Shown: positions 1 to 64,000 of the stretch, piece after piece
Position numbering within the stretch: the stretch's first letter is position 1
How the letters are laid out: each line of letters begins with the position of its first letter
NCBI GenBank assembly: GCA_000146045.2
Contig: BK006936.2
Span: 32,001-96,000, forward strand
Length of the DNA: 64,000 bases
Direction of reading: 5' to 3'
Origin: TPA_inf: Saccharomyces
Taxonomy: Eukaryota
Notes under the pieces: model-generated
The model's input: only the letters and a program-made list of their open reading frames with translations
What the model was told of the DNA's origin: nothing
Database searches by the model: none
Program-made: the position numbers and the translations under genes

Positions 1-3000
1 AGAAAACCAGATTCCAATGGGTCTACCCATTACACGACCGTCGTGAAGAATCTATACTCAATGTTTTTACATCGATATTAGCATTTATTAAGAACCAATT
101 CAATGCTCGCGTTCTAGTTATCCAGATGGATCGTGGCTCCGAGTACACTAACAAAACTCTTCATAAGTTCTTTACGAACAGAGGTATTACTGCATGCTAT
201 ACAACCACGGCAGATTCTAGAGCACACGGTGTCGCTGAACGATTAAATCGTACTTTATTAAACGATTGTCGCACACTGCTTCATTGCAGTGGTCTACCAA
301 ATCATCTATGGTTCTCAGCAGTCGAATTTTCTACTATAATCAGAAATTCATTAGTCTCACCAAAAAACGATAAATCTGCAAGACAACATGCAGGTTTAGC
401 TGGACTGGACATTACTACTATACTACCTTTCGGTCAACCGGTTATAGTTAACAACCATAATCCCGACTCGAAAATACATCCTCGTGGCATTCCAGGTTAC
501 GCCTTACATCCGTCACGAAACTCTTATGGCTATATTATCTATCTTCCATCATTAAAAAAGACAGTAGATACTACCAATTACGTTATATTACAAGACAACC
601 AATCCAAATTGGACCAATTCAATTATGATACACTCACCTTTGATGATGATCTCAATCGTTTAACAGCCCATAACCAATCTTTTATTGAACAAAATGAAAC
701 AGAGCAGTCATATGATCAAAATACAGAATCTGATCATGACTATCAATCGGAGATTGAAATAAACTCTGATCCTCTAGTGAACGACTTCTCGTCCCAATCA
801 ATGAACCCTTTACAATTAGACCACGAACCAGTCCAAAAAGTACGTGCACTAAAAGAAGTTGATGCCGACATATCTGAATACAATATTCTTCCATCTCCTG
901 TACGATCTCGTACACCCCATATCATTAATAAAGAGAGTACCGAAATGGGTGGTACCATTGAATCAGATACTACTTCACCTAGACACTCGTCTACCTTCAC
1001 TGCACGAAACCAAAAGCGACCTGGTAGTCCCAATGATATGATTGATTTGACCTCACAGGATAGAGTTAATTATGAACTTGAAAACATCAAAACTACCCGT
1101 TTGGGTGGTACGGAGGAACCATATATTCAACGAAATAGTGATACAAATATCAAATACAGGACTACAAATAGTACGCCCTCAATAGATGACCGTTCGCCCG
1201 ACAGTGACTCTACTACTCCCATCATCTCCATAGAAACAAAGGCTGCATGCGATAATACACCCTCCATTGATACGGATCCGCCAGAATATCGATCTTCTGA
1301 CCATGCGACTCCTAATATAATGCCTGACAAATCCTCAAAAAATGTTACGGCTGATTCTATTCTTGACGACCTCCCACTTCCTGACTTAACTAATAAATCT
1401 CCTACGGACACTTCTGATGTTTCAAAAGATATTCCACACATACACTCTCGTCAGACTAATTCCAGTTTGGGTGGTATGGATGATTCTAATGTTCTGACTA
1501 CTACCAAAAGTAAGAAAAGATCATTAGAAGATAATGAAACTGAAATTGAGGTATCCCGAGACACATGGAATAATAAGAATATGAGAAGTCTGGAACCACC
1601 AAGATCGAAGAAACGTATAAATCTAATTGCAGCAATAAAAGGAGTAAAATCAATCAAACCAGTTCGAACGACCTTAAGATATGATGAAGCAATTACATAT
1701 AATGAAGACAACAAAGAAAAAGACAGATATATTGAAGCTTATCATAAAGAAATTAACCAACTATTGAGAATGAACACTTGGGATACAAACAAATATTATG
1801 ATAGAAATGACATAGATCCTAAGAAAGTAATAAACTCAATGTTTATATTTAACAAAAAACGTGATGGTACACACAAAGCCAGATTTGTTGCAAGAGGCGA
1901 CATTCAACACCCCGATACATATGATTCTGATATGCAATCCAATACCGTACATCACTATGCACTGATGACGTCATTGTCAATCGCATTAGACAATGACTAT
2001 TATATCACACAGCTGGACATATCCTCTGCTTACTTATATGCTGATATCAAAGAAGAATTATACATAAGACCTCCACCACATTTAGGTTTGAATGATAAGT
2101 TACTACGTTTGAGAAAATCACTCTATGGTTTGAAACAAAGTGGTGCAAACTGGTATGAAACCATTAAATCATATTTAATAAATTGTTGCGACATGCAAGA
2201 AGTTCGCGGATGGTCATGCGTATTTAAGAATAGTCAAGTAACAATTTGCTTATTCGTTGATGATATGATATTGTTCAGCAAAGACTTAAATGCAAATGAG
2301 AAAATCATAACAACACTCAAGAAACAATACGATACAAAGATAATAAATCTGGGTGAAAGTGATAACGAAATTCAGTACGACATACTTGGATTAGAGATCA
2401 AATATCAAAGAAGCAAGTACATGAAATTAGGTATGGAAAAATCCTTGACAGAAAAATTACCCAAACTAAACGTACCTTTGAACCCAAAAGGAAAGAAACT
2501 TAGCGCTCCAGGTCAACCAGGTCATTATATAGACCAGGATGAACTAGAAATAGATGAAGATGAATACAAAGAGAAAGTACATGAAATGCAAAAGTTGATT
2601 GGTCTAGCTTCTTATGTTGGATATAAATTTAGATTTGACTTACTATACTACATCAACACACTTGCTCAACATATACTATTCCCCTCTAGGCAAGTTTTAG
2701 ACATGACATATGAGTTAATACAATTCATGTGGGACACTAGAGATAAACAATTAATATGGCACAAAAACAAACCTACCAAGCCAGATAATAAACTAGTCGC
2801 AATAAGCGATGCTTCATATGGTAACCAACCATATTACAAGTCACAAATTGGTAACATTTTCCTACTCAACGGAAAAGTGATTGGAGGAAAGTCGACAAAG
2901 GCTTCGTTAACATGCACTTCAACTACAGAAGCAGAAATACACGCAGTCAGTGAAGCTATACCGCTATTGAATAACCTCAGTCACCTTGTGCAAGAACTTA

Positions 3001-3248
3001 ACAAGAAACCAATTATTAAAGGCTTACTTACTGATAGTAGATCAACGATCAGTATAATTAAGTCTACAAATGAAGAGAAATTTAGAAACAGATTTTTTGG
3101 CACGAAGGCAATGAGACTTAGAGATGAAGTATCAGGTAATAATTTATACGTATACTACATCGAGACCAAGAAGAACATTGCTGATGTGATGACAAAACCT
3201 CTTCCGATAAAAACATTTAAACTATTAACAAACAAATGGATTCATTAG
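1..3248 (+). CDS. TYB (Pol) part of the Ty2 Gag-Pol polyprotein: integrase, reverse transcriptase, RNase H. 5'-truncated by the window edge.
   Basis: The frame is open from position 3. Translation gives [20 protein letters not shown]...MDRGSEYTN (integrase), YIRPPPH...[12 protein letters not shown] and FVDDM (RT), and TDASYG...ADVMTKPLP (RNase H). Stop TAG at 3246-3248. Confidence 0.85.
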
Positions 3249-3270
3249 ATCTATTACATTATGGGTGGTA

Positions 3271-3602
3271 TGTTGGAATAAAAATCAACTATCATCTACT
3301 AACTAGTATTTACGTTACTAGTATATTATCATATACGGTGTTAGAAGATGACACAAATGATGAGAAATAGTCATCTAAATTAGTGGAAGCTGAAACGCAA
3401 GGATTGATAATGTAATAGGATCAATGAATATTAACATATAAAATGATGATAATAATATTTATAGAATTGTGTAGAATTGCAGATCCCCTTTCATGGATTC
3501 CTAAATCCTTGAGGAGAACTTCTAGTATATCTACATACCTAATATTATAGCCTTAATCACAATGGAATCCCAACAATTACATCAAAATCCACATTCTCTA
3601 CA
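3271..3602 (+). repeat. 3' delta LTR of the Ty2 element, about 332 bp
   Basis: It starts TGTTGGAATAAAAATCAACTATCATCTACTAACTAGTATTTACGTTACTAGTATATTATCATATACGGTGTTAGAAGATGAC, the canonical delta opening. It ends ...CAACAATTACATCAAAATCCACATTCTCTACA, giving TG...CA termini. It follows the PPT directly. Confidence 0.8.
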
Positions 3603-3656
3603 ATAATAGAATAATGAACGATAACACACACTATGAAAGAAGAATAATAATAATAA

Positions 3657-3805
3657 CACTGTATAGAAATAGCGGCTCCCTCTTGTTTATTCTCACATCC
3701 TCGAGCAAAACTTCTAGCAAATCCTGTGTATTTAATATTATGGCCTCTATCAGCAATGGACTCCCAATAATTATCCAATTACTCACCAATTTTTCAATAT
3801 TAGTG
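3657..3805 (+). repeat. Degenerate delta LTR fragment (3' half of a solo delta remnant)
   Basis: About 75 percent similar to the 3' half of the adjacent delta: ...CCTCGAGCAAAACTTCTAGCAAATCCTGTGTATTTAATATTATGGCCTCTATCAGCAATGGACTCCCAATAATTATCC... It is in the same orientation. It lacks intact termini. Confidence 0.6.
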
Positions 3806-3850
3806 TAGATAGGAAAGGATCCTCGATGAAATCGTTATGGTTAGTGTCTC

Positions 3851-4221
3851 TGTTGATAATTAGAGGTTAAAAATTAGTATTAATGAAGAAGTGAGTACTG
3901 ATCTTCTTATACTAAATAAGAGAGGTATATAAAACACACGCCGATTGGTCATATTAATTATGACCAATATAATAGTGATTCCGGTAGTTACTATACATTG
4001 ATGTGACGACTCATATTCCTCATATATGTACCTACCATAACATGTTCAACTAATAGGTCTTTAACACAGCTTCAGTATTGTCTGAGCTTCTCGTTTAACA
4101 TTCCTTCTGCAATAGGCGCAATCACACTTAAACGTATACGAGTTGTACATTAATATACGATGTAAGCATTAGATTGTTACCATAGCAACTCATGTCACTA
4201 TTAATTACTCTCGTTCCAACA
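3851..4221 (-). mobile_element. Solo LTR, tau (Ty4) type, 371 bp, flanked by a perfect 5-bp target-site duplication GTCTC
   Basis: On the minus strand it reads TGTTGGAACGAGAGTAATTAATAGTGACATGAGTTGC...TAATTATCAACA, with TGTTG/CAACA terminal inverted repeats. Its 371-bp length equals that of tau. GTCTC is found at 3846-3850 and again at 4222-4226. It lies 177 bp upstream of the tRNA-Phe gene. Confidence 0.7.
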
Positions 4222-4397
4222 GTCTCGATCCACTGTGTGTATTCTTGGAAAATGAACAAATCAGTGTAGAGAAGTCGTCTTCGTTTCCATCATGAGAATG
4301 TGCTTCAGTATTACATTTTTTGCCTTCAACGCCTTGATTGTTCTATTTTTGCTAATAATAAATCTATTTCATCGGACTAAAAGTCCATTAGTTGTAA

Positions 4398-4488
4398 GCG
4401 GATTTAGCTCAGTTGGGAGAGCGCCAGACTGAAGAAAAACTTCGGTCAAGTCATCTGGAGGTCCTGTGTTCGATCCACAGAATTCGCA
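4398..4488 (+). tRNA. tF(GAA): tRNA-Phe (anticodon GAA) with an 18-nt intron at about 4436-4453
   Basis: GCGGATTTAGCTCAGTTGGGAGAGCGCCAGACTGAAGA[aaaacttcggtcaagtca]TCTGGAGGTCCTGTGTTCGATCCACAGAATTCGCA matches yeast tRNA-Phe exactly. The A box is TAGCTCAGTTGG and the B box is GTTCGATCC. The intron lies 3' of the anticodon, as in yeast tRNA-Phe genes. Confidence 0.95.
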
Positions 4489-4492
4489 TTCC

Positions 4493-4497
4493 TTTTT
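4493..4497 (+). terminator. Pol III terminator T-run immediately 3' of tRNA-Phe
   Basis: TTTTT at 4493-4497, 5 nt after the tRNA 3' end. A longer T10 run follows at about 4508-4518. Confidence 0.7.
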
Positions 4498-4541
4498 GCT
4501 AGCATTCTTTTTTTTTTCATTTCTAGGCCTGTTTCTCCGCG

Positions 4542-4590
4542 CTGATTGGTCGCCCGGGTGATGCAGTTGCGGCCGGCCCTGGCCAATCAG
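4542..4590. promoter_or_regulatory. Inverted pair of CCAAT boxes (candidate HAP2/3/4/5 sites) inside a GC-rich block of the ATP1 promoter
   Basis: CTGATTGGTC (4542-4551) and GGCCAATCAG (4581-4590) are reverse complements of each other. They flank a GC-rich spacer that contains GGCCGGCC and CCCGGG. They sit about 460-510 bp upstream of the ATP1 ATG. ATP1 is a respiratory gene of the class activated by the CCAAT-binding HAP complex. Confidence 0.5.
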
Positions 4591-5052
4591 ATCCCTTTAA
4601 AAATGGGCCCGGTGCGCTTCTACCCCTTCACGCCTTTTACGCCTTTTTCGAATCTTGTATTTATTGTAATTATTATACATTGGTCATATCAAATTCACAT
4701 CAGACTTCAATTTTTCAATTCACTTTCTGAATAAGAGCCCTTCCCTTCATACAAGTAGAGATATTATACTGTCATAGCTCTTTCAATTGGTCTTATTAGA
4801 TTGTCTCCATCTTTCCCATTGACGTTGTTACTCCCTCTCTTTTTTCGTTTTTAACTGATTTCTCATATATTCCCAAACAGGCATATATACTCGACGTCAA
4901 GAAAGAAAAGAAAAGAAAACCCTCATAAAAAATATAATCGAGAAGTTTTTTTCCTCATCGCGAACCATTAGTATAACAGATTGATCGTTCAGCTCTCATA
5001 ACTATCGCAAGAACAGTAACAAAATAAATAAAAAAAACACGCACATATAATA

Positions 5053-6690
5053 ATGTTGGCTCGTACTGCTGCTATTCGTTCTCTATCGAGAACTCTAATT
5101 AACTCTACCAAGGCCGCAAGACCTGCCGCTGCTGCTTTGGCTTCCACCAGAAGATTGGCTTCCACCAAGGCACAACCCACAGAAGTTTCCTCCATCTTAG
5201 AGGAAAGAATTAAGGGTGTGTCCGACGAGGCCAATTTGAACGAAACTGGTAGAGTTCTTGCAGTCGGTGATGGTATTGCTCGTGTTTTTGGTTTGAACAA
5301 CATTCAGGCTGAAGAATTGGTCGAGTTCTCCTCTGGTGTTAAAGGTATGGCTTTGAACTTGGAGCCTGGTCAAGTCGGTATCGTTCTTTTCGGTTCCGAT
5401 AGACTGGTTAAAGAAGGTGAATTGGTCAAGAGAACCGGTAATATTGTTGATGTCCCAGTCGGTCCAGGCCTTTTGGGTAGAGTTGTCGACGCTTTAGGTA
5501 ACCCTATTGATGGTAAAGGTCCTATTGACGCTGCCGGTCGTTCAAGAGCTCAAGTCAAAGCACCAGGTATTTTGCCAAGAAGATCTGTCCATGAACCAGT
5601 TCAAACCGGTTTGAAAGCCGTTGACGCCTTGGTCCCTATCGGTAGAGGTCAAAGAGAGTTGATTATTGGTGATCGTCAAACAGGTAAGACTGCTGTCGCC
5701 TTAGACACCATCTTGAATCAAAAGAGATGGAATAACGGTAGTGACGAATCCAAGAAACTTTACTGTGTTTACGTTGCCGTTGGACAAAAAAGATCTACCG
5801 TTGCTCAATTGGTCCAAACTTTGGAACAACATGACGCCATGAAGTACTCTATTATTGTTGCAGCTACTGCATCTGAAGCCGCTCCTCTACAATACTTGGC
5901 TCCATTTACTGCCGCATCCATTGGTGAATGGTTCAGAGATAATGGAAAGCACGCTTTGATCGTCTATGACGATTTGTCCAAGCAAGCCGTGGCATACCGT
6001 CAATTATCTTTGTTGTTGAGACGTCCTCCTGGTCGTGAAGCCTACCCTGGTGATGTCTTTTACTTGCATTCAAGATTGCTAGAAAGAGCCGCTAAGCTTT
6101 CTGAAAAGGAAGGTTCTGGTTCTTTAACTGCTTTGCCTGTTATTGAAACCCAAGGTGGTGATGTCTCCGCTTATATTCCAACCAATGTTATTTCCATTAC
6201 CGATGGTCAAATTTTCTTGGAAGCTGAATTATTCTACAAGGGTATCAGACCTGCCATTAACGTTGGTTTGTCCGTTTCTCGTGTCGGTTCCGCTGCTCAA
6301 GTTAAGGCTTTGAAGCAAGTCGCTGGTTCCTTGAAATTGTTTTTGGCTCAATACAGAGAAGTCGCTGCTTTTGCTCAATTCGGTTCCGATTTAGATGCCT
6401 CCACCAAGCAAACTTTGGTTAGAGGTGAAAGATTGACTCAATTGTTGAAGCAAAACCAATATTCTCCTTTGGCTACAGAAGAACAGGTTCCATTGATTTA
6501 TGCCGGTGTTAATGGTCATTTGGATGGTATTGAACTATCAAGAATTGGTGAATTTGAGTCCTCCTTTTTGTCCTATCTAAAATCCAATCACAATGAGCTT
6601 TTGACCGAAATTAGAGAAAAGGGTGAATTGTCTAAAGAATTGTTGGCATCTCTAAAGAGTGCTACTGAATCATTTGTTGCCACTTTTTAA
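5053..6690 (+). CDS. ATP1: F1F0 ATP synthase alpha subunit, mitochondrial precursor (545 aa)
   Basis: N-terminal presequence [14 protein letters not shown]..., then Walker A GDRQTGKT and the conserved alpha-subunit body. Single ORF with ATG at 5053. Confidence 0.95.
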
Positions 6691-7144
6691 TGTGAACTAA
6701 AAAAATAAAAATGAATATAAGGTACGTCTCAAAAAGAAATGTAAATATAGAAATTTTAAAAAAAAAAACGAAAAAAAACATAACTAAATTTAAAGTGCAG
6801 CCAAACAATAACCCTGAAAAATCTAAATATCTTAGAATTTTTTTATTTTGATTATTATATATTATTATTATTCTTATGGTAAATAATGCCCCTACTTTTC
6901 TTCTAAGGAAATGAGTTACTACAAAAATAAGGAAATATCGCCTGCAAGCGGTTTTTATTTTGGAGTTGTTTTTTTTTTTCCCACAATAGCCTCTAGTTTA
7001 TTCCATTCTTAGCACTGACTCTTTTTTCCGCCACTATTTCTTATAAAAGGCCCGAATTTCTGGCACGGACGTTGTTTTTAATAATAAAATATTGAATGAC
7101 AGTTAAAAAATCACGTAGTCAGTTAATCTGTTTAACTTGAAAAT

Positions 7145-8527
7145 ATGTCTGAATCAGTGGCCATTATAGGTGCAGGATTAGTAGGCTGCCTTGCAGCTTT
7201 GGCATTCTCCAAAGAAGGCTACAATGTCACACTATATGATTTTAGACAAGATCCTCGATTGGACACCACCAAAAATAAAAATTTGAAATCCATTAATTTG
7301 GCTATTTCTGCTCGTGGCATTGATGCTCTGAAATCAATAGATCCGGATGCTTGTGAACATATTCTGCAAGATATGATTCCCATGAAAGGCAGGATGATTC
7401 ATGACTTGAAAGGCAGACAGGAATCACAATTGTATGGCTTGCATGGAGAAGCTATTAATTCTATCAATAGATCTGTATTAAATAATAGCCTTTTGGACGA
7501 ATTAGAAAAATCTACAACAGAACTGAAGTTCGGTCACAAATTAGTCAAAATCGAATGGACAGATGATAAACAAATCTGTCATTTTGCCATTGGGGAAGAT
7601 TTGAAAACCCCACATACTGAAAAGTATGATTTTGTCATAGGTTGTGACGGAGCATACTCTGCGACGAGATCGCAAATGCAACGTAAAGTTGAGATGGATT
7701 TTTCACAAGAATATATGAATTTACGTTACATTGAACTTTACATCCCGCCTACTGAGGAATTCAAGCCAAACTATGGCGGAAATTTTGCAATAGCTCCTGA
7801 CCATTTGCACATTTGGCCTCGTCATAAATTCATGTTAATTGCGCTCGCCAACAGTGACGGCTCGTTCACTTCAACCTTTTTCGGTTCTAAAGATCAAATA
7901 TCAGATCTGATAACTTCCAAGTCACGTGTGAGGGAATTCTTAATCGAGAACTTTCCCGATATTATTAATATTATGGATTTGGACGATGCTGTCAAAAGGT
8001 TTATCACTTATCCAAAGGAAAGTCTTGTCTGTGTAAACTGTAAGCCATACGATGTACCAGGCGGAAAGGCCATCCTACTCGGCGACGCTGCCCATGCAAT
8101 GGTTCCATTTTACGGCCAAGGTATGAATTGCGGATTTGAAGATGTGAGAATTCTTATGGCGCTATTGAAAAAGCATTCAGGAGATCGTTCAAGAGCCTTT
8201 ACTGAGTACACTCAAACAAGACATAAGGACCTAGTTTCTATTACTGAGCTGGCAAAAAGGAACTATAAAGAAATGTCACATGACGTTACATCCAAGCGGT
8301 TTTTATTAAGGAAAAAGCTAGATGCTCTCTTTAGTATTATAATGAAGGATAAGTGGATACCTTTGTATACAATGATATCTTTCAGATCCGATATCTCGTA
8401 TTCTAGAGCTTTAGAAAGGGCTGGAAAGCAAACACGTATCTTGAAATTCTTAGAATCTCTGACACTCGGTATGTTATCTATTGGCGGTTACAAGCTTTTC
8501 AAATTTTTGACAAGAGAACGTTCCTGA
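7145..8527 (+). CDS. BNA4: Kynurenine 3-monooxygenase (FAD-dependent), 460 aa
   Basis: N-terminal FAD-binding fold VAIIGAGLVGCLAALAFSKEGYNVTLYD and a GDAAHAMVPFYGQGMNCGFED motif. Matches yeast BNA4 in length and position. Confidence 0.9.
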   Translation: MSESVAIIGAGLVGCLAALAFSKEGYNVTLYDFRQDPRLDTTKNKNLKSINLAISARGIDALKSIDPDACEHILQDMIPMKGRMIHDLKGRQESQLYGLHGEAINSINRSVLNNSLLDELEKSTTELKFGHKLVKIEWTDDKQICHFAIGEDLKTPHTEKYDFVIGCDGAYSATRSQMQRKVEMDFSQEYMNLRYIELYIPPTEEFKPNYGGNFAIAPDHLHIWPRHKFMLIALANSDGSFTSTFFGSKDQISDLITSKSRVREFLIENFPDIINIMDLDDAVKRFITYPKESLVCVNCKPYDVPGGKAILLGDAAHAMVPFYGQGMNCGFEDVRILMALLKKHSGDRSRAFTEYTQTRHKDLVSITELAKRNYKEMSHDVTSKRFLLRKKLDALFSIIMKDKWIPLYTMISFRSDISYSRALERAGKQTRILKFLESLTLGMLSIGGYKLFKFLTRERS

Positions 8528-8582
8528 AGCCAGTTTATTCTTGCCATCCGTGTACGCTAGGAGAGGATTATTAAAATAAGTG

Positions 8583-8586
<4 letters not shown>

Positions 8587-8617
<31 letters not shown>
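8587..8617. repeat. (TA)n dinucleotide microsatellite, about 15 units
   Basis: atatatatatatatatatatatatatata read directly, in the BNA4 3' flank. Confidence 0.9.
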
Positions 8618-8620
<3 letters not shown>

Positions 8621-8830
8621 CACTAATTATTTTATGTGATGTTGATCACGCGAAACGGTAAACGGCTCTGTTCGCGCTTTCTTTGTTTACATTTTAGTGA
8701 AGTATTGTCAAGATAATATCCATATGGTTGAACTTTTTATATTGGCTAGTTAAATACTCTATTTATTGCACCAAAAAATCATCTTAGTGGACTTTTTGGA
8801 GCAAAAAAAACCAGCAGGTAGTTATATAAG

Positions 8831-11095
8831 ATGACTACACAACTAAGGTATGAAAATAACGATGACGATGAAAGAGTAGAATATAATCTCTTTACCAATA
8901 GATCCACCATGATGGCAAATTTTGAAGAATGGATCAAAATGGCTACAGATAATAAAATCAATTCCCGAAATAGTTGGAATTTCGCATTGATCGACTATTT
9001 TTATGACTTGGACGTTTTGAAAGATGGCGAGAATAACATCAATTTTCAGAAAGCATCTGCAACCTTGGATGGGTGTATTAAGATTTACTCTTCGAGAGTT
9101 GATTCAGTGACAACGGAAACAGGTAAGTTATTGAGCGGGTTGGCACAAAGAAAGACGAATGGGGCATCTAACGGAGATGACAGTAACGGGGGAAATGGTG
9201 AAGGGCTTGGAGGTGACAGTGACGAAGCAAATATAGAGATTGATCCCTTAACTGGTATGCCTATATCTAATGATCCTGATGTGAATAACACTAGGCGGAG
9301 AGTGTACAACAGAGTTTTAGAAACAACATTGGTGGAGTTCGAAACGATCAAGATGAAAGAGCTAGACCAGGAATTAATAATTGATCCATTATTCAAAAAG
9401 GCCTTGGTTGATTTCGATGAAGGTGGCGCCAAGAGTTTATTGTTGAACACATTAAACATAGACAACACTGCAAGAGTCATTTTCGATGCATCAATTAAGG
9501 ATACACAAAACGTAGGGCAAGGTAAACTTCAAAGGAAAGAAGAAGAATTAATTGAAAGAGATAGTTTAGTAGATGACGAAAATGAACCTAGCCAGTCATT
9601 GATAAGTACTCGTAATGACTCAACCGTAAATGATTCCGTTATTAGTGCACCTTCCATGGAAGATGAGATTTTATCTCTTGGTATGGATTTTATAAAATTT
9701 GATCAAATTGCGGTGTGTGAAATTTCAGGATCGATTGAGCAACTAAGGAACGTTGTCGAAGATATTAATCAAGCGAAAGACTTTATCGAAAATGTTAACA
9801 ACAGATTTGATAACTTCTTAACTGAAGAAGAATTGCAAGCAGCTGTCCCAGATAATGCAGAAGATGATAGCGATGGCTTTGATATGGGCATGCAACAGGA
9901 GCTGTGCTATCCAGATGAAAATCATGACAATACATCACATGATGAACAAGATGATGATAATGTCAACAGTACCACAGGAAGTATATTCGAAAAAGATTTG
10001 ATGGCATACTTTGACGAAAATCTAAATAGAAACTGGAGAGGGAGAGAACATTGGAAAGTACGAAATTTTAAGAAAGCAAACTTAGTGAATAAAGAATCCG
10101 ACCTGTTGGAAGAAACGCGAACTACTATAGGAGATACTACTGACAAAAACACAACGGACGACAAATCGATGGATACGAAGAAGAAGCATAAACAAAAAAA
10201 GGTTCTGGAAATTGATTTCTTCAAAACGGATGATAGTTTTGAAGACAAAGTCTTTGCCTCAAAAGGAAGGACAAAGATTGACATGCCGATTAAGAACAGA
10301 AAGAACGACACACATTATTTACTGCCGGATGACTTCCATTTTTCCACTGATAGAATAACAAGATTGTTCATTAAACCGGGGCAGAAAATGAGTCTGTTCA
10401 GTCATAGGAAGCATACCAGAGGCGACGTTAGTTCGGGGCTTTTTGAAAAAAGCACAGTTTCTGCCAACCATTCAAATAACGACATTCCTACTATTGCAGA
10501 TGAGCACTTTTGGGCGGATAATTACGAAAGGAAAGAACAAGAGGAAAAAGAAAAGGAGCAGTCTAAAGAGGTTGGTGATGTGGTGGGTGGAGCGCTCGAT
10601 AATCCGTTTGAAGATGACATGGACGGTGTTGACTTCAACCAAGCTTTCGAAGGAACAGATGATAACGAGGAGGCCAGTGTGAAACTTGATTTACAGGATG
10701 ACGAAGATCATAAGTTCCCCATTCGAGAAAATAAAGTTACTTATTCAAGAGTTTCGAAAAAAGTTGACGTAAGAAGATTAAAGAAAAACGTATGGAGATC
10801 GATCAACAATTTGATACAAGAACATGACAGTAGGAAAAATAGAGAACAAAGCTCTAATGACAGTGAAACCCACACAGAAGATGAATCAACAAAGGAGCTC
10901 AAGTTTTCTGATATCATTCAGGGTATAAGTAAAATGTATTCGGATGATACACTAAAGGACATTTCAACAAGCTTTTGTTTTATATGCCTTCTACACTTAG
11001 CCAATGAGCATGGGTTGCAGATAACTCATACCGAAAACTATAATGACTTGATAGTGAATTATGAGGATCTAGCGACAACACAGGCAGCGTCATAG
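8831..11095 (+). CDS. BRN1: Condensin complex kleisin subunit (754 aa)
   Basis: 754-aa acidic, S/D/E-rich protein with an N-terminal kleisin region (ATLDGCIKIYSSRVDSV). Its position between BNA4 and MRX3 matches chrII gene order. Confidence 0.85.
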   Translation: MTTQLRYENNDDDERVEYNLFTNRSTMMANFEEWIKMATDNKINSRNSWNFALIDYFYDLDVLKDGENNINFQKASATLDGCIKIYSSRVDSVTTETGKLLSGLAQRKTNGASNGDDSNGGNGEGLGGDSDEANIEIDPLTGMPISNDPDVNNTRRRVYNRVLETTLVEFETIKMKELDQELIIDPLFKKALVDFDEGGAKSLLLNTLNIDNTARVIFDASIKDTQNVGQGKLQRKEEELIERDSLVDDENEPSQSLISTRNDSTVNDSVISAPSMEDEILSLGMDFIKFDQIAVCEISGSIEQLRNVVEDINQAKDFIENVNNRFDNFLTEEELQAAVPDNAEDDSDGFDMGMQQELCYPDENHDNTSHDEQDDDNVNSTTGSIFEKDLMAYFDENLNRNWRGREHWKVRNFKKANLVNKESDLLEETRTTIGDTTDKNTTDDKSMDTKKKHKQKKVLEIDFFKTDDSFEDKVFASKGRTKIDMPIKNRKNDTHYLLPDDFHFSTDRITRLFIKPGQKMSLFSHRKHTRGDVSSGLFEKSTVSANHSNNDIPTIADEHFWADNYERKEQEEKEKEQSKEVGDVVGGALDNPFEDDMDGVDFNQAFEGTDDNEEASVKLDLQDDEDHKFPIRENKVTYSRVSKKVDVRRLKKNVWRSINNLIQEHDSRKNREQSSNDSETHTEDESTKELKFSDIIQGISKMYSDDTLKDISTSFCFICLLHLANEHGLQITHTENYNDLIVNYEDLATTQAAS

Positions 11096-11104
11096 TTGAT
11101 GATC

Positions 11105-11131
11105 TTTTTTTTTTTTTTTTTTTTTTTTTTT
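11105..11131. repeat. Homopolymeric T27 tract (poly(dA:dT)) in the BRN1 3' flank
   Basis: 27 consecutive T read directly. This is likely a nucleosome-excluding element of the downstream promoter or the terminator. Confidence 0.9.
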
Positions 11132-11276
11132 GTGCTGCAAAGTTTCTTAAAGCCTTCGGGCTTACGAAATCCTTTATCGCCGAAAGGGGACCGCTTCGAA
11201 AAGTGGATATAAAACAAGGTATTTATTTTTATAGACAATGACCAAATGACAGGATAGATCGAGGGTGAGTTCCAAT

Positions 11277-12089
11277 ATGTCCAGAACTATTCCATTTCTA
11301 TTTAAATTAGTCAACAGGGCAGTAATTTTGCCTACGGCAGGTTTTACATTAGGAGTTGGTGCGTTTGTAAAGGCGTGGCCCGATGATGCCGGTGTTCTAT
11401 CATTGAATGATCCGCAAACGCCAGCGGAGTTGATTAGTGCGACCAAGAGCCGCCAACCTATGGAGCTGCAGAGGGTTGACATCCTCGCTCAAATCGAGAA
11501 AAGCGAGGTTTACAACAAGTTGGCCCAGGATGAGAAGATGCACCATGTCTTATTCAGTGAGAAAATACCAAGCGGGCATAGGGAATATCATGTAGGACAA
11601 GGCCTCTTGTTCGGCAAGGGGAAGCTTGAAATTGATCCTTTGGTGTTCCATGATGTGAATCACGGTGAATTAACCGTGATTTATCACTTAGGTGCTGAGT
11701 TAGGGAATCGAGACGGTAACGTCCATAAGGGCTTGTTGTCATTGTTGCTGGATGAAGCATTGTGCTATTGTGGCTTCCCTTTGTTGCCTAGTAAAAGAGG
11801 TGTAACTGCAAGGCTGTCGCTAGAGTTTTTTGAGGACATTCCTGTAGATACTACGATTATACTAAAAGCAAACGTCAAAGAGATTAAAGGCAGAAAGTGT
11901 ATCATTGAGGGACACTTGGAACAGTTTCCGTTGGAAGTTTCTTCTCGAAATGGAACTAGAAGTTGGAACTTACCACATATTTGGGGTTTCAACCATAAGC
12001 AGGAGATGGCAAAAAAATTTGCCAAGGCCAATTGTATTCTCGTTGAGCCTACTTGGTTCAAATATTTTAAATGGCTTGATATGTTTTGA
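11277..12089 (+). CDS. MRX3: Mitochondrial protein of unknown function (YBL095W-like), 270 aa
   Basis: The ORF track start at 11265 is GTG. The first ATG is at 11277, giving MSRTIPFLFKLVNRAVILPTAG...; the 270-aa length matches YBL095W. The dubious antisense ORFs overlapping both of its ends are not called. Confidence 0.75.
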   Translation: MSRTIPFLFKLVNRAVILPTAGFTLGVGAFVKAWPDDAGVLSLNDPQTPAELISATKSRQPMELQRVDILAQIEKSEVYNKLAQDEKMHHVLFSEKIPSGHREYHVGQGLLFGKGKLEIDPLVFHDVNHGELTVIYHLGAELGNRDGNVHKGLLSLLLDEALCYCGFPLLPSKRGVTARLSLEFFEDIPVDTTIILKANVKEIKGRKCIIEGHLEQFPLEVSSRNGTRSWNLPHIWGFNHKQEMAKKFAKANCILVEPTWFKYFKWLDMF

Positions 12090-12255
12090 AAAAGCATGCC
12101 TGTCTCAAAATAGCCTATTCCGTGTTAATTAATATTCTATATTCAAAAAAGTTAAACATATATACTGCATGTACTTACCGCCGAAGCACAAACGTGCCAC
12201 TTCCATGAACACTTGCTCTTTATTTATAGTGGGGCTGATATGCGATGGCGTAAAG

Positions 12256-12918
12256 CTACTCCAGCCTCCTTCTTTTCATATCCTCATGACTGTCACTATG
12301 TGTTGGTGTAGCCATCGAACTTCCACTAGATTTGTTCTTCCTTTTCTTACTATTGTTACCTGAATTTGAGCCGGATTGGCTTTTTCCTGTACCGTCTAGA
12401 TCAAACGCCAAGTCGTCTATATCAAACGGCGCTTGGGCTCCCCCTTGGTTCTGGTTTGCGAACTCGCTTGGATATGACCTTTCAAACTGCGATAGTACCG
12501 AAGAGCAAAGGTCCCAATCGAAATTTGGAGGCTGAAACAATGCTATGTCTCTATTGCGCAGCTGTTCGCGCCATTGTTGCTCTGACATGTTTTGACCCTG
12601 CTGAGGTGGTTGTATCATCATGTCTGGGTTATTTTGGAAAAGAATATGTGCTATTTGACCACCTTTACCATTTTCTCTGGTCGGTATGGTGGAGAATTTA
12701 CCTGAAAGATCTGCTATCTGGTTCTTGTAAGATTTTCTTAGCTTCACGGCTTTAGTGCCGTCCAAATTTGTTCTTGCCACTTGCCTGGAGATGTCATCCA
12801 AGCCATACACCGATATCAAGTCCTGTAGAGGATTTGGTTGTTGGTACGTATATGTAGTTTCCGGATCCACGTAATAGTAGTATGAGGGGACTGTAGTTTC
12901 GTCCACTCTAGAAGCCAT
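12256..12918 (-). CDS. ROX3: Mediator complex subunit Med19 (220 aa)
   Basis: [42 protein letters not shown]... The ORF track extends 15 codons upstream. It was trimmed to the ATG at 12918-12916, which gives the known N-terminus. Confidence 0.85.
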
Positions 12919-13167
12919 TATTATCGTATTCCTTTTTCGTTCACTTACTATTGCTATTCGCACTCACTACAGATCTATATTTTATGTTCCACCCTGTTGT
13001 CAGATCAGGAAAGGAATGAAGAGGCTCTATTTAAACCAAATACACCTCTTCGTTTCTCAATATTGTTGGGCTTTCCTTTTTTTTTTCCTTCCACGTCTAT
13101 CTATTGTCTCTATCAAAATTAGGAAAAAGAAATGAAGAACGATGAGCCAAACGAGGCTGAGACAATC

Positions 13168-13203
13168 ATGCATCCGTACATTCTATGTATGTTTGGGTGT
13201 ATC
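13168..13203. promoter_or_regulatory. Two adjacent Rap1-like sites (ribosomal-protein-gene UAS) in the ROX3/RPL32 divergent intergenic region
   Basis: ATGCATCCGTACATTC (about 13168-13186) is immediately followed by TGTATGTTTGGGTGTAT (about 13186-13203). The second site is the reverse complement of ACACCCAAACATACA. These resemble the ACACCCRYACAYM Rap1 consensus. A T-rich tract follows at 13205-13225. Confidence 0.5.
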
Positions 13204-13644
13204 TTTCCAGATTCGGTTCTTTTTTTTTTTCAGTCCAATTGAAAAAAAAAAGGAACAGGAACAACGGGTCGAAATTTGCCGTCACATTCAGAGCGAAGAG
13301 CGACAGGGGAATTGGTGGGCTAACCACCTGTTGAGCCCAGCTAGCAGCTGTCGGTAAACCGTCGTTGGGCGGGGCGCGACAATGCAGCCAGCGGAGGCAT
13401 TGTATGGTTTCCGTCTGGAGAGTGGGCTTAGCCGGCCTGGCACTCCTTCTCTAAGCAGAGTGAGAAGGGAATCTTTTTACTGGAGAAGAGTGTTTGAATC
13501 CAGCAGAAGGTAATACGCACCTTTCTCATCTATTTGCAGAATCGTTTTATTAAAATACTTTTAAAGAATTTAGATTTTGATAATTAGTTCATTCTCTTTT
13601 ACAAAGATAATCACCAAACAGGGACAATACACTGAACGATAAAA

Positions 13645-14370
<726 letters not shown>

Positions 14371-14564
14371 ATTAAATAAAGATTTACAAAATAATAACCT
14401 TCATTTAATTTTAAATTTCAATAAAAAAATATCAAATCAAACATGACTTTTAAATCTACCATTAGATAATTGTATAAAGTGATTTATTGTTTTTTAATTT
14501 TGTTTTCATTATCTATCAAAACTAGGGCATTCTTCCTCACTTTTAGTGATAAACTTTTGTAAAC

Positions 14565-15180
14565 TCAGTAGTATATCCAGCCGACGAGCAATGCGATAAC
14601 GGTGATGATAAGCAATGCTCTGGAACTCAGACTTTGCCCGTTACCTGCTGATGGCGCTCTTGCTGATTCTGCATCGTGGTTTCCAGACGGTTTTCTTTTC
14701 GGTAACACGGAGTGAAATATTTTGATCTTCTTGAAGACTATGTCATCTTTGTACTGCTCTTCCAGATTAGGCCAATCGGACAACAGCTCGCCATCCTCCA
14801 CGTTTTGGTAAGCTGCCGGGATAGGAAGTGTAACGATCAAGAATTTGTCTCGTTTTTGGTCCATTTCATCGTCAGCGGTTGACTTGGGTAATCCAAGGAA
14901 AACAATTTGGACATTTACACTTTCATGAGCACCTATGATGGCCACATTGGGCCTCACACAATACTTTGTGGGAGCACTAGTCCTCACTTTAAATATAACT
15001 CTCTTTTCACCATCGTTCTCGAGCTTTATATACTCTGTTGATTGTTTATTAAGGGGAGCTGAAGTATTACATATTAGTAACCTGTTGCATCGCACCAAAA
15101 AAGGTAGCAAAGTTTCCCGCACACTAGCAATTCTCGTCAAACATACCCTTGAACACCAGCTTTTCTGGCACTATTCTCAT
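14565..15180 (-). CDS. SCS22: VAP-family MSP-domain protein. Two exons: 15147-15180 and 14565-15058. 175 aa.
   Basis: The spliced product is MRIVPEKLVFK|APLNKQSTEYIKLENDGEKRVIFKVRTSAPTKYCVRPN..., an MSP domain plus a C-terminal TM helix. Exon 1 is 34 nt ending AAGG. The intron is 15059-15146. Confidence 0.85.
15059..15146 (-). other. SCS22 intron (88 nt)
   Basis: Minus strand: GTATGTTTGACG...GGTTACTAATATGTAATACTTCAG. The 5'SS is GTATGT. The branch-like TACTAAT is one mismatch from TACTAAC. The 3'SS is CAG. Splicing restores the frame and gives the known SCS22 N-terminus. Confidence 0.8.
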
Positions 15181-15362
15181 TGTTTACTCGTCTGAACTAG
15201 TGCTTATATTATCTGTCGTCATACCACTGTTTGAGACCCCCATAGGTCTTATATAAGGTAATGCATCATTCTAAACGGGCGGCAAGCCATATTAAACTAT
15301 CTATATAACTACAACAGTATTCATATACCTAGTGAGGAGGCCATTTGAAAGCGCATTTTACC

Positions 15363-16631
<1,269 letters not shown>

Positions 16632-16779
16632 TCAATACGGTAGAGCTTCTACAGTACTTGTTGATGTAAAAGCCCACTTATTAGCTTCTTGCTATGGCTT
16701 CCTTTCTTTTTTAAGTTCGCTTCTTTCCCAAGATTGAAAATAAAAAATAAGTGAGACCAGGTCATTAAAGGTCCCTTGA

Positions 16780-17358
<579 letters not shown>

Positions 17359-17573
17359 TCGTACCATCAACTCTTGAATATTGTGAAATTTTCGCCATTG
17401 ATTTCCGTCTTTGTAAATAGGTAATGCGTAACTATTTAGTTAAATTTTTGTATATTTTTTATTCTATGACTTCACTTATCCATTATTTCCATCGTCAAAA
17501 AAAGGAAATAAATACTGTTGCTCGAACGAACAGCAAGATAAAGTGGAAACGAAAAGTAAGCAGCTTCCTCAAT

Positions 17574-18953
17574 ATGCCGTCAAACGTACGTTCGGGAGTC
17601 TTAACTTTGCTCCATACAGCATGTGGAGCAGGCGTACTTGCAATGCCGTTTGCATTCAAGCCATTTGGGTTAATGCCTGGTCTGATAACGCTAACATTTT
17701 GCGGAATATGTTCCTTATGTGGGCTGCTATTACAGACTCGAATAGCGAAGTACGTACCTAAATCTGAGAACGCCTCGTTTGCTAAACTCACCCAACTAAT
17801 CAATCCGTCAATAAGTGTAGTGTTCGATTTTGCCATTGCTGTTAAATGTTTTGGCGTTGGTGTATCTTACTTAATTATTGTTGGTGACTTAGTGCCACAG
17901 ATAGTGCAGTCAATTTTTTATCGTAACGATGATAACATGAGTGGTTCGCAAGAGCATCACATGTTCTTAGACAGGCGTTTGTATATAACTCTGATCATAG
18001 TGTTTGTTATCTCCCCTTTATGCTTTAAAAGAAGTTTGAATTCTCTACGATATGCTTCTATGATTGCCATTGTTAGTGTCGCATATTTATCTGGTTTGAT
18101 TATTTACCATTTTGTAAATCGGCATCAGCTAGAGAGAGGGCAAGTATATTTTATGGTACCTCACGGAGATTCTCAGTCTCATTCTCCCCTGACTACATTG
18201 CCAATTTTTGTGTTTGCTTACACTTGTCACCACAATATGTTCAGTGTAATTAATGAGCAAGTGGATAAGAGCTTCAAGGTAATCAGGAGGATTCCGATTT
18301 TTGCCATCGTGTTGGCCTATTTTTTATACATCATAATTGGTGGTACAGGTTATATGACATTTGGTGAGAATATTGTAGGAAATATCCTCACTTTATACCC
18401 GAATTCCATCTCCACCACCATCGGGAGGTTAGCAATGCTGCTATTAGTTATGTTAGCATTTCCATTGCAATGCCATCCTTGCAGATCATCGGTAAAAAAC
18501 ATAATTATATTCATTGAAAATTTCAGAAAAGGTAAGTTATACGATAACAGAGCTAGCTTTATTCCATTAGACAACTTTAATAGTGAAGATCCGCAGGAGG
18601 CGCCAACCCAACAAAACAACGAAGAGCCAAATCTGCGTAGTGAGTCTTTACGGCATATCAATATTATCACCCTTTGTATCTTACTGTTCTCATATCTACT
18701 GGCTATTTCAATTACGTCTCTAGCAAAAGTCCTAGCAATAGTTGGTGCCACGGGATCTACGTCGATTTCTTTCATTTTGCCAGGCCTTTTTGGTTATAAA
18801 TTAATTGGCTCAGAATTTACGGGCACGAATGAAAGAGTACCGACAAGCATAAAAATATTCAAATACTTAAGTTTATCTCTATTCATCTGGGGGATAGCAG
18901 TAATGGTAGCTTCACTATCAGCGATTGTATTTTTGGGCACATCATCACATTGA
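17574..18953 (+). CDS. AVT5: Vacuolar amino-acid transporter family protein (AVT/SLC36-like), 459 aa
   Basis: The first ATG that gives the known N-terminus MPSNVRSGVLTLLHTACGAGVLAMPFAFKPFG is at 17574. The ORF track has an upstream in-frame extension. Multi-TM amino-acid/auxin permease fold. Confidence 0.8.
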   Translation: MPSNVRSGVLTLLHTACGAGVLAMPFAFKPFGLMPGLITLTFCGICSLCGLLLQTRIAKYVPKSENASFAKLTQLINPSISVVFDFAIAVKCFGVGVSYLIIVGDLVPQIVQSIFYRNDDNMSGSQEHHMFLDRRLYITLIIVFVISPLCFKRSLNSLRYASMIAIVSVAYLSGLIIYHFVNRHQLERGQVYFMVPHGDSQSHSPLTTLPIFVFAYTCHHNMFSVINEQVDKSFKVIRRIPIFAIVLAYFLYIIIGGTGYMTFGENIVGNILTLYPNSISTTIGRLAMLLLVMLAFPLQCHPCRSSVKNIIIFIENFRKGKLYDNRASFIPLDNFNSEDPQEAPTQQNNEEPNLRSESLRHINIITLCILLFSYLLAISITSLAKVLAIVGATGSTSISFILPGLFGYKLIGSEFTGTNERVPTSIKIFKYLSLSLFIWGIAVMVASLSAIVFLGTSSH

Positions 18954-19018
18954 GTTTGTACATTACTTTTCGTATTTCTATAAACAAAAAAAAGAAGTAT
19001 AAAGCATCTGCATAGCAA

Positions 19019-22000
19019 TTAATAAAAAGGTGACCATCCCATATATATAACACTCAAATTTGATGGATCCGTGGCTTGCTGAATCAAATCTTGTACGCTA
19101 GACTCTACACTTAGTCCATTACCCATAAGCTTCTCTTCTACACCTTTAAGGGCCCTATAAGACTCTTGGTTTTCGTTCCTGTCGTTGTTACTTATGAACT
19201 TGCTGACGTTATCGAAATTTGTAATTTCATGTTCTTCTTCAAATAAGTGTTCGTATTTTTTAACTGGTGACATTACCCAGGAATAAAGGGGATCCCATTT
19301 TAAGATATTCAAAACACACATCACCTTGACATAATCTTTTCTTAATACTGCGTAAACTCTTTCACAACTCCGCCTGAATAGGCCATCCACGCCTGTGACT
19401 CCAAATCCATCAACGATATCTCTAGTTAATCTGAAAGGGACCAACTCTGGAATGGGGAGTAATTTTCCCTGATCAAACGCAATTCCCAGGTCTATATGAA
19501 TAGGCTCCCCTGTTGAGCAGTCAAGCAGGATATTGTTTAAGTGCCTATCACCGAGGCCTAATATGTATCCAACGATAGAGCTAGCTGCGACACCTTTTGT
19601 GTACGTTTTCTTAGCTTCAAACCAATCCAACGGATCGGGAAAGGAATCAAAAAAAAAGTTTCTTAACTGCGGTTTTATTTCATTAGTGATTTTTAAATAA
19701 GCTTTCAGCCTCTCTTCATTTGATTTTGTTTGAACTGCTTTCATGCCTTTTCTTGCCTGATCGAAGGTTATCTTATCGTTGGTATGTAGCTTACTCAAAA
19801 TTTGATGTAATGATGTAGAATTTGCGACAAATTCAATGATTCCTGCCTTTGGTCCTAATGGAACCACTTTGTATGTTCTAATACCCAGATCTAGATTTCT
19901 TAATACTTTATCATTTTGTAGAACTTTATTAACTTGTTGAAACACTTGTTCCATAATTGCATCTTGTCTCAAATCGTCATTACTTCCTTTCATCAAAGCT
20001 TTCTGCGTTGTACCATCTGAGATGTTGAAGGTGACTATTTTCGGCAGGGACAATCCTGTGGTAGTAATGCCTACTGTTTCATTGACGGATACAATATAAG
20101 GGCGGGCTTTTCTTCCATCAGCAGAACTTTTGACTGTAAAATTACTGGTCGGTAGGGGAAGCTTCTCCATGTTTAGCTGTTTCAGCCAATATTGGCCAAT
20201 CTTCAAATTAGCTAAGCGTAACGTCTTCGTATTTTGCACAAACTTAAGATTAGCTAACTCTACAGACATCTCGCAAAACTCTTGCACAGGAAGTAAATAC
20301 TTTTTCGCAAAGGCACCCCTGTCATATCCTTGCAATTCTAAAAGAATCTTTTTGACAGCTTGAATTTTTTGGGATATGTTGGTGTCCTTATTGGATTGCT
20401 TTTCATATAGTAGTATGCTCATCACTGAATAAAGGGAGTCATACGGTAGTTTGTAAAGAAGTCGTTTCATGGTTAGTTGCAATGGCTTTTGAAATTCATT
20501 CTCCTCCATAGATATTTTTGACGCAATCTGATTGACCCAGGGCAAAAACTTCCAGCTCGGTATTGTTCCAATTTCTTTATATAGTAATTGATTGATCTTG
20601 CTATTGTCATCATTCTCGAACCATAAACCACAAAACTTATCAATAATGTCATTATCATATCTGTTGCTGAAAACTAAGGTATTGAGATAGAAATGGAGTG
20701 CATGCCATAAAAATTTTTCTTTTTGAAGAAGCAGTGCCTTTAGTACTTCAGAATCTCTATTATATTGTAGCAAGACACGATTATAATGCCTTTTCGCATC
20801 TTTTCTTTCATTTTCTGGTAATTTTGTGTTTTTATATATCAGCTCCAAAGCTTTCAAGGTAGATTTTCCAGTATATGACCTATGTTCTCTATCTTCGATT
20901 TCTCCATTTGATCGTAACTTTTGTGCCTGTTCATCCAGAAAACTTCCGAGTGTGTAGAAAACATCAGAACATGATTCATGATCTTCGACATTTATATCCC
21001 AATTGACAATGATTTTTTCATATATTGCAGCAGCTGGTTCAAGCCTTGATTCTGAGCTCCATTTAACTAGTCGAGCTTTAATTTGGTCCATAGGCACATT
21101 AATGAGTAGCTTAAAATCGTCATAAAGGATACTTTCGCTAATATTCTTCTCATTTTGAGCTAAAAGATCTCTCATTATCATTACAGGTGCCTTGTACTCT
21201 CGAGACTCCCAGAGGGCATTAGCAGATGTGAAACTTGCCAATTTCTCAATTTGAGATACTACAGAGGGATCATCGTATAATTTTGCAATATTCTTCACTG
21301 TTTTGCTCATTAGAGTGGCATTTCGTAACGCATCTTGAGGCGCACCATTGGCAATTGCCAGCTGAACGTAATTAGCAAGCTGAATAATGGATCCAAGGCG
21401 TAAATATTTCGAGCATTTTACGTTTTCATCTAATGAATTCCTCGAGAGCACATTCATTAAAGTATGTCTACTCTTTAACGTTGTTTTGTGATCATAGAAG
21501 TCTATTGTATTAAGTCTCTCCTTATCGGCCTTCATAATAGACATCAATGTTTGGGGGAAGGAAGTAACGTCCTGAGGGATTGCTGCTATTTTTATAAATT
21601 CAATAATCGCGTTCAGAGTATCCATCCATTCAGTTTGGCTAATAAAATGTTGTCGAGAATCAAAAATAGTTAATAAGGATTTTTCTAAACTTTTTTCAGC
21701 AAAACCAACGTCCTGTGGTAAATTTTTTATGGCATAGTATAAACCTTTGGCTTTGGAATCAACAACTTTTGGAGTCAATAGCTTCCAGTCTCCCAATTCT
21801 AAATTCCATTTGTAGACATCACTGGATCCAGAAAGTCTACTTTCCAATAAGCTTGTCAACCCGTAGAAACCGCTATCTTCTGTGGCCTTGATTAATGATT
21901 CCTTTTCCTCTTCTAGTGAAGTAGTGTAATTGGCATCAAAATCGGCGTTGTTGAAAAGAAAACGTTTCCACGTATCTGAGTCAATTCTATTGATAGAGTT

Positions 22001-25000
22001 CAAAACACCCTCTATTGAGTGTGGAACAGGTAAGCCTGCTAGAAAATCGCCGTCATTTATGCATTCGTAAATCTTCTGAAGTGTATTTATATTCATTTCT
22101 CTTATGTTTGGCATGTTCATTTCCTCAAATAACAAATAGCCAAACTTGAACTCTTTTATTTTAAGAGAAATTTGACATATTTCTTGTAAATCTAAGCTAG
22201 AATATATGCGCAGACAGTTTCGTTCCTTGCATCTAGAACCCATCCTAATCATTTTAATTACATTGAAAAGCATCTTTAGCTTTATCTCAGAATCTTTAAC
22301 ATGCAGCAACATTGCTATTTGAGTGAATATTCGATTGCTCCAATTCAAACAGCTTTTCGGATCGTAAGTCGTTGAAAGAAAAAAGAGGTCAGTAAGTACT
22401 AATTCACAAAAAGCTGTTGATCCTTTGCATAAAGGATACAAGCAAACAATAGGAGGTATATTAAATGATATTTGGTGAATCAAACTACGGGCGAATTTGC
22501 TTAGCCAGCAGTTGTAGGGTTCGTTCACTGACAAATAAGTATCGCATATGAATGATTCCATCCCAAAATTGTTTGCCAACGGGTATATAGCATTCAGTAC
22601 ATCCTTGTCCAATGGAGCAACTTTATCTTTGTTCTCGTTCATTATGTTATCCCTAAAACAAAATTCACTTTCGCTATTTCCTATTGAGTAGCCCACTAGG
22701 TACGTTAGAATGCACTCAGAAATAAAAAACACTTCAGTAGAATCATATAACTCAGCTTCTTTATTGAAGGTCGAAATACGTTGGTATATCATATGTGGTT
22801 GTTCGGGATGGCGAAATACCATTTCAAAGTTTTTCAAATGAACTTCATTATTAAAGTTTGTAGATCTCTCTCTTTGAACTTCTTGCTGTAAAATTCTTCT
22901 TGAAAGAGCAGCGAACCATAGTTTGAAGTTTTTACTCAAATATTCCTTTGGAACATGGTGTTTCAAAATGTTAATTGCAGCAGCTTTAGAAAGCGAACAA
23001 CCGATTTTTGAAGCTACCGGTCTCCTGGCATAAGAAAAGAGTAAAGAAACCAATACAACATCGTCTACGCCACAATCACTAGCATCCAAAAGTTCCGTAT
23101 TTTCATAAATATCATCTTGGACTATATTTCCGAATATTGCATCAAGGCAGTATTTCCAAGTTTTTATTTTGATGAGATCCCGATGCTCTAAAAGCTTTAT
23201 AGCCTGCTGGAAGGATGGACTGAGCTGTTTGTTTTCCCTCAAATAAATGAATATTTTGCAAAATAAATTGGGCAGAGATGGCTCTATTTCAAACGTATTT
23301 TTGTCAGCCAGATTTAACAATGAGCTGAAAATTGTTATTACTTCATCGTGAATTTGTGTATCTATTAAGAATTTTGAAAGCCGAATTATGATGAAGTTTA
23401 AAGTTGATGATTTTACAAGTACATTCTCATACAACACAAAAAGATATTTTAACTCCCTTGCACATCGCAGTTTTCCTATGTAAGTCGATGTCTTTTCAAG
23501 GTCTGTAATAACCGATAAAAACAAAAGCTTGAATTCGTGTGTGTTGTTCTTTTCATGAGCAAACTGCGTCTGAACTAAGGTTGCTCCTAATGCCAAGGGT
23601 ATATGAAGTGGGTATTGATACCTCATTGAAACACTGGAATTTTCAAATAAATATGGCGAAAGGTATGAAGTTGGGAATAATTTTTCAACAGTAGATCTAA
23701 GTTCAGTAAGTGAGCCCAAATCAGTAAATCTTATGATCCACTTTAACATCAGTAGACGGTATTTTTTATGGTATTTTACTGTTGTTTTACCTGATATTTG
23801 GGGCAATATATCAAATATTAGTTCATTCACACCGCCACTGATAAAGGCAAGTGGAATACACAAGTAATAGCTGTTATCCACCAGATAAGCATCACCGTTT
23901 CCAGTAATCGCGTGTAACATGTCTAAGATCCATTTTTGGTTGAAACCTTGAGAAAAGTAGATTGCAGAAATTTCTACAAAGTATCTTCCTAAAAATTCAT
24001 GAATATCGGCAAATCCAAAAAGAGATATATCCCATTCTTTCTCCAATTTAGAAGTAGGGACTTTTGTTCTGTTAAACCAGTACATAATCAAATCAAACTT
24101 ACAATATTCGAAGAGCTCTGTAAGGTTTTGGTAGCGAAAAGCGACCGTAATTTTGTTCAGAGCTTGTTGGATAAACGCACGAGTATGATTGAAGCCAGAG
24201 TATGTCATCATATCCTCCAAAGAAAAAACTAAGCTTGGGTAAGACACCAAAGACAACATGGACATTGCAAGAGAGTAGAAAGCGGACTTTTCAATACTTT
24301 GCTGAGGCGGACCAAATAAGCTCTTAATCTCATAAAATATGATACTTTGATTCTTATAGCTCACTTGGGCCATATAACTCGAAATACTGTTCATTATGTT
24401 AATAATATTGGAGGAGTCTAGCTTTTGCAGGCATTTAATAAAAGTTGCAAAGACTCTCTGCTTCCCACCTCTGATTGATCCGTGGGAAAGATCATGATTT
24501 TGAAGTAGGCTAAGCAGCAGCATAGAAAGGTTGACCGTAGGGGCCACACCAGTGAAAGAATTGTCCTCAAATCTAGATATGATCCAGTCCAGGATATCAT
24601 TGCAGTCCGAATTCAAAGGCTGCTCGGGGTAAGATAACCATTGAGGTCTTATTGCTTCGATATAAGATGTAAGTAAAAGCATAGCTTGATTGGAAGAACT
24701 ATAGTGGTTGCAAAGCAATTTTTCACCCAAGACTTCAGTGAATTCTTCCAGGATTTTGTTGTAAGAAGATTTCTCCCCGATTGCTTGTTTTAACCACTGG
24801 CAAACAGTGCCAAGATAAGATATAAATACATCTGTGCTAACGCAATCAGAAAATTCCAATATGGCTACCAAACGCTCTGAAATGGATTTATTTCTTGAAG
24901 ACCATAGGTAAGCTCGCACTGCTTTATCTATAGTGGAGTGCAGAGGCTTCTGAAATCTACCTCCAATTGTGTACGGACTATTATTCTGGGTAGTGTCTTC

Positions 25001-27382
25001 TGAAGAGGCTTCGAAGTAATTGATGGCAGAAGTTCCTGTTTGAGATTTGTTTTTTTGCATCCTGATAAAATCATTAACGATTTCCTTCATATTAATTTTG
25101 TCAAGCACTAAATGGTCTACATTTATGGTCCGTATCGATAAAACCTCCTCAAAAAATGATTGGTAGGAGTTTTGGCTATCAAAACTAAGTTGTGGAATAG
25201 TTATTAAGGTTGTTCTCTTATATGCTGCAATAAACTCAGAAAAAGTGGAATCTCCACAAAGATTATCAACTATTTGTATTAATTTTGCTACCCAAGTAAA
25301 TTTTTGTAGTGGAGATGAAAATGCATCACTTTCAATATTTTCCAGTAATCTGTAAAGAATTTCATTATAACGTGTGAGGTCTAAGGAAACTTTTGGTAAA
25401 TTAAAAAAGGGAGTGTTAAAACATTCTGACTTTTCTTCTGGTTTTACGCCTAAAAGAAATTCCCTCTGCTCTTGAAAATGTTGCCAAATCTTGTGGCTTT
25501 CATCCCAACATAGTGAGACAGGATTAGCTCCTTCGCCTTTTTTATCGTTGAAAGGGTTCTCTGGGTCATATTTGTTACCTAACCAGGATATAAAATTGCA
25601 GAACTGATCCTGTTTAGCATCAGTTCCGCGCAACTGGTTCCACTTTGATTTTAGCCACTCAAAAATTCTATCAGCGGACGATATACCGTTCATAGATTGG
25701 AAGTCTTTACCAACGTACTGAAGGTATCCCCATAGCATGAACGATTCATTAGTAACTAATATGGGACCCAAAATATCGGATAATTCGTAAAGATCATATA
25801 TCTGATTGATAGTTTTCTCATCGGATAAAAGCTGCTTTGAAAACTTTATGGAGTTGGCTAATAAAAGACAACTTAACTGGCAAGATTCATTTGATTTTAC
25901 TAATGGTAAGCAAACTTTAAATAGGCGTGCCATGTCGCCATTGCTTAATTCGCATTCTTTTTGGGATAATAAAGGAATAAAAGAAAAACAAACCCAATTA
26001 AAGCATTGGATTTTTTCGAATTTTGAAAACAGAAGTTCTTTCAGCTGTTCTGCAAAACTTTTAGTGAAGTCTTGTAAAGTTCCATAAAATGAGCACAATT
26101 GTAATCCTAGCACTTCAAACTCATGTGAGCTGTTCTCCTCTAAAAGATGAATAAGAAATGTGTCCATATCGTCAGAAATCCGTAGGATAGAAGGTATATC
26201 CGAATCACATTTTCTTCTTTTAAATAATAATGAGTAATTTTCATTTTTTCTGTTCAATGCAAAATATGTTAACAATGATTTGGTAATTCCGAGTATTTTT
26301 AACCACACCGATCTGCCTCCCCTATCTCTAAGTCTAAAATCAGGTAATGCAAACCATGAATTTTTATCCCTTGAACCTCGAATATATGAGAATTCCACAT
26401 GGTTTACGGTAAATAATTGAGGCTTATAATTACTTAAGCGCAGTAGAATGTACTCACGGTATAGAGATACAAGAGATTCGGACCGAAGCTCTTCAACATA
26501 ATTCTCTTGACCAATCATATAAGGAAGTTTATGGTTCATTAGTTCACTTGACATAACATCAAACAGTGATAATTGGTCTTGTACTAGCTCATTGGAAGTA
26601 CAGCCAATTGTCAGGTTGTAACTCCATGCTTCTTTTATAAGCATTAGCGTATCAATAACACTAAAACAATGGCACTTCAAAATTAATTGATTTATTAATG
26701 ACATTATTAATCTCGTATTTCCATTTTCTTTTTTGCTGAGCCTCAAAAAATCTATTACGGTCCAAGTAATTGTCCTTGTCACTTGAAATATACCAACTGT
26801 GTCTAACGCCAATAAATTCAGGAGGATCGATATGAAATTGGTCAATGTTTTGTCTACCATAGATAATTTCATTTGGCTTTGAAAGTACTCGCAAATTTTA
26901 TCGACTAAGGATATCCATTGGTGTATCATGAATTTCAGTTTGAAAGGGTCACTTTTAATTAGGGCATCCAAAGCAAACGATAAATGTACTGAAACGGCAT
27001 CCAATAAACTTTTGGAACCATCTTTGACCATTAATTCAGGTACTACTGCTAAAAGTAACTTCAACGTTTTCACTTTAAATCTCTCACATGATTTTTCTAC
27101 AAATAATCTTAAAACGTACGATATCGTGGAGAGTCTGTTCTCACTAAGTGATAGCTTGTTTGTGGTTGACACTGTCAAGTTTCGAAGAAGGTCACAGTAT
27201 TTTGTGTGTTCAGATGCAAGTAACTCTACCAAAGCTTCTGCCGTTGTAGATAGGGCCTTGGTTGGTATCCTTTCCGGATCTTCTTTTAAAATTGTTGTTA
27301 GCTCATCTAAAGCATTGTTTCTCTCTTTGATTTTTGTTGATGATAGAAAGTTTAAAGTTTCTACAATCCCATGATCCTCCAT
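19019..27382 (-). CDS. TEL1: ATM-family PI3K-like protein kinase, DNA-damage checkpoint and telomere length (2787 aa)
   Basis: 2787-aa ORF with a C-terminal PI3/4-kinase catalytic domain (...[32 protein letters not shown]...) and a FATC tail ending ...IYMGWSPFY. Confidence 0.95.
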   Translation of the reverse strand: [2787 protein letters not shown]

Positions 27383-27821
27383 CGTCTATGTTACACTGAT
27401 TTCCCTTTTTCTTTGAAGGCTTTTTTTTCGAATTTCCTGCTTTTTTTGCGAGGCTTTGAGAAGTCAATTAGTCTTGATTATTCTATTAACTTGGAACTAA
27501 TTTACCTTGAAAAATGTCAAAATATGCATATTGTACGGCTGGTGCCATACTTGTTTCTCACTAGCAAAACATTCTATCATCTGTTATTCTTACCTTCTTA
27601 ACGTGTCTGTTTGCTTTTTTGACGTACCCCAAAAAATATATAGACCCTCCTATCACGCTCATAATATCATGTGATTCTCTCGATGAACGATAATAGTAAT
27701 ATTTTCATCTAAAAATGCAATGAATTATTGAGTTTCTTTAATCTGTTTAAGAGATTGTTATTTATAAAGAAAATATATATAATTGAAGAATCTAAGAGTA
27801 TGAGTCAAAATAATTTCCTTT

Positions 27822-28739
27822 TTACACAACAACACCGGAGTTAGATGCAACTCTTGGCCATAAATCGGCACATTCCTTACCGACTGGACCAGTGATGGCG
27901 GAACCCTTCATTTCACCCTTAGGATTAGCGATGACACCAGCATTGTCTTCGAAGTACAAAAAGACACCGTCTCTTCTTCTCCAAGACTTAGCTTGACGGA
28001 CAACAATAGCTGGCATAACCTTCTTTCTCAATTCTGGCTTACCCTTCTTAACGGTGGCCATAACCATATCACCTAGAGAGGCGGCTGGCAATCTGTTCAA
28101 TCTGGAACCAGAGCCTTTGACGGCGATAATGTACAAGTTTCTGGCACCACTGTTGTCAGCACAGTTCATGATGGCACCGACTGGTAGACCTAACTAGTTA
28201 AAAAAGATCTCAATATCGGGGAGTGAGAATAATTTTGTTAGTAAAAGCATAGGGAGAAAGTTAGCAGATGTGGTTAATCTTGAAAAATAGAGTTAAGCGT
28301 GATTTTTGTAGAAATAACATTTCGATGGTTATCCATTAGTATGGGCAAAAGAGGGAGTTAGGATATGCTTGCCGTGTATGATTTTGAAACCAGAAATTTT
28401 TGAGTCCATGAATATTGACAGGTATCACTTCATCTGCAAATACAGCCCGCTTAACCATTTAAAAACTGAATTTATGTGTGTAATTGCATCTTTGGCGGGG
28501 CGGTACCAGTGATGGCACATCTACCATTCTTATGGAAAATAACACCGATAGGTATATGATCAGGCTTCACACTTAGTGTTTAGCGTCTTTTAAACCTCTG
28601 TTTAATTCTGTTGTACCCAGCAAAATGAAATCTTGGAACTTTACTTTATGATCAATTTAACCAAATTGCATTGTGGAAAATAAAAATTTTAACATACTGA
28701 GATTCTAAACTTAGTACCTTGAGCACCGTTACCGGACAT
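27822..28739 (-). CDS. RPL23A: 60S ribosomal protein L23 (uL14). Two exons: 28698-28739 and 27822-28193. 137 aa.
   Basis: Exon 1 is ATGTCCGGTAACGGTGCTCAAGGTACTAAGTTTAGAATCTCA ([14 protein letters not shown]). Exon 2 begins TTAGGTCTACCAGTCGGTGCCATCATGAAC ([16 protein letters not shown]...). Confidence 0.9.
28194..28697 (-). other. RPL23A intron (504 nt)
   Basis: Minus strand: GTATGTTAAAATTTT...TTTTACTAACAAAATTATTCTCACTCCCCGATATTGAGATCTTTTTTAACTAG. GTATGT 5'SS, TACTAAC branchpoint, TAG 3'SS. Confidence 0.9.
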
Positions 28740-29201
28740 TATTAGTTATATATAGGTGTGTTGGTTTTGTATTGCTTGTAAGACCTAAGAGTCAAAATAA
28801 AGAAAGTAAGAGATTTTTAGCTACTAACCTTAGCAATACGATGGTATTACTATTAGCGGGAACAGGTACATTATGGCTACAGTTCGTTTCCTGCCATATT
28901 AATTTTTCAGCCCGAGCGTGTTTGGGTTTGATATTTTCTTTTTTACCTCTTTTTCAACATTTCCATGCAAGTCTGATGACGGTTGTACGGCTCGTTCTGT
29001 GAGCCGGATAAGCGATAAAAAAACTTGGTCTGTTGAAAATAATAACTGCATGGGTTTTTCAAAGCAGTTGGGGGTGTACAGATGTTAATGTAGTCTGATA
29101 TATGCTCTGTCTTGTCTTTTTATCTGGGGGATCATTAACATGGTAATAGTGATTGGTATTGCAAGCTTAAGATTATAATTACATAAAACAATACAAATAT
29201 T

Positions 29202-30602
29202 CTAGCCCGATGGGGTTATTATAGACCAGTTTTTGTTTTCTCTTATTCTATCTGTTAAAAAGTCCGTGGGGTTATTGTCTTCGACAGAGTTATTATCCTT
29301 GTCGCTCCCTTTATCATTAGCCGTATTTTCGTTATCCTCGTCATTATGAGTCCTCAGTTTTGCACGTTGTGCTCGTGACATATGACTCCAATTCTGCTTT
29401 TTCTCCAAATACTCTCTTTTGCCCATTGTGCTGTAGCCGTCATCGCTTGGATTTGGAGGCCAACTACTTGCCTTGTTCCCAAGGTTATTGCCATAATTTG
29501 GATTGTAGTACTCTTCTTCCATTTCGTTCAATCTCAATGCCTGTAAATCGATTAAATTTATGCCCTTCTCGTTCTTAGCCCAACCGTTTCCGCCTTGTAA
29601 AATATCTTCCACGCATTCTCTTGGCGTAAATTCACCTGGTCGAGGATCCCACGGTAATTTAAACGTTTTCTGGTACAAGCTCTCAATCAGTGGGCTCATA
29701 GAGGAAGATATTGTTGTTGACAGCCCTGGCTTTGTTGTCATTTCGCTACTCTTGTGGTTGGTAGAAGTCGGTGATTTAATACTTGTGCTGTTTCCTGTCG
29801 CATTTGTACCGGGTTTCGCTACAGTTGTTCCAATACCGTTAAAATTGGAGAATGTATTCTTGGGTGACATCTGGTTTGTTGTTGATGTGGGGCTAGATAG
29901 TTCAGACGTGTTATCCAGTATAGTATTTATTCCTGGCCTGTAATTAGCGAGCTGGCCATTAGTAAACGATTTGGAAATGTTGAAATCTTCGTAAGAGCCT
30001 CTAACTAGCTTCAACTGCAATGAGACGTTGATTATAGAATTGACCTTTGAGTGCTTTAGGAGAAATCTGTTTGTTGTGGGAGTTTCGTCTTCTTTGACGT
30101 ATTCTGTTATATCTATGTCTACTGTTCCCAATAGAAGTTTACCCGTTATCTTTTGAGAATATGAATTGTTTCCTGTGGCCGTTAGTGCAGTGGCGTTAGC
30201 ATAGGTCGTTTTCTTCACTTTGCCATTGGGACTAGAACTAGAAGTCAACGAGGAATTCGCATCAGCAAACTCAAAAAAAACATCCAACACCAAAATTTTC
30301 TTCAAGAATCTGCCGTTTTTATCCAAGTGGAGCTTCACCAGGATTGGTTTGTCTAATGAATAATTCCATTGTGCTCTATGATGTTGCACATGCACGTGTT
30401 TTGTTGTACCTCTACTCTGGGTCGAAGTGGTTTGATGCTCACCGTCCAGAGCCACTTTGTGTCCCGACGTACCTGTTCCATCCTTCAAACGCCATTTCGT
30501 GTAGCAATAGCCAGAAGATTGAGGAATATTTACCAATTCTTTGATTTGCAGGTCCAGTAGAAACTTTGGTCTTTTTGCCTTGCTATTATGATTAAATGGC
30601 AT
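29202..30602 (-). CDS. Uncharacterized S/T/N-rich protein (YBL086C-like), 466 aa
   Basis: 466-aa ORF MPFNHNSKAKRPKFLLDLQIKELVNIPQSSGYCYTKWRLKDG... The N-terminal region is C2-like. The central region is low-complexity and S/T-rich. Confidence 0.75.
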   Translation of the reverse strand: MPFNHNSKAKRPKFLLDLQIKELVNIPQSSGYCYTKWRLKDGTGTSGHKVALDGEHQTTSTQSRGTTKHVHVQHHRAQWNYSLDKPILVKLHLDKNGRFLKKILVLDVFFEFADANSSLTSSSSPNGKVKKTTYANATALTATGNNSYSQKITGKLLLGTVDIDITEYVKEDETPTTNRFLLKHSKVNSIINVSLQLKLVRGSYEDFNISKSFTNGQLANYRPGINTILDNTSELSSPTSTTNQMSPKNTFSNFNGIGTTVAKPGTNATGNSTSIKSPTSTNHKSSEMTTKPGLSTTISSSMSPLIESLYQKTFKLPWDPRPGEFTPRECVEDILQGGNGWAKNEKGINLIDLQALRLNEMEEEYYNPNYGNNLGNKASSWPPNPSDDGYSTMGKREYLEKKQNWSHMSRAQRAKLRTHNDEDNENTANDKGSDKDNNSVEDNNPTDFLTDRIRENKNWSIITPSG

Positions 30603-30799
30603 CTTAATATTTTGTGAGCGGTATTATACCTTTCTTGGGTACCTAATACTTCTAAGCAACCTGAATGAAATTAGAAGGTGTTCACTCCTTCATTAGCAAG
30701 TGAGCTTTGCCGTTGTCACCGTACTTGGTCATCTTAAGAGATACAAAGGGGGGGGACCCTGAGAAAACTTCTCCCGAAAAAAAAAAAAGAAATATACCC

Positions 30800-30816
30800 A
30801 CGCGTTCTTTACCCGG
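30800..30816. promoter_or_regulatory. MCB-like ACGCGT element adjacent to a consensus Reb1 site (TTACCCGG) in the YBL086C promoter
   Basis: ACGCGT at 30800-30805. TTACCCGG at 30809-30816. About 200 bp upstream of the YBL086C ATG (minus strand). Confidence 0.45.
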
Positions 30817-31502
30817 AAATAAATATCTTGATTTAGCCGCCGAGATTGTTATATATGCATCCAAGACCTCTGAATGGTGGCTAATTAAGACACTTAACTG
30901 ATTACGTTTCCATCAACTGCTATCATGTTCGCAATATTTGGGCAAGAAATGAAAAAGAAAAGTTACCAACTCTTCTCCCTTCTACGAGCGGTGAATACAT
31001 GGGAGCCGAGCCGCATGAAGATGAAAGTAATATTAAAATTAAAGTCTCTATCGAAGCAGTGACTCTCTCCCTATCAGCCGGTAAATTTTTTTAACGAAGT
31101 GGAGCTAAATTATCAGAAAACGTAGAGCTGGTATGCTGGTAGATCTAAACGAAGTCCAGTTTACATCAAGATGATATCGTGCAATATTTACTACGGCATG
31201 ACTTAACAGTACAGTCATGATTTAGGAATTTGAGTGTTCTCCGGGGTTTTGCAGATAAAAATTTGTTTTCTTCTCTGCCATTCCTGGAGATTTTGAAAAG
31301 AGTTGGTAATGTGTTTCAAAAGAAAAAAATACATTCCAAGAATAAATACCAGGATTTCGTGACAAAAATTAAAAAAAAGGGAAGTATGGCATGCCTAGAA
31401 ATCTTTTCTGGAAAACTTGAAGCATATCATATAATTGTATGAACTTGTCCTTCAAAAGATGTTACCAAATATTCAAGAGTATGTGAGCTTTCTATTCTAT
31501 TG

Positions 31503-31526
31503 ACGCGTAAGAAAGGCTATCACGTG
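31503..31526. promoter_or_regulatory. MCB element (GACGCGTAA) followed by a Cbf1/Pho4-type E-box TCACGTG in the BOI1 upstream region
   Basis: tgACGCGTaa at 31502-31511. atCACGTGtg at 31519-31528. About 350-370 bp upstream of the BOI1 ATG. Confidence 0.4.
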
Positions 31527-31875
31527 TGGGGGGGAGAGCTCAGCCACATTGCACTACTTTCGAAACCGCGTAGTCGGAAACGACATTCCCCCGTACCAAA
31601 ACAAACGAAAGGACGTGAAAGGTAAATGAATAACATGGCACTAAAAATTTGGCAGAAAACGAAAAAAAAAAGGAAAAAGAAACTGAAAACTATACGCTTC
31701 CCTTAGGATACTTTCTGATTTACATCCGAAGAATTGGGTGCGTCAATTAAAGGCAATTCTTCGCTCTATCAAGCAGTTTTACTGCGTCTGTCTAAAGAAA
31801 CAATTGTTTTACTGAATTTCAACAAAGTTCTAACTCGAGGTGACCGGAGGCCACTGTAATAATAAAAAATAGAAG

Positions 31876-34818
31876 ATGAGTCTCGAAGGAAATACCCTAG
31901 GCAAAGGGGCCAAATCTTTTCCTCTGTATATTGCGGTAAATCAGTACTCTAAACGAATGGAGGACGAGCTCAATATGAAACCAGGTGATAAAATTAAAGT
32001 CATTACTGATGATGGGGAGTACAATGACGGCTGGTATTATGGGCGCAATTTGAGAACCAAAGAGGAAGGTTTATACCCAGCGGTATTTACCAAAAGAATA
32101 GCAATAGAAAAACCAGAGAACCTGCACAAATCACCAACCCAAGAGAGTGGAAATTCTGGTGTTAAATATGGAAATTTAAATGATTCTGCGAGTAACATAG
32201 GTAAAGTCTCCTCGCATCAACAGGAGAACAGATATACATCATTGAAAAGTACAATGAGCGATATAGACAAAGCCTTGGAAGAGCTAAGAAGTGGTTCAGT
32301 TGAACAAGAGGTATCAAAATCGCCCACACGCGTGCCCGAAGTTAGCACTCCACAGTTGCAAGATGAACAGACTTTGATTCAAGAAAAAACCAGAAATGAG
32401 GAAAACACGACACATGACTCGTTATTTTCTAGCACAGCGGATTTAAACTTAAGTTCTGAATCTTTGAAGAATATAAGTAAGTCAAATATATCAACAAAAT
32501 CCCTAGAACCGAGTTCGGAATCAGTTCGTCAATTAGATTTGAAAATGGCTAAAAGTTGGAGCCCAGAAGAGGTTACTGATTACTTTAGCTTGGTTGGATT
32601 TGATCAATCCACTTGCAATAAATTCAAAGAGCATCAAGTCTCCGGAAAAATACTACTGGAATTAGAACTGGAACACCTAAAAGAATTGGAAATAAATTCT
32701 TTTGGTATAAGATTTCAGATATTCAAAGAAATAAGGAACATCAAGTCTGCAATTGATTCGTCGTCAAATAAACTGGACGCCGACTACTCTACCTTTGCTT
32801 TTGAAAACCAAGCTGCCCAACTAATGCCTGCAGCCACTGTAAATAGAGACGAAATCCAACAACAAATTTCCTCCAAGTGTAACAAGTTGTCAAGTGAAAG
32901 CTCTGATAGAAAATCATCTTCGGTCACCACAGAATTGCAAAGACCAAGCTCGGTTGTTGTTAATCCCAATTTTAAACTTCACGACCCAGCTGAGCAGATC
33001 CTAGATATGACAGAAGTTCCTAATTTGTTTGCTGATAAAGATATTTTCGAATCACCGGGAAGGGCTCCAAAACCACCATCATATCCAAGTCCAGTTCAAC
33101 CTCCACAATCGCCCTCTTTTAATAACAGGTACACAAATAATAACGCAAGGTTTCCTCCTCAAACAACATATCCACCTAAAAACAAGAACCCAACCGTTTA
33201 TTCAAATGGGCTAATTCCAAATTCTTCGACATCTTCCGATAATTCAACGGGCAAGTTCAAATTCCCTGCCATGAATGGTCATGACTCGAACTCTAGGAAA
33301 ACAACACTGACATCTGCTACTATACCTTCTATTAACACGGTTAACACAGATGAATCTCTACCCGCAATTTCAAATATATCTTCAAATGCTACATCTCATC
33401 ATCCGAACAGAAATTCCGTTGTTTACAATAACCATAAGAGGACGGAATCCGGAAGCTCATTTGTTGATTTGTTCAACAGGATTTCAATGCTATCGCCAGT
33501 CAAGTCAAGTTTCGACGAAGAAGAAACGAAACAACCTTCAAAAGCTAGCAGAGCAGTTTTTGACTCAGCACGCAGAAAGTCGTCTTACGGACATTCAAGA
33601 GATGCCTCACTTTCTGAAATGAAAAAGCATAGGAGAAACTCTTCTATATTATCTTTTTTTTCTTCAAAAAGTCAGTCTAATCCAACGTCACCAACCAAAC
33701 AAACTTTCACTATCGATCCCGCAAAGATGACTTCCCATTCTCGTTCTCAGTCGAATTCCTATTCGCATGCAAGATCACAATCTTACTCCCATAGTAGAAA
33801 ACACTCGTTAGTTACCAGCCCCTTGAAAACTTCTTTAAGCCCTATAAATTCCAAATCCAATATTGCTTTAGCGCATAGCGAAACTCCTACTAGTAGTAAT
33901 AATAAGGAGGCAGTATCACAACCAAGTGAAGGGAAGCACAAGCACAAGCACAAGCACAAGAGCAAGCACAAACACAAGAACAGTAGCTCCAAAGATGGCT
34001 CTTCCGAAGAAAAAAGCAAAAAGAAATTATTTAGTAGCACCAAAGAATCATTTGTAGGAAGCAAGGAATTCAAAAGATCTCCCAGTGAACTTACCCAAAA
34101 ATCTACCAAATCGATACTTCCCAGGTCGAATGCTAAAAAGCAACAAACATCTGCTTTTACCGAAGGTATACGCTCTATCACAGCAAAGGAATCTATGCAA
34201 ACTGCGGACTGTTCAGGCTGGATGAGCAAAAAAGGTACCGGTGCTATGGGGACTTGGAAACAACGGTTTTTCACACTTCATGGAACAAGGCTTTCTTATT
34301 TTACGAATACCAATGATGAGAAGGAGCGTGGCCTGATAGATATAACGGCACATAGGGTCTTACCTGCCAGTGATGATGATAGGCTCATTTCCTTATACGC
34401 TGCGAGCTTAGGAAAAGGAAAATACTGTTTCAAATTGGTCCCTCCGCAACCGGGGTCCAAAAAGGGGCTAACCTTTACAGAACCTCGCGTTCACTATTTT
34501 GCAGTTGAGAATAAATCTGAAATGAAGGCATGGCTGTCAGCCATAATAAAGGCCACTATTGATATTGATACAAGCGTCCCTGTCATTAGTTCATATGCCA
34601 CACCAACGATACCTCTAAGCAAGGCACAGACGCTATTGGAAGAAGCTAGGTTACAAACCCAGTTAAGAGATGCTGAAGAGGAAGAGGGAAGAGATCAATT
34701 TGGATGGGATGACACCCAAAATAAAAGAAATTCTAATTATCCAATCGAACAAGATCAATTTGAGACCAGCGATTACCTGGAAAGTTCAGCATTTGAATAC
34801 CCTGGTGGCAGACTTTGA
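31876..34818 (+). CDS. BOI1: Polarity/bud-growth protein with an N-terminal SH3 domain, a SAM domain and a C-terminal PH domain (980 aa)
   Basis: SH3: ...PLYIAVNQYSKRMEDELNMKPGDKIKVITDDGEYNDGWYYGRNLRTKEEGLYPAVFT. SAM: SWSPEEVTDYFSLVGFDQ.... PH: CSGWMSKKGTGAMGTWKQRFFTLHGTRLSYF.... Confidence 0.9.
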   Translation: MSLEGNTLGKGAKSFPLYIAVNQYSKRMEDELNMKPGDKIKVITDDGEYNDGWYYGRNLRTKEEGLYPAVFTKRIAIEKPENLHKSPTQESGNSGVKYGNLNDSASNIGKVSSHQQENRYTSLKSTMSDIDKALEELRSGSVEQEVSKSPTRVPEVSTPQLQDEQTLIQEKTRNEENTTHDSLFSSTADLNLSSESLKNISKSNISTKSLEPSSESVRQLDLKMAKSWSPEEVTDYFSLVGFDQSTCNKFKEHQVSGKILLELELEHLKELEINSFGIRFQIFKEIRNIKSAIDSSSNKLDADYSTFAFENQAAQLMPAATVNRDEIQQQISSKCNKLSSESSDRKSSSVTTELQRPSSVVVNPNFKLHDPAEQILDMTEVPNLFADKDIFESPGRAPKPPSYPSPVQPPQSPSFNNRYTNNNARFPPQTTYPPKNKNPTVYSNGLIPNSSTSSDNSTGKFKFPAMNGHDSNSRKTTLTSATIPSINTVNTDESLPAISNISSNATSHHPNRNSVVYNNHKRTESGSSFVDLFNRISMLSPVKSSFDEEETKQPSKASRAVFDSARRKSSYGHSRDASLSEMKKHRRNSSILSFFSSKSQSNPTSPTKQTFTIDPAKMTSHSRSQSNSYSHARSQSYSHSRKHSLVTSPLKTSLSPINSKSNIALAHSETPTSSNNKEAVSQPSEGKHKHKHKHKSKHKHKNSSSKDGSSEEKSKKKLFSSTKESFVGSKEFKRSPSELTQKSTKSILPRSNAKKQQTSAFTEGIRSITAKESMQTADCSGWMSKKGTGAMGTWKQRFFTLHGTRLSYFTNTNDEKERGLIDITAHRVLPASDDDRLISLYAASLGKGKYCFKLVPPQPGSKKGLTFTEPRVHYFAVENKSEMKAWLSAIIKATIDIDTSVPVISSYATPTIPLSKAQTLLEEARLQTQLRDAEEEEGRDQFGWDDTQNKRNSNYPIEQDQFETSDYLESSAFEYPGGRL
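33936..33978 (+). repeat. (CACAAG)n hexanucleotide repeat encoding HKHKHKHKSKHKHK within BOI1
   Basis: gcacaagcacaagcacaagcacaagagcaagcacaaacacaag read directly. Confidence 0.85.
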
Positions 34819-35168
34819 GAACTGCAATCATTAGTTACTTCTTGACCAACTTAAACACCTTAATAATTAATATTTAATAGAACATAATATAGTGATATAA
34901 AGTATATAAAAATAAAAAGTTTACGAATTAATACAATCAAATTAGACACTGATACTATCAAGAAGTACATCGCAGGAACCGCAGACATGATGTCCTCTTC
35001 TTTCAAATTACTGGATATATATATTATTATTATTGTTACCATTAACGTTATTATTATTAACTATTACTATTACATTAACTTAAAAATAAATATGAAACAA
35101 CGAAGAACAAAAAGAATTATGAAAACATTTAACATGTTTCAATTTGTTATGTTTTGGCCAACCTGCGT

Positions 35169-36280
35169 TTATTCTTGCATATGACATTTTTGTAATTCAT
35201 CGATGATAACTTGGTTACCCTTTGGATCCAAATTCATAGCAACAGTTAGCTCCTTGATTGCATCTTTTTTCCTCCCAACTATTCTATATGTTTGACCCAG
35301 CAAATAATGGGCTGTGGCATCATCAGGAACGAGTTTCACCAATTCTTCAAAAGTTTGCAAAGCAACATTATATCTTGTCATGGAATAGAGCAACTGGCCC
35401 ATCTTATATTTGGATAGCGAGGAAGTCGGTTGCAAATGACATGCTAGTTCATAATATTGTAGAGCCTTTTCCTTATAGCCCAGCTTTTCTAAAGAACCAC
35501 CGCAACAACAGATTAACACAACATTGACGGGATTAATTGACCTTGCCTTTTCAAAATATAACAACGCTTCTTCATATTGACCTAATTTCATAGCGCTCGT
35601 ACCCAATCCGTAATATGCATTGTAATGCTGAGGATCACAAGCTAGCGCCTTTCTATAGCATGTCTTGGCAGAATCCGAAGAATCGTTGGAAGAATGTTCA
35701 TGACCTTGCAAAGTATACGCGTATGCAAAATTTGGGTCTAACTGAGTAGCTTTTTCGAAGGCTTTTATTGCGGCATCATGATCCTTTTGCAATGATAGCA
35801 AATTACCTATACAACACCATGTTTCGGGCTTATTAGGCATTGTATCCATTAGCCCATTTGCCAAATTTGAAGATTTAACCTTGTCATGCAAATGCCACAG
35901 CAAAGTAGAAAAAATTTCCATATCTTTTACCCTTGCCGGTTGTAGGTCTTTCAATCTATTGAAATACTTTAAGGACATATCATAATTAATGATCTCAAAA
36001 TGAAGTTTTCCTAATTGCACTAGACACCATGGCATTGTGTCTTTAATATGAGATGGGATTTGAGACTCGAACAGTCTTATTGCCTTGAACGAATTGTATT
36101 GTGATGACGACCTTAATATTAAAGCGAAATTATACATGATTTCAGGCAGCGTAATTGAATAATCACTCGTTAGTATTGAGTTACTGATTATTAAAGACCT
36201 TGGATTTTTCTTGGAAGTTGTTAACCTTCCTGTTGAGGAATATAGGTTTCTTGGAGTTTTGAAAGTTGTTTTATTTATAA

Positions 36281-36347
<67 letters not shown>

Positions 36348-37445
36348 GTTATTTTGGTGGTTCCTATCGTTATTTAACAGTTTCGATGGAGGAGTCGTTA
36401 AAAGTTTGTTTCTGTTATAAACTTTGGCCAACGAGCTTATTGTAGGCTGTTTGGAGGATGGAGACACTAAGTTCATGGAAATGTTATTTGGTAGCGCAGA
36501 AGACGTCTTACTGTTGATTGCAGGGTTTTTAGGAGTTTGAGTATTTTTGTTCTGGCAGGTCCTTATTGATGTGTTCGCTTGTTGCTGCTGTGACCTTGAG
36601 AAATGCTGAATGGAAGAAAAAGAAGATGCCGATGTAGAAGGGGGAGAATTAGACGACTGAAACAGTGTATTAACATTATTATTGATATTATTATTGCCGT
36701 TTTTGTTTGTTTTTGAATATAAGCTAGGTTGTGAACGAGGTTCGAAATGCGATAGTGATGTAGACGGAAACGATGAAGCTGCATTATTATTATGACTATT
36801 ACTTTTTTTCCCTGCAATGTCGAAAAAAACCCTCTTGAGATCCACGGTAGCTCTCATTTTACAAATCGCTTCGTAAGATTCCCAAAGGTAAGGATTAATG
36901 GCTAATGCTTCAGAATGATAAAATGCTCCCTCCTTAGAATGGTCCAGTTTCATATAAAGATTGCCTAACAGGCAATTCAAAGTGGCCAAATCGGGAATAT
37001 GGACGAGATTAGAATTCAACACCATATTTATGCGCGTATTACTGCTGTTCGAAGAAAATACATTTATTATTGAGAGAAGAGTGAGGATAGCTTCGTTAAC
37101 TCCCTGCGAAAGCTGTAAAGCACAACGCCCGAATATGTAAGCGATACCAAGATGATACTCCTTGAATTCTTTGGATATCTGGAACGCAGTGTGGTAGCTT
37201 TTATTCAGAAACAGCGAAAGTGCATATAAATATACCGCATCGGACCAGTAAACACTTGATTTATCGAGAATGGAGCATTCAGCATAGAGCAGTTCGGCCA
37301 AAAACTCTGCGGTACTGTAGTTCAACTGCTGAATAGCCTGCTGAATGCAGTCCTGAAGCTGTATGATGGTGCTCAAAGCTTGATCATCAAAGCTGGGGAT
37401 TCCTCTCGAGAGGGTGAACGGTGCTAACTCAGGATTTACCGCCAT
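35169..37445 (-). CDS. CDC27: Anaphase-promoting complex TPR subunit (758 aa)
   Basis: 758-aa ORF with C-terminal TPR repeats (...AYAYTLQGHEH..., ...YNAYYGLGTSAMKLGQYEEAL...) and a long internal poly-Asn tract. Confidence 0.9.
36283..36347 (-). repeat. (AAT)n trinucleotide microsatellite, about 22 perfect units, encoding the CDC27 poly-asparagine run
   Basis: The plus strand shows (TTA)n / (ATT)n uninterrupted for about 65 nt. The protein has about 26 consecutive N residues. Confidence 0.9.
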
Positions 37446-37750
37446 GCTATTTTTATTATGTATCCTGCACGAAAAGTTCGTGTCGATTTATGAATAGATA
37501 TGCAGTCACCAAAACAGAGTCTAAAACTCTCACAGCTAGGTATGGTTTTTTGATAAACTTTTCTGTGGCACCTTTGCTTGCACTTTGATCCTTTTGGTTT
37601 ACTTTCAGCCTGTTCCATCCTTTTGATCAAAAAAAAAAAGGAAAATCAAGCGCGGGTAATAACGGCACCATTAAATACTAGTAGTACTATATAGATGGTA
37701 TAAAGAAATGATTTAAAACAATACGATTATATGATATTTATACATCTGTT

Positions 37751-39166
<1,416 letters not shown>

Positions 39167-39865
39167 CTATGATACTGTTTTCACTCCCAACTAGTGTACT
39201 GCGTTGTTCTTTAAGTTCGATAGCGAAATTTCTTTAGCTTGTTTACAGCACCCAGCAACCGCACACAGAATGTGACGGCAAATGCATTTTACATGGAAGG
39301 CTATCTACAAAACAGCAATAAAGAGTCATGTAAGATTGGGAAATCTCTAATGTGACATTCCATACTTGTTGCAACAATTTTGGGATGCTTCTGCGTCGTA
39401 CGACCCTGTATTTACCTTCTCTAGCTCATCGCTTCCCAGGGTCCACGTTAATTTTTCAATTTTTTCTTGCGTGTCGAAGATTCAGGTCTCGAGAAATTTG
39501 TCAAAAATTTTTCACTAGATATTAAGAACTATATACATCGAATAAGATGCCAGCACAGAAGAGATAGGCAATCAGTTTAGATACTACAGACACTATCCAA
39601 TAGTGCAAAGCAAAAGCAGCATAGAAAAAAGAGAATCCCGTTTCCAGCTTTTTCTCTTTTTCCCATTCGTTTTTCCTGATCTTTTTTTCTGCATCGTGGC
39701 ACCTAGAACAAGAGGTACCTTCCATCCTTCGCTTAATATTTGATACGACTTTTTTGATTTCCATTATTATTATTTGTTACTATTATTATTTATCATTTGG
39801 GTTTCGGTTTTTTGTAATAATTTTCTTTTTTTTTTTTGGCTCTATTTCACTAAGACATCGTATAT

Positions 39866-40972
39866 ATGCCAGGCCAGATAATCAGCATTCCGTTTTTGTC
39901 GCAGAACGAGGACATGGATAAATACTTGTTGGAGTACCGCAGTTTGAAGCTCCTTCATCAGTCCAGTAATTCCTTCCAGTCTCACAATGCGCCCTCCCAC
40001 CAGTCGAACTACCACCCCCATTACAATCACATGAAATACAACAACACTGGTAGCTATTACTATTACAACAACAACAATAACAGCAGTGTAAACCCACATA
40101 ACCAAGCTGGTCTACAATCCATTAACAGATCTATTCCATCGGCCCCGTACGGGGCTTACAACCAGAACAGAGCTAATGACGTACCATATATGAATACCCA
40201 AAAGAAACACCACAGATTTAGCGCTAACAATAATTTGAACCAGCAAAAATACAAGCAATATCCCCAGTATACGTCCAATCCAATGGTTACTGCACATCTG
40301 AAGCAAACGTACCCTCAACTGTACTACAATAGCAACGTCAATGCTCACAACAACAACAACAACAGCAACAACAACAACAACAACAACAACAACAGCAACA
40401 ACAACAACAATCTTTACAACCAGACGCAGTTCTCCACGAGGTACTTCAACTCGAACTCCTCTCCCTCGTTGACTTCTTCCACTTCTAACTCATCCTCTCC
40501 ATACAACCAAAGCACCTTCGAATACATTTTGCCGTCAACTTCGGCAGCTTCCACAAATTTATCGTCGTCATCATCAAACAACTCTATGCACACCAACCCA
40601 ACCACTGCAACATCGACATCCGCCGATTTAATCAATGATTTACCCGTGGGCCCCACGTCCAGTTCGCTTATCTCGGATCTACATTCTCCACCAACTGTAT
40701 CTTTCCTACCAGCAAGCCAAACCCTGCTCATGTCCTCCACCACATCTAGCTCTATTGGCACCAACATAAACCCACCGCAACATTCACCATCCCCATCGCA
40801 AAGGGAGGATTTTTCGACGGCACCAGTGAACATGTCTTCGTCCGCATCACTCTTGATGAATGATTCTTCTTTAGGATGGGGGTCTAACCACATGAACGTA
40901 TCTTCATCCTCTCAACCAGCATCATCAAGACCCTTTGGCATTTGGAATACTGACATGAGCGTTTGGAGTTGA
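39866..40972 (+). CDS. Asparagine/serine-rich low-complexity protein of unknown function (YBL081W-like), 368 aa
   Basis: MPGQIISIPFLSQNEDMDKYLLEYRSLKLLHQSSNSFQSH..., then extreme N, S, T, Y and Q bias including NNNNNSNNNNNNNNNSNNNNN. No recognisable catalytic motifs. Confidence 0.75.
   Translation: MPGQIISIPFLSQNEDMDKYLLEYRSLKLLHQSSNSFQSHNAPSHQSNYHPHYNHMKYNNTGSYYYYNNNNNSSVNPHNQAGLQSINRSIPSAPYGAYNQNRANDVPYMNTQKKHHRFSANNNLNQQKYKQYPQYTSNPMVTAHLKQTYPQLYYNSNVNAHNNNNNSNNNNNNNNNSNNNNNLYNQTQFSTRYFNSNSSPSLTSSTSNSSSPYNQSTFEYILPSTSAASTNLSSSSSNNSMHTNPTTATSTSADLINDLPVGPTSSSLISDLHSPPTVSFLPASQTLLMSSTTSSSIGTNINPPQHSPSPSQREDFSTAPVNMSSSASLLMNDSSLGWGSNHMNVSSSSQPASSRPFGIWNTDMSVWS
40347..40410 (+). repeat. (AAC)n microsatellite with AGC interruptions, encoding poly-Asn in YBL081W
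   Basis: cacaacaacaacaacaacagcaacaacaacaacaacaacaacaacagcaacaacaacaac read directly. Confidence 0.85.
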
Positions 40973-41069
40973 GATGTTTACGTATATTTTTATGTATATT
41001 ATTATCATTAGTATTACTATTATTGTTATTATTTATGCACGGTTCCTATTTACACGCGGCGTTTATATT

Positions 41070-42695
41070 TTACCATTGAATATTTAAGATCTCTTTGAAT
41101 TTTTTCTCGAATTCGTTTGCCTTTATACGTCCCTGGCTTCGTCTCATTCCTTGTCCAATTAGGAATTTTAAAGAGGACTTCTTTTTACCAGTAACCAGGT
41201 TCCGTATAAAAGTGTCATCTGTGTGCTGTGCAATGACATCATTACAGAGATCCATCAATTCTTGAGGGTCGACCTGATTAATCGCATGCAATTCAAATTT
41301 CTCGATTAGTTTTGAAAAATCTGGAATAGACAAATCTTGGCAGTTACTCTGCTCGAAATTTTCCAATATGTGAAACAGTAACATTTTACCACTAGTTGCG
41401 GATATAACCTCTTCATGCAATAACTTCAAAAACTGGGCGAAAACCGGAGGAGGCAAAATTTCTTTTGCTTTGGCCAATGGAATTTGTAGCTTGTTCAAAT
41501 CTCCCAAGAATTCATGGATTATCCAATTCGTAGGTAATTTCGCGTTACTACGTTCACCAGCAAGCTTGGAAAATTCACGGAAGGTGTCTAAGTAGTACGA
41601 TCTCAACGCCTCATGATTGTACATATCGTTTTGGTTACTATTATAAGTCAGAATCTTGGCGTCCTTCAATGATAATTGATAGGGTTTCTTCATAAGAATT
41701 CTCATTATATCGTCCGGTAATTGGGGCATCAACCCTCTCACACCACTGATAACGTCTGGTGCGAGGTTGATATACGGCAATTCTGGATCAGGCATGTACC
41801 TGTAATCGATCGTGGTTTCTTTGCTTCTCAACTTCACCGTTGATGAGCCTGTCCAGCCCCTTGTTTCTGGCTCCATCAGTGAGCTAGTGTCACCCACAGA
41901 AATCAACTCAACTTGCCGCTGATATTCGTACTTGATTGCATTGATGATGGAACTAGTATTGGGTAAATTCTTCAACTCAACGCGTGCATATTCATTAATT
42001 GAGAGGTTAACGTCCACTCGCATGGCGCCCGTTTCCAGGTCCCCAGAGGAAATGTGCAAATGACGTACCAAATTCTGATATTTTTTAATAAACGCTCTAA
42101 CCTGTTTAATATCACTGAAATCTGGTTTAGTTACCAATTCGATAAGCGGGACGTTCGACCTATTTAAATCAACCAAAGTAATAACGTCTTTATCTGTCTC
42201 TGTATAGTGTGACTTCCCCGTGTCCTGCTCTATCTGCAACTGTAAGATACCGATTTCCTTGGCTGATTCATCGATATCATCCAATTCCTTCGACAGATTG
42301 ATCTTCCCACCCCGAGCAAACGGCCTGTAGTGCTGCGTCAGTTGATAGCCTTGAGGTTGATCTCCATAAAAATAATGCTTCCTATCAAACTGAGATATGC
42401 TATTCACTTGAGAACCCAGTGCCAAGGATAGTTTCATGGCAAACAAGATTGCTTCCAGATTCAAAACCGGCTGCGTTCCCGGTAGAGCTATGTCATAATA
42501 ACTAGTATGATGGTTTGGTGCATCCACTAGAGATGTGGCGCTATTCGTTGATTGTGAAAAAAGCTTGTTTTTGGTGTTCAATTGCGTATGAATCTCCAAT
42601 CCACACTTCAATGCATATTCCGGCCTGAAGGGTGCACCGTGACTATGTATGGCTTTGGTTCTGGCCAAAGAATAAAAACGTGCAAGCCGCAACAT
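41070..42695 (-). CDS. PET112: Mitochondrial Glu-tRNA(Gln) amidotransferase subunit B (GatB), 541 aa
   Basis: 541-aa ORF with the GatB/GatE catalytic domain (...GLEIHTQLNTKNKLFS..., ...DVNLSI..., ...KYQRQVE...) and a C-terminal GatB/YqeY domain. Confidence 0.85.
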   Translation of the reverse strand: MLRLARFYSLARTKAIHSHGAPFRPEYALKCGLEIHTQLNTKNKLFSQSTNSATSLVDAPNHHTSYYDIALPGTQPVLNLEAILFAMKLSLALGSQVNSISQFDRKHYFYGDQPQGYQLTQHYRPFARGGKINLSKELDDIDESAKEIGILQLQIEQDTGKSHYTETDKDVITLVDLNRSNVPLIELVTKPDFSDIKQVRAFIKKYQNLVRHLHISSGDLETGAMRVDVNLSINEYARVELKNLPNTSSIINAIKYEYQRQVELISVGDTSSLMEPETRGWTGSSTVKLRSKETTIDYRYMPDPELPYINLAPDVISGVRGLMPQLPDDIMRILMKKPYQLSLKDAKILTYNSNQNDMYNHEALRSYYLDTFREFSKLAGERSNAKLPTNWIIHEFLGDLNKLQIPLAKAKEILPPPVFAQFLKLLHEEVISATSGKMLLFHILENFEQSNCQDLSIPDFSKLIEKFELHAINQVDPQELMDLCNDVIAQHTDDTFIRNLVTGKKKSSLKFLIGQGMRRSQGRIKANEFEKKFKEILNIQW

Positions 42696-43258
42696 ATCTA
42701 GTTCCTACTCTGGTCTTTTTGGACAGGAATGCTAACAATAACACTATTACTAGGTGGTACGACTAAGTACATCACGTCAAGCTTATTACTACTATAACTA
42801 CTATTATCATAACAAAAGGGAAAACTAAACCCTATCTAAACAAGGGTTATTTAAATTTTTAACAAGGGCATACAACAAAAAAATAATAAACCTAAAATCA
42901 GAAAGTTAATCTTTCAGGGCTTTTGAAAGTGGAATTAACGTCTCTAGTAAACGAGGATTGTTTCCAATGAGATTCTAAGACCCAAATATCCTCTTCTTTA
43001 CTTTGAAATGTTTGCAATGGACCATGATTATGGATGTGTTCTTTGTGACACGCTTTCAATGTACTCTATATCGTGTTGCACGAAGGATTGTTACTTTATT
43101 TGTAAAAAAAAAAACAATTTTTCGAGATGGGACATTAATATTGTAGAATTCTGAACATATTAGTGAACAGTTCTTTCGGAGAATTACTGGAACCTAGGAT
43201 CTGACAAGCGGACAAAAAAGCAGAGTGCGTTTATTACTTCTCTTTCTAGCGGTTGTTC

Positions 43259-46200
43259 ATGTTTCAAAGTTTTTTCCACAACAATGGGCCCGCTGCTGCC
43301 GGTGAAACGTTTTCAGATAGCAGATCGTACCCTTTAACGAATCATCAAGAAGTACCCAGGAATGGACTGAATGAGTTGGCCTCATCTGCAACCAAGGCGC
43401 AACAACAACCTACACACATATTAAACTCATATCCAATTACCGGGTCCAACCCACTCATGAGGGCAAGCGCAATGGGGGCGACCTCTGGCAGCATCAATCC
43501 TAATATGTCCAACATGAATGAGCACATTCGTGTTTCCGGGATGGGGACTTCTAAGCCCCTGGACTTAGCGGGAAAGTACATTGACCATCTACAACATAAA
43601 GATAGTAACACTCCCGTACTCGACGAACGATCTTATTATAACAGCGGGGTAGATTATAACTTCAGCAGAGAAAAAAACGGCTTAGGAGCGTTTACTCCAT
43701 TTGAAAAGCAAGATGTGTTCAACATTCCGGACGAGATTTTGCATGAATTTTCCACTTCACAGACAAAAACTGATATGGGTATTTTCCCGGAGTTAAATCG
43801 ATGTTGGATAACTATTGATAATAAACTGATACTCTGGAATATTAACAATGACAATGAGTATCAGGTGGTAGATGATATGAAGCATACCATTCAAAAAGTC
43901 GCCTTGGTAAGACCTAAGCCAAACACCTTTGTGCCTGCCGTGAAGCATCTACTTTTGATAAGCACGACAATGGAGCTTTTCATGTTTGCTATTTCCTTAG
44001 ACAAAGCCACCAACGAACTCAGTGTATTCAATACACATCTATCAGTCCCTGTACAAGGCATTGATGTAATAGACATTGTGTCTCATGAAAGATCGGGTAG
44101 AATTTTCTTCGCAGGCCAAGCCAGTGGCCTGAATATCTGGGAGTTGCACTACTCAGGTTCCGATGACTGGTTCAATAGTAAATGTAGTAAGGTCTGTCTG
44201 ACAAAGTCTGCCCTATTAAGTCTTCTACCTACTAACATGTTATCGCAGATTCCAGGTGTTGATTTTATTCAGGCTTTGTTCGAAGATAATTCTAACGGTA
44301 ATGGCGGATTTTCTCAAGAGACCATCACGCAACTAACTATTGACCAACAAAGAGGAATCATCTATTCATTATCCTCCAAATCCACCATTAGAGCATACGT
44401 AATAACAGAAAAATCACTGGAAGGACCCATGTCAATTGAGCCTGCCTACATCAGTAGGATCATAGGTACCACGACGGCAAGGGCAGCACCGATTTTGGGC
44501 CCCAAATACCTAAAAATTGTCAAGATAAGCTCTGTTGCACCAGAAGAAAACAACAATTTGTTTTTAGTTGCTTTAACAGTAGGTGGTGTGCGTTTGTACT
44601 TTAATGGTTCCATGGGCAGATTTAACATCGAAGCTTTGAGGTTAGAATCGATCAAGTTCCCCCCTAGTTCTGTAACTCCTGAAGTCATCCAACAAGAATT
44701 ACTACATCAACAACAGGAACAGGCGAAGAGAAGCTTTCCTTTCTTTTCAAATCTAATGTCTTCCGAACCAGTCCTCTTAAAATTCCAAAAGAAATCATCT
44801 GTATTACTAGAGACTACAAAAGCAAGTACAATTATTTCCCCAGGCATATTTTTTTCCGCTGTGATCAAGTCATCTCAGCAAACTCATCAACAAGAAAAAA
44901 AAGAGAACTCATCTGTTACTGGAACGACCGCTACCGCAGGGTCTAAAACTGTCAAACAACAGCCAGTTACTTTACAACATAAGCTTTTCGTTAGTGTTCC
45001 AGATTATGGTATCTTGAAAACACACGGTAAGTACGTTGAAAATGCCACGTTTTTGGAAACTGCGGGCCCAGTTCAACAAATTATTCCCTTATCGGGGTTG
45101 TTTAATGCAACGACAAAGCCACAAGGATTTGCTAACGAATTTGCGACACAGTACACATCAGAAACTTTAAGGGTAGCAGTTTTGACGAGCACTTCTATCG
45201 AAATTTATAAATATCGTACTCCTGATGAAATTTTTGAGGATCTAATCGATAATCCGCTGCCATTCGTCTTAAATTATGGTGCCGCGGAAGCTTGTTCCAC
45301 TGCATTGTTTGTTACTTGCAAATCAAATAAATCTGAAAAATTAAGATCTAATGCCCTGACTTTTTTAACTATGGGTATTCCTGGCGTTGTTGACATCAAA
45401 CCTGTCTACAACCGTTATTCTGTATCTACAGTATCCTCTTTATTGTCAAAGCCCACTTTATCAACCGCAACAACTAATCTCCAACAATCAATAACTGGCT
45501 TTAGTAAACCCTCCCCTGCAAACAAGGAAGATTTTGACTTAGATGACGTAATATTATCCCCCAGATTTTACGGTATTGCATTATTGATTACCAGACTACT
45601 TCGAGATATTTGGGGGAGACATGTCTTCATGACTTTTACAGATAATAGGGTGACATCCCATGCTTTCATTTCTTCTTCTGATCCAATCACTCCATCTATT
45701 AATAACCTAAAAAGTGATGAAATTTCACAAAATAGGAACATAATATCAAAGGTTTCTATTTCCAAGGATTGTATCGAGTACTATCTATCTTCAATTAACA
45801 TTTTAAATGAATTTTTCATCACTTATGGTGATTCAATTTCCCAAATATCAGCTCCCTACGTATTAGCGAACAATTCTAACGGCAGGGTTATTGATAAAAC
45901 AGAAGAAGTTGCAAACCAAGCGGAAAGTATAGCGATTAATGCGATGATCAAAATGGTACAGTCCATAAAGGAAGGTCTATCATTCTTGAACGTTTTATAC
46001 GAGGAAAGCGAAGTCGAAGGATTCGACAACCAATACCTTGGTTTCAAGGATATAATCAGTTTTGTAAGCTTGGACGTCCAAAAAGATTTAGTCAAACTAG
46101 ATTTTAAAGATTTATTTGCTCCAAATGACAAAACAAAATCATTAATTAGAGAAATTTTATTATCCATCATCAATAGGAATATCACCAAAGGTGCGTCGAT

Positions 46201-47767
46201 AGAGTATACCGCAACAGCTTTACAAGAACGCTGTGGATCATTCTGCTCTGCAAGTGATATATTAGGATTTAGAGCCATTGAACATCTTAGAAGGGCTAAA
46301 GAAATTGGCTTGCGTAACTATGATTCTCTAAACTATCACCTGAAAAATGCTACTGCTTTACTTGAACAAATTGTGGATGATCTTTCTATCGAGAAATTGA
46401 AAGAAGCTGTATCAATGATGCTGAGTGTAAATTATTACCCAAAATCTATTGAATTCTTATTGAATATTGCCAACTCTATGGACAAAGGCAAACTAGCTTG
46501 TCAATATGTGGCAAATGGATTTTTAGAAAATGATGATAGGAAACAATATTACGACAAACGTATCTTAGTTTATGACCTAGTTTTTGATACTTTAATAAAA
46601 GTAGACGAACTTGCCGAAAAAAAACAGTCATCAAAAACTCAAAACCAAATTTCGATATCGAATGACGATGAAGTGAAACTGAGACAAAAAAGTTATGAAG
46701 CCGCCCTAAAATATAACGATAGATTATTCCACTATCATATGTATGATTGGCTTGTGTCTCAGAACAGAGAGGAAAAACTATTAGATATTGAAACTCCATT
46801 CATACTCCCTTATTTAATGGAAAAGGCAGGTAGTTCATTGAAGATATCTAATATACTCTGGGTCTATTATTCAAGAAGATCTAAATTTTTCGAATCTGCT
46901 GAAATTCTTTACCGTTTAGCTACATCGAATTTTGACATCACATTGTTTGAAAGAATTGAGTTTCTTTCACGCGCCAATGGTTTTTGCAACAGTGTGTCAC
47001 CATTAAGCCAGAAACAAAGAATTGTACAATTAGCTAGTAGGATCCAAGATGCATGTGAAGTTGCTGGTATTCAAGGTGATATATTGTCGCTCGTGTATAC
47101 AGACGCAAGAATAGATTCAGCCATTAAAGATGAGCTGATCAAAACTCTAGATGGTAAAATATTGAGCACAAGTGAGCTGTTTAATGATTTTGCTGTACCC
47201 TTAAGTTACCATGAAATTGCCCTATTCATTTTCAAGATAGCAGATTTTAGGGACCATGAAGTAATTATGGCCAAGTGGGATGAGCTATTCCAATCTTTGA
47301 GGATGGAATTTAATAATACCGGAAAGAAAGAAGATTCAATGAACTTCATCAACTTACTGTCTAATGTACTGATTAAAATTGGTAAAAATGTTCAGGATTC
47401 TGAATTCATTTTCCCCATTTTCGAACTCTTTCCCATTGTCTGTAATTTTTTCTACGAAACACTACCTAAGGAACATATTGTATCAGGGTCGATAGTTTCT
47501 ATATTCATAACAGCGGGTGTTTCTTTCAACAAAATGTACTATATTTTAAAAGAACTAATCGAGACATCAGATTCCGATAATTCCGTATTTAATAAAGAAA
47601 TGACCTGGTTAATTCACGAATGGTACAAATCGGACAGGAAATTTAGGGACATTATTTCCTACAACGATATCATTCACTTGAAGGAATACAAAATTGATAA
47701 TGATCCAATTGAAAAGTACGTTAAGAACAGCGGCAATAATTTGGGGATTTGTTTCTACAAAGAATAA
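43259..47767 (+). CDS. NUP170: Inner-ring nucleoporin, Nup155 family (1502 aa)
   Basis: The ORF track start at 43253 is TTG. The first ATG is at 43259 and gives MFQSFFHNNGPAAAGETFSDSRSYPLTNHQEVPRNG... The N-terminal beta-propeller and C-terminal alpha-solenoid regions of Nup170 are recognised. Confidence 0.9.
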   Translation: MFQSFFHNNGPAAAGETFSDSRSYPLTNHQEVPRNGLNELASSATKAQQQPTHILNSYPITGSNPLMRASAMGATSGSINPNMSNMNEHIRVSGMGTSKPLDLAGKYIDHLQHKDSNTPVLDERSYYNSGVDYNFSREKNGLGAFTPFEKQDVFNIPDEILHEFSTSQTKTDMGIFPELNRCWITIDNKLILWNINNDNEYQVVDDMKHTIQKVALVRPKPNTFVPAVKHLLLISTTMELFMFAISLDKATNELSVFNTHLSVPVQGIDVIDIVSHERSGRIFFAGQASGLNIWELHYSGSDDWFNSKCSKVCLTKSALLSLLPTNMLSQIPGVDFIQALFEDNSNGNGGFSQETITQLTIDQQRGIIYSLSSKSTIRAYVITEKSLEGPMSIEPAYISRIIGTTTARAAPILGPKYLKIVKISSVAPEENNNLFLVALTVGGVRLYFNGSMGRFNIEALRLESIKFPPSSVTPEVIQQELLHQQQEQAKRSFPFFSNLMSSEPVLLKFQKKSSVLLETTKASTIISPGIFFSAVIKSSQQTHQQEKKENSSVTGTTATAGSKTVKQQPVTLQHKLFVSVPDYGILKTHGKYVENATFLETAGPVQQIIPLSGLFNATTKPQGFANEFATQYTSETLRVAVLTSTSIEIYKYRTPDEIFEDLIDNPLPFVLNYGAAEACSTALFVTCKSNKSEKLRSNALTFLTMGIPGVVDIKPVYNRYSVSTVSSLLSKPTLSTATTNLQQSITGFSKPSPANKEDFDLDDVILSPRFYGIALLITRLLRDIWGRHVFMTFTDNRVTSHAFISSSDPITPSINNLKSDEISQNRNIISKVSISKDCIEYYLSSINILNEFFITYGDSISQISAPYVLANNSNGRVIDKTEEVANQAESIAINAMIKMVQSIKEGLSFLNVLYEESEVEGFDNQYLGFKDIISFVSLDVQKDLVKLDFKDLFAPNDKTKSLIREILLSIINRNITKGASIEYTATALQERCGSFCSASDILGFRAIEHLRRAKEIGLRNYDSLNYHLKNATALLEQIVDDLSIEKLKEAVSMMLSVNYYPKSIEFLLNIANSMDKGKLACQYVANGFLENDDRKQYYDKRILVYDLVFDTLIKVDELAEKKQSSKTQNQISISNDDEVKLRQKSYEAALKYNDRLFHYHMYDWLVSQNREEKLLDIETPFILPYLMEKAGSSLKISNILWVYYSRRSKFFESAEILYRLATSNFDITLFERIEFLSRANGFCNSVSPLSQKQRIVQLASRIQDACEVAGIQGDILSLVYTDARIDSAIKDELIKTLDGKILSTSELFNDFAVPLSYHEIALFIFKIADFRDHEVIMAKWDELFQSLRMEFNNTGKKEDSMNFINLLSNVLIKIGKNVQDSEFIFPIFELFPIVCNFFYETLPKEHIVSGSIVSIFITAGVSFNKMYYILKELIETSDSDNSVFNKEMTWLIHEWYKSDRKFRDIISYNDIIHLKEYKIDNDPIEKYVKNSGNNLGICFYKE

Positions 47768-48377
47768 AAATTCATGTTCGACATATAGATAGCAGGGTAA
47801 TGTACGTGTATATTTTAATGTAATAAAGAGGCCTTACTAGACGGTAAAGTTAAGAATATCGAGTGAACTTTTCCTTAAGATAAAGGTAAATATAGTCGAG
47901 TATTTATTTATTATTCTTTTCCACTATACAGTATTTAAAATTCTGTAAGAAATTGATTCTACATACATAAGACAAACGAACAGGTCAGAGAGAATCAGAT
48001 TTTTGGTTAGCAAGAATACATTTTGGAGAAGAAAGACATTAACTCCACCTTACTGTATCATCTTATTTGCTTTTTCACTCCTTCCTAATATTTTTTTTAT
48101 TTTATTTTGAATTTCTTCCTATTTCTGATGCATTGAACAGATCGTAATCTGTAAGTAAATACCATAACGTGCTCACATTTGTCTCCAAATACTGGTGAAA
48201 TCTTGGCTCCGTTGTGTACAAAACTTCTTAATGAATATATATATATTTTTCCCTTATTTTATCTTTTTTTTTCGAATTTTTTATGTAAACATTCTTATAC
48301 TGGAACAATAGATGGCTAATGAGTCCCTATAATTTCGATTTTAGATGTTAACGCTTCATTTCTTTTCATATAAAAGA

Positions 48378-48731
48378 CTACCTGCCAAATGTATTTTCTC
48401 CTGAGTAAGTGACATACAAAAACCCGTCCTTATCCTTGTGTTCTTGATATATGGCAGACATCAACGCCGCAGTAGGTGGCAAAGTATCATTGACAAAAAT
48501 GAAGATGGCCTTCTCAGGGGGTAGCATAATTCTCTTTCTTATAACATAAACAAATTGCCCTACGGTAAGGTCAGCAGGAACTAGATATTTACGCTTATCA
48601 ATCTCTGGAATATCTGACTTTTCAGCTTTTTCGCAAATCACAGGTATCCTATTCTTGAACCTGTCAGCAATCCTCTCCGACTCCGCCTTCCTTTTTTCAA
48701 ATGGATATTCAGACTTAAATGTAGACTTCAT
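48378..48731 (-). CDS. ATG8: Ubiquitin-like autophagy modifier (117 aa)
   Basis: [68 protein letters not shown]...YSGENTFGR. Full-length identity to yeast Atg8, including the C-terminal G-R. Confidence 0.97.
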
Positions 48732-48855
48732 GTCTCTAGTAATTATTTTATTATGATTTTCTCAACTTTACAATTATTAGATTCTCTTATCAATCCCCTC
48801 CTCAACCTTTAATGGTTCCCCTTTTTGTATTTCCATAATTATACCAAATATTTTT

Positions 48856-48866
48856 GCCGCCGCCGA
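48856..48866 (-). promoter_or_regulatory. URS1 (Ume6-binding) element in the ATG8 promoter
   Basis: Plus strand GCCGCCGCCGA. On the ATG8 (minus) strand this reads TCGGCGGCGGC, matching the URS1 core TCGGCGGC. It lies about 125-135 bp upstream of the ATG8 ATG. Ume6/Sin3/Rpd3 repression of ATG8 through URS1 is established. Confidence 0.55.
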
Positions 48867-49042
48867 AAATAACCGGCCTCCGGGTGATGATATATCATGT
48901 GCTATGATTTCACGGGTATTATACAACATTATCGGTGGAGACAGTTAGCATTACATGACTCTAACTTAAACGTAAACTTACACATATACATCTATATCAC
49001 TTCGAGTAGAGAAAAATTTGTACGTATTTATATGAGTTGTTT

Positions 49043-52000
49043 TCATAATTTGAACACTTTTAATTTGAAAATGGTGTCATTAATAGATTGTTCTTCATCA
49101 CCAATTGGGTCTGTCTTTGAGCCGTCATATTTGGCAATGTCGGATCTACAGGTCTTGCTTAACATATCAAAATGTTCTTTGACAATGGCTTCAAAGTCGA
49201 TAGTATCTTTAACTAATTCGTACTCCACTAAAACATCGTCGGTGGCTTCCAAACCACACTTCTTTCTCAATTTTTGGATTCTGTTGACCAGCTCTCTTGC
49301 GAGACCTTCACTCTTTAGTTCAGAGTAAATATTTGTATCCATGATGATTAACACGTCTTGGTCGGTTCTGGTTTCTTGTCCAGCTTGGACAGCAGATTCT
49401 GGCAAGCCTCTAATAGCATTCAAATCTCCTTTAACCAGTTCAATACCGGCAACCTCCAACTTTCCGCTTTCCAAATATTCCCGTACTTGCTCAGAAGTGA
49501 CTGATGGTAGGGCATCTTTAACCTTCTTTGCGTCTTTTTTCAACTTCTTACCCAATACAGGCCAATCAGCAACTGCTTTATACTCAACACCATATTTTGC
49601 CTCATCGGAGGTGATAACAACATCACGAACATTTAATTCCTCGATAATGTAGTTTTTCAAGGCTTCTACATCCTTCAAGTATGATTCATCACTGTGAAGG
49701 ATGACCAAAGTCTTCAATGGAGTTTTTAAGGAAATAGTTTTCTTTTCACGAATGTTTCTACCCAAATCGATAACGGATTGCATTCTAGAAACTGCAGTTT
49801 CGATGGCCTCGTCAAAGTATTCTTTCTTGACCACTGGGTAAGATAAGAAATGGACTGATCTTCCGTCCTTACCGTATTTTGCTAAGACAGCTTCTGGGAT
49901 GTATTCCTTCAGTCTCAAATAAATGCTTTCTGACAAAAATGGGGTGAATGGAGCCATGGCACGGACAAATGTGAATAAGGCATCGAATAAAGAATTTAAT
50001 GCTTTCAAACAGTCCTCAACACCGTTTTCACCCTTCAAACGACGACGATTAAATCTAATATACCAGTTTGTCAATTCATCAATGAAATTCAAAAGTTTTG
50101 GAACGACAGTGTATAATTTGTACTGACCCATTTCTTCGTGAATGAATTGTACTAGAGATTGCATAGAAGCTAAAATCCATCTGTCCATGACATTATCACT
50201 TTTCACAGAATCATCATATTGGAAGTCGATGTTAGACATCTTTTTCAACAAGGCAATTTGACCGTCCAAAAATTTAAAGGAGTTCCACCATGGTAGTAAG
50301 ACCTTTGAAACAACCTCCTTAACACCCTCTTCTTTGAATTTCAAACTTTCAGCTTTTAAAACAGGTGAGTTTATCAAGTACAATCTTAATGCATCCGCAC
50401 CATATTTGTTCAGAACAATGGATGGATCAGGGTAATTTTTCAAGGATTTAGACATCTTTCTACCATCGGCAGCTAAGACAATACCAGAGACGATGACGTT
50501 CTTGTATGGAACAGAGCCAAATAGATGGGTACCTAAGACAGCTAACGTGTAGAACCAACCTCTTGTTTGATCCAAACCTTCAGAGATGAAATTAGCTGGA
50601 ACTCTTTCGTCAAATTTTTCTGTGTTTTCAAATGGATAATGTTGAGAAGCATAAGGCATAGAACCAGATTCAAACCAACAATCAAAAACTTCTTCAATTC
50701 TCTTTAAGTCACCCTTACCTTGCTTGGATGGAATTGTCAATTTGTCAATGACATCACGATGCAAGTCAGTGATGTTACGCACACCGGTCAATTCTTCCAA
50801 TTCTTTGATAGAACCAACACAGACGACCTCCTCAAAATCGTCTGAAACCCATAAAGGAATTGGAGTACCCCAATATCTATTTCTGGAAACGTTCCAGTCA
50901 CGGGCATTGGCGATCCAGTTGGCGAACCTCTTTTCCTTGATGGTGTTAGGAACCCAGTGAGATTTCATCACAGAATCCAACATTTGAGGGACAATGTTTT
51001 TAACACGAACGAACCAAGCTGGAACAGAACGGTATAACAATGGGGTATCGGATCTCCAACAGAATGGATAGGAATGGCGAATTTGGGATGCCAATAACAA
51101 ATTTCCAGTATTAGTTAAGTACTTAATAATCAACTTATCAGCGTCCTTGACATAAACACCCTCAAAATCAGGAACGTCTTTCGTGAATCTACCAAGGTCA
51201 TCAATGGCGTTAGGTAACACTGAATCTTCGGATATGACGCCGTTCTTCAAACAAGCAGCATTATCCTCTTCACCGAAAGCGGGAGCGTTATGAACAATAC
51301 CAGTACCGGAATCACTAGTAACATAATCATCTGAAATAACTCTAAAAGCTGTTTCATGGAACTGTTCAGCGAAATATGGGAACAATGGTTCATACTTCAA
51401 ACCAACCAAATCAGAACCTTTAATTTTTTCCACAATCTTATATTTTTCATTCTTAGGCTTCTTATACAAGGTTTTAATCAAAGATTCTAATAAGATGAAA
51501 TAACGATCTCTGGTTTCGTCGTAAATCTTTACATATTCGAAATCAGCGTTAACACATAACGACAAATTGGAAGGTAAAGTCCATGGAGTCGTAGTCCATG
51601 CGACCAATTGAGTTTTTTCCTGGCCAATAACATTGAAACCAATGGTCACAGCTGGGTCGTTAACATCTTTATAGTTTTGCTGAGCTTCAAAGTTACTCAA
51701 GGGAGTGGTTAGGCCAGTAGAATAAGGCATAACTTTGAATCCACGGTAAACTTGACCTTTTTCATGAAGTTGCTTGAAAGCCCACCATGTGGACTCCATA
51801 AAGGATGGATACATAGTCTTGTAATCGTTGTCGAAATCAATCCAACGACCCAAACGACCAATAGTTTTTCTCCAATCACTGGCATAAGTCATAACAATGG
51901 ATCTACACTCATTGTTGTAGTTTTCAAGACCATACTTGAAGACGTCATCTTTACCCGTGATACCTAATTTCTTGTCAATGATATGTTCAATTGGAACACC

Positions 52001-52261
52001 GTGTGTATCCCAACCGAATCTTCTTTCCACGTGGTGGCCTGTCATGGTAGCGTATCTTGGAACAATATCCTTAATAGTGGAAGCAAGAATATGACCGTAA
52101 TGAGGAGTACCGGTGGCAAATGGAGGCCCATCGAAGAAGGAAAACTCCGGTTTGTCTTTTGTTAATTCTAATGAAGTATGAAAGGCATCTATTTCATCCC
52201 AAAGAGATAGAACTTTTTCTTCCTCCTTTGGAAATGAGAAGTGTGCGTTACTCTCGGACAT
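49043..52261 (-). CDS. ILS1: Cytoplasmic isoleucyl-tRNA synthetase (class I), 1072 aa
   Basis: HIGH motif (PPFATGTPHYGHIL) and KMSKS motif (GRKMSKSLKNYPDP). Length and position match ILS1. Confidence 0.95.
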   Translation of the reverse strand: MSESNAHFSFPKEEEKVLSLWDEIDAFHTSLELTKDKPEFSFFDGPPFATGTPHYGHILASTIKDIVPRYATMTGHHVERRFGWDTHGVPIEHIIDKKLGITGKDDVFKYGLENYNNECRSIVMTYASDWRKTIGRLGRWIDFDNDYKTMYPSFMESTWWAFKQLHEKGQVYRGFKVMPYSTGLTTPLSNFEAQQNYKDVNDPAVTIGFNVIGQEKTQLVAWTTTPWTLPSNLSLCVNADFEYVKIYDETRDRYFILLESLIKTLYKKPKNEKYKIVEKIKGSDLVGLKYEPLFPYFAEQFHETAFRVISDDYVTSDSGTGIVHNAPAFGEEDNAACLKNGVISEDSVLPNAIDDLGRFTKDVPDFEGVYVKDADKLIIKYLTNTGNLLLASQIRHSYPFCWRSDTPLLYRSVPAWFVRVKNIVPQMLDSVMKSHWVPNTIKEKRFANWIANARDWNVSRNRYWGTPIPLWVSDDFEEVVCVGSIKELEELTGVRNITDLHRDVIDKLTIPSKQGKGDLKRIEEVFDCWFESGSMPYASQHYPFENTEKFDERVPANFISEGLDQTRGWFYTLAVLGTHLFGSVPYKNVIVSGIVLAADGRKMSKSLKNYPDPSIVLNKYGADALRLYLINSPVLKAESLKFKEEGVKEVVSKVLLPWWNSFKFLDGQIALLKKMSNIDFQYDDSVKSDNVMDRWILASMQSLVQFIHEEMGQYKLYTVVPKLLNFIDELTNWYIRFNRRRLKGENGVEDCLKALNSLFDALFTFVRAMAPFTPFLSESIYLRLKEYIPEAVLAKYGKDGRSVHFLSYPVVKKEYFDEAIETAVSRMQSVIDLGRNIREKKTISLKTPLKTLVILHSDESYLKDVEALKNYIIEELNVRDVVITSDEAKYGVEYKAVADWPVLGKKLKKDAKKVKDALPSVTSEQVREYLESGKLEVAGIELVKGDLNAIRGLPESAVQAGQETRTDQDVLIIMDTNIYSELKSEGLARELVNRIQKLRKKCGLEATDDVLVEYELVKDTIDFEAIVKEHFDMLSKTCRSDIAKYDGSKTDPIGDEEQSINDTIFKLKVFKL

Positions 52262-52498
52262 ATTTCCTTGGTTTTTTGAAGCTTTTGGCTAAAGGTTGTA
52301 GGAAGTCGAGTAACATCACTCTAGTTTAAAGCGCAAAATGATATTTTTCATGCTTAAGAGTCATCATTGTTTCGAGATTTCTTGCGTGCTGCGGAAACAA
52401 AAAAAAAAAAAATTTTTCGTCATCATGGATAGATTACCCGCCATCGTATAAAAGGTTAAACATAAAAAGTAGCTAAATAGAACACTATAGAAGAATAA

Positions 52499-54448
52499 TC
52501 AATCAACCTCTTCCACTGTTGGACCTGTATCTTCTCCACCTCCCGTAGCACCCGAGTTGGGCATGGATCCGGGGAATCCACCGGATTCCCCCGCTCCAGG
52601 ACCTGCGCCGGCACCAGCACCGTAAAATTTCGTCATTATTGGATTGGCAATGCCTTCCAACTCCTTTTGTCTATCCTTATATTCGTCCGTAGAGGCTGCC
52701 TGCGATGCATCTAACCAGTCAATGGTTTCCTGAGACGCTGTTTCTAATCTCTTTGCATCATCTTCACCTACTTTCTCTTTGAAACTTGCTTCGTTTATGG
52801 TATTCTTCAAAGTAAATGCATACGATTCAAGCTGATTCTTAGCCTGAACTCGTTCTGCCTCCCTTTCATCGTCAGCCCTATATTTTTCAGCTTCAGAAAC
52901 CATCCTATCAATATCATCCTTCGAGAGCCTACCTTTATCGTTAGTGATCGTGATTTTGTTACTCTTACCAGTACCCTTTTCCAAAGCAGACACATTAAGA
53001 ATACCATTAGCGTCGATATCAAAGGTAACATCAATTTGAGGCACACCTCTGGGAGCAGGCGGAATGCCACTTAATTCGAATTTACCAAGTAAGTTATTAT
53101 CCTTTGTTCTTGTTCTTTCACCTTCAAAGACTTGAATTAAAACACCAGGTTGATTATCTGCATAGGTAGAGAAGGTTTCCGATTTCTTTGTTGGAATCGT
53201 TGAGTTTCTAGGAATTAGCTTAGTCATTATGCCGCCTGCAGTTTCAATTCCTAGGGACAATGGCGCAACATCCAATAATAGTAAATCTTGTGTCTTTGTT
53301 GATTGATCGCCGGTTAAAATGGCAGCTTGAACGGCTGCACCATAAGCAACAGCCTCATCCGGGTTGATAGAACGATTAGGCTCTTTGCCATTGAAGAAGT
53401 CAGAAACTAATTTCTGAATCTTTGGGATTCTGGTAGATCCACCGACTAACACAATCTCATCAATTTGGGACTTGTCCAGCTTCGAATCTTTAAGAACCTT
53501 TTCTACTGGTTCCAATGTGGATCTGAATAAATCAGCACATAGCTCTTCAAACCTTGCCCTTGTTAACGAAGTGTAGAAATCCATACCTTCAAATAAAGAA
53601 TCGATCTCGATCGAGGTTTGAGATGAGGAAGAAAGCGCTCTCTTAGCTCTTTCTGCCGCAGTTCTCAATCTTCTTAACGATCTTTGATTATTAGAGATGT
53701 CCTTTTTCGTTTTCCTTTTGAATTCAGTGGCTAAATGGTTCACCAACCTATTATCAAAATCTTCACCACCTAAATGAGTGTCTCCTGCGGTAGCCTTAAC
53801 CTCAAAAACACCCTCATCAATTGAAAGTAAAGAGACGTCAAAAGTACCACCACCCAAATCAAAAATCAGGACATTGTGCTCAGCCCTGCCTTTCTTATCC
53901 AAGCCATAAGCAATTGCTGCTGCAGTGGGTTCATTGATAATACGTAAAACGTTCATCCCTGCAATAGTTCCTGCATCCTTAGTGGCTTGTCTTTGAGAAT
54001 CATTGAAATATGCAGGAACAGTTACAACAGCATCATTGACCGTAGTTCCCAAATAGTTCTCAGCAGTTTCCTTCATTTTGCTTAAAACCATGGAAGAAAT
54101 TTCCTCAGGCGTAAATGTTTTCGTTTCACCCTTATATTCTACTTGCACTACAGGTTTACCATCTCTGGATATAACTTTGAAAGGGAAGTGCTTGGCATCT
54201 GTCGTCACTTCAGGATCATCAAATTTACGACCAATTAACCGCTTTGCATCAAAAACTGTATTATGAGGATTGATTGCAGCTTGATTTTTGGCGGCGTCAC
54301 CAATTAATCTTTCGGTGTCTGTGAAAGCCACATACGATGGAGTGGTCCTATTACCTTGATCATTTGCAATTATCTCTACCCTATCATTGGAAAAATGAGC
54401 AACACACGAGTAAGTTGTTCCCAAATCAATACCAACTGCTCTAGACAT
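52499..54448 (-). CDS. SSA3: Hsp70-family chaperone, stress-inducible cytosolic SSA type (649 aa)
   Basis: [42 protein letters not shown]... with a C-terminal [18 protein letters not shown] tail. The 649-aa length and chromosomal context indicate SSA3. Confidence 0.9.
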
Positions 54449-54532
54449 TTTTCTTTGTAGCGTTTAGTACCTATTCTATCCGTTTAGTGACAAACATTGA
54501 CATACAAGAATGTTTATGCTACCAATTTCAGT

Positions 54533-54660
54533 CACTTTATATACCCTTCCATTCGTTTCCAATTGTGCAATATGATACATCCCTTAACCATCTTCTGGTC
54601 ACCCTTGTGGCTGCTTCTGTAATATTCTATAACTTTCCACAGCGATCCCTAATTAAGGGC
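54533..54660 (-). promoter_or_regulatory. SSA3 promoter: TATA box (GTATATAAAG on the gene strand, about 54536-54544) and a post-diauxic-shift (PDS) / STRE-like element pair, CCCT..AGGG, at 54645-54660
   Basis: Plus strand gATCCCTAATTAAGGGCa. Its reverse complement contains TTAGGGAT, the PDS consensus T(T/A)AGGGAT. The forward strand has TTAAGGGCA. About 200 bp upstream of the SSA3 ATG. Canonical alternating nGAAnnTTCn HSE trimers were searched for and were not convincingly found in this 273-bp promoter. Confidence 0.5.
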
Positions 54661-54721
54661 ACCCATAACCTCCATAGGCATCAAGTCAAATACGTTTGAT
54701 GATAGCGCCGCACGATGATCG

Positions 54722-55789
54722 TTATGGCCTTTGGTAATAGAGACCGCCAACAATGGTAGGGTTGTGCTCATCATCCTCGTCATCCCTTTCTTCATCACTG
54801 ATACCGTAAATAAGAGCGTCGTCTTCATTGTCTTTACCAAGCAATTCTGGATATTTGTTTTCCATTATCTTTTCTGTGTTGTGTAGGGAGTTTTTTTGAA
54901 ATGACGAATACAGACAAATATTCCAAACTCGTTCATTCAACAAGATGTCTGAGTATTGTTCAGGCAATGTCTTTATCTGATAATATAAGATTTCGTCTAA
55001 TTTATCGAGCATATGTTTAGGCACCGTAGCGCTTGAACATATCAGTTCGATCATAGCATGCCATTGCAAACTCGACCCGTAGTTACCAAAAAACATGGCA
55101 TTTAAGAACGCAAACTGCAACTCCCCAAAATAATTACTTGAATTTTTAAAAATTCCTTGTAGCATTACAGTGTTCAAGTAGTAAGACTTGTCTAAAAAAT
55201 CCTCCATTTCATGGCCAGGCCTTATGGCTTCTCTAGATTTGAAGTTTATTACTGTATAGTTTAAAGAATGTGCAGGATCATCTTCATTCTTGGCTTCCAT
55301 TTTAGAACCTGCTTTTTGCAAGCTGGATTTTAGCAGCTCATTTTCTTGAACTGTGGTCATCGAAGAATCTACGTAAGAGAACTGGTTTTCATCTTTCCTT
55401 ACTATCTTTCGGATTTTATCCATCTGCACAAACTCGGTAAGATTGTACCAGGTATCATCTTCGTCAATTTTCGGATAAGAAACCATCATCTGCCGTTCCT
55501 TGAAGTTGTGAACAATATTCTCGAATTTTGCGCCATCCCTTTCTTCCATCATTTTGTAAAGGCCATCTTTAGGATCATACTGAATGTAAAAGTTTCCCAT
55601 TCTACAGTCAAACCAGTAGCCATACCTCATGCTGGAATTATCTGCATGCTGAAAATGAATGACATGAACGTGTCCAATGGGGATGTCCTTGATTCCGTGA
55701 AATGGCTGATTCTCCTTGACATTAAAGGAATACTGATCGATCCCTATAGTTACCTCAATCGGAGCAGATGTAAATGGTACAGTATTCAT
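54722..55789 (-). CDS. AAR2: U5 snRNP assembly factor (355 aa)
   Basis: MNTVPFTSAPIEVTIGIDQYSFNVKENQPFHGIKDIPIGHVHVIHFQHADNSSMRYGYWFDC... Full-length 355-aa match to Aar2. Confidence 0.9.
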   Translation of the reverse strand: MNTVPFTSAPIEVTIGIDQYSFNVKENQPFHGIKDIPIGHVHVIHFQHADNSSMRYGYWFDCRMGNFYIQYDPKDGLYKMMEERDGAKFENIVHNFKERQMMVSYPKIDEDDTWYNLTEFVQMDKIRKIVRKDENQFSYVDSSMTTVQENELLKSSLQKAGSKMEAKNEDDPAHSLNYTVINFKSREAIRPGHEMEDFLDKSYYLNTVMLQGIFKNSSNYFGELQFAFLNAMFFGNYGSSLQWHAMIELICSSATVPKHMLDKLDEILYYQIKTLPEQYSDILLNERVWNICLYSSFQKNSLHNTEKIMENKYPELLGKDNEDDALIYGISDEERDDEDDEHNPTIVGGLYYQRP

Positions 55790-56186
55790 TGCAGGCTTCC
55801 GATATTTTATTTTTTAGCCCCATGTCCCAGCGATAAGGAGGATCTTTGGTGTCCATTCATCTCATTAAACCCTAAACCATTGAAATATTCGTGTTCGTGC
55901 GTCGCGATTTTTTCCGCTTTCAAGATGTGTCCTTTCTTCATCTCTTGGTTCTTATAAAAGGGCGCCGCAAACCCCTCCTAATTACTTTTTCCTTTTCACA
56001 TCCCATGGGTTTTATCTTATACCAAATGTTTACCATTCTGAATCGTATAGCCAACAAGTAACCACAGCTGCAATTGTGAAAAAAATTGATAGGTGTGGTC
56101 ACCCAACTGTTTTTTTCTCTTTTTCTTTTTTTTTTTTTGAAATGGCTAGACGGTGCTTTTGCTGGTAAAAGAAAAACTCTTGTTTC

Positions 56187-56279
56187 AATTTAACATGATG
56201 AAAAAATATATTAACACAGACCTGTACTGAACTTTTCGAAGTTTTGCAGATAACAATATTGCTTTTTTTCTCTGACTTT
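56187..56279 (+). ncRNA. SNR56: Box C/D snoRNA, about 90 nt, consistent with snR56
   Basis: C box ATGATGA at 56195-56201. D' box CTGA at 56227-56230. D box CTGA at 56272-56275. TTAA/TTAA flanks can form the terminal stem. It is intergenic between AAR2 and RPS8A. My memory of snR56 at chrII about 88.19 kb matches the inferred window offset of about 32 kb. Confidence 0.6.
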
Positions 56280-56522
56280 AACTAATCGTTCTTATTTCTG
56301 TATATACTATGACCTTGCAAACCTTGAAATGCAAAATTCGTATTCTCTGCTAAATTGAAAAATTTAGAGCATGAAGTGTGTTTTCCAGCAGACACCGCCT
56401 GTGAAAAAGATGGTAAAATGATATGATAATTAAACACACATAATAATAGCATATATGATATATAAGACTATATGAAGAGATGAGGAGAAGAGAAGAAAAA
56501 ATTGGTAGTATTTTCATTTCAT

Positions 56523-57125
56523 CTATTTCTTAGCAGTCAATCTTCTTAGGTAGAAAGCTAATTCTTCACCTTCCAAGATGTAACCATCACATCTACCGGA
56601 TTGACCTGGTCTGGAAGAGATACAAGCGTATAATCTACCGGCGCTGAATTGAGATTCAACGGAAGATTCGATCTTGGCAGAAGCAGCTCTAGCAGCCCAC
56701 TTTCTTTCAGCGTTCTTGCTCTTGGCAACAGTTTCTTCTTCCTTGACGTTCTTCTTCTTACCCAAGGTTTGACCGTAGTGAGCTTCGAACCATTGTCTGA
56801 ATGGAGTAGCATCAATTTGGACAATGGCAGCCTTGGTCAAAGTGTTAGTTCTAACCAATTCATTGTTGGATGGATGGTAAACAACACCAGCAATTCTGGT
56901 CTTCTTGGAGATACCTTCAGAAGCCCAAGAAAAGTTACCGGTTTCAATTCTTAGAGCTCTGTATTTCTTGTTACCACCTCTAGTTCTAACAGAGTGAATT
57001 CTCTTAGCACCGATCTTGGTGTTGGCTGGTTGACGGCCTAATTCGAACTTTCTCTTCTTTCTGAATTGAGCACGCTTGGCACCGGTAGCGGATCTTTTGT
57101 GACGAGAATCACGAGAAATACCCAT
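56523..57125 (-). CDS. RPS8A: 40S ribosomal protein S8 (eS8), 200 aa
   Basis: [65 protein letters not shown]... Full-length match. Single coding exon. Confidence 0.95.
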
Positions 57126-57132
57126 TTTGTAA

Positions 57133-57440
57133 CTGTAATAGAAAATTTAATGACGCTTGTTAGTAAAATAAAGAACGTACAAAAGTTGCGGAATTTTTTT
57201 CTTATCTTGAAATATGCTTTGGTTTCTTTTCATCTCTTCTTGTGAAAAACTCGGCGTTTCATAAGAGGCTTGATTTTTTGGGTACACAAAGGATTCAGTT
57301 TAGTGCACTGCTCCTGTCACAATTTATATCATCCCTTTTAGTTAAGTTTACTTTTTCCACTATCTATTCCATTCAAAGAGAGGTCCTGTAGCATTCAAAA
57401 TAATATGTAGTTCCATTACTCATATGACCATAGCACATAC
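57133..57440 (-). other. Candidate 5'UTR intron of RPS8A (about 308 nt). It has a GTATGT 5' splice site, a perfect TACTAAC branchpoint, and a CAG 3' splice site 7 nt upstream of the ATG.
   Basis: Minus strand: caaaaaGTATGTgctatgg... (5'SS at 57440-57435), then ...ttctttattttTACTAACaagcgtcattaaattttctattaCAG|ttacaaaATGGGT. The branchpoint is at 57165-57159 and the CAG at 57135-57133. To my knowledge this is not annotated. Confidence 0.4.
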
Positions 57441-57785
57441 TTTTTGTCCTGGTGTGTTTATAACGTCTTCTTGTGAGTACCAAAAAGCAAATGGCAAGTG
57501 TAATTTCCTATAACTTTAAGATAGGCCTGTAAATAACGTATATGAAACAGTTCCATCCCGTAACACCATGAACACTGCGTAAGAGAAAGCCCTCAAGCTT
57601 TCCCAGCGATGCTCGTGTGTAGGACCGAACATGGAGGGGGGAACTAGGCCCAGCACGGGTTTGGCGAGGCCGCTCTGCTCGCAGCTCAGGATTCTAAAAG
57701 GTTATTCCGCTGAGAAAATCAGAAAATAGGAACTTCTCACGCAATAATTTTAAAGTTGATGAAAAAGGAAAATTTGTAAAAGTGT

Positions 57786-57860
57786 AAGGGTGTTAAAGAG
57801 GGTGTATGGATGTAAAGTCACAAAAGTTAGAGCAGATGAAAAAGAAATGGGTGGAGACAA
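57786..57860. promoter_or_regulatory. Rap1-like sites in the RPS8A/KTI11 divergent promoter
   Basis: GGGTGTATGGATGT (about 57800-57813) matches the reverse-complement Rap1 consensus AATGTATGGGTGT at 10 of 12 positions. There are weaker neighbours AAGGGTGTT (about 57786) and AAATGGGTGGAGACA (about 57847). A GC-rich island lies at 57590-57700, between these sites and the candidate intron. Confidence 0.35.
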
Positions 57861-57977
57861 ATCCGAAAAAGGACCTATATTATCGCTATAAAGAGCTTCT
57901 CATCGCTTTTTTTTTTCAAAGACACATACATACCACGACTGTAAGCACATCATTTGTACAATACATTACCAGCTGAA

Positions 57978-58226
57978 ATGTCAACATATGACGAAATCGA
58001 AATCGAAGATATGACGTTTGAGCCTGAAAATCAAATGTTCACCTATCCTTGTCCCTGTGGAGATAGGTTTCAAATATATCTGGATGACATGTTTGAGGGC
58101 GAAAAAGTTGCTGTTTGTCCCAGCTGCTCACTGATGATCGATGTAGTTTTCGATAAAGAAGACTTGGCTGAGTACTACGAAGAGGCAGGCATCCACCCCC
58201 CTGAGCCTATTGCCGCTGCTGCCTAA
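57978..58226 (+). CDS. KTI11: CSL-type zinc-finger protein required for diphthamide and elongator-dependent tRNA modification (82 aa)
   Basis: The ORF track start at 57954 is TTG. The first ATG is at 57978 and gives MSTYDEIEIEDMTFEPENQMFTYPCPCGDRFQIYLDDMFEGEKVAVCPSCSLMIDVVFDKEDL..., containing the CPCGD...CPSC CSL zinc finger. Confidence 0.85.
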   Translation: MSTYDEIEIEDMTFEPENQMFTYPCPCGDRFQIYLDDMFEGEKVAVCPSCSLMIDVVFDKEDLAEYYEEAGIHPPEPIAAAA

Positions 58227-58740
58227 AGATGAGAGGCTAGATCGAGAATACAAATAGAAATAAAGAAAGAGCTATATGACTTAGCAACGCAAGCAGAAAA
58301 GAAGGTTTGCTTCTTCGCTGGACTCCGGTTGGAATTACTATTCAAAATTCCAAGTGCACTGATGGAAAACGTTTTGCTCAGGTTGAGCTCTTTTACTGCA
58401 TATAAGGATACTGGGTAGGTGTATATGATTATTTTATACATGATACGTAGGCTAAAATGATTTGGACCCATTAAATCATCTTGTCGCATCTCTTTTCTTT
58501 TTCCTCCATGCTCAGATTTCAATAATATCATCTCAAATGGCTGTGACAAATTTCACCGGAAAGGCGAGGGATTTTTCTGTTGACATTATCAAATTAGCTT
58601 TTTGTCAAAATAATGAAAAATAAAGAAAATATATAAAAGTACATATTATAATCAAAGCTAGCTCAGGTATATTCCCACCTTGTCGAGCATTCCGGAAGCT
58701 ACAAATACGACATTGCATACCAAGAGGCAAACGTTGAACA

Positions 58741-60030
58741 ATGGCTAAAGATATTTTGAAGAACCAGGACCCTAAATTGCAAGCGATGATCGTTGAACAC
58801 TCGGCGCCTGCTCCCAAAGAGATACCTATGGACGCTCCTGTTTTGAAAAGAGTCGCTAGACCTTTAAGACATGTAAAGTTCATTCCAATTAAATCGCTGA
58901 TATTCCATACTAAAACAGGGCCCATGGATTTTTCTTATGAAAAGAAGATCAAGACGCCTATTCCTAAGAACAAAATTGTAGTTCGAGTAAGTAATGTGGG
59001 TTTGAACCCTGTAGATATGAAAATCAGGAACGGCTACACATCGTCGATTTACGGTGAGATCGGCTTGGGGAGAGAGTACAGTGGTGTTATCACTGAGGTA
59101 GGCGAGAACCTAAACTACGCCTGGCACGTGGGTGATGAAGTATACGGTATATACTACCACCCTCATTTGGCCGTGGGATGTTTGCAAAGTTCAATCTTAG
59201 TAGATCCAAAGGTGGACCCAATCCTTTTGAGACCAGAATCGGTTAGCGCCGAAGAAGCTGCAGGCTCCTTATTCTGCCTGGCCACCGGCTATAATATTCT
59301 GAATAAATTATCCAAGAACAAGTATTTGAAGCAAGATTCAAACGTTTTGATTAATGGTGGAACTTCGTCAGTGGGGATGTTTGTCATACAATTATTGAAG
59401 CGTCATTACAAGTTACAGAAAAAACTAGTGATTGTAACGTCTGCAAATGGGCCCCAAGTTTTACAGGAGAAATTTCCTGATCTGGCTGATGAAATGATTT
59501 TCATCGATTACTTAACGTGTAGGGGTAAATCTAGTAAACCACTAAGAAAAATGCTCGAAGAAAAGAAAATTTCTCAGTATGATCCGGTCGAGGATAAGGA
59601 AACTATACTTAACTATAATGAGGGGAAGTTCGATGTTGTACTCGATTTTGTCGGTGGTTACGATATTTTGAGTCATTCTAGTTCATTGATTCACGGCGGT
59701 GGTGCGTACGTAACCACTGTAGGTGATTACGTTGCCAATTATAAAGAAGACATTTTCGATTCATGGGATAACCCAAGTGCCAATGCAAGAAAAATGTTCG
59801 GGTCTATTATCTGGTCATATAACTACACACATTACTATTTTGATCCGAATGCAAAGACGGCTTCCGCCAATAATGATTGGATTGAGCAATGTGGCGACTT
59901 TTTGAAGAACGGTACTGTAAAATGTGTCGTCGACAAAGTTTATGACTGGAAAGACCATAAAGAAGCATTTTCTTATATGGCCACTCAACGTGCCCAAGGA
60001 AAGTTAATCATGAACGTCGAAAAATTCTAG
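58741..60030 (+). CDS. AST1: Medium-chain dehydrogenase/reductase family protein (quinone-oxidoreductase-like), 429 aa
   Basis: MAKDILKNQDPKLQAMIVEHSAPAPKEI... with an MDR Rossmann segment VLINGGTSSVGMFVIQLLK. Length and position match AST1. Confidence 0.8.
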   Translation: MAKDILKNQDPKLQAMIVEHSAPAPKEIPMDAPVLKRVARPLRHVKFIPIKSLIFHTKTGPMDFSYEKKIKTPIPKNKIVVRVSNVGLNPVDMKIRNGYTSSIYGEIGLGREYSGVITEVGENLNYAWHVGDEVYGIYYHPHLAVGCLQSSILVDPKVDPILLRPESVSAEEAAGSLFCLATGYNILNKLSKNKYLKQDSNVLINGGTSSVGMFVIQLLKRHYKLQKKLVIVTSANGPQVLQEKFPDLADEMIFIDYLTCRGKSSKPLRKMLEEKKISQYDPVEDKETILNYNEGKFDVVLDFVGGYDILSHSSSLIHGGGAYVTTVGDYVANYKEDIFDSWDNPSANARKMFGSIIWSYNYTHYYFDPNAKTASANNDWIEQCGDFLKNGTVKCVVDKVYDWKDHKEAFSYMATQRAQGKLIMNVEKF

Positions 60031-60413
60031 ATACCCACTTACATTTACAATATGTTTTATTTTTAAACTTAATGAACTTCATAATTTAATGCTTAATATT
60101 TTCCCCCTCCCACCTTCTCCTGGCGTTCTCTGTACGTACATAACCATTTATTTTAATATATAATCAAATATTGTAACAATTGAAGCAGATGAGTCTCGCT
60201 CCTTAGTTAAGCACGTGCCGATGATATCAATTGGATTTGTTAGCAAATCAGCCTTGCTGCTCGATTCTCTGCTTTTTTTTTACTTCTCGGTCATTGAAAA
60301 ATCCTGACGAAAATATTTCAAGGTCCTATATGGTCATCGACCTTGAGCATGTGGTAGACTACATAATGCACATAGACTCTCAGCTTCAACTCCACAAGGC
60401 TTCTCCAGCAAAA

Positions 60414-61394
60414 ATGAATTCAGAGTCTCGAGAAGATATGGCTATAAATAGTATCAAATTGCTAGCGGGAAACTCCCATCCTGATTTGGCTGAACAAATA
60501 TCGAAAAAGTTAGGTATTCCACTTTCCAAAGTTGGTGTGTACCAGTATTCTAATAAAGAAACCTCTGTCACCATAGGTGAGAGCCTTCGCGACGAAGATG
60601 TGTATATTATCCAAACTGGAATAGGTGAACAAGAAATTAATGATTTCTTGATGGAATTATTAATTTTAATTCATGCTTGCAAAATTGCATCTGCAAGAAA
60701 GATCACTACTGTAATACCCAATTTTCCATATGCAAGACAAGACAAGAAAGATAAATCCCGGGCGCCCATTACCGCAAAGTTGGTTGCCAATTTATTGCAA
60801 ACTGCTGGTGCTGATCATGTCATCACAATGGATCTCCATGCCTCCCAAATTCAAGGGTTTTTCCATATCCCGGTTGACAACCTATATGCAGAACCAAGTG
60901 TTTTAAATTATATTAGAACGAAAACAGATTTCGACAATGCTATTTTGGTGTCGCCTGATGCAGGTGGTGCTAAGAGAGTAGCTGCTTTGGCTGACAAGTT
61001 AGATTTAAATTTTGCTTTGATTCACAAAGAGAGGCAAAAAGCTAACGAGGTTTCAAAAATGGTGCTTGTTGGTGATGTTACCAATAAATCATGTTTATTA
61101 GTTGATGATATGGCGGATACTTGTGGTACGTTGGTAAAAGCTTGTGATACGTTGATGGAGCATGGTGCCAAAGAAGTTATAGCTATTGTTACACACGGTA
61201 TTTTCTCCGGTTCAGCAAGAGAAAAGCTAAGAAATAGTAGATTGTCTAGAATTGTTTGCACAAATACCGTTCCGGTAGATTTGGATTTACCTATTGCTGA
61301 CCAGATCGATATTAGTCCCACGTTCGCTGAAGCTATAAGAAGACTACACAATGGTGAATCCGTGTCATATTTGTTCACCCATGCTCCAGTATAG
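60414..61394 (+). CDS. PRS4: Ribose-phosphate pyrophosphokinase (PRPP synthetase), 326 aa
   Basis: The ORF track start at 60231 is TTG. The conserved N-terminus [40 protein letters not shown] starts at the ATG at 60414. The PRPP-binding loop is [11 protein letters not shown]. Confidence 0.9.
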
Positions 61395-61638
61395 GACAAT
61401 TTTTTATTCTTAGATTCCTGATTGCTTGCATGCCTAAATACTTCATAATTGTATTAGTTTAAAAGAAAACCTTTTACTGAGACAAAACTATAAATTTAAG
61501 AAAAAGGTTCCGGAGCCGGTTTAAAAAAAGAAGATTAAAGATATTATATTTATGTAAGAATTAAATTAATACTGTCAGAGAAAAAATAGTTTTAAAGGAG
61601 ACGGTGAACCTTTACCTTCCTTGATATGCAAATATTTT

Positions 61639-63882
61639 TCAGCTTTTCCTAAAACTAAACATTCTCGACTTTTTTTTAGAAGACTTTATGGGTGTGTTAG
61701 AAACAAAGCTGTCGTCTATAGCAGTATCCAAATCGTCTGCTATAGGCAGCTCTTCCTTTTTCTTTTGACCACTATTGCAAGTTCTTAGCCAATCATCGTA
61801 CTTGATTAGATTGTCTATATTATCATCTTGTTCTTTTGCCATATTTTCACGATCATTCTTTTCAACAGCGTTTGAATACATCGCTTTATAAAACAAAACA
61901 TATGCTGTTGCCATATTTGGAGATTCACCTGTGAATTCTAACACTGTTTCCTCTTTAACTGCCTCTACCGTTTCGTCATCAAATAACAACCAGCCAAACT
62001 TTTCATGTTTACATAGGGAAACATAATGGCCGTGTTGTGGCCCACCGCCCATATGAACGACAATCCCAGCCAATTCATACTTTTGACAAACCTTAGAATT
62101 TATTGAAGAGCAAACATTTAGCGTCAGAGGATAGTGAATGTTATTAAAAAGCTTAATATTACAGTTTTGTTTCTCAGAATACTTGAATCTTTTCAAGTGT
62201 AATGTTAAAGTATCAGGCAATTGCTTCAAACCAACTAATCTCTCTGCCTCCTGTAAACCGCAACATTCGTCACAATAAAACTTGTTTGAGCCATTTAGCA
62301 TTTCTCGCTGGTGATAACTTTTCAAAATTTCCTGTATATCTGTTTCCTCATCTCCCTGAACTTCTATGGGGAAATCCAAAAATGGCTCATCCCTAGATGT
62401 AATGTTATCGCACGTCAGACATTTTATTTGATTCGTTAAAGTGCCTTGAAACAAGTCACTGATGAAATTTTTACTCTTACTCGGTTCGCTATCGCTGTTG
62501 ATATCACTGGCTGCTATTTTTTTATTCTCACGTTCTATATATTCACTCAACTCGTTTAATAAGAAATTGAAAAATTCGTGAGCATCCTGATGCATAGTAG
62601 TATTAAATAATACATTTTCTCTTTTGAGAACATCAACAAAAGAGCTAGGCGATACAACACCAGTTAAATACGTATTCTCAGTTATGCATTCAAAGATATC
62701 TCTCAAACTGGAATACAAAGTAGCCTTATCTGAGCCGTTTAAGCTATGGTCAATATTGAGCACTGGCCCACGAATAAGTGCGGATTTCTTTCTATGTTCT
62801 GGGGATATTTGAGAAGAGGAACTAGATCTTCTAGTATCTTTTTTATCAAGTGGAGTGGATAAGCTGCTATTACTTTCTCCTTTCAAGTCCAGGTTATTAC
62901 TATTACTGCTACCTCTTGAAGGATTTTCATAATTGAGAACTCTGCCAACAATTATTTTACGCGGAACATCCGGAGGTCTATCTGTGACGTTCTCGAAACT
63001 CAATCTGCTCGGAGCACCAGGCTCATTAGGTGTTTCGACTATCAATGGAGGTGCGTCTTGAGGACGAGAAGAGGGTTTTCCAGTGGTTAATATAGCAGGA
63101 CTTCCTTCCTTTTTATTATTGTCTTGTACATGTTTCGCGCTAAAACTTTTAAAAAATTTACTCTTCTTCTCTGAAGGCCCAGCTGTATTTGAATTTACAG
63201 AATTTACAGGGGTAGGCTTTCCATCATCAACAGATTGAGGTTTAGGGTTAGGCAAATGTCCATTGGTACCAGCAATGCTTTTCTCAAAACTTGCTTCGGT
63301 AAATATTCTTGGTTTCTTACCTCTCATTTCTTTCTTTCTTGGTTGATCAGATTCTCTTGATTTTTTTGGAAATTGCAATATATTTTCACGTAATGAGGAC
63401 AGATTATAGAGACATTGAAGAACTGAGTTACAGTAACATGTATTGCCAAAATTTTCGTATCCAAAAACTTTGTTGGAGCCGTCTCCATAGGGCATTGAGT
63501 CGGACACCTTCATAGCTAATATGGGTGCCTCGGGCCCTTGCGTGATAATGCCTCCGTATGCGTTTATAGCCTTTGCGTTTGAAATATAAAATATCCCATC
63601 CTGGCTGTAATTACTGCCTTGATTGCACGTTTCAGAAGAATAGTCTAGTCCGGAAGAAATCTGCAAATTATTGTCTTCATTCAAAAAAGTTTCCTTGGTA
63701 TCCAAATTAGAGACAAACAATGAGCTAGAGGGATTATCGGATGATTCGCTATAACAGAGTTCATCATTTATATCGTGGTTTACAGGCTTAAAGTCAACCT
63801 TTTCTACTTCTTCTGTAATGGTATCATTAACAGCCTTTTTCTTCTTCCCAGACTTACTTATAGTTAGCCATCTTCTGATCAT
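61639..63882 (-). CDS. UBP13: Ubiquitin-specific protease, UBP9/UBP13 type (747 aa)
   Basis: Cys box GNTCYCNSVLQC and His box ...GHYVSLCKHEKFGWLLFDDETVEAV... in a 747-aa ORF at the expected YBL067C position. Confidence 0.85.
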   Translation of the reverse strand: MIRRWLTISKSGKKKKAVNDTITEEVEKVDFKPVNHDINDELCYSESSDNPSSSLFVSNLDTKETFLNEDNNLQISSGLDYSSETCNQGSNYSQDGIFYISNAKAINAYGGIITQGPEAPILAMKVSDSMPYGDGSNKVFGYENFGNTCYCNSVLQCLYNLSSLRENILQFPKKSRESDQPRKKEMRGKKPRIFTEASFEKSIAGTNGHLPNPKPQSVDDGKPTPVNSVNSNTAGPSEKKSKFFKSFSAKHVQDNNKKEGSPAILTTGKPSSRPQDAPPLIVETPNEPGAPSRLSFENVTDRPPDVPRKIIVGRVLNYENPSRGSSNSNNLDLKGESNSSLSTPLDKKDTRRSSSSSQISPEHRKKSALIRGPVLNIDHSLNGSDKATLYSSLRDIFECITENTYLTGVVSPSSFVDVLKRENVLFNTTMHQDAHEFFNFLLNELSEYIERENKKIAASDINSDSEPSKSKNFISDLFQGTLTNQIKCLTCDNITSRDEPFLDFPIEVQGDEETDIQEILKSYHQREMLNGSNKFYCDECCGLQEAERLVGLKQLPDTLTLHLKRFKYSEKQNCNIKLFNNIHYPLTLNVCSSINSKVCQKYELAGIVVHMGGGPQHGHYVSLCKHEKFGWLLFDDETVEAVKEETVLEFTGESPNMATAYVLFYKAMYSNAVEKNDRENMAKEQDDNIDNLIKYDDWLRTCNSGQKKKEELPIADDLDTAIDDSFVSNTPIKSSKKKSRMFSFRKS

Positions 63883-64000
63883 GATTGCGCCCTTCTTGCG
63901 TGGGTTTAGTATGTTAATGAAAGTACTGGATCCTTACTAAAGCCGAATTTGGCCCCTTCAACAAATAAAGCTTGATGAGTTGAACAGTCAAAGGGTAAGA

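Follow-up and report, generated by a model that had tools for sequence, protein, structure and literature searches.

Gene content and splice signals of the RPS8A leader

The window (the whole stretch of DNA that was analysed, 64,000 nt) harbors on its minus strand the RPS8A gene (YBL072C), which encodes the ribosomal protein eS8. The following features were found in the gene and in the region upstream of it:

56523..57125, minus strand: RPS8A CDS, 200 aa, eS8, uninterrupted (PF01201 Ribosomal_S8e; 100% identical to S. cerevisiae eS8)
57126..57132, minus strand: share of exon 2 in the 5'UTR, UUACAAA, the 7 nt ahead of the ATG (sequence read)
57133..57135, minus strand: 3' splice site CAG, at -8 (sequence read)
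57159..57165, minus strand: branchpoint UACUAAC, with branch A at 57160 (motif search; branchpoint given as TACTAACA in S1 Table of Talkish et al. 2019, PMC6726248)
57435..57440, minus strand: 5' splice site GUAUGU, consensus (motif search; phastCons 0.98 in Talkish et al. 2019, PMC6726248)
57133..57440, minus strand: RPS8A 5'UTR intron (sequence read; identical to the annotated chrII 89440..89133)
57441..57555, minus strand: exon 1 (5' leader), its 3' end at 57441 fixed by the splice junction and 57555 being an upper bound only
57781..57813, minus strand: tandem Rap1-like sites, candidate promoter elements (motif match to ACACCCRYACAYM)

The interval 57440..57133 was delimited by sequence reading and motif search. 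It is 308 nt long and lies at -315..-8 from the RPS8A ATG. GTATGT at 57440-57435, a perfect TACTAAC at 57165-57159 and CAG at 57135-57133 are all present on the minus strand, as the original prediction had it, and the ATG at 57125 follows after the 7 nt TTACAAA (57132-57126). From branch A, the distance is 281 nt to the 5' splice site and 27 nt to the G of the 3' splice site. The distance of 24 nt from the branchpoint that had been proposed is correct if the count runs from 57159, where TACTAAC ends, to 57135, the C of CAG, but not as the spacing between branch A and the 3' splice site G. The CAG had also been described as the first AG downstream of the branchpoint. Literally this does not hold, because an AG at 57157-57156 precedes it, the sole AG to do so; that AG lies merely 4 nt past branch A, too near for use in splicing, and thus the CAG at 57135-57133 is the first usable AG.

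A further 5' splice site-like hexamer, GTACGT, occurs inside the intron (57175-57180, minus strand, at -55), 10 nt upstream of the branchpoint motif. So near the branchpoint, it could not define an intron, and its occurrence is probably fortuitous.

Annotation and earlier reports

The RPS8A leader intron is already known and no new find: the standard yeast annotation has carried it for years, and all modern catalogues of introns include it. A 5'UTR intron of YBL072C RPS8A at -315..-8, chrII 89440..89133 C, is the first row in Table 1 of Ma and Xia 2011 (PMC3226532), a table that covers 24 genes annotated with a 5'UTR intron and whose source is the S. cerevisiae genome annotation in its NCBI copy of July 2011. 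With the ATG at 57125, position -315 is 57440 and position -8 is 57133, so the annotated intron matches the interval exactly. Since the annotated coordinates coincide with the interval, the window corresponds to chrII 32001-96000. This offset of 32000 was cross-checked by RPL32 (YBL092W), which is present in the same table (-333..-1, chrII 45645..45977), as is YER102W RPS8B (-367..-8). The annotated RPL32 coordinates are equivalent to 13645..13977 of the window, and GTATGT and AG are found there:

13645-13977, plus strand: RPL32 (YBL092W) 5'UTR intron, with GTATGT at 13645, TACTAAC at 13934, and AG at 13976-13977 abutting the ATG at 13978

A long T-run follows the TACTAAC at 13934 in the RPL32 intron.

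An RPS8A 5'UTR intron is mentioned in passing in a paper from 2010 (PMC3017085) and in a preprint (bioRxiv 10.1101/2022.06.06.495024). Furthermore, Rangan et al. 2025 (PMC12350175) include 'RPS8A chrII:89132-89440 308' among the introns that were DMS-probed in vivo. RPS8A is one of the set of annotated S. cerevisiae ribosomal protein (RP) genes with 5'UTR introns, together with RPS8B, RPL32, RPS29B, RPS26A/B, RPL24A/B, RPL29 and RPS25A. It shares with them the GUAUGU/UACUAAC/YAG signals, an RP-typical length of ~300-450 nt and a 3' splice site placed a few nt before the AUG.

The original prediction proposed a spliceosomal intron in the RPS8A leader with these exact boundaries, and in this it agrees with both the annotation and the published junction reads. 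Its description of the intron as unannotated was wrong, as the intron had been annotated at precisely these coordinates by 2011 (PMC3226532). RPS8A had been taken to be intronless, which is true of its uninterrupted CDS only and not of the gene, given the annotated 5'UTR intron; the belief in an unannotated status arose because a gene lacking introns in its CDS was counted as 'intronless'. The suggestion that the window contains hidden leader introns at two intronless RP genes is likewise right in that both introns are real (RPS8A and RPL32), but both are already annotated as 5'UTR introns. The case has value as a calibration, in that two real 5'UTR introns were delimited exactly by reading nothing but the sequence.

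Splicing evidence from published RNA-seq

Junction evidence was taken from published count tables (PMC6726248). In the S1 Table of Talkish et al. 2019, the sheet 'Standard Introns' contains chrII 89132-89440 (minus strand, 308 nt) as RPS8A, with the label 'Ares intron'. The row gives a GT-AG intron with the signals GTATGT / TACTAACA / CAG, a distance of 281 between 5' splice site and branchpoint and of 27 between branchpoint and 3' splice site, and the phastCons values of the three signals are 0.98, 0.52 and 0.85 (PMC6726248). Reads joining 57441 to 57132 (minus strand) had been named in the original prediction as a check on splicing, and they are abundant: junction counts published for chrII 89132-89440 total 87,649, above the 69,229 of the ACT1 intron in the same table, and RPS8B reaches 38,500 (PMC6726248). 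The RPS8A counts come from untreated libraries (39,595 and 30,761) and from libraries made after 60 min of rapamycin (8,868 and 8,425), and the lower counts after rapamycin agree with the RP gene repression that the same paper describes (PMC6726248).

The interval thus combines GUAUGU, UACUAAC, a YAG at usable distance and an exon-exon junction in RNA, the last of these known from the published tables, which together characterize a U2-type spliceosomal intron. It is a 5'UTR intron, being wholly upstream of the start codon, and the junction reads imply a transcription start site (TSS) upstream of 57441. It is also a standard intron as defined by Talkish et al. 2019, with a conserved location and efficient splicing.

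Rare GC-AG junctions that use the RPS8A 3' splice site together with starts far upstream (window 57133-58111 and 57133-58598, minus strand) are present in the same data set. In the 'filtered reads' table, a single library gives 52 reads for the one at chrII 90111; the one at chrII 90598 has 22 reads (PMC6726248). They have the look of low-level noise, produced when read-through transcripts from upstream, antisense to KTI11, are spliced. A search of JGI metagenome contigs, a collection that may hold no S. cerevisiae cDNA, returned 0 matches to the spliced junction CCAGGACAAAAA|TTACAAAATGGGTAT.

The paralogue RPS8B and conservation among yeasts

Both genomic homes of the identical eS8 protein were recovered, the RPS8A loci with the neighbours AST1, KTI11 and AAR2, and the RPS8B loci with the neighbours AST2 and SSA4. 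In RPS8B (YER102W), GTATGT is found at -367, TACTAAC at -36 and TAG at -8, followed by the ATG. When the upstream regions of RPS8A and RPS8B were aligned, identity was confined to three islands:

Island 1 of the RPS8A/RPS8B alignment: end of exon 1 and 5' splice site, AACACACCA.GA.AAAA.GTATGT
Island 2 of the RPS8A/RPS8B alignment: TTTTACTAACAA at the branchpoint
Island 3 of the RPS8A/RPS8B alignment: AG and the start codon region

The last 20 nt of exon 1 are identical at 16/20 positions, while the intron interiors are no better aligned than shuffles (z = -1.9). RPS8B is therefore like RPS8A in its three consensus signals, in its 3' splice site at -8 and in its abundant splicing, but differs in intron length (360 vs 308 nt), in the use of UAG instead of CAG and in an interior that cannot be aligned. 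RPS8B, and not RPS8A, is mentioned among the introns whose excised linear RNAs are stable and build up in saturated culture.

The original prediction had pointed to RPS8B, to other S. cerevisiae strains and to sensu stricto orthologues for comparison, and each comparison bore it out. The GTATGT/TACTAAC pair is shared by RPS8B, with the 3' splice site likewise at -8. Six S. cerevisiae sequences are invariant at all three splice signals, but this is weak evidence because the sequences are so little diverged (99% identical across the region). In the sensu stricto orthologues, introns of 298 nt in S. mikatae (543 reads) and 314 nt in S. bayanus (527 reads) are reported to be spliced (PMC6726248).

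At greater distances, syntenic loci were obtained from nine other yeasts through their eS8 homologues. The arrangement GTATGT...TACTAAC...YAG, ending 8-10 nt before the ATG, was found in E. gossypii, L. thermotolerans, K. marxianus, Z. rouxii and N. castellii, with 5' splice sites at -199, -165, -410, -81 and -288, respectively. The introns predicted in these five yeasts are ~73-401 nt long, and the synteny KTI11-RPS8-AAR2 is conserved. C. fabianii and H. uvarum have a TACTAAC near the ATG and, ~390-400 nt upstream, GTAAGT as a candidate 5' splice site; by their sequence, these two yeasts probably keep the leader intron with GTAAGT. The TACTAAC/GTATGT arrangement was not found in the 900 nt upstream of the eS8 ATG in V. 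polyspora Kpol_1045p37 and in M. guilliermondii, which suggests that the intron may have been lost in one V. polyspora copy and may be absent in the CTG-clade M. guilliermondii. RPS8B and pre-duplication yeasts have the intron at this position too, which indicates that it is old. Judged by these predicted signals, the RPS8 leader intron predates the whole-genome duplication and is lost or absent in some lineages. The RPS8A intron is one of the ancient RP gene introns that were retained in an intron-poor genome.

Chance expectation and alternative explanations

The splice motifs do not prove an intron by themselves. In the 64-kb window there are 7 copies of TACTAAC where chance predicts 6.5, and 25 of GTATGT where it predicts 26.5. 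An ordered composite was defined as GTATGT at most 1 kb upstream of TACTAAC, followed by AG 10-60 nt downstream, and its expectation was derived from a Markov-simulated 64-kb window; 3 were seen vs ~1.1 expected per 64 kb. As single motifs occur at the chance rate and ~1.1 composites are expected, the motifs alone are no proof of an intron, and the composite taken alone is weakly beyond chance. Two of the three composites stand directly 5' of an RP gene ATG, namely those of RPL32 (13645-13977, plus strand) and RPS8A (57440-57133, minus strand). The third composite, at 28697..28209 (minus strand), is presumably the annotated intron of RPL23A (YBL087C), going by its position. In this RPL23A candidate, the true 3' splice site may be slightly downstream of the first AG picked in 28209-28697.

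These rates are what would favour an explanation in which splice-like motifs fell by chance in the RPS8A promoter, with a TSS near the ATG and no splicing. We give this explanation a vanishingly small probability, because 87,649 junction reads have been published (PMC6726248) and because the paralogue and at least 7 other species keep the signals in place, around an interior that diverges in sequence and length. It is just as improbable that the interval is a protointron, that is, a young, non-conserved and inefficiently spliced 5'UTR intron-like sequence of the kind described by Talkish et al. The 5'UTR location would agree with this, since 26% of protointrons sit there (PMC6726248), but the same paper classes the RPS8A intron as a standard intron, and its very high junction counts, its consensus signals and its conservation beyond the genus also argue against a protointron.

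Finally, the intron could be genuine and yet missing so far from catalogues of yeast introns. Its signals are perfect, and as the CDS is uninterrupted, lists of genes with introns in the CDS call RPS8A 'intronless'. Novelty is nevertheless highly improbable in view of the annotation at the exact coordinates by 2011 (PMC3226532), the 'Ares intron' label in the 'Standard Introns' sheet (PMC6726248) and the treatment of the RPS8A leader as having a known 5'UTR intron in papers from 2010, 2022 and 2025 (PMC3017085; bioRxiv 10.1101/2022.06.06.495024; PMC12350175). The interval 57440..57133 (minus strand) is almost certainly a canonical, constitutively and efficiently spliced U2-type intron in the RPS8A (YBL072C) leader, and an already annotated one.

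Exon 1, start of transcription and promoter

The junction reads show that transcription begins upstream of 57441. The stretch -430..-316 is free of ATG, which sets 57555 as the upper bound of exon 1 and suggests a TSS between 57441 and ~57555 (minus strand); no mapped RPS8A TSS was found by literature search. Rap1-like candidates had been placed ~650-700 bp upstream of the ATG, and near-consensus matches were indeed located at -688 and -668. The first (57813-57801, ACATCCATACACC) has 1 mismatch to ACACCCRYACAYM, and the second (57793-57781, ACACCCTTACACT) has 2 mismatches to it. These predicted sites are ~340-370 nt upstream of the 5' splice site.

A 32-aa ORF is called in some strain assemblies (L003, L004 and L008; 2570-2668) at about -431..-333 of RPS8A, equivalent to window ~57556-57458 (minus strand). 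Its start codon, the ATG at -431, lies within exon 1 or just upstream of it, and the ORF has no Pfam match. It was probably called spuriously in promoter or leader sequence.

The last ~14 nt of exon 1 (CACCAGGACAAAAA; within 57441-57460, minus strand) are conserved and contain the motif CACCAGGACAAAA directly 5' of GUAUGU. This motif is kept in RPS8A, RPS8B, L. thermotolerans, Z. rouxii and N. castellii (L005, L012, L014, L015), where the intron interiors are unalignable, and its conservation reaches beyond what U1 pairing requires. The likeliest explanation is a conserved short leader or initiator region. By analogy with RPL30, RPS14B and RPS22B, CACCAGGACAAAA might instead be a cis-regulatory element for splicing or translation of the RPS8 mRNA, for example in feedback by eS8, which we consider unlikely; a literature search found no report of RPS8 autoregulation.

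Proposed mechanism and role

In the proposed mechanism, RNA polymerase II starts upstream of 57441 and downstream of the tandem Rap1-like sites (-688 and -668). U1 would recognise GUAUGU, and BBP and U2 would recognise UACUAAC, as the consensus-perfect signals lead one to expect. Splicing, presumably by the usual two-step chemistry, then ligates 57441 to 57132, a ligation for which the junction reads are direct evidence. The mature leader consists of a short exon 1 plus UUACAAA, with the AUG directly after it. The intron holds nine ATGs (-313 to -108) and there is none in -430 to -316, so that splicing yields a leader free of upstream AUGs. Because nine upstream AUGs would otherwise lie between the cap and the start codon, removal of the intron would be needed for productive translation.

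From general knowledge of RP introns, the RPS8A intron probably contributes to expression level, to the balance between the paralogues and to competition for the spliceosome. By analogy with other RP introns, a role in the starvation response is plausible. No report on regulation of the RPS8A intron was found in the literature. RPS8A and RPS22B are alike in being RP genes with a 5'UTR intron. However, the RPS22B intron has a conserved regulatory structure, is autoregulated and is retained under osmotic stress, whereas the RPS8A intron shows no excess structure.

The intron was also considered as a snoRNA host or a known structured regulator. Both were rejected, as no Rfam family matched in 56400-58300 at E<=1 and the intron RNA folds no more stably than its shuffled versions (z = +1.47). 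Among the 24 candidate pseudouridine sites in mRNA that a PSI-seq study lists is chr2:89115 in YBL072C; allowing for a coordinate release that is uncertain by a few nt, this candidate site is window position 57115 (minus strand), in the RPS8A CDS.
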